Shown here: in pieces, positions 1 through 38,026 of the stretch
Position numbering within the stretch: position 1 is the stretch's first letter
How the letters are laid out: each line of letters begins with the position of its first letter
DNA from: Macrostomum lignano
Taxonomy: Eukaryota
DNA length: 38,026 nt
Assembly: GCA_002269645.1 (NCBI GenBank)
Contig: NIVC01004689.1
Coordinates: 1 to 38,026 of the forward strand
Direction: 5' to 3'
Notes under the pieces: generated by a model
Seen by the model: the letters and a program-made list of their open reading frames with translations, nothing else
The model's database searches: none
Told to the model about the DNA's origin: nothing
Position numbers and translations under genes: made by a program

Positions 1-3000
1 GTATGCCCGGCTGCTGGACAGCCTGACTGTCAAGTCGGAGACCGGGTTTCCTCTGCTGCCAGAGTCTTTTGCTGTCCCGGGCGATAAGGTTGGTTAATAA
101 ATTAGTTAATTTATTTTAATTATCTAAGTCATATTTCTCTGCAGCTATTTAGTCACTTCAAATCCCCATGTGAGTACATGTCATAATCATATATCCCAAA
201 TCCCCACGTGAGTTTCTCATTATGTATTGTATATCCCAAATCCCTAGGTGAGTTCCTCATCATCATGTATCCCAACTCCCCAGGTGATTTCTCCTCATCA
301 TATCCCAAATCCCCTAGGTGAGTTCCTCACTATATCCAAATCCCCTAGGTGAGTTCCTCACCATATATCCCAAATCCCCAGGTGAGTTCCTCATCATGTA
401 TATCCCAAATCCCCAGGTGAGTTCCTCATCATGTATATCCAAATCCCCAGGTGAGTTCCTCATCATATCCTAAATCCCTAGGTGAGTTCCTCACCATATC
501 CCAAATCCCCAGGTGAGTTTCTCATCATGTATATCCCAAATCCCCAGGTGAGTTCCTCACTATATCCCAAATCCCCAGTTGAGTTCCTTACCATATCCCA
601 AATCCCCAGGTGAGTTCCTCATGTATATCCCAAATCCCCAGGTGAGTTCCTCATCATGTATATCCCAAATCCCCAGGTGAGTTCCTTATCCTATATCCCA
701 AATACCCAGGTAAGTTCCTCCTCATCATTTATCCCAGATCCCAGGTGAGTTCCCAATCATATCCACCATAGGCACTCCATCGCTCCTTTCAATCCCATAC
801 TATCTGCAGGTAGCAAGTGAACGCTCTCACCCAGGCAGCCAGGACCGCCAGGCAGTGGGGCCGCTGCCCCACCTGTGGACTCAGTCAGTCTATGCACTGT
901 GCTGCCTACTAAGGGACGGGTTTCTGCGTCCCCAAGAGCTGGATCCCATCGGCAGGCGTCTGGCTCTGGAGCCGAAGCCCGACTTGGTGGTGCAGGTGGT
1001 TGTTATCGCCGAGGATGCCAAGATAAGGAAAACTCTGCAGTCAAGATTTGGGCTGAAGCAGGTGATTGTGGGCCAATATGCCTGTCAGTGTTAGATCAGG
1101 GGGTGGTGGGTGGCCCAGCAGCTGAGGATCTGGGAGGCTGGCCAGCAACTGAGGATCTGGGATGCTGGCCCAGCAACTGAGTGTCTGGGAGGCTGGCCCA
1201 GCAACTGAGGATCTGGGATGCTGGCCCAGCAACTGAGTGTCTGGGAGGCTGGCCCAGCAACTGGGGATCTGGGCAGTTGGCCCAGCAACTGGGGATCTGG
1301 GAGGCTGGCCCAGCAACTGGGGATCTGGGAGGCTGGCCCAGCAACTGGGGATCTGGGAGGCTGGCCCAGCAACTGGGGATCTGGGAGGCTGGCCCAGCAA
1401 CTGAGGATCTGGGCGGTTGGCCAGCAACTGAGGATCTGGGCGGTTGGCCCAGCAACTGAAAAACTTAGCAAGCCGCACCAGTCGGAGACTTGAATCCCCT
1501 TCGAACCCGCCTAGGTGCAAGACTTCAGCGAAGTCCACTCGGCCACCAGAATCCGAGTTTTTCCGGCCAAAGTGCTCGGTCATTTCTACCGCCATCTCGG
1601 CCGGTGTCCGACGCTGGGCCTGAGCGGCCGTCCAATCAGCGATGTCGGCATCCTGGCCACCAGCCGTTTGTACAATGTCGGCTCTCGAACGGTGGTCTTC
1701 ACGCCGCAGTTCCTGGATCACCACTCATTCTATTTAAGTCTGGACGTTAATTTCCTATTGGATCTGTTTCGCACCGATGTGGCCTACCTGAAGAGCACCT
1801 GGTCAGCCGTTGGCCGCCCGCTGTTCGTCATTCCGGTTTATCACTGGTATTTCAATCCGGACACTGCTGAGGCATCGCAGACTGCTCTGCTGACCACCAT
1901 CAGGAAACTGCAGAGCGGTTATATTAACGGCACCAGGTGAAAAGAAGGGCACTGAACTACTGGGCTGAGGGATGTAGATTTTTTAAAGGCATTGCGGATG
2001 CTCTATAGACTGTTACGAGCTATATAGATTTACATAAAGTGTGTGATCTTTCTCATAGAGTATGGGATCTTATATATATGGCTTGAATTCCTAATTTAGA
2101 GTATGGAATCTTACTTATAGAGTAGAGGATCTTACTTGTAGGGTATGGGATCTAATTTGTAGGGTATGGGATCTAATTTATAGGGTATGGGATCTAATTT
2201 GTAGGGTATGGGATCTAATTTGTAGGGTATGGGATCTAATTTGTAGGGTATGGGATCTAATTTGTAGGGTATGGGATCTAATTTGTAGGGTATGGGATCT
2301 AATTTGTAGGGTATGGGATCTAATTTTTAGGTTATGGAATTTTACTTGTAGGGTATGGTATCTTATTTTTAGGTTATGGAATTTTACTTGTAGGGTATGG
2401 TATCTTATTTTTAGGGTATGGGATCTCACTTCTAAGGTATGGGATCTCACTTCTAAGGTATGGGATCATACTTGTAGGGTATGGTATGCATTTTTTAGGG
2501 TATGGGTCTTACGTGGTCTGGTGTGAGTCAACGTTTCGATGTATGAGATTCAAAATACGGTTTTAGAGATATTTCATAGAAGCTTTAAAGTCCTTTTAGG
2601 GAACCAAATATCATAGTTTAATTTATAAGCAAACTCGTGAATCTCATTTCAGAGTCACTCTCGGCAATCTGGCTGACTTTGTGGACACCAGCTGCGTTAC
2701 TCAGATGTCATTTTTGAACTCCAGCCAGAGCGGTGCGTGTTGGGACTGCGGACCTCTATGAAACATCTGGGAGGGTGGCCTAGCAACTGGGGATCTGGGA
2801 GGCTGGCCCAGCAACTGGGGATCTGGGAGGCTGGCCCAGCAACTGGGGATCTGGGAGGCTGGCCCAGCAACTGGGAATTTGGGAGGCTGGCCCAGCAACT
2901 GGGGATTTGGGAGGCTGGCCCAGCAACTGGGGATCTGGGAGGCTGGCCCAGCAACTGGGGATCTGGGAGGCTGGCCCAGCAACTGGGGATCTGGGAGGCT

Positions 3001-5468
3001 GGCCCAGCAACTGGGGATTTGGGAGGCTGGCCCAGCAACTGGGGATTTGGGAGGCTGGCCCAGCAACTGGGGATTTGGGAGGCTGGCCCAGCAACTGGGG
3101 ATCTGGGAGGCTGGCCCAGCAACTGGGGATTTGGGAGGCTGGCCCAGCAACTGGGGATTTGGGAGGCTGGCCCAGCAACTGGGGATCTGGGAGGCTGGCC
3201 CAGCAACTGGGGATTTGGGAGGCTGGCCCAGCAACTGGGGATCTGGGAGGCTGGCCCAGCAACTGGGGATTTGGGAGGCTGGCCCAGCAACTGGGGATTT
3301 GGGAGGCTGGCCCAGCAACTGGGGATTTGGGATGCTGGCCCAGCAACTGGGGATTTGGGAGGCTGGCCCAGCAACTGGGGATTTGGGAGGCTGGCCCAGC
3401 AACTGAGGATCCCCCTCTCTCCTGCTCAGACGGGCTGCTGGCCAAGGCCAGGGCCACAGCGGCAAACGAGTCGGCCCTGTTCAGCCGCGGCCGCTGCCGC
3501 CTCGGTTCGACAGCCTCCGTCCACTCGAGGACTTTCGGCAGCAGCGAGTCATCGCCTGAGGACCAGTGCACGGTGCGCACTCGTTCTCGACGTCAACCGC
3601 CGAGTTCAGCAGCTGCTTCTGCTGCCGCCGCCGCCGCAGCTTCTCGTCGACGCAAGTCGCTAGTTTTGAGTAGCGCCGTGTCGGAGGAGCTCGGCGAAGA
3701 TCTGGACGTCACGGACGCCGGCTTCGGCCTCGATTCGTTCGCCATCCATGCCGCCGCTGCCGCTGCCGCCGCGGCAACTTCATCGTTTGACGAGGACAGA
3801 CAGCACAGCGTTGGTGAGTCTGAGTCTAGACTTCTCATGGGGAATTCCTTGGATGGGGATAGACTTCTCATGGGGGATTCCTTGGATGGGGATAGACTTC
3901 TCATGGGGAATTCCTTGGATGGGGATAGACTTCTCATGGGGAATTCCTTGGCTGGGGATAGACTTCTCATGGGGAATTCCTTGGATGGGGATAGACTTCT
4001 CATGGGGAATTCCTTGGTTGGGGATAGACTTCTCATGGGGAATTCCTTGGTTGGGGATAGACTTCTCATGGGGAATTCCTTGGTTGGGGATAGACTTCTC
4101 ATGGGGAATTCCTTGGTTGGGGATAGACTTCTCATGGGGAATTCCTTGGTTGGGATAGACTTCTCATGGGGAATTCCTTGGATGGGGATAGACTTCTTTG
4201 GTTGAGGCTACGATTCTCATGGAGAATTTGATTAGGCTGAAAATACCAAATAGGAAATTCTTCAGTAAGTTTCTTCCCATAGAAAATTCTTCGTAAGCCC
4301 GAGAGATTCAAGGATGAGTTCTGTTCGTCGCAGGCCGCAGGCAGGCCAAGCTCAGAAGCTCCGGTCTCGCATCGCTGCAGATGCCAAATCTTGGCCAAAT
4401 GCTTGCCAAAGTCGGGCACTCGCCAGACGACAATGCTAGTAAATTTAAAACAAAAAATTTTTTAGCGCCGCTATGTATCTCGCGGTTCTATTTATTGATT
4501 TAATGATTGACTTTGATTTGATGACTTTGATAATCCAATCATATGCTTTGAGATGCCCAATTTAAAGCCGAATATTGAATCCCTAAATCCCATTCAAAAT
4601 CACCAATCCCATAAACAGATTCACAAGTCCCATAAACAGATTCACAAATCCCATAAACAGATTCATAAATCACATAAACAGATTCACAAATCCCATAAAC
4701 AGATTCACAAATCCCATAAACAGATTCACAAGTCCCATAAACAGATTCACAAATCCCGTAAACAGATTCACAAATCACATAAACAGATTCACAAATCCCG
4801 TAAACAGATTCACAAATCACATAAACAGATTCACAAATCACATAAACAGATTCACAAATCCCGTAAACAGATTCACAAATCCCATAAACAGATTCACAAA
4901 TCCCGTAAACAGATTCACAAATCCCATAAACAGATTCACAAATCCCATAAACAGATTCACAAGTCCCATAAACAGATTCACAAGTCCCATAAACAGATTC
5001 ACAAGTCCCATAAACAGATTCACAAATCCCGTAAACAGATTCACAAATCCCATAAACAGATTCATAAATCACATAAATCCACAATATGTATCTTGCATCT
5101 CAAAACCCATATTTCATATTGTAAATTAGAAATTCCCAAACAATGCGGCATATTGCACAGCCTACGAATTGGTTGTGTTAGCTTCACATTCACGACTTTA
5201 ATCACTCTCAGACCACTCGTCTCCGTTGGCGATGGCCTACCAGCGACTGAACTCCGTGTGCGAGGGCTCCGGACTCAGACGGACCGCGTCTTGGCGAGCC
5301 GTCATCGAGGACTGCGAGGAGCTGTGCGAAGGGAAACTCGACAATAGCAGTGCGGCTTTTGTTCATGCTTTATTGGGACGCGCTTTCGCGCTTGGGAATC
5401 GTGTTTATACTGTATTGTCCCTGTGTGCTGCGGATAGCCTGTCTCTGGCAAAAGATAGACAGACAGAC

Positions 5469-5531
<63 letters not shown>

Positions 5532-8500
5532 CTATACGACACAAAGATACAGACACTAAGACACTAAGACAGACAGAAAGACACTAAGAAAGCTAAGCAA
5601 AAAAAGCCAAATGCATTGTTCTTGCAGCCTATCCCCGACATCTTTGATGATTTCTAACTCCCCCTAGCAACCTTTCCCCAACAGTGACCCACAGGTTGCG
5701 CAAGCCAGCCACCCTGGAACACGTGGACAGCGGCGAGAACATGAAGCGGGTTCTGCGTCACGGACAGGATCGCGACCGAGGCCATCTAGGCGTAGGCAAT
5801 GGTGACGAAGGTCGGACACTTTCCGGACATCGCCTGTCCGAGTTGGCGGACAAAGAGCTGCTGAGAAAGTTGGAGGCCTCTGATCAGCTTTACGAACAGT
5901 TTGATCTGCTGTACCAGCTGTACCTTAACAGGTGAGGGCTGCTGTGTTGGCGGAGTGAGAGAGAGGGAGACAGCCAGAGAGGGAGACAGTGAGAGGGAGA
6001 CAGTGAGACAGGGAGACAGTGAGAGAGGGAGACAGTGAGACAGGGAGAGGGGGAGACAGGGAGAGATGGAGAGAGGGAGAGAGGGAGACAGTGAGAGAGG
6101 AAGACAGGGAGAGAGGGAGACAGGGAGAGAGGGAGACAGTGAGAGAGGGAGACAGTGAGAGAGGAAGACAGGGAGAGATGGAGAGAGGGAGAGAGGGAGA
6201 CAGTGAGAGAGAGAAACAGTGAGAGAGGGAGACAGTGAGACAGGAAGAGGGGGAGACAGGGAGAGATGGAGAGAGGGAGAGAGGGAGACAGGGAGAGAGG
6301 GAGACAGTGAGAGAGGGATACAGTGAGAGAGGAAGACAGGGAGAGAGGGAGAGAGGGAGACAGGGAGAGAGGGAGACAGTGAGAGAGGGATACAGTGAGA
6401 GAGGAAGACAGGGAGAGAGGGATACAGGGAGAGAGGGAGACAGGGAGAGAGAGAGACAGTGAGAGAGGGAGACAGTGAGACAGGAAGAGGGGGAGACAGG
6501 GAGAGATGGAGAGAGGGAGAGAGGGAGACAGTGAGAGAGGAAGACAGTGAGAGAGGGAGACAGTGAGAGAGGGAGACAGGGAGAGAGGGAGACAGGGAGA
6601 GAGGGAGACAGTGAGAGAGGGAGACAGTGAGAGAGGGAGACAGGGAGAGAGGGAGACAGTGAGAGAGGAAGACAGGGAGAGAGGGAGACAGGGAGAGAGG
6701 GAGACAGTGAGACAGTGAGACAGGGAGAGGGGGAGACAGTGGGAGAGGAAGACAGTGAGACAGTGAGACAGGGAGAGGGGGAGACAGTGGGAGAGGGAGA
6801 CAGTGAGACAGTGAGACAGAGAGAGGGGGAGACAGGGAGACAGTGAGACAGTGAGACAGTGGGAGAGGGAGACAGTGAGACAGTGAGACAGGGAGAGGGG
6901 GAGACAGTGGGAGAGGGAGACAGTGAGACAGGGAGAGGGGGAGACAGTGGAAGAGGGAGACAGTGAGACAGTGAGACAGGGAGCGGGGGAGACAGGGAGA
7001 GAGGGAGAGTAGTGCCAGGCCAACCCTGAACTCCCCACAGAGGCCTGGACTATGACACTGGCTGGCAGGAGGCGGCAGGTCCCGTGACAGTCCGCGATCT
7101 GGTCAAAGAGCTGTACGAGAAGGCTGGCTCTCTCAGGCAGTGGTGGCTGGTCAGATTCACTGCCGGGATGCTAGATAAGCGAGTGGAAAATCTGCCAATG
7201 TTTCTCACCGATCTGCTGGTCAGACAGAAGCAGGTATTGAAGCCAGGATTTCTGACGCAGGATGTCAAGTTGTTTATTTGGTATAGTGGATTTCCGGATT
7301 CTGTTTTTGGGATTTCGGGCTTCGGTTTTGGGATTCGGTTTTGTGGATTTCGGGATTTCGGGATTTCGAGATTCGTTTTTGGGGATTTCGGGATTCGGTT
7401 TTGGGGATTTCGGGATTTTGGGATTTCGGGATTTCGGGATTTCGGGATTTCGGGATTCGGTTTTGGGACTTTAAGATTCGGTTTTGCAATTTTTTTGGAT
7501 TTAGTGATTCAGTTTTCTGATTTTGGGAATCGGATGCGTCATTTCGGGATTTTTGGATTAAGATTTTTAAAAATCCCATTAAACCGCAGGTAACCGTGGG
7601 CCTCCCGCCGGAGCCGCCGCACGCCGTTATCAACTCACCGCTGGCTTCGGGTGTCCTGGCCGCCAGGATTCGAGCCGCCTGCGCAGGCGACCTGACGCTG
7701 GGCGTGCTCACTCAGGAGCTGCTGGTCTATCTGAGCATGCTGGCTCGCACTGAGCCGCAGCTATTCGCCAGCACCTGCCGGGTCAGGGTCGGACTTATCG
7801 TTCGGGTCATGGGGTCCGAAATGGGTCGAGCTCTGGGACTCAACGGTGAGGATTAATAACTATATGTACAAGTCACGGGTTTTGAATTGATCTCACTGGT
7901 CCATGATGACCATTGTCTATGACTCTTAAGGCATCCAGCGACCGTTAACTACCCAGAATCCATGACTAATCTTATTTTTTATGACTCAATGAACAATAAT
8001 CAATGACTCATGGCAGTTTAATGACTCAGTGATCCGCAAAGCAGTACCTATTAGTTCTTGATGACTCAATGACCCGGAATGCATGATCTATGACTATTTA
8101 GAGACTCAATGACCCAGAATGCATGACCTATGACTATTTAGAGACTCAATGACCCAAAATACATGACCTATGACTATTTAGAGACTCAATGACCCAGCAT
8201 GCATGACCTATGACTATTTATTGACTCAATGACCCGGAATGCATGACCTATGACTATTTAGAGACTCAATGACCCGGAATGCATGACCTATGACTATTTA
8301 GAGACTCAATGACCCAGAATGCATGACCTATGACCATTTAATGACTCATGAACCCTGAATCCATGCCCCGTAGTCACTCATTTTTAGCATCGAATTGACA
8401 GAATTTTCTATTTTTTCAACTTCTCAGCCGAAGAAGCCACCGAACACCTTCTTGGCCTGAGTCCGTTCGAAATGAAGACATTGCTTCATCACATACTTAG

Positions 8501-11500
8501 CGGCAAAGAGTTTCGTGCGGAGTACAGTGAGTTTCACTTTCTGTTGCTATGGTCTTCTGTGCCAGTTTATTTGTTATTTTTGTTGCTGTTGTTGTTGTTG
8601 TTTTTTTTTGTTAGACAACATATCGTCTAGTCAATTTTATTTCTAACTTATATTGATTTGTTTGTCATTTTTGCAGCTCAAGACGAAAAAGTCACGCTTG
8701 AGGTAGGTGATATAGAACTTTTTACTGTCTACAAGGGCCTGTCGTGAAATTCACACCCCTTCACTGGTTGCTGGTCCACTGCCTCGCATTGATACTGACT
8801 GACACTATAGCACAGCCTCGGCTAAAATATGCATGGACACAGACACAGACACAGCCATAGACACAGACACAGACACAGACACAGCCACAGACACCCAGAC
8901 ACAGACACAGACACAGACACAGCCACAGACACAGCCACAGACACAGCCACAGACACAGCCACAGACACAGACACAGACACAGACGCAGGCACAAGCACAG
9001 ACACAGACACAGGCACAGGCACAGACGCAGACACAGACACAGGCACAGCCACAGACACAAGCACAGACACAGGCACAGACGCAGACACAACCGCAAGGCA
9101 CAGACACAGGCACAGACACAGACACAGACGCAGTCACAGACACAGACACAGACGCAGGCACAAGCACAAGCACAGACACTGACACAGACGCAGGCACAGG
9201 CACAGACACAGACACAAGCACAGACACAGGCACAGACGCAGACACAGGTACAGGTACAGACACAGACACAGACACAGACACAGACGCAGTCACAGACACA
9301 GACACAGACGCAGGCACAAGCACAAGCACAGACACAGACACAGACGCAGGCACAGACACAAAAAACAATCACAGACACAGACACAGACGCAGGCACAAGC
9401 ACAGACACAGACACAGACGCAGTCACAGACACAGACACAGACACAGACACAGGCACAAGCACAAGCACAGACACAGACACAGACACAGCCACAGACACAG
9501 CCACAGACACAACCGCAAGGCACAGACACAGTCACAGACACAGACACAGACACAGACGCAGGCACAAGCACAGAAACAGACACAGACGCGGTCACAGACA
9601 CAGACGCAGGCACAAGCACAGACACAGGCACAGACGCAGACACAGGTACAGGTACAGACACAGACACAGACACAGACACAAACGCGGGCACAAGCACAGA
9701 CACAGACACAGACACAGGCACAGGCACAGACGCAGACACAGACACAAGCACAGACACAGGCACAGACGCAGACACAGGTACAGGTACAGACACAGACACA
9801 GGCACAGACACAGACGCAGGCACAAGCACAGACACAGACACAGGTACAGACACAGGTACAGACACAGGCACAGACACAGACACAGACGCAGGCACAAGCA
9901 CAGACACAGACACAGACACAGTCACAGGCACAGGCACAGGCGCAAACACAGACGCAGGCACAGACACAGGCACAGACGCAGGCACAGACACAGGCACAGA
10001 CGCAGGCACAGACAGACACAGACAGACACAGGCACAGACACAGGCACAGACACAGGCACAGACACAGGCACAGACACAGGCACAGACACAGGCACAGACG
10101 CAGGCAGACACAGACAGGCACAGACACAGGCACAGACACAGGCACAGACACAGGCACAGACGCAGGCACTGACGCAGACACCCCGAACCCGCCTCCAGTC
10201 GGACAGCAGGCTCATAGATTTCCGCCCCCTATCGGCGGAGGCGGCGGAGACACGGCTGAACCAGACCATGAGCTCTGACAGGCGCGGCCAGTGGCTCCGC
10301 AGACGCAAAATCGACGGCGCCCTCAGTCGAGTTCCGGCCGGCTTTTATCGGCAGATGTGGCGCCTGCTGGAACGGGTGGACGGGCTGAACATTCGCGGCC
10401 ACATCATTGGCCAGCATCTGACCCGGGAGATGACCGCTGGGGAGCCAAAGTTTGCTCTGCAGGTTGGCTGCTGAACTGTGTGGGTTCTGTGGGATTCTGT
10501 GTGGGATTTTAGTAGATTGTGCTGAAGGCAATTTGGACTTTGAATTAACTTTTCAGGTGGAGTCCATCATCACATCCGTGCCTGTGCCCGAGTACCGGCA
10601 GCTGGTTGTGGAAGCTCTCAGCCTGCTGGTCCGCCTGCCGGATATGGATCCCGATGGCCGCCTTGCTGGGCTGCAGGTTGGTGCTGCTTGGGTCTGGGAG
10701 GCTGGCCCAGCAACTGGGGATCTGGGAGGCTGGCCCAGCAACTGGGGATCTGGGAGGCTGGCCCAGCAACTGGGGATCTGGGAGGCTGGCCCAGCAACTG
10801 GGGATCTGGGAGGCTGGCCCAGCAACTGAGGATCTGGGAGGCTGGCCCAGCAACTGAGGATCTGGGAGGCTTGCCCAGCAACTGGGGATCTGAGAGACTG
10901 GCCCAGCAACTGAGGATCTGAGAGGCTGGCCCAGCAACTGGGGATCTGGGAGGCTGGCCCAGCAACTGACACTCTGGGAGGCTGGCCCAGAAACTGGGGA
11001 TCTGGGAGGCTGGCCCAGCAACTGGGGATCTGGGAGGCTGGCCCAGAAACTAAGGATCTGGGAGGCTGGCCTTAGCAACTGGGGATCTGGGAGGCTGGCC
11101 TAGCAACTGGGGATCTGGGAGGCTGGCCCAGCAACTGAGATCTGGGAGGCTGGCCCAGCAACTGGGGATCTGGGAGGCTGGCCCAGCAACTGACACTCTG
11201 GGAGGCTGGCCCAGAAACTGGGGATCTGGGAGGCTGGCCCAGCAACTGGGGATCTGGGAGGCTGGCCCAGAAACTAAGGATCTGGGAGGCTGGCCTTAGC
11301 AACTGGGGATCTGGGAGGCTGGCCTAGCAACTGGGGATCTGGGAGGCTGGCCCAGCAACTGAGATCTGGGAGGCTGGCCCAGCAACTGGGGATCTGGGAG
11401 GCTGGCCCAGCAACTGGGGATCTGGGAGGCTCCAAAAAGCATCCGAGAACCCCAAACCACCTATCCGCAGGGCCGGGTGCTGCCTGTGGAGCAGCTGGTC

Positions 11501-11746
11501 CACTCGGCGAACCGAATCTTCCTGGAGGACCTGCTGGCGGCCAGTTCGGGCGGTGACAGTGGATTGGTCGCCAGCTGCGGCTGCCGCATCGGCGGCGACG
11601 GCTGCGGCGCCTGCGGTCTGTGCGGCCGGTTTTACGACACAGCGCCCAGCGGCCGGTTCGGCACCCTCGCCTACCTGGTGCGGGCCCTGCCGGACCTGCT
11701 GCCGCTGCCCGCGGACAGCGACGGACTGGAGTGCCCGGTGCAGTAG
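1..11746 (+). CDS. PHKA: Phosphorylase b kinase regulatory subunit alpha (PHKA1/PHKA2-like), 5'-truncated by the window edge; 15 exons, ~982 aa encoded here
   Basis: Hand-spliced exons, all GT-AG and phase-consistent: 1-88, 810-1061, 1515-1936, 2653-2732, 3430-3813, 4334-4438 (least certain), 5212-5349, 5685-5931, 7041-7233, 7590-7845, 8428-8526, 8677-8702, 10199-10462, 10557-10676, 11471-11746. Translation has PHKA hallmark blocks: [127 protein letters not shown]. It ends in CPVQ-stop, a CaaX box like the CAMQ of mammalian alpha subunits. Confidence 0.95.
162..752. repeat. Intronic minisatellite, ~31-36 bp unit ATATCCCAAATCCCCAGGTGAGTTCCTCATC, ~18 copies
   Basis: Directly visible tandem copies in the first PHKA intron of the window. 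Confidence 0.9.
1112..1460. repeat. 28-bp minisatellite CTGGGAGGCTGGCCCAGCAACTGGGGAT (array 1)
   Basis: About 12 tandem units inside intron 1062-1514. Confidence 0.95.
2095..2510. repeat. 21-bp minisatellite TTGTAGGGTATGGGATCTAAT
   Basis: Tandem units in intron 1937-2652; yields a 7-aa periodic pseudo-ORF (IRSHTLQ). Confidence 0.9.
2762..3410. repeat. 28-bp minisatellite CTGGGAGGCTGGCCCAGCAACTGGGGAT (array 2)
   Basis: About 23 tandem units filling intron 2733-3429; same unit and orientation as 1112-1460. Confidence 0.95.
3827..4200. repeat. 33-bp minisatellite AGACTTCTCATGGGGAATTCCTTGGWTGGGGAT
   Basis: About 11 tandem units starting ~13 nt after the donor at 3814. Confidence 0.95.
4585..5082. 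repeat. 21-bp minisatellite AAATCCCATAAACAGATTCAC
   Basis: About 23 tandem units in intron 4439-5211. Confidence 0.95.
5455..5580. repeat. (GACA)n microsatellite
   Basis: Direct tetranucleotide run in intron 5350-5684. Confidence 0.9.
5955..7010. repeat. GA-rich compound minisatellite (GGGAGACAGTGAGAGA-type)
   Basis: Fills intron 5932-7040; related to the reverse-complement array at 29270-30170. Confidence 0.9.
7285..7560. repeat. Degenerate 8-bp repeat GGGATTTC / GATTCGGTTTT
   Basis: Visible in intron 7234-7589. Confidence 0.8.
7900..8360. repeat. 40-bp minisatellite GACTCAATGACCCAGAATGCATGACCTATGACTATTTAGA
   Basis: Units at a 40-bp period (e.g. 8063, 8103, 8143), with degenerate ATGACT-rich copies to the left. 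Confidence 0.9.
8677..8702 (+). CDS. PHKA: 26-nt PHKA micro-exon (T)QDEKVTLE
   Basis: tttttgcag acceptor and GAG|gtaggt donor. It is needed to convert phase 1 (exon ending 8526) to phase 0 (exon starting 10199). Confidence 0.75.
8837..10180. repeat. Hexamer-based satellite (CACAGA/CACAGG/CGCAGA)n with longer duplicated blocks
   Basis: Fills intron 8703-10198; source of the QT/DT/CV dipeptide pseudo-ORFs. Confidence 0.95.
10690..11430. repeat. 28-bp minisatellite CTGGGAGGCTGGCCCAGCAACTGGGGAT (array 3)
   Basis: About 26 units filling intron 10677-11470; same family and orientation as arrays 1 and 2. Confidence 0.95.
11732..11746 (+). other. PHKA: C-terminal CaaX (farnesylation-type) motif CPVQ-stop of PHKA
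   Basis: tgc ccg gtg cag tag at the end of the last exon. Phosphorylase kinase alpha and beta subunits are known to be farnesylated at a terminal CaaX. Confidence 0.8.
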
Positions 11747-11824
11747 CGAGTGACCTGCGGAGTGACTTTTGGAGTGCCGCGAAGAGTGCCACCGTTGTGC
11801 TTGCCTTTACAAGTGGCCCGGTGC

Positions 11825-12005
11825 ACTCTGCCTCCCCCGACTCTCCCTCTGCCTCCCCCGACTCTCCCTCTGCCTCCCCCGACTCTCCCTCTGCCTCCCC
11901 CGACTCTCCCTCTGGCCCCCCCCGACTCTCCCTCTGTCTCCCCCGACTCTCCCCCTGCCTCTCCCGACTCTCCCTCTGCCTCTCCCGACTCTCCCTGTCT
12001 CCCTC
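11825..12005. repeat. 21-bp pyrimidine-rich repeat CTCCCCCGACTCTCCCTCTGC in the PHKA 3' UTR
   Basis: About 8 tandem units after the stop codon. Confidence 0.9.
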
Positions 12006-12188
12006 ACGCTCCTCTATCTCCCAATCCTTTTACAGCATGTTGAACTCATCTTTTAACTAAGTGTGGCTATCAACGAGTTTCAATCAGCAATAGACTCAAC
12101 AGTGCAATATACACTCATATCATGGGTTAAAGGCAGTCATTTGTTACACTTATTCGCTTACAATCCCTCTAGTTTTGTGCTGTCCGGA

Positions 12189-12194
12189 AATAAA
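12189..12194 (+). terminator. Candidate polyadenylation signal of PHKA
   Basis: AATAAA ~440 nt after the stop, followed by T/GT-rich sequence. A second AATAAA lies at 12439-12444. Confidence 0.35.
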
Positions 12195-12567
12195 GTAGTT
12201 TTCATTTGAAGTACTTGTCCGTATTCATCCGTATTTGTCAAACTGTGTGCTTTGTTTTCTTTCAAATGATTCTTATTTATATATTTATTAATAACTTGTT
12301 AATATTAACTCTGTCTTCCCTGACTTACATTTCATTCTATTTCAAAGTGTAAATTTTCTGTTTAGCCTCTGTCTGATTGAGTAGCTATTGATCTGATTGC
12401 TCCATTTTATTAAACACGTGTGACTTGTCCTTATTGCTAATAAATTATGAAAGTTGAAAGTGATTGGATCCTTCTTAATGTACTTTCAGTGGGATTTCGG
12501 GCCAAAGAAGAGCAACTTCGCTCGTAAATGTACATGATCTGAGTGGCGTGTGTAGGAATTTTAACCC

Positions 12568-13442
12568 CAAGATCGGACACACCATCCCAGAGATCGGACA
12601 CACCATCCCACAGATCGGACACACCATCCCAGAGATCGGACACACCATCCCACAGATCGGACACACCATCCCAGAGATCGGACACACCGTCCCAAAGATC
12701 GGACACGCCATCCCAGAGATCGGACACGCCATCCCACAGATCGGACACACCATCCCAGAGATCAGACACACCATCCCAGAGATCGAAAACACCATCCCAG
12801 GGATCGGACACACCATCCCAGAGATCGGACACGCCATCCCACAGATCGGACACGCCATCCCACAGATCGGACACACCATCCCAGAGATCGGACACATCAT
12901 CCCAGAGATCGGACACGCCATCCCACAGATCGGACACACCATCCCAGAGATCAGACACATCATCCCAGAGATCGGACACACCATCCCAGAGATTGGACAC
13001 ACCATCCCAGAGATCGGACACATCATCCCAGAGATCGGACACACCATCCCAGAGATTGGACACACCATCCCAGAGATCAGACACATCATCCCAGAGATCA
13101 GACACATCATCCCAGAGATTGGACACACCATCCCAGAGATCGGACACATCATCCCAGAGATCGGACACACCATCCCAGAGATCGGACACATCATCCCAGA
13201 GATCGGACACGCCATCACACAGATCGGACACACCATCCCACAGATCGGACACATCATCCCAGAGATCAGACACACCATCCCAGAGATTGGACACACCATC
13301 CCAGAGATCGGACACATCATCCCAGAGATCGGACACACCATCCCAGAGATCGGACACATCATCCCAGAGATCGGACACACCATCCCACAGATCGGACACA
13401 CCATCCCACAGATCGGACACGCCATCCCACAGATCGGACACA
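12568..13442. repeat. 21-bp minisatellite ATCCCAGAGATCGGACACACC
   Basis: About 41 tandem units; open in several frames only because the unit lacks stop codons. Confidence 0.95.
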
Positions 13443-14627
13443 ACGAGATTTCACATGATGGAAACAGCATTGATGTCATTGTTGGATAAACATAGGAATT
13501 CATACATGTATTATGAAATAAGGGCTTGCGTGAAGCATCGCAGATCAGAGCCAATAGTCCTAGTCGGTCTCATACTTCACAGCCATGTTGAAGTATCCTA
13601 AGAGAAGGCGGGCAGGACTCAGAACAGAGATAGATAAAAAATTAGGACAATAGGGACAGAGCGAGAGGCAGACCTGTACTAGTAGACAGAAGCAGCAGAG
13701 CTCACTGGGATCGAGTTAATGAGGCCCCATCTCAGTGGCAGGAGCCGCTGGACAGCGCGGCAAACAGAGGAACAACGCCAACCCGAAGATGCCTGACGAC
13801 CGTGGGGCTGGAGAGACGCTTGCAGTGTACAGGGGGACAGCATAACAGACACTGGCGGAAAACTATTCAGACTTGATATTTTGTCACCTCCACAGATTCA
13901 TCCAACTCAACCACTGTAGCGGCAACCGCACTTCGCTAATAACCCTCATCTCTGCGACCTAGCAACCCGCTAGATTTGCTGTACAGTTAAGGACACAAAC
14001 ACTCCAACAGCGGCAGGGGATGGAAAGCACGCGGACGCTCATAAAAGTTTTAAATGAAGTTGAGCTTCAAATGAGGCATCATACAAGAAAATCGGTTGAG
14101 AAGTTGCAACTTGCGACGCCCTGTAGGAGCAGGTCCCTGAGCTCTTTAATACAAAATTAACGAATGCAACACACGCATATACTCGTAGCGATATTGCAAG
14201 ACAGCCTACAATTTTGAAGACTTCGAGGGTCTGAAACTTGTGCTGTTAACTAATTAACAACTCTTGAAGCCAATGATGCTGCACCTCTTGCAAAAAAGTT
14301 TATAGTGAATTTTATTTTTCAACTGCCTTATCAAACTTTTACACTGTTTAATAAATAAAATAAATAATAATTTACACGTAGGCTACGATGCAGAATTTAT
14401 TTTGGTACAAATACGCTTGGGTGTGCTGAAAAGTCTAGGTAAGGAAAACATACATTTAATTCGGTTCAAAAGTGCTTAGTTCACAGATCATAAGATTTTT
14501 TCGTCCGTTATTCAAACACAGGCAAAATTTAGTATAGGTTTCAGAAAATCACATGAATTCTGATGTCGACCCAAGAACCATAATTTATTCCTTCAATGCA
14601 ATCTTACCACACAAAGCACTGAGTCTA

Positions 14628-17600
14628 CTAGTTTGACACAAGCGCGAAGAACTCTCGGATTTCGGCCTCGGACATGACGCTCGTGGCCATTGCAATGGCG
14701 CGCACTGCTCCTTTAAACATCCGGGCATCGTTAAGTCGCTTGCCGAACCGGAAGCAGCTCGGTGAGATAAAATCGAAATCGGTTTTTGAAGTGACAGTCA
14801 CAGTGGACGGAGGCAAAAAGCCGCTTCCCAGGAAAATTCCCCAAGAGTCGGCTGAAGGCGTTGATGTGAAGCCCAGATTCACCCACTCACTGGCGCTCGA
14901 AGTCATTGGATAATTTGAGGTCACGTAGACCTGTGGAACGCTGCTGGCTTGAGTCTTGATAAAGACGTACGGTTTTAAAGGTTCACCATGTTCCCAAATG
15001 TGGCTATAAAATCGACCGGTTTCGAAGTCAGCACAGTTTAGAAAATCGAAGAAGGCCTGCACCTGCGGCTGCCGCTTCATCCTGAGCAGCACCGTGACGC
15101 CTGTGCCGAACCCGATGTCGCTCTTGTTCATGGCCAGAAACGAGCTGCTCCCATCGAACGCGGCGCCCTCCTCTGTCCACTGGACTCCGACCGGATAAAT
15201 TCGGTTGGTCTCTTCGTCAGCCTGGCACACGACATTCTCAAATGCAGACATGTCGTCTCCGAGCCACACGTTTGTGAGCTTCGGGTTGAGCTGAGCCGGA
15301 TATTTGATCGGAAATCGGATGAGCACTCGGCAGTCGCTGCTCGCACCGCCAGAGACAAGGTCGCGACACACGGACTGGTAGCGGAAGAGAATGCAGCGGA
15401 GAGAGGCCGGCTCGAACTGGGCCACAATGATTCCGACTTTCTGTTTGTTCGACGCGATCACAGAGCAGTGCACATCGCTGCTCGCCTGCGCTCGGTAAAT
15501 CGCGACGGCCTCCGGCAGGCACCGCACCTGCATCTGAGTCCAGGTGTCTCCGGTCCCGCACTGGCACACTGCCAGCAGGCACGATATGAACACCCTAGAT
15601 GAAATCGTCATGCCATTTCTTAGCAGATCTGTCTGGAGCTTCTCGCTACGTTCTTGCAAGAACGTAACAGATCTGCACTATTAAAATATATAGGCAGAAC
15701 TTACAAGATCTGCAGGAAGATCTTGCATGGTCTGCACGAGCAGATCTTAGGAGATCTGGGCAGATCTTGTAAGATGTATTAAGCTTTACCAATTGAATGC
15801 ATTGTCCGTCTTATCAAATCTTCCCAGATCTGTTTAGTAATCCATTTATAAAACCCCAATGCACTAATTTAATTCCAATAAAGAACACGAGTTATGACAG
15901 GACTTTCTTATTTGATTCTGCACTTTTAGTATTGTGCTAGTAAGCTGCCAGAACAAAAGCAAATGTCATTGAACAATCAAAATAAAGTAGGCATATTTAT
16001 TTGTGAAAATGTAAACAAATACACATATATGCTCATGAAATAAAACTTGTATGCACAAGGGAAATAGCACAAGCAAAAAATAAGTCAGCTTCAAAACAAA
16101 AGTTAAGCACACATTCAATAGGAAAAATACTAATGGTACAATGGACTAATAAAATTAGGGTGAGCAATACTTTTAGAAACTAAAAAATAGAAGCAGAAAC
16201 ATTTGAAAAAAACCAGGTGCATCTTTTACTACAATGTACAATTAAATTGGTTTGCAAATAATTGAAACTGAAAGAGTCCAGTACTGAACATACATGCACA
16301 ACTTTGGGAATCACCCGGCCGTTTCTATTGGCAACACACACATGTAAGTCGCTATTGGCTGAGAGCAGTCACGTGACTACTATTCCATCCAATAGCGACT
16401 TACATGTGTGTGTGTGTTGCCAATAGAAACGGCCGAGGGAATCCCAAAGTTGCTCCCAAGCATGGTACTGAAAGATTTTAAAGTCAATATTGCTAGAAAG
16501 CTTACTTTGTTATCAATAAAAGTAGGTCTATAAGAGCTCTTAGTAATACTTAAGGGCTCTTTATCATGTTGCATTTTTACTTTAGGCTGGCTTCATTTTT
16601 TCTTTTAGCAATCATAGGATGCTTGCCACTTTGCCACTTGGTATAAAGACAAGCTTGGAACCCATAAGTAGCGATGCCATATTGACCATGTAAAGTAGCT
16701 GCAATGAAAGGGAAAATTGTAGTAAAGTTCTGGGATTTTAAACATTAATATTCAATTCAAAATAACTAAAATATAAAACAAATATCGTTGTTATGTTTTT
16801 AAATAGTCAGAGTAATAACTTTTGTAAAAGTTCTTTTAGACCTAATTAAATTTAGACCTATGTTTTTCTTCTATTCTATATTTTTCATATTATTTATCTA
16901 GGCCTATCTAGTATAAATACTTTTAGATTTTGCTATGCCTATATATATTCTTCAAATAGTAGGTCAAGGCTTAAGATAACTTTCTAACAACCATAAGCCT
17001 ATATTTAAGCATCCAGGTTTAATTCTAATTCATAAAAACTATACCCTATATAGCAATTACAATTTTTAGTAGAGTAGGGCCTTTTTATTTTAAAATTAAA
17101 ATGATAAGCCTAGTTATAACACTATTTACTAAAAATAGAAATTACACTCTTAACCTAAGTGTTTAAAATCAAGGAGGGATTAAAACCAAGTTTTACAGAT
17201 ATGTCAGTCTACCTATTTATAAATCTAGATAAGCATATATAAAACAAACAAAAACAGAATAGACCTATTTAATTAAGATTTACTTACTAGCTAGGTCACT
17301 AGAACTAGCCTAGCCCTAGCCTAGCCTAGGGGCTATAACTAGGTATGTATATATAAATATAATATAATGAAATGCAAAAGACTACAAAAAATACTGATCT
17401 ATGTATGTAAACTGAATTTCTGAATTATTAATGGATTAATGAATTATTAATGGACAACATCACTAGGTCTACTGTAGACATGCATTCTGTTTCTATTAAA
17501 GCATAGAACAAAGTCATAGGCCTAGGCCTACTCATACTTATAGGCCTGGGAGTAGGAAACAAGCCTAGATATATATATGATATAGATATATATATAGCAT

Positions 17601-18457
17601 ATCATACATTTTATAGTCAGTCTGTCAATTATGTCAAATTTTTTTAATTGATGACGCAATCTGCTCTTCATTTAAAGCCATAGCTATACTCAATCAAAAA
17701 AGTTATTATGGCTAAAAAAAGTAAAAAACAGTGATACTACACTGTGAAACAATTTAAGGAATTAAAAATTACGTATTCGGCTAAGTCAAAAGAAAGAACT
17801 GAGATAGATGGATAAATTGCAAGAGCGAGAATTCAAACTATAAGGGTCCACTATGTTCAGAACTGCGGAAAAAATATTTAAACAAATTCATTTACTGTTG
17901 GCTGCCAGAAGAACAACTAAAATAAATACAAATCATTAAAAAACGTAATTACTATTATGTTAAATATTTTGTGGAAAAAAACAATTCAGACACTTTTCAA
18001 AACTGGTCTGTACAGATCTGCAAGAACTGATCTGACAAGATCCAGCAGAGAAATGTGAAAATATACGAAAGTCTTTTTTCTGATATACAGTTGGAAATTT
18101 TGTTTTCTCTTTACCTAATAAGTATTTTCTAAAAAATCACGAATGTTTTTTACGTACCAAACAATAAAAAATGGCTTGCAAAGATTTGTAAGATCTTGTA
18201 AGACAAAAGCAGATACAGATCTGCTAAGAGATTTAAGTAAGAACAGATCTGTTAAGAATGTGTTAACCAAAATTCACAGATCTGCTAAGAAATTTAAGTA
18301 AGAACAGATCTGCCAAGAATGAGTAAACAGAACTTCATCTAGGGCAGCGAGACTCCTAGAACTTTTTGACAACGAAATAGGAATTGAACAGGTGATTTCT
18401 TATCAATTCCACATTCTAATGATTATCATTTACTTTAACTGATTTACCTGTTCTCAT
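14628..18457 (-). CDS. Secreted protein (signal peptide, Cys-containing PAN/Apple-like region, LamG/ConA-like domain), 327 aa once the transposon is removed; interrupted by a transposon
   Basis: Exon 1 is 18457-18448 (ATG AGA ACA G|gtaaat). A 92-nt intron ends ttctag. Exon 2 is 18355-18345, joined across the TE to 15590-14628. This gives MRTGVSLFISCLLAVCQCG-TGDTW... (984 nt, in frame). The C-terminal half has LamG_3-type motifs (GAAFDGSSSFL, WVNLGFT, FKGAVRAIAMATSVMSEAEIREF). AATAAA lies on the minus strand at 14589-14584. Confidence 0.8.
15593..18344. mobile_element. Non-autonomous CACTA/EnSpm (CMC superfamily)-type DNA transposon, 2752 bp
   Basis: Terminal inverted repeats CCCTAGATGAA (15593-15603) and TTCATCTAGGG (18334-18344), extending imperfectly to ~40 bp. 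2-bp target-site duplication CA (15591-92 and 18345-46). Many CAGATCT subterminal repeats at both ends. AT-rich interior with no transposase ORF. Removing it restores the host ORF. CMCWR termini with a 2-bp TSD are typical of animal CMC/EnSpm elements. Confidence 0.85.
16299..16452. repeat. Long inverted repeat (hairpin): ~60-bp arms and 30-nt loop, inside the transposon
   Basis: The left arm CAACTTTGGGAATCACCCGGCCGTTTCTATTGGCAACACACACATGTAAGTCGCTATTGG (16299-16358) is nearly the reverse complement of 16389-16452. The loop contains the palindrome AGTCACGTGACT. Confidence 0.9.
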
Positions 18458-19052
18458 TGTAAGTTGAGGCGCACGAGCGTTTGTGAAAAAAAGTGTTAAG
18501 TTTTCTTGGCTTAAATTTGCTTTCAAGTAGTTGCTTTCCGCTAATGGTTTTTGAGCAGCCCGTGGCTTAAAAACGTTGCTGCAAGCCTGCTTTTTTTGTC
18601 ACATATCACATTGAAAACCTGACTCCTCTTTTATGGCGGCGATGATCCCGCTCGTAGAGGCAGGTGCTGAGCTGGAGGCAGCAACTCATTCCACGGGTTA
18701 GTTATCTTCCTCGCAACTAAGCGGGATGGAGGAGTCCCCATGAACGGTCAGAGGCAAAAAAATTTGGCTTTGGATGCGGTTAAAATGCAGCGGTCTCTAC
18801 CTGGTCTAATTCTAAAAAATGCACCATCATCAAAAAATTGCAGCAGACAATAAACGGGAGCCCGTAATTTTCATCGCTTCTCTGCATCGCTAATTTCTGG
18901 CCATCTCTTTGGCCTGTTCACAGACCGATGCGCAATGGGGAGAAGTGCCCGAAACGCTCATTGAAAAATGGTTCTTTGCCCCAACCCCCGACGATCGATA
19001 AACAGTGTTCTGCCACATCTTTTGAGACAGTAGAATAAACTGTGCAGTGAAG

Positions 19053-19165
19053 CCGGCAAATAGCGACGGAATGGAGTGCCCAGTGCAGTAGCGAGTGACA
19101 TGCAGAGTGACTTGAAGAGTGCCGTGAAGAGTGCCTTTGTTGTGCTTGCTTTTACTAGAGGCCCG
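19053..19165 (+). pseudogene. Diverged duplicate of the PHKA last 12 codons, stop and proximal 3' UTR
   Basis: Ungapped hand alignment to 11708-11820 gives ~18 mismatches in 113 nt (~84%). It encodes PANSDGMECPVQ-stop versus [12 protein letters not shown]-stop. Both copies are followed by a CT-rich repeat. Confidence 0.75.
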
Positions 19166-19295
19166 TCTCACCCTCTGTCTCCCAGTCTCACCCTCTGTCT
19201 CCCAGTCTCACCCTCTGTCTCCCAGTCTCACCCTCTGTCTCCCCGCATTCCCTCTGTCTCCCCGCCTCTTCCTCTGTCTCCCCGCCTCTTCCTCT
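19166..19295. repeat. Pyrimidine-rich ~20-bp repeat CCCTCTGTCTCCCAGTCTCA
   Basis: Tandem copies directly after the PHKA-tail duplicate. Confidence 0.85.
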
Positions 19296-19296
19296 G

Positions 19297-21085
19297 AAGA
19301 ATAAAGAATGAAGAATGAAGAATGAAGAATGCAGAATGCAGAATGAAGAATGAAGAATGCAGAATGCAGAATGCAGAATGAAGAATGAAGAATGAAGAAT
19401 GCAGAATGAAGAATGCAGAATGCAGAATGCAGAATGCAGAATGCAGAATGAAGAATGCAGAATGCAGAATGAAGAATGAATAATTCAGAATGCAGAATGA
19501 AGAATGAATAATTCAGAATGCAGAATGAAGAAGGAATAATTCAGAATGCAGAATGAAGAATGAAGAATGTAGAATGAAGAATGTAGAATGAAGAATGCAG
19601 AATGAAGAATGCAGAATGCAGAATGAAGAATACAGAATGAAGAACGAATAATTCAGAATGCAGAATGAAGAATGCAGAATGCAGAATGAAGAATGTAGAA
19701 TGCAGAATAAAGAATGAAGAATGTAGAATGAAGAATGCAGAATGCAGAATGAAGAATGCAGAATGCAGAATAAAGAATACAGAATGAAGAATGTAGAATG
19801 CAGAATGAAGAATGAATAATTCAGAATGCAGAATGAAGAATGAAGAATGAAGAATGAAGAATGCAGAATGAAGAATGCAGAATGTAGAATGCAGAATGAA
19901 GAATGAATAATTCAGAATGCAGAATGAAGAATACAGAATGAAGAATGTAGAATGCAGAATGAAGAATGAATAATTCAGAATGCAGAATGAAGAATGAAGA
20001 ATGAAGAATGTAGAATGAAGAATGAAGAATGTAGAATGAAGAATGAAGAATGCAGAATGAAGAATGCAGAATGTAGAATGCAGAATGAAGAATGAATAAT
20101 TCAGAATGCAGAATGAAGAATACAGAATGAAGAATGTAGAATGCAGAATGAAGAATGAATAATTCAGAATGCAGAATGAAGAATGCAGAATGAAGAATGA
20201 AGAATGAAGAATGTAGAATGCAGAATGAAGAATGCAGAATGAAGAATGCAGAATGAAGAATGAAGAATGAAGAGTGAAGAATGCAGAATGAAGAATGAAG
20301 AATCCAGAATGAAGAATGAAGAATGAAGAATGAAGAATGAAAAATGAAGAATGCGGAATGAAGAATGCAGAATGAAGAATGAAGAATGAAGAATCCAGAA
20401 TGAAGAATGAAGAATGAAAAATGAAGAATGCGGAATGAAGAATGCAGAATGAAGAATGAAGAATGAAGAATCCAGAATGAAGAATGAAGAATGAAGAATG
20501 AAGAATGCAGAATGAAGAATGAAGAATTAAAAATTAAAAATGAAGAATTAAAAATTAAAAATGAAGAATTAAAAATAAAAAATGAAGAATTAAAAATTAA
20601 AAATGAAGAATTAAAAATTAAAAATGAAGAATTAAAAATTAAAAATGAAGAATTAAAAATTAAAAATGAAGAATTAAAAATTAAAAATGAAGAATTAAAA
20701 ATTAAAAATTTAAAATTAAAAATTAAAAATGAATAATGAATAACGAAGAATGCAGAATGAAGAATGCAGAATGAAGAATGCAGAATGAAGAGTTAAAAAT
20801 GAAAAATGAAGAATGAAGAATGAAGAAAGAAGAAAGAAGAATGAAAAATAAAAAATGAAAAATGAAAGATGAAGAATGAAGAATGAAGAATGAAGAAAGA
20901 AGAATGAAGAATGAAAAATGAAAAATGAAAAAAATGAAAAATGAAGAATTCAGAATGAAGAATGAAGAATGAAGAATGAAGAAAGCAGAATGAATAATTC
21001 AGAATGCAGAATAAAGAATACAGAATGAAGAATGAAGAATTCAGAATGAAGAATGAAGAATGAAGAATGAAGAATGCAGAAAAAA
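19297..21085. repeat. 7-bp satellite (GAATGAA/GAATGCA)n with an embedded 21-bp AATGAAGAATTAAAAATTAAA block (~20515-20730)
   Basis: Directly visible 1.8-kb array. Confidence 0.95.
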
Positions 21086-21525
21086 GAAGTATTTGTATAG
21101 TGTATAATTATCCGACAGTGTTTCGTGTTGTCGACGCACTTGTGCGGTGCCGACACTTTATGGCCACGCACTTAAAACGAAAAAACTTTTTCGTTCTTTT
21201 TTCAGCCAGAGTTGTATTATATTGTTTTTCAAGAAAATACATTGCCATCTTTTAGTTTGTTGACTACACAATTTCCTGTATATTGATATTTATTTGGTTG
21301 CTTAAATTTATTCTTAAATTATTTTTCTTGTTTATTGTGCTTCCATGTTGTTAAGCCGTTTGCCTCGGAAACGAGTAATTTCTGGTAGGATAGCTGACTA
21401 ATTGGATTGAAAGAGCGCACACAAAAGCACGGTGGGGGAGTAGAGGCGTGGCATAGTGATTGTAGTTTTTGTCAGCTGCTCATAGCAGAGATTGATGCTC
21501 CAGCTCCAGCCGTCTTGATGAGCTC

Positions 21526-22092
21526 TCACTCCTGGAAGTAGTGACGGCAGAACCTGCGCTGGCGCACCTGCCAGATCTGCAGGCTGGTCAGAGCGGTGCA
21601 GATGTTCTCAACGCATTCGGCCAGAGGCTTGTACTCGTAGCCCCGGTGCAGCCAGTGGATCACATGACTCACGTCCAGGCGGAGGCAGTGGCTGAGCTCC
21701 TTCCTGGGGGTCTCGGCGTCCTCGGCGGCGCTGCAGTGTGGTGGCAGTTTTTGGTTGGGGAATATCAGCATGCCGAGTCATCAAGGAGCCACGCCCTAAG
21801 CCAAAACCCCTACTTACCGAACGATCTGCGCCTTGGAGCGCTGGCAGTTGCCGGGCTTGGCCACCGTGATGTAGACGGTGCCGCCAGCCTGCGGGTACAG
21901 CAGGATCACGGATCTGCAGTAGTGCTTGAACTCGGTGCAGCCGGGCATGGGCTGAGCCAGACCAAGCAGGGTGGCCTGGCGCAGAGAGGCGCTGGTGGTG
22001 CTGTTCCCGCTCAGGCACTCGTAGCTGGCAGCGGCCGAGGCCGCCATCAGGGCGGTGGCCGCCAGGAGCAGCGCAGCGGATACAGTCGACAT
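21526..22092 (-). CDS. Orphan small secreted protein, 159 aa, 8 Cys, two exons
   Basis: Exon 1 is 22092-21818 (MSTVSAALLLAATALMAASAAA signal peptide; donor CG|gtaagt). An 87-nt intron follows. Exon 2 is 21730-21526 (acceptor ctgcag; ends FCRHYFQE-stop). Total 480 nt in frame, with GC-rich coding-like codon usage. TATAAA on the minus strand at 22184-22179; AATAAA at 21336-21331. Confidence 0.8.
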
Positions 22093-22178
22093 CCTTGGTT
22101 GAAGAGCTGAGAGTCTCGAGTTTGTTCAGCGCTGCGTAGATCCTCCGATTGTCTGTGAAAGAGTTTCTGAGCACCGAA

Positions 22179-22184
22179 TTTATA
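22179..22184 (-). promoter_or_regulatory. Candidate TATA box of the small secreted protein gene
   Basis: TATAAA on the minus strand ~87 nt upstream of the ATG at 22092. Confidence 0.35.
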
Positions 22185-22559
22185 GAAAATTGTCCTCTGA
22201 GGTGGGTGAACTGGGATGGTTTGCAGCTAAATGGCTAGCTGAGATTTAAACGAATCGTCTGTAAGTACTAATTAAAACTGGAGGGCTTATTGGCAGGTAG
22301 ACAGACAGGTGATTATAAAATATCGAACTCGTCAATATCCACTACGGTTATGGCTCAAATGTACGAGTCGACAAAATTAATTTAGGCGTAAATAAGATAC
22401 CAGTGGGGCTCGGTCTCCCCGCGTCCCTCGCAGTTTAAGACTTCATGCTATGACGCAACTGTGGATGGGTTTCAGCCCTCTGCAGCCCTATCATTGCTTA
22501 GCAATAAACTGACAGTAACAACCAAAAAATGCAACTCAGAACAGTAGAGTGATGTGGTC

Positions 22560-23333
22560 AGAGTGCGCCAGATGGCGCCTTGCCAATGGTGTCGAGCGCC
22601 CCTGCGTCGCACAGCAGGCATTCCATGTGTCATGTGTCATGTGTCATGCGTCGCCACCGCCGACACACAGTGGTAGATAGACGTCGCTGCTGAGCCCCCT
22701 TGTACAGGGCTTCAGACCCCACGCTTCTGTCAGCTTTGTACAACTGGACAGTCTTGACCACCACCTACCACAACCGACTCCTGTGGCGGTCGGTCAGCGC
22801 TTCATACAGAAAGACGGCCCGGATGGATCGGTAGAGGCCGCCCGGGCATTATCTGCGATTTCCTTTACGTGGGGCACCAGACCAAAGAGGTAGGTGAACC
22901 GCTGGCAGCGCGCGAGCGTGGTCTCACGCTATTTTGGGCCTCATATGGTCTCCCAGCGACACCGGCGGATCGAGATTTGGGGCAGCGTGGCTGGGGCCAA
23001 CTGCTCTGCAGACAATAATTGCTCATGTATACATGTAAAGACTCGATGCAGTAGCCGTAAGCCTGCAGAAGCGGAGATGATTTGGGACCCATCAGTGAAT
23101 CAGTGGATTTTATGGGGTTTCCAGTTGTCCCTTGCCAGGAAGTTGTCCCTTCCTGTTCTCGCAGGCTGAGATCTCCGTGCGGCCGGAGGTTCCACTTTCT
23201 GAAAGCAAACTATACACCTCTTCTGGATAAGGAGGCCGTCGTCTAACAGTTCAAAGGGGGCCAAATGGGACATTCTCACGAAAGACCAATACCGCCCGCA
23301 TAGAGAGTTTATGAAATAATGCTCGAAATTCAT
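22560..23333 (-). mobile_element. Decayed retroelement (probably non-LTR) fragment with an RNase H-like domain
   Basis: The minus strand reads KIH*FTDGS (23108-23085; RNase H first motif TDGS), then SAEQLA. Across frameshifts it reads LVW/VPHV/KGN/EIADNARAA (~22885-22838), matching the WVPGH..I.GNE.AD..A motif. ECLLC (CxxC) lies near 22625-22610. Multiple stops and frameshifts. Confidence 0.5.
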
Positions 23334-23465
23334 TCATTTATCAAGCATAATAGAAAAAAGCTTGGATCTGAGTCAACCCTCCATCTTAAGGATTCTCTGA
23401 CTCCTTGCTAGTTCTTGGAAAAAAACACAGTGCACTTCTGCGATGCTTTTAAATATAGACAAGAC

Positions 23466-24512
23466 GGTGCAGGCACTCATTCTAGCGCCGCAGTCACTCA
23501 TTTTGGCGCCGCAGGCACTCATTTCAGCGCCGCAGTCACTCATTTCAGCGCTACGGGTATCATTTTGGTGCTGCAGGCACTCATTTAGCGCTACGGGTAT
23601 CATTTTGGTGCTGCAGGCACTCATTTAGCGCTACGGGTATCATTTTGGTGCTGCAGGCACTCATTTAGCGCCACGGGTATCATTTTGGTACTGCAGGCAC
23701 TCATTTTAGCGCCACGGGTACCATTTTGGTGCTGCAGGCACTCATTTTAGCGCCACGGGTATCATTTTGGTGCTGCAGGCACTCATTTAGCGCCACGGGT
23801 ATCATTTTGGTGCTGCAGGCACTCATTTTAGCGCCACGGGTATCATTTTGGTGCTGCAGGCACTCATTTAGCGCTACGGGTATCATTTTGGTGCTGCAGG
23901 CACTCATTTAGCGCCACGGGTACCATTTTGGTGCTGCAGGCACTCATTTTAGCGCCACGGGTATCATTTTGGTGCTGCAGGCACTCATTTTAGCGCCACG
24001 GGTATCATTTTGGTGCTGCAGGCACTCATTTTAGCGCCACGGGTACCATTTTGGTGCTGCAGGCACTCATTTTAGCGCCACGGGTATCATTTTGGTGCTG
24101 CAGGCACTCATTTAGCGCCACGGGTATCATTTTGGTGCTGCAGGCACTCATTTAGCGCCACGGGTATCATTTTGGTGCTGCAGACACTCATTTAGCGCCA
24201 CGGGTATCATTTTGGTGCTGCAGGCACTCATTTAGCGCCACGGGTACCATTTTGGTGCTGCAGGCACTCATTTAGCGCTACGGGTATCATTTTGGTGCTG
24301 CAGGCACTCATTTTAGCGCCACGGGTATCATTTTGGTGCTGCAGGCACTCATTTTAGCGCCACGGGTATCATTTTGGTGCTGCAGGCACTCATTTTAGCG
24401 CCACGGGTACCATTTTGGTGCTGCAGGCACTCATTTTAGCGCCACGGGTACCGTTTTGGTGCTGCAGGCACTCATTTTAGCGCCACGGGTACCATTTTGG
24501 TGCTGCAGGCAC
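23466..24512. repeat. 40/41-bp minisatellite GGTGCTGCAGGCACTCATTT(T)AGCGCCACGGGTATCATTTT, preceded by 21-bp monomers
   Basis: About 23 units at a 40-41 bp period; 23466-23550 has simpler 21-bp units. Confidence 0.95.
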
Positions 24513-24574
24513 TATGTTTTGTCGCCGTAATGCAAAAGTTTTCAAGCTTTTACTGGGGGGACATGTCCCTCTCT

Positions 24575-24765
24575 AGTGATTCTAGAACAAAAAAGATCAG
24601 TGATTCTAGAACAAAGATCAGTGATTCTAAAACAAAGATCAGTGATTCTAGAACAAAGATCAGTGATTCTAGAACAAAGATCAGTGATTCTAGAACAAAG
24701 ATCAGTGATTCTAGAACAAAGATCAGTGATTCTAGAACAAAGATTCTAGAACAAAGATCAGTGAT
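24575..24765. repeat. 21-bp minisatellite GATCAGTGATTCTAGAACAAA
   Basis: About 8 tandem units. Confidence 0.95.
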
Positions 24766-24997
24766 CAGGTGCACCGGAGCTCAGGTGCAAAATATTTTGT
24801 GTGCGGCAATCAATTCGTCAATTTAACAAGGCGAACTGAAATTAGAAACGCCTACTCATGCTGGCGAATAACCTTGCACAAAAAGATAATTGCGCCCCGC
24901 AGCAATTCTGTCTGGTGCTCAGCTGCACAAACATAAAAAGCGTGTCTAAGCTGAAATTATACCGCTCCAGGACTCTCCAGACACATCGTACTGAAAC

Positions 24998-25096
24998 ATG
25001 CAGTACGAGCGTACTCTGGTTGCTTTGCAGCAAGCGTTCTGGGTGGTGAGCCAGGCTAAAAAGTCTCACGTGGCTGAAGTATTGCTTACTGCATGT
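24998..25096 (+). CDS. Candidate upstream (first?) exon of the HELZ2-like gene, MQYERTLVALQQAFWVVSQAKKSHVAEVLLTAC
   Basis: ATG-initiated open stretch ending at a good donor TGT|gtgagc. No recognisable homology, and joining to 28942 would need a further phase 0-to-1 exon (possibly from ~27065). Confidence 0.2.
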
Positions 25097-25218
25097 GTGA
25101 GCTACCTGAGACGGGATGGAGAATCGATAGACTTCTCTTATAGAAAGCAACAAAAATATGAAAAAAACAGACACGAATACCTAAGGACCAGGGTACTTGA
25201 GTACCTTTCTCACGGTCT

Positions 25219-26186
25219 GTGGGTGACACAAGAGACAGTGGGTGACACAGGAGGTAGTGGGTGACACAGGAGGCAATGGGTGACACAAGGAGGCAGTGGG
25301 TGACACAAGATGCAGTGGGTGACACAGGAGGCAGTGGGTGACACAGGAGGCAGTGGGTGACACAGGAGGCAGTGGGTGACACACAGGAGGCAGTGGGTGA
25401 CACAGGAGGTAGTGGGTGACACAGGATGCAGTGGGTGACACAGGATGCAGTGGGTGACACAGGATGCAGTGGGTGACACAGGATGCAGTGGGTGGTACAA
25501 GAGGCAGTGGGTGACACAGGAGGCAGTGGGTGACACAAGGATGCAGTGGGTGACACAGGAGGTAGTGGGTGACACAGGAGGCAATGGGTGACACAAGGAG
25601 GCAGTGGGTGACACAAGATGCAGTGGGTGACACAGGAGGCAGTGGGTGACACAGGAGGCAGTGGGTGACACAGGAGGCAGTGGGTAACACAGGAGGCAGT
25701 GGGTGACACAAGATGCAGTGGGTGACACAGGAGGCAGTGAGTGACACAGGAGGCAGTGGGTGACACAGGAGGCAGTGGGTGACACAGGGGGCAGTGGGTG
25801 ACACAAGGATGCAGTGGGTGACACAGGAGGTAGTGGGTGACACAGGAGGCAATGGGTGACACAAGGAGGCAGTGGGTGACACAAGATGCAGTGGGTGACA
25901 CAGGAGGCAGTGGGTGACACAGGAGGCAGTGGGTGACACAGGAGGCAGTGGGTGACACAGGGGGCAGTGGGTGACACAAGGATGCAGTGGGTGACACAAG
26001 ATGCAGTGGGTGACACAAGAGGCAGTGGGTGACACAGGAGGCAGTGGGTGACACAGGAGGTGTGGGTGACACAGGAGGCAGTGGGTGACACAGGAGACAG
26101 TGGGTGACACAGGAGGCAATGGGTGACACAGGAGGCAGTGGGTGACACAGGAGGCAGTGGGTGACACAGGAGGCAGTGGGTGACAC
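25219..26186. repeat. 19-bp minisatellite CAGTGGGTGACACAGGAGG
   Basis: About 50 tandem units. Confidence 0.95.
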
Positions 26187-27649
26187 ATGTTCTTGACACA
26201 GGTAATTTTGCTTAGATTCTCGTAACTATGATTTTGAAGTTTTAAAAATAGCTTTGCAACAAGTAAATAGAAAAATATTTTCGTCCTATCGGTCGCAAAA
26301 TTTATTTTTTCTAACTCAATCAAGCGCAAACAACACACTCTCTTTTTTGCAATGAACGAGGGCGTGTAACGGGTCAGTTGTAGAAAATAAAGATCTACAA
26401 TTTTTGCATGCCAGTCTTTTGTTTCCAGGAAATACAGACTCAGACTTTCACAGTACACCATGAAAACTGAATTAAGCATTAGGGGTTAAAGTATTTTCGC
26501 TTGAAATCAAGCCAGACGGCTGACTTGTTATCGGAAAAAACAGCCGTATGAAGTGTGCCGCTTAGAGATGAAGCAACAGTGGAAATATCTGCTGCTAAGT
26601 ATCAGTCTGCTACTCACCCTAGCAAGGAATTCGTGCCATAGACATGCGTTTTGCAGCTAAATGGAAAAGGAGCTGATAGCTGCACTGCTATGGTCATGAA
26701 ACCAAACATTATCAGCCCCCTGAGAACACCCTACTTTGAGCCATAGACAATCGTTTTCAATCTATAGAGGCAGTCTCAGTTTTATCAGTAAGTTCGTAGC
26801 TGCTAAGGTTCGTCATGAAACCAAACTTCATGTAGCTGCGTCAATATACCAGGTACCAGTTGCTCATGAAATCGGTACCAGATGTTTTTAGAACTAAATT
26901 CCCAATATCTTACCTTCTGGACTTTAAATCTACTAATCAATTTTAATCAATCTACTTGTTCCATGCATTGCTACTTGAGAACGACAACCATGCAAGGGTA
27001 AATTCATTCAGTACAGATAAAGTGCAGATAAAGTGCTCAGCGTTTTCATGCTGATTGCCCTAAGATCCCTGCGGTTGAGCCTGAAGATGAGGGCTCTACG
27101 CAGGAGGATAGAGAGACCGGGGACGGCAGCTTGGGATTGCCTGCAATTCCAAGTGTCGGGCCACCTGTGGTGATGCTCGGAGTCTGCTTATCGACTGACG
27201 AGGAAGTTGATGAACAGGCGGGGATGGGGGCCCCTGGCTCAAGAAAAAATGCAGTAAAACTACTACTCGGAAGTTGCTAGTTTTCACACAATTTAGATTA
27301 GCAGACCGTAATTTAGCCTGCGAAACAATGAGGACTGCGAGACCAGAGATCCCTTACGAGGATCTTTTATTTCTACAAGCCATTTGCTAATTAGATAACT
27401 TTATAATTAGAACGTCTTTGCAGCAGTCTCTTGCACAGTGAAACAAACTATCTATAACTGCTACTTCTAGAATTTTGTTGACTTCGATAACCAGTAGTGT
27501 GGATAGCGAACTTTTTTATAAAATTGCTTCAACAACTCAACATTTTTCAAATAATATTTCGTTTCGCTTTCCATTTTGCATAGATTTCAATATTGCTAAA
27601 ACATTTGTCGCACCTCAAAAAACAAATTATTACCTTAACATTTTGCCAA

Positions 27650-27842
27650 AGGGGCTTTAGCACCAGGGCCTTTAGCACCAGGGGCTTTAGCACCAGGGCC
27701 TTTAGCACCAGGGCCTTTAGCACCAGGGGCTTTAGCACCAGGGCCTTTAGCACCAGGGGCTTTAGCACCAGGAACTTTAGCACCAGGGGCTTTAGCACTA
27801 GGGACATTAGCACCGCCACCAGGGGCTTTAGCACTAGGGATG
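27650..27842. repeat. 15-bp minisatellite GGGGCTTTAGCACCA
   Basis: About 12 tandem units. Confidence 0.9.
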
Positions 27843-28941
27843 CCAGTCCACCTAATGGTGTTTTGACGCATTTTTGCTGCATAAACATTAAACTTATCAC
27901 ATAAGCTTTTAACCTAAGGTAAAATCTCTTTACCACAGAAAAGTATAAAAATATTTGCATCTTCTGCAATCTTCTGCAAGCTCGTACTATTTGCATCTTA
28001 CATTGCATGTAAAGAAACTAATCCCAGACATAGACGGAACACATTTAAGAGCTGTTCTAGCTATAATCTAATGTACACTATTTGAGTGTACAGTTAGTTT
28101 CATCAGCTGATGCCGATGCCTCATTTCTAGCATGTACATTGCCAACCCCCTGTCTGCGATCGCTCGGCTAACGTACGCTGCTGATGCTATTTTTAGATTA
28201 TGCTAACGGAGAGGCAAAATTTCTTGGAAATTCCTAGTAAAAATGAGCCCAGACTGCACACACAAGACTTGAAAAGGAAAAATAATCTGCTAAAAGTTAA
28301 ACCTTGCTATTGGAGAGCTGTTTTATCGTATTTTTCATGCAGAGTTTTTTAAACAGTTCTCTAAAAATAGAAAATTTAACAAGTAAAAATGACTATCATG
28401 GGCTTTATGTTCAACTCTGGTGAGACGCACTATTATTACCCATTGAATACTGTACTTGTATACTTATTACTAATTTATATTATATCTTTTTAATAAAGTA
28501 CTTATTAAAGTAGGGCGCTACGCTTGACTTTTTAATAATAATCTCCGGTCTGGAGGCCTACCTGAAAGGTATATTTTTGTATCGCTATAATGCAGTTAGT
28601 TTAGTAGCGCTGAATCGGGAATCACCATAGACCAGTTCGGTCGATAACGAGTAAAGACCTCGATTTCTCGAGAATAAACTAGTTTATTCTTCAATGCTTT
28701 GTCTATGGTCAAAAGCTCCCTATCTCTATGATAGTTCGTTATATCGCTGACATAGCTTTCATGGCTGGACGATGTCTATGGTTTAAACCTCTATATTATT
28801 ATATTAATATGCATATATAACTGTGATAGATTGTTAACTTTCATATCGACAAGATTGTACAGATTTGCACTAATAGAAATGTTCTCTAATATTCGTAATC
28901 ATAATCATAAATGTATTTTATTTACAATATACATTACACAG

Positions 28942-31900
28942 AATGTCAAGCACTGCGCCAATGGGAATCGGAAGCTCTGTCCAAACAGAGTGACTTCATC
29001 GCCACAGATCGACTGACGTTTCTAACTGGTGTCGGCTCTGGCCAGCGACTTCGTTATCGAATACTCCCAGCAACTGAGTGGGAAGACCTTAGCCTAGTTG
29101 AGGCTGTGTTCTGTCTGATGAAGCTCAGGCATAGGAAACTGCTCAAAATGCGAGATACAAACACGATGGATGAGTTTAGGAACAAGCTGATGGATATTTG
29201 CGGCCTGGTATGTCCTCGTTTGGGATTCACGGTTGCTCTGTTTACATGTAGCTAGCCTCTCACCGCTGCGCCTCATTTCCTTCTATCTCTCACCCTGTCT
29301 CTCTCCCTGTCTCTCCCTGTCTCTCTCCCTGTATCTCCCTGTCTCTCTCTCTCCCTGTCTCTCCATGTCTCTCTCCCTGTATCTCCCTGTCTCTCTCTCC
29401 CTGTCTCTCTCCCTGTCTCTCCCTGTCTCTCCCTGTCTCTCTCCCTGTATCTCCCTTTCTCTCTCTCTCCCTGTCTCTCCATGTCTCTCTCCCTGTATCT
29501 CCCTTTCTCTCTCTCTCCCTGTCTCTCCATGTCTCTCTCCCTGTATCTCCCTTTCTCTCTCTCTCCCTGTCTCTCCATGTCTCTCTCCCTGTCTCTCCCT
29601 GTCTCTCCCTGTCTCTCTCCCTGTATCTCCCTTTCTCTCTCTCTCTCCCTGTCTCTCCATGTCTCTCTCCCTGTCTCTCTCCCTGTCTCTCCCTGTATCT
29701 CCCTGTCTCTCTCTCCCTGTCTCTCCCTGTCTCTCTCCCTGTTTCTCTCTCTCCCTGTTTCTCTTTCTCCCCATCTCTCACCCTGTCTCTCCCTTTCTCT
29801 CCCTGTCTCTCTCCCTATATCTCTCCCTGTCTCTCCCTGTCTCTCCCTGTCTCTCTCCCTGTATCTCCCTGTCTCTCTCCCTGTATCTCCGTCTCTCTCT
29901 CCCTATGTCTCCCCCTGTCTCTCTCCCTGTCTCTCTCCCTGTCTCTCTCCCTGTCTCTCTCCCTGTCTCTCTCCCTGTCTTCCTGTCTCTCTCCCTGTCT
30001 CTCTCCCTGTCCAATGGCGTCTCTCTATGTCTCTCCCTGTCTCTCCCCGTCTCTCTCCCTGTCTCTCCCTGTCTCTCCCTGTCTCTCTCCCTGTCTCTCC
30101 CTGTCTCTCCCTGTCTCTCTCCCTGTCTCTCCCTGTCTCTCCCTGTCTCTCCCCATCTTTCCCTCTCTCTCCTCTGCTTTTGCAGTCGGACAGAAACGGA
30201 AATGAAAGTAGCAGCAGCAGCGTATTCAGCAGTGAATGCAGCGGCGAAAGCAGCGGCGAAAGCAGCAATGACGAACAGAAAAGCGATTCAGCCGCAATGG
30301 CGTCAGCATTTCACCGTCTATTCGGTCTGAATATTCGGGTTCACCCCGGTAACGAAATGTACAATTATAAATTGTTAACTTTTGGCGACTGTAACAACGG
30401 CAATGACAGCGTTGATATCGGTCACGTGTATGGCACATTGTATGTGCCTCTGGACGGTGCACTGGCGCCTGGTTAGTAAGATGTTAATGCTGTTGTGATG
30501 AATGTTATAAACAGTATGTAGGCACACATATGCTGTCTATGGTCATAGCAGCAGCTAGTGGGTCAGCTGGGTTTATCAGAGTCTTCAACAAAATCATAAA
30601 CAGACTAATGTCATATGCATTGAACACGAGGTCATAAATATAGACACAATGCTATCGACATAGATTAGACACAATCCCATAGAAGTTGCAGCCATGGAGG
30701 AAAGAATATCTCTCCCTGTCCCTGTATAAAGAATCTTTCCTCAATGATTGCAGCCTCAGAAAACAAGGAATACATCATGGTCATAAATAAGCAATGGCAG
30801 ATGACCATAAAACTAAACGTTGTCATAAACAAAGAAGCAAACTAACAAAAAGCTTATGCAGGATCATAACCGCAGTTTATAACCCTGGTAAATCATACCC
30901 AACTCCAACCAGACTCAGTCGAGGCCGAACTGCGCAACCCCCTCTAAACCGATTGGTCGAACGAATCGCAGCGGAAATTCAAACCAATCGACAATTAAGC
31001 CAGAGTCATCGGAATTCGAACTCAAATTCAGATGAAGTTGACCCAGAGGTGGCGGCCGCGGCTCTGGCTGCGGCTCGAGCTAGCGAACTCAATCGCATCC
31101 TGAATCTGTTCGAAGGTGTCCAACAGTATGACGAATCGTGCGAACCGCCTGCCGTTTCTGTCAATGCCGATTTCAAGCGTCGTTTAGATGACGATCCGAC
31201 GCGATACCGACTGTGCACGGTTGAGTGCGTCAAGAACCGCTCAGGGCAGAGGTTCGGCGTGCCAGTCAATCGACAGGATGACGGACTGAATCAGATTCAA
31301 CTAAAAAACCCGGGCAGTTGGTTTCCTGGTGAACAGGTGTGGTATAATTAGTTATCGGTTGAGACTTTTACTCTACACTTAAGGCCAGTTTTTTGCTGAA
31401 AAACGCATCAACAACACAGGAAGACGTTTTTCTTTTTGGCACGCGTTTTGTTTAAGGTTAATTTTCATGTTTATGAAACTAATTCCATCTCCTATAGGGA
31501 ATCAATACTCAGATAAAATCATTTCCTAGATCAATTTGCAATTTGGAAGGTAAGAACGTTGAGACGACCTTTTTCAATTAGCAGGTGCTGGAAATTGATT
31601 ACAGATTTAGAGATTAGAGATTTTTGTTTTAGATGTCAGGCCTATTTGGCGTTGTACTAACCACAGTCAACTATGCTTAACTTCTTGCTAGTCTCGCTGA
31701 CCCTCTAACTAAGTACCGACTAATTAATGTTTCGTTAACTCAGGTGGTGGTGGAGCTCCTGGACCAGGTGCAACCCAACGGTGCATCCAAGGGCCGCGTC
31801 CTCGGCTACTACAAGCGCCAGTTGCGCTACAACTTCCTCGGCCACCAGCAGCTGCAGGAACTCCTGGCTGAGCAGCCGGATCGCTTCAAAATTTGCACTC

Positions 31901-34900
31901 TTGAGCTGAACGGCGTCCAAGGCGGCTCGGCAGTTCCGGTCGACCCCAGCGACCCGATCGCCCGCATCGAGATCAACGGGCGCGAGAACTGCGGCAGGGC
32001 CTGCGCCAACGACCAGGTGGTGGTGGAGATTATGGAGAGAAAAGGCGCTGACCCGGCTAATAAAGAGGTCAAAGGACGCGTTGTTGGCATGCATCAGCAG
32101 GTGCGAATTTATTAAGCTCTTTTCTCGTTTCTAAACTCTTAGGGCATCGACTTGTTCTTGGTTTGAGTCTGGCATGCTGTCAGTCAGGAAGGTGTTGGAG
32201 ACTGATCACAATAATCCCTGAAGAACCTGCAACTCCTAAACACTCCTTCTGAATCATTTTTAACAGGCGGAGAAGCTGCGCTACCAGCTGTTTCTCTGCG
32301 AAGTGCTCAGCAACGTTGGCGCACTGATGCGACCGTTGTGCGGCACCTTCCCAAAGATTGCCTATGACAATTCGATTGCTCAGAAAGCTCTGAAGGAAAT
32401 GCCTGACAATGGGTTTGATGGACACGAGGAACGCAGCGGTACAGGGCAGCAACAAGTGACACAGAATCGGGACCACGTCCTAAGCATCGACCGCGACTTT
32501 GTGTCCGTCTTCTCGCCGAGAAAGTGAGTGGCATTTTTCTTACTGTTTAGTACGAGTATCCGGCATACAATTTCGATTAAATATTTTCTGAGTTCGGGTC
32601 ACATATCCGATAACATTGATGCTATTCTCTTTTGTACTAATAGAAAGGATTATTTCTTTAAAAGCGCTACGCTGGTTTGATTATTTCTTCAAATTTTGAT
32701 CAACGCTTCTTTTAAAATTACGTTGTTGTGTCAAAATTTTGTTTCAAATTTTTCCTATTTTCTTGTTCGATGCCCTCTCTCTACGCTGGGCACTCAAAAG
32801 GGTCCCTAATGTTCTAAAAATTAAAAATTTTTCTATGTTTTCTAAATACTAATTCCGTCTTTTTCGACTGTAGGGACTCTAAAGGAAAAATCTACTTTGA
32901 GCACGACCGCTGTCAGCGAGTGAACAAAGAATTCTGTGAGCAGACTTTTCTGGTGTGCTTCGAGTATTGGCATCTGGACAAGAACTACCCCATGGGAAAG
33001 GTGGTCTACGTTCTCGAAAACACCGACGGCTCGCTGGCAGAGGCGTTCGGCCTCATCCAGATGCGACACCGGCTGCCTCGTCCGCTGCGAGATTCAAAGG
33101 AGTTGCGCAATCAGGTGGCTAACGTGCAGCAAAAGGCGAACAGCATGGGTCTAAGGGGCCGGCTAGACATGCGTAAGGTGCTCACCGTTACCATTGACAA
33201 CCCGGACACGCGGGACATGGACGACGCAATCAGCTACGAGCGTTGCTACTCAACAGGCGTAGAAACCGTTGGAGTTCACATCACCGACATCTGCGAGTTC
33301 ATCGGCAGGAAGGGCTCCCCGCTGGACCGTGTGGCTCGGGGTCGCCTCCGAACCATCTACCCGCCTAAGGTGGGCAAGTCGCTGCAGCAGGTGACACCAA
33401 ACCACATGCTGCCGAAAACTCTGGCTGAAGACGTGCTCAGCCTCGGCGAAGGATCCGACAGATTCTGTCTGAGTGTGCTCTTCAAGTTCAAGCGTGACAA
33501 AAAAGTAAGATCTTTACAAGTAAGATCTAAGCCTTTTATACAGAATAAAGTAATTTTAGCTAAACCAGCTGACGCACCGACTTAAAATTCAATAAGATGT
33601 GTGTGACATCTCAGATTCTATGTGGACCTGATGTAATCGAATTAGCTTGCAATTTTACTTACATTACTCACTTTTAGAGCTCTGCGAACCTCCTCTGGGA
33701 ACATCCCGAGTTCCACCAGACCGTCGTTCGCAGCGACCTCCGGCTCAACAAGATCGACGTGCAGCCGGTGCTGCTGGAGACCGAGCGCAGCGCCGACAGC
33801 TTCGGAGACCGCCTGACTCCCGACTTCGTGTCGATGCTGCGCTCTCTGTGGGACATCGCTCGATGCCTGCGGCTGAAGCGGCTTGGTGAGGCCGGCTTCC
33901 AGCTGCAGGACGACGACTTCTGCGACGACGACGACGAGCAGGGAGCCATCGGGCGGACCTTCGAGACCAGCTGCCTCATCGAGGAACTCATGGTGCTGGC
34001 CAACCTGTCGGTAGGTCAGTGGTTGGCAGAGCAGCAGCGGCCGGTTGTGGCTCGAGTCCAGGACGAGCCCCGACCTGCCGAGGTCCAGAATTGGCTCGGT
34101 AAATTCGGTCCGACGCTGGTGCACATGCCGCGACTGCAGCGCGATCTTCGAGGCCTTCGAGTCTCGTTTAGTCTGTGCAAATTTCCGCTGTCTCTGTCTC
34201 GAGCTGACTATGACTTCATCATGAAGTACCAAATCGGTAGGCCTCGCGATTGCGTCCTACGGCTCATGCACGACAGTCGCCATCCGCACATGATGCTGGC
34301 CCTCAGTGAGTGGTTCTCCATCACACAGCCTGCGCAATATGCACCGACGGCGGACGAGAATCCAGCTGAAGAAGCTCGGCGCAAGGTGTACCACTTCAGC
34401 TTGCAGCAGGCGAACTATGTGCACTTTACAAGCCCCATGCGTCGCTATCCGGATATTGTTGTCCACAGGGCGTTCCGAGCGGCGATTAACAATCAGCAGC
34501 AAGGCCCGGCGACAGGAGAGACGTCCGAAAGTCTTAGCGATCTGTGCGACTCACTTCGAACCCTGGAGCGTAGAGTCAAAATGTTCGAGAAGGACTCCAT
34601 GAGCTACGCCTACGCCAGCCGTCTGAAGCGACGCCCACAGCAAGAGCTCGTGGTGTTGCGCTCCATCGACGACGGCGAGATGTCCTTCACGAGTAGCCGC
34701 CTTCGCCGCATGCCCAAGATACTGGGAGTCGTGAAGATGTCCAGCTTTGGACTGAATGCTCGACCTGAGCCTCGAGGACTTGGAAAGTTTCGCTGCAAAT
34801 GGAGCCGACGCATTTTCGTGCATTCGTCATGCGAAGACTCATCAAGATACAACACTCCAGTACTTCATTACATTGGTAGTGAGGTTCGTGTTAAGCGAGA

Positions 34901-36108
34901 CGTTTACGTCCAGCGCGTCAATTGCGATCCTGTAGTGAAGCTGCGCAAGGATTTCATCAGTTCCGGCGCCAATTACGAGTCAGTTCGGGGCCAGTTTCGC
35001 CAGCTGCAAGACGTTGTGCTTGAAGATCAAGGTGCCTGGATGATCACCTGTGAGAATGACCAGCTCGCTGTCGGAGCGAATGAACAGCTTCTGGTGTCGG
35101 GCAAGCCAGTCCAGTTCTACCGCGAGTTCGCGGTCGGCGATATCATGCGGCTGCAGTTCCGAGCGCAGTTGCGTCAGGGCCTGCTAACGCCCAGCGTTGC
35201 GCTGATCGAAGTGTGCGGCAGCCACACGGTGTGCGTAACGCACAAGGACGATCCCGTGCGCTGCTTCGCGGAGGTGACGGATGTCAAGTCCAAGCCCTCG
35301 TACCGCGACATCGACGAGTACGCGACCATCTGGCAGCGCATCGTGGCCATCGAGTCTGCCACCATCGCAGCATCGACTGATGACAGCGTCATCCTGCATG
35401 AGGTGGCGCTCGACTGGAGCTACCACCAGCCCACTGAACGGTGGCTGGGTGCCTTCCATCTGCCAGAAGATTTTCGCATCAAGTATCAACTGAAGTTTGG
35501 AACTGACGCCTCAGCTCACGATCCAATGATTGATGAGAAATTGAATGATCTTGAAGGGCAGCACGGACGCGGAGGTGGCGACAGCCTCAGCAAAGTTGCT
35601 GTAAACGAAGCTTTTGAGCTTGCAGGCGAGCGGGACAGGTACTTTCTTTTTAACTAAACGCTTTACAGTTTTTATTACTATTTTTTAGTTTGTATTCTTT
35701 TACTTCCTTTCAAACTTTCTTTGTCGAAACAGGTACAGCGAATTTCTTTGCGTACGGTTTCCCGGCGACAGCTCCAAAGCTGCTAGTTCCCAGGACTACT
35801 TCACGGCAGTTGCTCACGGTGGCATCCTGCTAGCTTACCGAACTGTGCACGGTCGGTGCCGTAATTGTAACTTTAAAAGAGACGAAGACTTTTCCTACGA
35901 CTGCCAGATTGTCGTGTTTTCACTGCAGCAGCACGACTTGTGCCAGCGATTCGATTGGTCCAGCGTGTCCACAGCCACCGTGGAGGTGATGCAGAAGTTT
36001 CTGCCAATCCGACGCCAGGAGTTGGCGCTGTGGCGCCTTCCGGCGATGCCAGCACATCGTTGGCGCACAAGATCGCCCTGTTAGGCTCGAGAGAAGCTCG
36101 AATCTCGG
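28942..36108 (+). CDS. HELZ2: HELZ2 (PRIC285)-like RNB/RNase II-family 3'-5' exoribonuclease(-helicase); partial, ~1530 aa visible, 5' end unresolved, SF1 helicase expected beyond the window
   Basis: Phase-consistent exons: 28942-29207, 30186-30471, 30876-31336, 31744-32100, 32267-32523, 32874-33504, 33678-35638, 35733-36108. RNB motifs: VTIDNPDTRDMDDAI, VGVHITDI, HMLPKTLAEDVLSL, LIEELMVLAN, HFSLQQANYVHFTSPMRRYPDIVVHR. The post-RNB blocks VCVTHKDDPVRCF, YRDIDEYATIW..IVAIESAT..DDSVILHEVALDW, FLCVRF, AVAHG and TVEVMQK resemble the HELZ2 linker rather than DIS3/DIS3L. Probable frameshift near 36038. Confidence 0.85.
29270..30170. repeat. CT-rich compound minisatellite (TCTCTCCCTG-type) in an intron of the HELZ2-like gene
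   Basis: Fills intron 29208-30185; reverse-complement relative of 5955-7010. Confidence 0.9.
33190..33228 (+). other. RNase II/RNB catalytic Asp motif TIDNPDTRDMDDA
   Basis: Matches the RNase II pattern TID-x5-D-x-D-D-A with all four aspartates present. Confidence 0.9.
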
Positions 36109-36189
36109 GTGCGTTCTTACCAAATTGTAAACAGATTACAATACTGTCGTGTTTTTAGTTAATTGATGAAATTCAGTTCAGTTGAAGAC

Positions 36190-36926
36190 ACTTGAAATGA
36201 AATTCAGTTGAAGAAGCGAGAGAGGGGATAAAAGAAAAGATACGAAGATAATAGGAGAGATGAGGGGGTGAGGACGAGAGAGAGAGGGGGAGAAGGGGGA
36301 GAGAGGAAAAGCGAGATGAGAGGGGAGAGTAGAAAGGAGCGAGTAGAGAGGAGAGAGAAGAGAGTAGAGATGAGAGAGCAGAGAGCTGCAGATGAGAGGA
36401 GAGAGGAGACAGCAGAGAGGAAAGAGGTGAAAGGAGAGATGAGAGTAAAGGGAAGAGAGAAGAAATAAAGATACATCTCTAAGATTGTAGAGATGAGAGA
36501 GGTGTAAGGAGGAATGGGAAATGAGAGATGAGAGATAATGGAGGAGAGACGAGAGTGGAGAGAGAGAGAGGAGACAAGAGAGGGAGAGAGTATAGAAGAG
36601 GTAAGATAGGAGAAGAAGGGAGAAAGGAAAGTGAGGAGTCAAAAGAGGGGAAAGATAAGAGTGCAGAGGAGAGAGGTCAGAGAACATATAAGACAGTAAA
36701 GATGACAGATGAAAGAGGGAGTGAGAGAGCAGAGACGAGAGTGAACAGACGAGAGATGGGAGAGTAGAGAGAACAGAGACGAGATAAGAGAGAAGAGAGG
36801 AGATTACAGAGACGAGAGGAGAGAGGAGAGACAAAGGAAGAGAGAAGTGAGTGAGGAGAGAGGAGAGGAAAGAGGAGAATGGAGAGGGGAGAGAGTAGAG
36901 AGGAGAAGAGAGATGGGAGAGGAGAG

Positions 36927-36998
<72 letters not shown>

Positions 36999-37114
36999 AG
37001 AGAGAGAGAGAAGAGAGAAATGAGAAAAGATAAGAGAGACAAGATAAAAGAGAAAGGAGAGAAAAGAGAGAAAAGAGATTAAAGACTAGAGAGAAGAGAG
37101 GTGAGTTAAGAGAT

Positions 37115-37174
<60 letters not shown>

Positions 37175-37400
37175 GAGTAGAAAGGAGAGGTGATAGAGTA
37201 GAGGAGAGATGAGAGAGTAGAGAAGAGAGTTGAGAAGAGAGGAGAGCGAGGAATGAGAATAGGTGAGAGAAAAAAGAGAATATAGAGAGCAGAGAGGAGA
37301 GGAGAGAGAAAAAGAGAAGAGATGAGAGGAGAGAGAAGAGAGAGGAGAGACGAGGGACGAGAGAGAAGAGAGGAAACAGAAGAGAAGATAAAAGTTTCAA
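36190..37400. repeat. GA-rich low-complexity tract including pure (GA)n runs (~36930-36995, ~37120-37170)
   Basis: Directly visible; probably intronic to the HELZ2-like gene. Confidence 0.9.
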
Positions 37401-38026
37401 AGGATCCAAGGGACGTAGGGAGAGTCAGAGGCAGAGGCCAGAGTTTGCCAATACATGTTTTAGAGTCAGACAGACATTGCCTGACATTCTGCGCAGTACC
37501 CCAGCCAACAATATCAATGTTTGCCTCAAATCCTATTTTTACACGAATGTGCTCTATTTTATGTCTACCTCTATCCTGCTAACTAATAACAAGTTTTGTT
37601 TGTATGGCCTTAGATTTCAGAATACATGCAAAAATAGTTCCGGGGATTGGAATTCCCCGGGTTCAAAATCCGCGGGTTTCAACAGCTTGTCACTTATCAA
37701 TAGATGTCAAAGCAAACAATTCAATGAGTCATGCAACTAAATCAGGTTGCACTGTCACAACAAACATACTAATCGCTATGAACTTGACTAAACAATATTT
37801 TCTTTTGTTCTTATCTTATATCAATTTGTTAACCCGAAAACTTATATTTTGAAGAGAGACTTAAAAAGCTGTTTTTATAAATAGCGAGCTTACCACTCAT
37901 CCCTTTTTGGTGTAGGCTCGAAGCACAATAATTCATTTCAGCATCTGCAACATTTTCATCACAGGCGTGCTGTGTTATGGTTTAAGTTTTTCTTCGGAAC
38001 CTGAGACTTCGGAACTCTTTCCTATT

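Follow-up and report, generated by a model that had tools for sequence, protein, structure and literature searches.

The 38-kb window analyzed here, a stretch of 38,026 nucleotides from Macrostomum lignano, contains a minus-strand gene which is interrupted near its 5′ end by an AT-rich segment of 2752 bp (positions 15593–18344). This arrangement raises the questions of what the segment is, how it came to lie within a coding exon, and what its presence means for the gene. The segment is probably a non-autonomous cut-and-paste DNA transposon of the TRC/CMC type, which occupies the signal-peptide exon of a gene that is otherwise intact.

Ends and interior of the element

The left junction reads ...GATATGAACA/CCCTAGATGAAATCG and the right junction reads ...CTTCATCTAGGG/CAGCGAGACTCC, with the slash marking the element boundary. 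Just inside these boundaries are terminal inverted repeats of 11 bp which match perfectly between the two ends, so that the termini are CCC...GGG. The 11-mer is found exactly twice in the window, once on each strand and both times at an element end, while the chance expectation for a given 11-mer is 0.018 copies. Base composition breaks at both junctions, with a GC content of 0.60 in the left flank compared to 0.30–0.41 within the element. The features of the element and its flanks are as follows.

15591–15592, unstranded: left CA of the flanking repeat, a putative target-site duplication (identical to 18345–18346)
15593–15603, plus strand: left terminal inverted repeat CCCTAGATGAA (one of the two window copies)
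15595–15596, minus strand: AG dinucleotide inside the terminal repeat (TCTAG/GG on the minus strand), after which the gene model A0A1I8FCA1 starts at the next base, 15594 (alignment)
15593–15842, unstranded: left subterminal region with 8 AGATCT-core repeats, consensus roughly TTCTTRNCAGATCTG (hexamer positions, repeat families)
15609–15611, minus strand: element-borne ATG in frame with the host open reading frame (ORF translation)
15843–17994, unstranded: AT-rich core, GC 0.31, free of AGATCT hexamers (ORF, hexamer and composition scans)
16276–16466, unstranded: GC-richer foldback of 191 bp nested in the element (folding energy −71.8 kcal/mol, z = −15)
17995–18344, unstranded: right subterminal region with 6 AGATCT-core repeats (hexamer positions, repeat families)
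18334–18344, minus strand: right terminal inverted repeat, TTCATCTAGGG on the plus strand (inverted copy of the left one)
18345–18346, unstranded: right CA of the flanking repeat (identical to 15591–15592)

The intact terminal repeats and CA flanks that the initial annotation had described at 15593–18344 are thus present in the sequence as given there. The flanking repeat is CA only, since the 3-bp flanks are ACA and CAG and the 4-bp flanks are AACA and CAGC; duplications of 3, 4, 5, 8 or 9 bp were rejected because the flanks differ. A 2-bp CA match has by itself a chance expectation of 1/16, and the element is represented by a single copy, no further copy being found within the window. A pattern made of the terminal repeat and the first subterminal motif gave 0 matches in metagenome and viral contig collections, where flatworm DNA is not expected. 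As a separate observation, 11 bp is short for a terminal repeat.

The interior is organized symmetrically. Fourteen of the 22 AGATCT hexamers in the window fall in the outer 250 bp (left) and 350 bp (right) of the element, whose middle is free of them, a clustering with a Poisson P of 7.5e-24. Motifs of 16–18 nucleotides are mirrored at both ends, among them the 18-nucleotide ATTTCTTAGCAGATCTGT in the left subterminal region, which has an inverted copy near the right end. The right subterminal region also contains a tandem duplication of 61 bp (18215–18336, 87% identity). The foldback within the core has a GC content of 0.48 compared to 0.30 and is flanked by a 9-bp direct repeat, ACTGAAAGA (16267–75 and 16467–75), whose two copies are the only ones of this 9-mer in the window; Rfam and tRNA scans of the window gave no matches. 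The element contains no open reading frame longer than 64 amino acids, and none of its six open reading frames of at least 50 amino acids has a Pfam match. The view that a non-autonomous transposon with terminal inverted repeats sits inside the signal-peptide coding part of a gene that is otherwise intact is supported.

That the junctions are an assembly artefact, i.e. a chimeric join, is hardly credible. Repeats make up more than 50% of the M. lignano genome, whose assemblies are redundant (PMC5730564), conditions in which such joins could arise. Against this, the two junctions are precise to the base, their terminal repeats match and the flanking CA is duplicated, and a UniProt gene model from its own genome assembly, A0A1I8FCA1 (P0002), spans the left junction. 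Residues 1–26 of P0002 match positions 15594..15517 at 100% identity, and its first codon (15594–15592) takes two bases from the terminal repeat. Because this model, built on its own assembly, starts inside the terminal repeat, the insertion is present in that assembly too. Contigs encoding P0002, P0003, P0030 or two start-codon versions of the window ORF were sought as a source of other assemblies or alleles, and none is on record.

The interrupted gene and its empty site

The host gene is read from the minus strand, and the element separates the beginning of its second exon from the remainder.

18448–18457, minus strand: proposed coding part of exon 1, 10 nucleotides, ATGAGAACAG, with the ATG at 18457–18455 (model)
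18356–18447, minus strand: proposed intron 1, 92 nucleotides, from a GTAAAT donor to a TTCTAG acceptor (model only)
18345–18355, minus strand: first 11 nucleotides of exon 2, GAGTCTCGCTG, severed from the rest by the element (junction sequence)
14628–15590, minus strand: rest of exon 2, 320 codons and a stop at 14630–14628 (ORF, family alignment)

The rest of exon 2 encodes the last part of the signal peptide, FISCLLAVCQC, together with the entire mature protein. Its 320 codons are free of stops, while none of 20,000 shuffles of the same stretch was, and the window ORF aligns end to end with its relatives over residues 4–318, so the claim that the remaining codons carry neither stop nor frameshift holds. 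The gene encodes a secreted protein of roughly 330 amino acids that belongs to a lineage-specific family. All three matches in the first protein search were M. lignano proteins, and the window ORF is 100% identical to P0002 over 60% of the query. Another family member, P0006 (345 amino acids), begins with a signal peptide of its own and ends in the same way at the C-terminus. Pfam gave no match for the host protein; it has a jelly-roll fold, and its AlphaFold2 model is a confident one, with a mean pLDDT of 84.6.

When the flanks are joined with one CA removed, a frame of 984 nucleotides results, which starts MRTGVSLFISCLLAVCQCG and ends at the stop at 14630–14628. Under the 2-bp CA duplication and the join proposed in the initial annotation, the empty site is predicted to contain ...CGCTGTTCATATCG... 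and ...CTCGCTGTTCATATCG.... That annotation had called the gene exactly reconstructable. Its join is the best available model, and the word "exactly" was too strong: the model for exon 1 and the intron has alternatives, since in-frame signal peptides also result from other ATG and splice paths and from a shifted boundary. Removal of 0, 1, 2, 3 or 4 bp at the junction allows 17, 8, 10, 17 and 8 in-frame paths, respectively, that combine an ATG with GT..AG splicing. The closest paralogue offers a further view of the start, as the initial annotation had suggested it might; the model of P0030 has an uninterrupted MPPENWIFLVLQLLGFLTVCQC at the matching position.

The CTAG core of the terminal repeat is palindromic, and for this reason the duplication could also be TA (Tc1/mariner-like) or CTAG, with a terminal repeat of 5–6 bp and an empty site of ...CGCTGCCCTAGGGTGTTC.... 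Such a shift of the boundaries is very improbable. That empty site, marked also by ...CTGCCCTAGGGTGTTC..., would put the acceptor exactly in frame with the 3′ ATG of the spliced leader and give a plausible signal peptide; a leader ATG trans-spliced at the 18356/18355 acceptor would yield MESRCPRVFISCLLAVCQCG, and trans-splicing is common in M. lignano (PMC5730564). However, shifted boundaries would turn the inverted CCC/GGG (or CC/GG) and the direct CA/CA into coincidences of the host flanks, with an estimated combined chance of about 1/1000 for the TA model. In Tc1/mariner elements the TA duplication flanks terminal repeats that are usually 20 bp or more, a repeat of 5–6 bp would be atypical, and subterminal AGATCT arrays are foreign to the group. 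Tc1/mariner was rejected accordingly, as the TA reading needs inward boundaries, with a terminal repeat of 6 bp, and leaves the CCC/GGG and CA/CA symmetry of the flanks unexplained.

The element was also considered as an ordinary intron and rejected, since its first bases are not GT. Splicing from the nearest internal donor would leave a TAG in frame, and the AG of the terminal repeat does not continue the frame of exon 1.

Superfamily of the element

Given its CCC termini, 2-bp duplication and subterminal repeats, the element, a single copy devoid of transposase, is most plausibly related to the animal CACTA-related elements (TRC; CMC/EnSpm sensu lato). TRC elements were first described in a flatworm (SmTRC1 of Schistosoma mansoni) and are filed under EnSpm/CACTA or CMC (PMC1636069). 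CCC termini combined with a 2-bp duplication are found in SmTRC1 of Schistosoma and in elements of Tribolium, Aedes and Hydra (Spongebob) (PMC1636069, PMC4298943). The Tribolium terminal repeat starts with CCCTAG (PMC1636069), as does the element described here, and Spongebob was classified by exactly these two features, with duplications that vary in sequence and include CA (PMC4298943). More broadly, CMC elements make duplications of 2–4 bp (PMC4482050). The likeness extends to short terminal repeats (10 bp in Aedes), to the presence of the group in flatworms, and to the frequency of non-autonomous derivatives (PMC1636069, PMC4298943).

The element nevertheless differs from known TRC elements in several respects. 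It has no Transposase_21 ORF, its terminal repeat is 11 bp compared to 54 bp in SmTRC1, and its dense subterminal arrays of AGATCT-core repeats find no counterpart in the TRC descriptions examined (PMC1636069, PMC4298943). Under the Repbase working rule, a non-autonomous element is assigned to a classified family if it makes a duplication of equal length and agrees with that family at 10 or more of 11 terminal bases (PMC4455052). The termini here match the Tribolium TRC repeat CCCTAGTAGCA, the only CCCTAG-type TRC repeat printed in the literature examined, at 8 of 11 bases, compared to the 10 of 11 in that rule.

The initial label of "CACTA/EnSpm-type" stands only in its wide sense, in which CCC termini and a 2-bp duplication are the TRC signature, and fails in its strict sense, which calls for CACTA and 3 bp. 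Compared to maize En/Spm and the plant CACTA elements (dSpm/I), the element has an animal host, a duplication of 2 rather than 3 bp, and termini of CCCTA rather than CACTA (CCCTAGATGAA and TTCATCTAGGG). Extension of the left end to CAC would require ...GTG on the right, where the flank is CAG. What it shares with them are short terminal repeats, location of non-autonomous copies in genes, and many short subterminal repeats in both orientations (8 left, 6 right, 0 in the middle). En/Spm has terminal repeats of 13 bp and many short subterminal repeats in the outermost few hundred bp on either side, and dSpm/I are non-autonomous internal-deletion derivatives which lie in genes and are mobilized in trans. 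The literature on Macrostomum that was searched for CACTA describes no CACTA-type element of M. lignano.

It is quite unlikely that the element is a real non-autonomous transposon of a superfamily other than CMC/TRC, whether unclassified, piggyBac-like, or ending in CCCTAG by chance. Consistent with such an origin, the element has no linked transposase and shares only 8 of 11 terminal bases with the Tribolium repeat. In addition, CCC...GGG termini are also a hallmark of piggyBac, and the first seven bases of the element, CCCTAGA, are also those of the classical piggyBac terminal repeat. However, piggyBac duplicates TTAA, which is absent from both junctions (flanks AACA and CAGC), and has no subterminal arrays of the kind seen here; it was rejected on the TTAA requirement. 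The subterminal arrays are, in turn, classical for En/Spm. ISL2EU (PHIS superfamily) resembles the element in making a 2-bp duplication, but this is AT within A/AT/T and its termini begin with GG (PMC4482050), compared to CA and CCC here, and it too was rejected. Chapaev/CAC-type elements were rejected as well; these other animal CMC groups have invariable 5′-CAC...GTG-3′ termini (PMC4079192, PMC6004678), which do not agree with CCC...GGG and which also lend the alternative some weight. Among known groups, 2-bp duplications of variable sequence are known from CMC alone.

If the element is of the TRC/CMC type, its insertion may be pictured as follows. A transposase supplied in trans, with the Transposase_21-type DDE domain and the C(2)C and H(3–4)H motifs of TRC/CMC partner elements, would cut a target CA with a 2-bp stagger, and insertion of the element would duplicate the CA. 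The AGATCT-core arrays presumably bind the transposase or an accessory protein. The target was exon 2 of the secreted-protein gene, in which the element separates codon 7 from codon 8, within the hydrophobic core of the signal peptide.

The locus is an ordinary gene-disrupting insertion with no bearing on any long-standing open question, and its value is mostly one of annotation, in that it points to a family of non-autonomous DNA transposons with CCC termini and a 2-bp duplication (TRC/CMC-type) in M. lignano. Provided that the family is active and has autonomous partners, it would make a candidate endogenous tool or mutagen for the only flatworm in which transgenesis is known to be routine.

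Consequences for the host gene

Translation from the original start would now stop after a single codon of the element (MRTGVSLP*), and as regards the original mRNA this copy is thus most probably null. The intact 320 codons downstream may mean either that the insertion is young or that the gene is one of several paralogues.

It is rather unlikely, by comparison, that the element is as described and the gene was not knocked out, with the element end supplying a replacement 5′ end from which the secreted protein is still made. Two routes could lead there. Translation could begin at the in-frame ATG at 15611–15609, which would yield MTISSRV followed by FISCLLAVCQCG, or a spliced leader, which ends in ATG, could be joined to an in-frame AG acceptor within the element. 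Read into the element, the host frame meets no stop for 29 codons, up to 15677, the ATG has a G(−3) context, and the replacement N-terminus equals the original in hydrophobicity (9-residue Kyte-Doolittle maximum of 2.98 compared to 2.93). In-frame AG acceptors occur at 15677, 15641, 15638 and 15632. The M. lignano spliced leader ends ...TTGCATG (PMC5173321), and 38.8% of the genes are trans-spliced (PMC5730564). The intact 320-codon ORF and the start of the P0002 model exactly after the AG of the terminal repeat also fit with continued expression. On the other hand, chance alone would place an in-frame ATG in the 20 or so codons upstream in an estimated 1 in 4–5 cases, and an upstream ORF of two codons, ATGGCATGA, overlaps with the candidate start.

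It is unlikely that the transposon end has been co-opted as a new 5′ end, with transcripts that start or undergo trans-splicing in the final ~100 bp of the element. In that case transposon-encoded residues would take the place of the first seven in the signal peptide and the protein would still be secreted, a clean case of a DNA-transposon terminus that rescues the very exon which the element itself interrupted, and trans-splicing in this animal would make such rescue unusually easy. The locus is a simple test site for trans-splicing as a buffer against insertions into 5′ exons.

The P0002 model also counts against continued expression, as its acceptor, with an exon start at 15594, does not lead into the host frame in this window. 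P0002 regains the true frame only through a stretch of 3 residues that is absent from the window, and for this reason the model may be an annotation artefact. A palindromic terminal repeat with CTAG can mislead gene models in this way, as seen in A0A1I8FCA1, which begins inside the repeat.

The inserted element and the interrupted frame

The insertion is genuine: a non-autonomous DNA transposon with clean boundaries interrupts the signal-peptide codons of an M. lignano gene for a lineage-specific secreted protein. The type of event is ordinary, and the element adds one more to an already known transposon kind. It spans 2752 bp (15593-18344) and carries at both ends CCCTAGATGAA, a perfect 11-bp terminal inverted repeat with no other copies in the window (0.018 expected). 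The dinucleotide CA lies immediately outside each end, and GC content is 0.30-0.41 within the element, as against 0.60 in the coding flank. The initial annotation had placed the element, its terminal repeats and the flanking CA at these positions, and all are present in the sequence. No open reading frame longer than 64 aa was found in the element and its Pfam search returned no match; it is therefore non-autonomous.

AGATCT hexamers are concentrated at the element ends, where the left 250 bp (8) and the right 350 bp (6) hold 14 of the 22 in the window (Poisson P = 7.5e-24), and they are absent from the 2.1-kb core. These motifs are parts of longer units, roughly TTCTTRNCAGATCTG. An 18-nt unit located 22 nt in from the left end has a perfect inverted copy near the right end, the inverted pairs I9, I10, I16 and I17 of the repeat analysis link the two ends, and the right end contains a 61-bp tandem duplication (repeat family D1). 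Elements whose subterminal sites are bound by transposition proteins, with En/Spm as the classical case, have this same layout of short terminal repeats and subterminal arrays in two orientations. The core also contains a near-perfect, GC-richer foldback of 191 bp (16276-16466; DNA folding energy -71.8 kcal/mol, z = -15). The only two window copies of ACTGAAAGA bracket it (16267-16475 overall), which gives it the look of a miniature inverted-repeat element that is nested in the core and has a 9-bp target-site duplication.

The interrupted host gene is modelled with the following parts.

from 18457, minus strand: start ATG and 10-nt coding exon 1 (sequence reading)
92 nt, minus strand: intron 1, GTAAAT donor to TTCTAG acceptor (sequence reading)
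11 nt up to the element, minus strand: first part of exon 2 (sequence reading)
14628-15590, minus strand: remainder of exon 2 (open frame)

As had been proposed, fusing the flanks with one CA removed yields a continuous 984-nt frame beginning MRTGVSLFISCLLAVCQCG. The 320 codons past the element, previously described as stop-free, are indeed open, and 0 of 20,000 shuffles of the same stretch were stop-free. The further claim that the pre-insertion gene is exactly reconstructable holds only in part. Enumeration of all upstream ATGs up to about 550 bp away, with or without one GT..AG intron, gave 17, 8, 10, 17 and 8 in-frame stop-free paths for 0, 1, 2, 3 and 4 bp removed at the junction. Because many paths exist at every removal length, the restored frame is no proof of a 2-bp duplication. 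Among these paths, the one originally proposed is the most economical, with the best donor (GTAAAT).

The terminal repeat has a palindromic core, CTAG, so that shifted boundaries with a TA or CTAG duplication are also conceivable; the empty site, ...CGCTGCCCTAGGGTGTTC..., would then be in frame with the spliced-leader ATG at the same exon 2 acceptor (MESRCPRVFISC...). However, the inverted CCC/GGG and the direct CA/CA would then be coincidences in the host flanks, which makes this placement very improbable; a CA duplication around 15593-18344 is preferred.

Classification of the element

The earlier label "CACTA/EnSpm-type" is apt in the wide sense, that of the animal CACTA-related (TRC) signature, but not in the classical sense, as the element failed when tested against the classical definition of CACTA termini and a 3-bp duplication. 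In piggyBac elements, the ends are alike (CCC...GGG) but a TTAA duplication is required, and TTAA is absent at the element.

The animal TRC elements SmTRC1 of the flatworm Schistosoma mansoni and its Tribolium and Aedes relatives have terminal repeats starting with CCC and 2-bp duplications (DeMarco et al., PMC1636069), both as in the element. The Tribolium repeat begins CCCTAG (PMC1636069) and has 8 of 11 bases in common with the element terminus. Hydra Spongebob has been classed as a TRC element within the CACTA superfamily by its CCC termini and 2-bp duplication, which is variable (TC, TT, AA, TA, CA) (PMC4298943). Duplications are 2-4 bp in CMC elements (PMC4482050) and 2-5 bp in the wider CMCT clade. 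ISL2EU, the other group with a 2-bp duplication, resembles the element in this length but differs from it in duplicating AT and in its GG termini (PMC4482050). On the signature of this one copy, which has no transposase, the element is most likely one of the animal CACTA-related (TRC/CMC) kind.

The host protein and its relatives

A first search with the host protein gave only three matches among 5.8 billion proteins, and no Pfam family matched. One relative, P0002 (UniProt A0A1I8FCA1), is 100% identical across 60% of the query. An exhaustive profile-free search raised 28 relatives, several of which aligned over query residues 4-318. P0006 (345 aa) carries a signal peptide of its own at the N-terminus, and its C-terminus (...EIREFFELVT) matches that of the host protein (...EIREFFALVSN); the single exon 14628-15590 therefore encodes the whole mature protein. 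P0006, a full-length relative with 34% identity to the host protein, is encoded as a single uninterrupted ORF on L001, a 1132-bp contig of JGI metagenome 3300040776. The family is thus present beyond the M. lignano reference proteome.

The model of the closest paralogue, P0030, which shares a 90% cluster with P0003, has an uninterrupted MPPENWIFLVLQLLGFLTVCQC at the matching position, so that the family architecture is a signal peptide directly before ...VCQC. The element lies in the hydrophobic core of the predicted host signal peptide.

The AlphaFold2 model of the host protein is confident (mean pLDDT 84.6, pTM 0.81) and predicts a lectin-like jelly roll to which an N-terminal alpha/beta part is added. 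Its top fold matches are the N-terminal (lectin-like) half of clostridial neurotoxin receptor-binding domains, a GH43 arabinanase accessory domain and the LamG domain of NEL; at 7-15% sequence identity and query TM-scores of 0.4-0.5, the similarity does not go beyond the fold. The predicted structure is read as a generic concanavalin-A-like/LamG fold with no toxin indication.

Host residues about 57-176 (14925-15512, minus strand) are 100% identical to the paralogues P0001, P0003 and P0030, which clearly diverge on either side of this block (83-85% overall identity). An identical block within diverged paralogues suggests recent gene conversion in the family. In P0001, the N-terminal half of the protein is duplicated in tandem.

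Consequences for the gene and its surroundings

Translation from the original ATG meets a stop after one codon of the element (MRTGVSLP*). No splice from exon 1 round the element that restores the frame was found; use of the terminal-repeat AG (15596-15595) would not put the ORF in frame, nor, by inspection, would use of the other nearby acceptors. For the original mRNA, the simplest reading is that the insertion would be a null allele.

It is possible, judging from the sequence, that the gene is rescued through the element's end. The host frame extends open 29 codons into the element, where an in-frame ATG (15611-15609) would give MTISSRV+FISCLLAVCQCG, an N-terminus equal in hydrophobicity to the original, and in-frame AG acceptors occur at 15677, 15641, 15638 and 15632. 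The M. lignano spliced leader ends in ATG (PMC5173321), and 38.8% of M. lignano genes are trans-spliced (PMC5730564). Such a possible element-derived replacement of the gene's 5' end is of modest extra interest.

The first codon of P0002 (15594-15592) starts right after the terminal-repeat AG. Because this start lies inside the terminal repeat, the assembly that underlies A0A1I8FCA1 carries the insertion as well, and because it follows CTAG, the annotation pipeline took the repeat's CTAG as an exon start. In the window the P0002 start is out of frame (+1), and the true frame is regained only via residues 27-29 (VPA, at 15517-15512), which have no window counterpart, so P0002 may be an artefact. 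The VPA difference is either an indel between assemblies or an annotation artefact.

The intact ORF and perfect ends would fit a young insertion, or one tolerated given the close paralogues (83-85% identity). The nested foldback suggests that this copy, or its master, has existed for some time. No uninterrupted allele of the host gene was present among the proteins found by protein searches.

Minisatellite arrays crowd the window, which contains more than 20 distinct mini- and microsatellite arrays. This crowding fits the published description of the M. lignano genome, with over 50% repeats, 13% tandem repeats, 3% DNA transposons, hidden tetraploidy and a redundant assembly (PMC5730564 and supplement; PMC12801592). 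The 28-bp satellite unit TGGGAGGCTGGCCCAGCAACTGGGGATT is repeated in three separate arrays (1111-1459, 2768-3410 and 10693-11431), and a 1.8-kb TGAAGAA array (19295-21081) lies just upstream of the host gene. One neighbouring gene was also recognized.

31744-35657, plus strand: exons with an OB_HELZ2 domain and an RNB exoribonuclease domain

It encodes a HELZ2- or DIS3-like 3'-5' exoribonuclease, and also has a weak, sub-threshold OST-HTH/LOTUS match.
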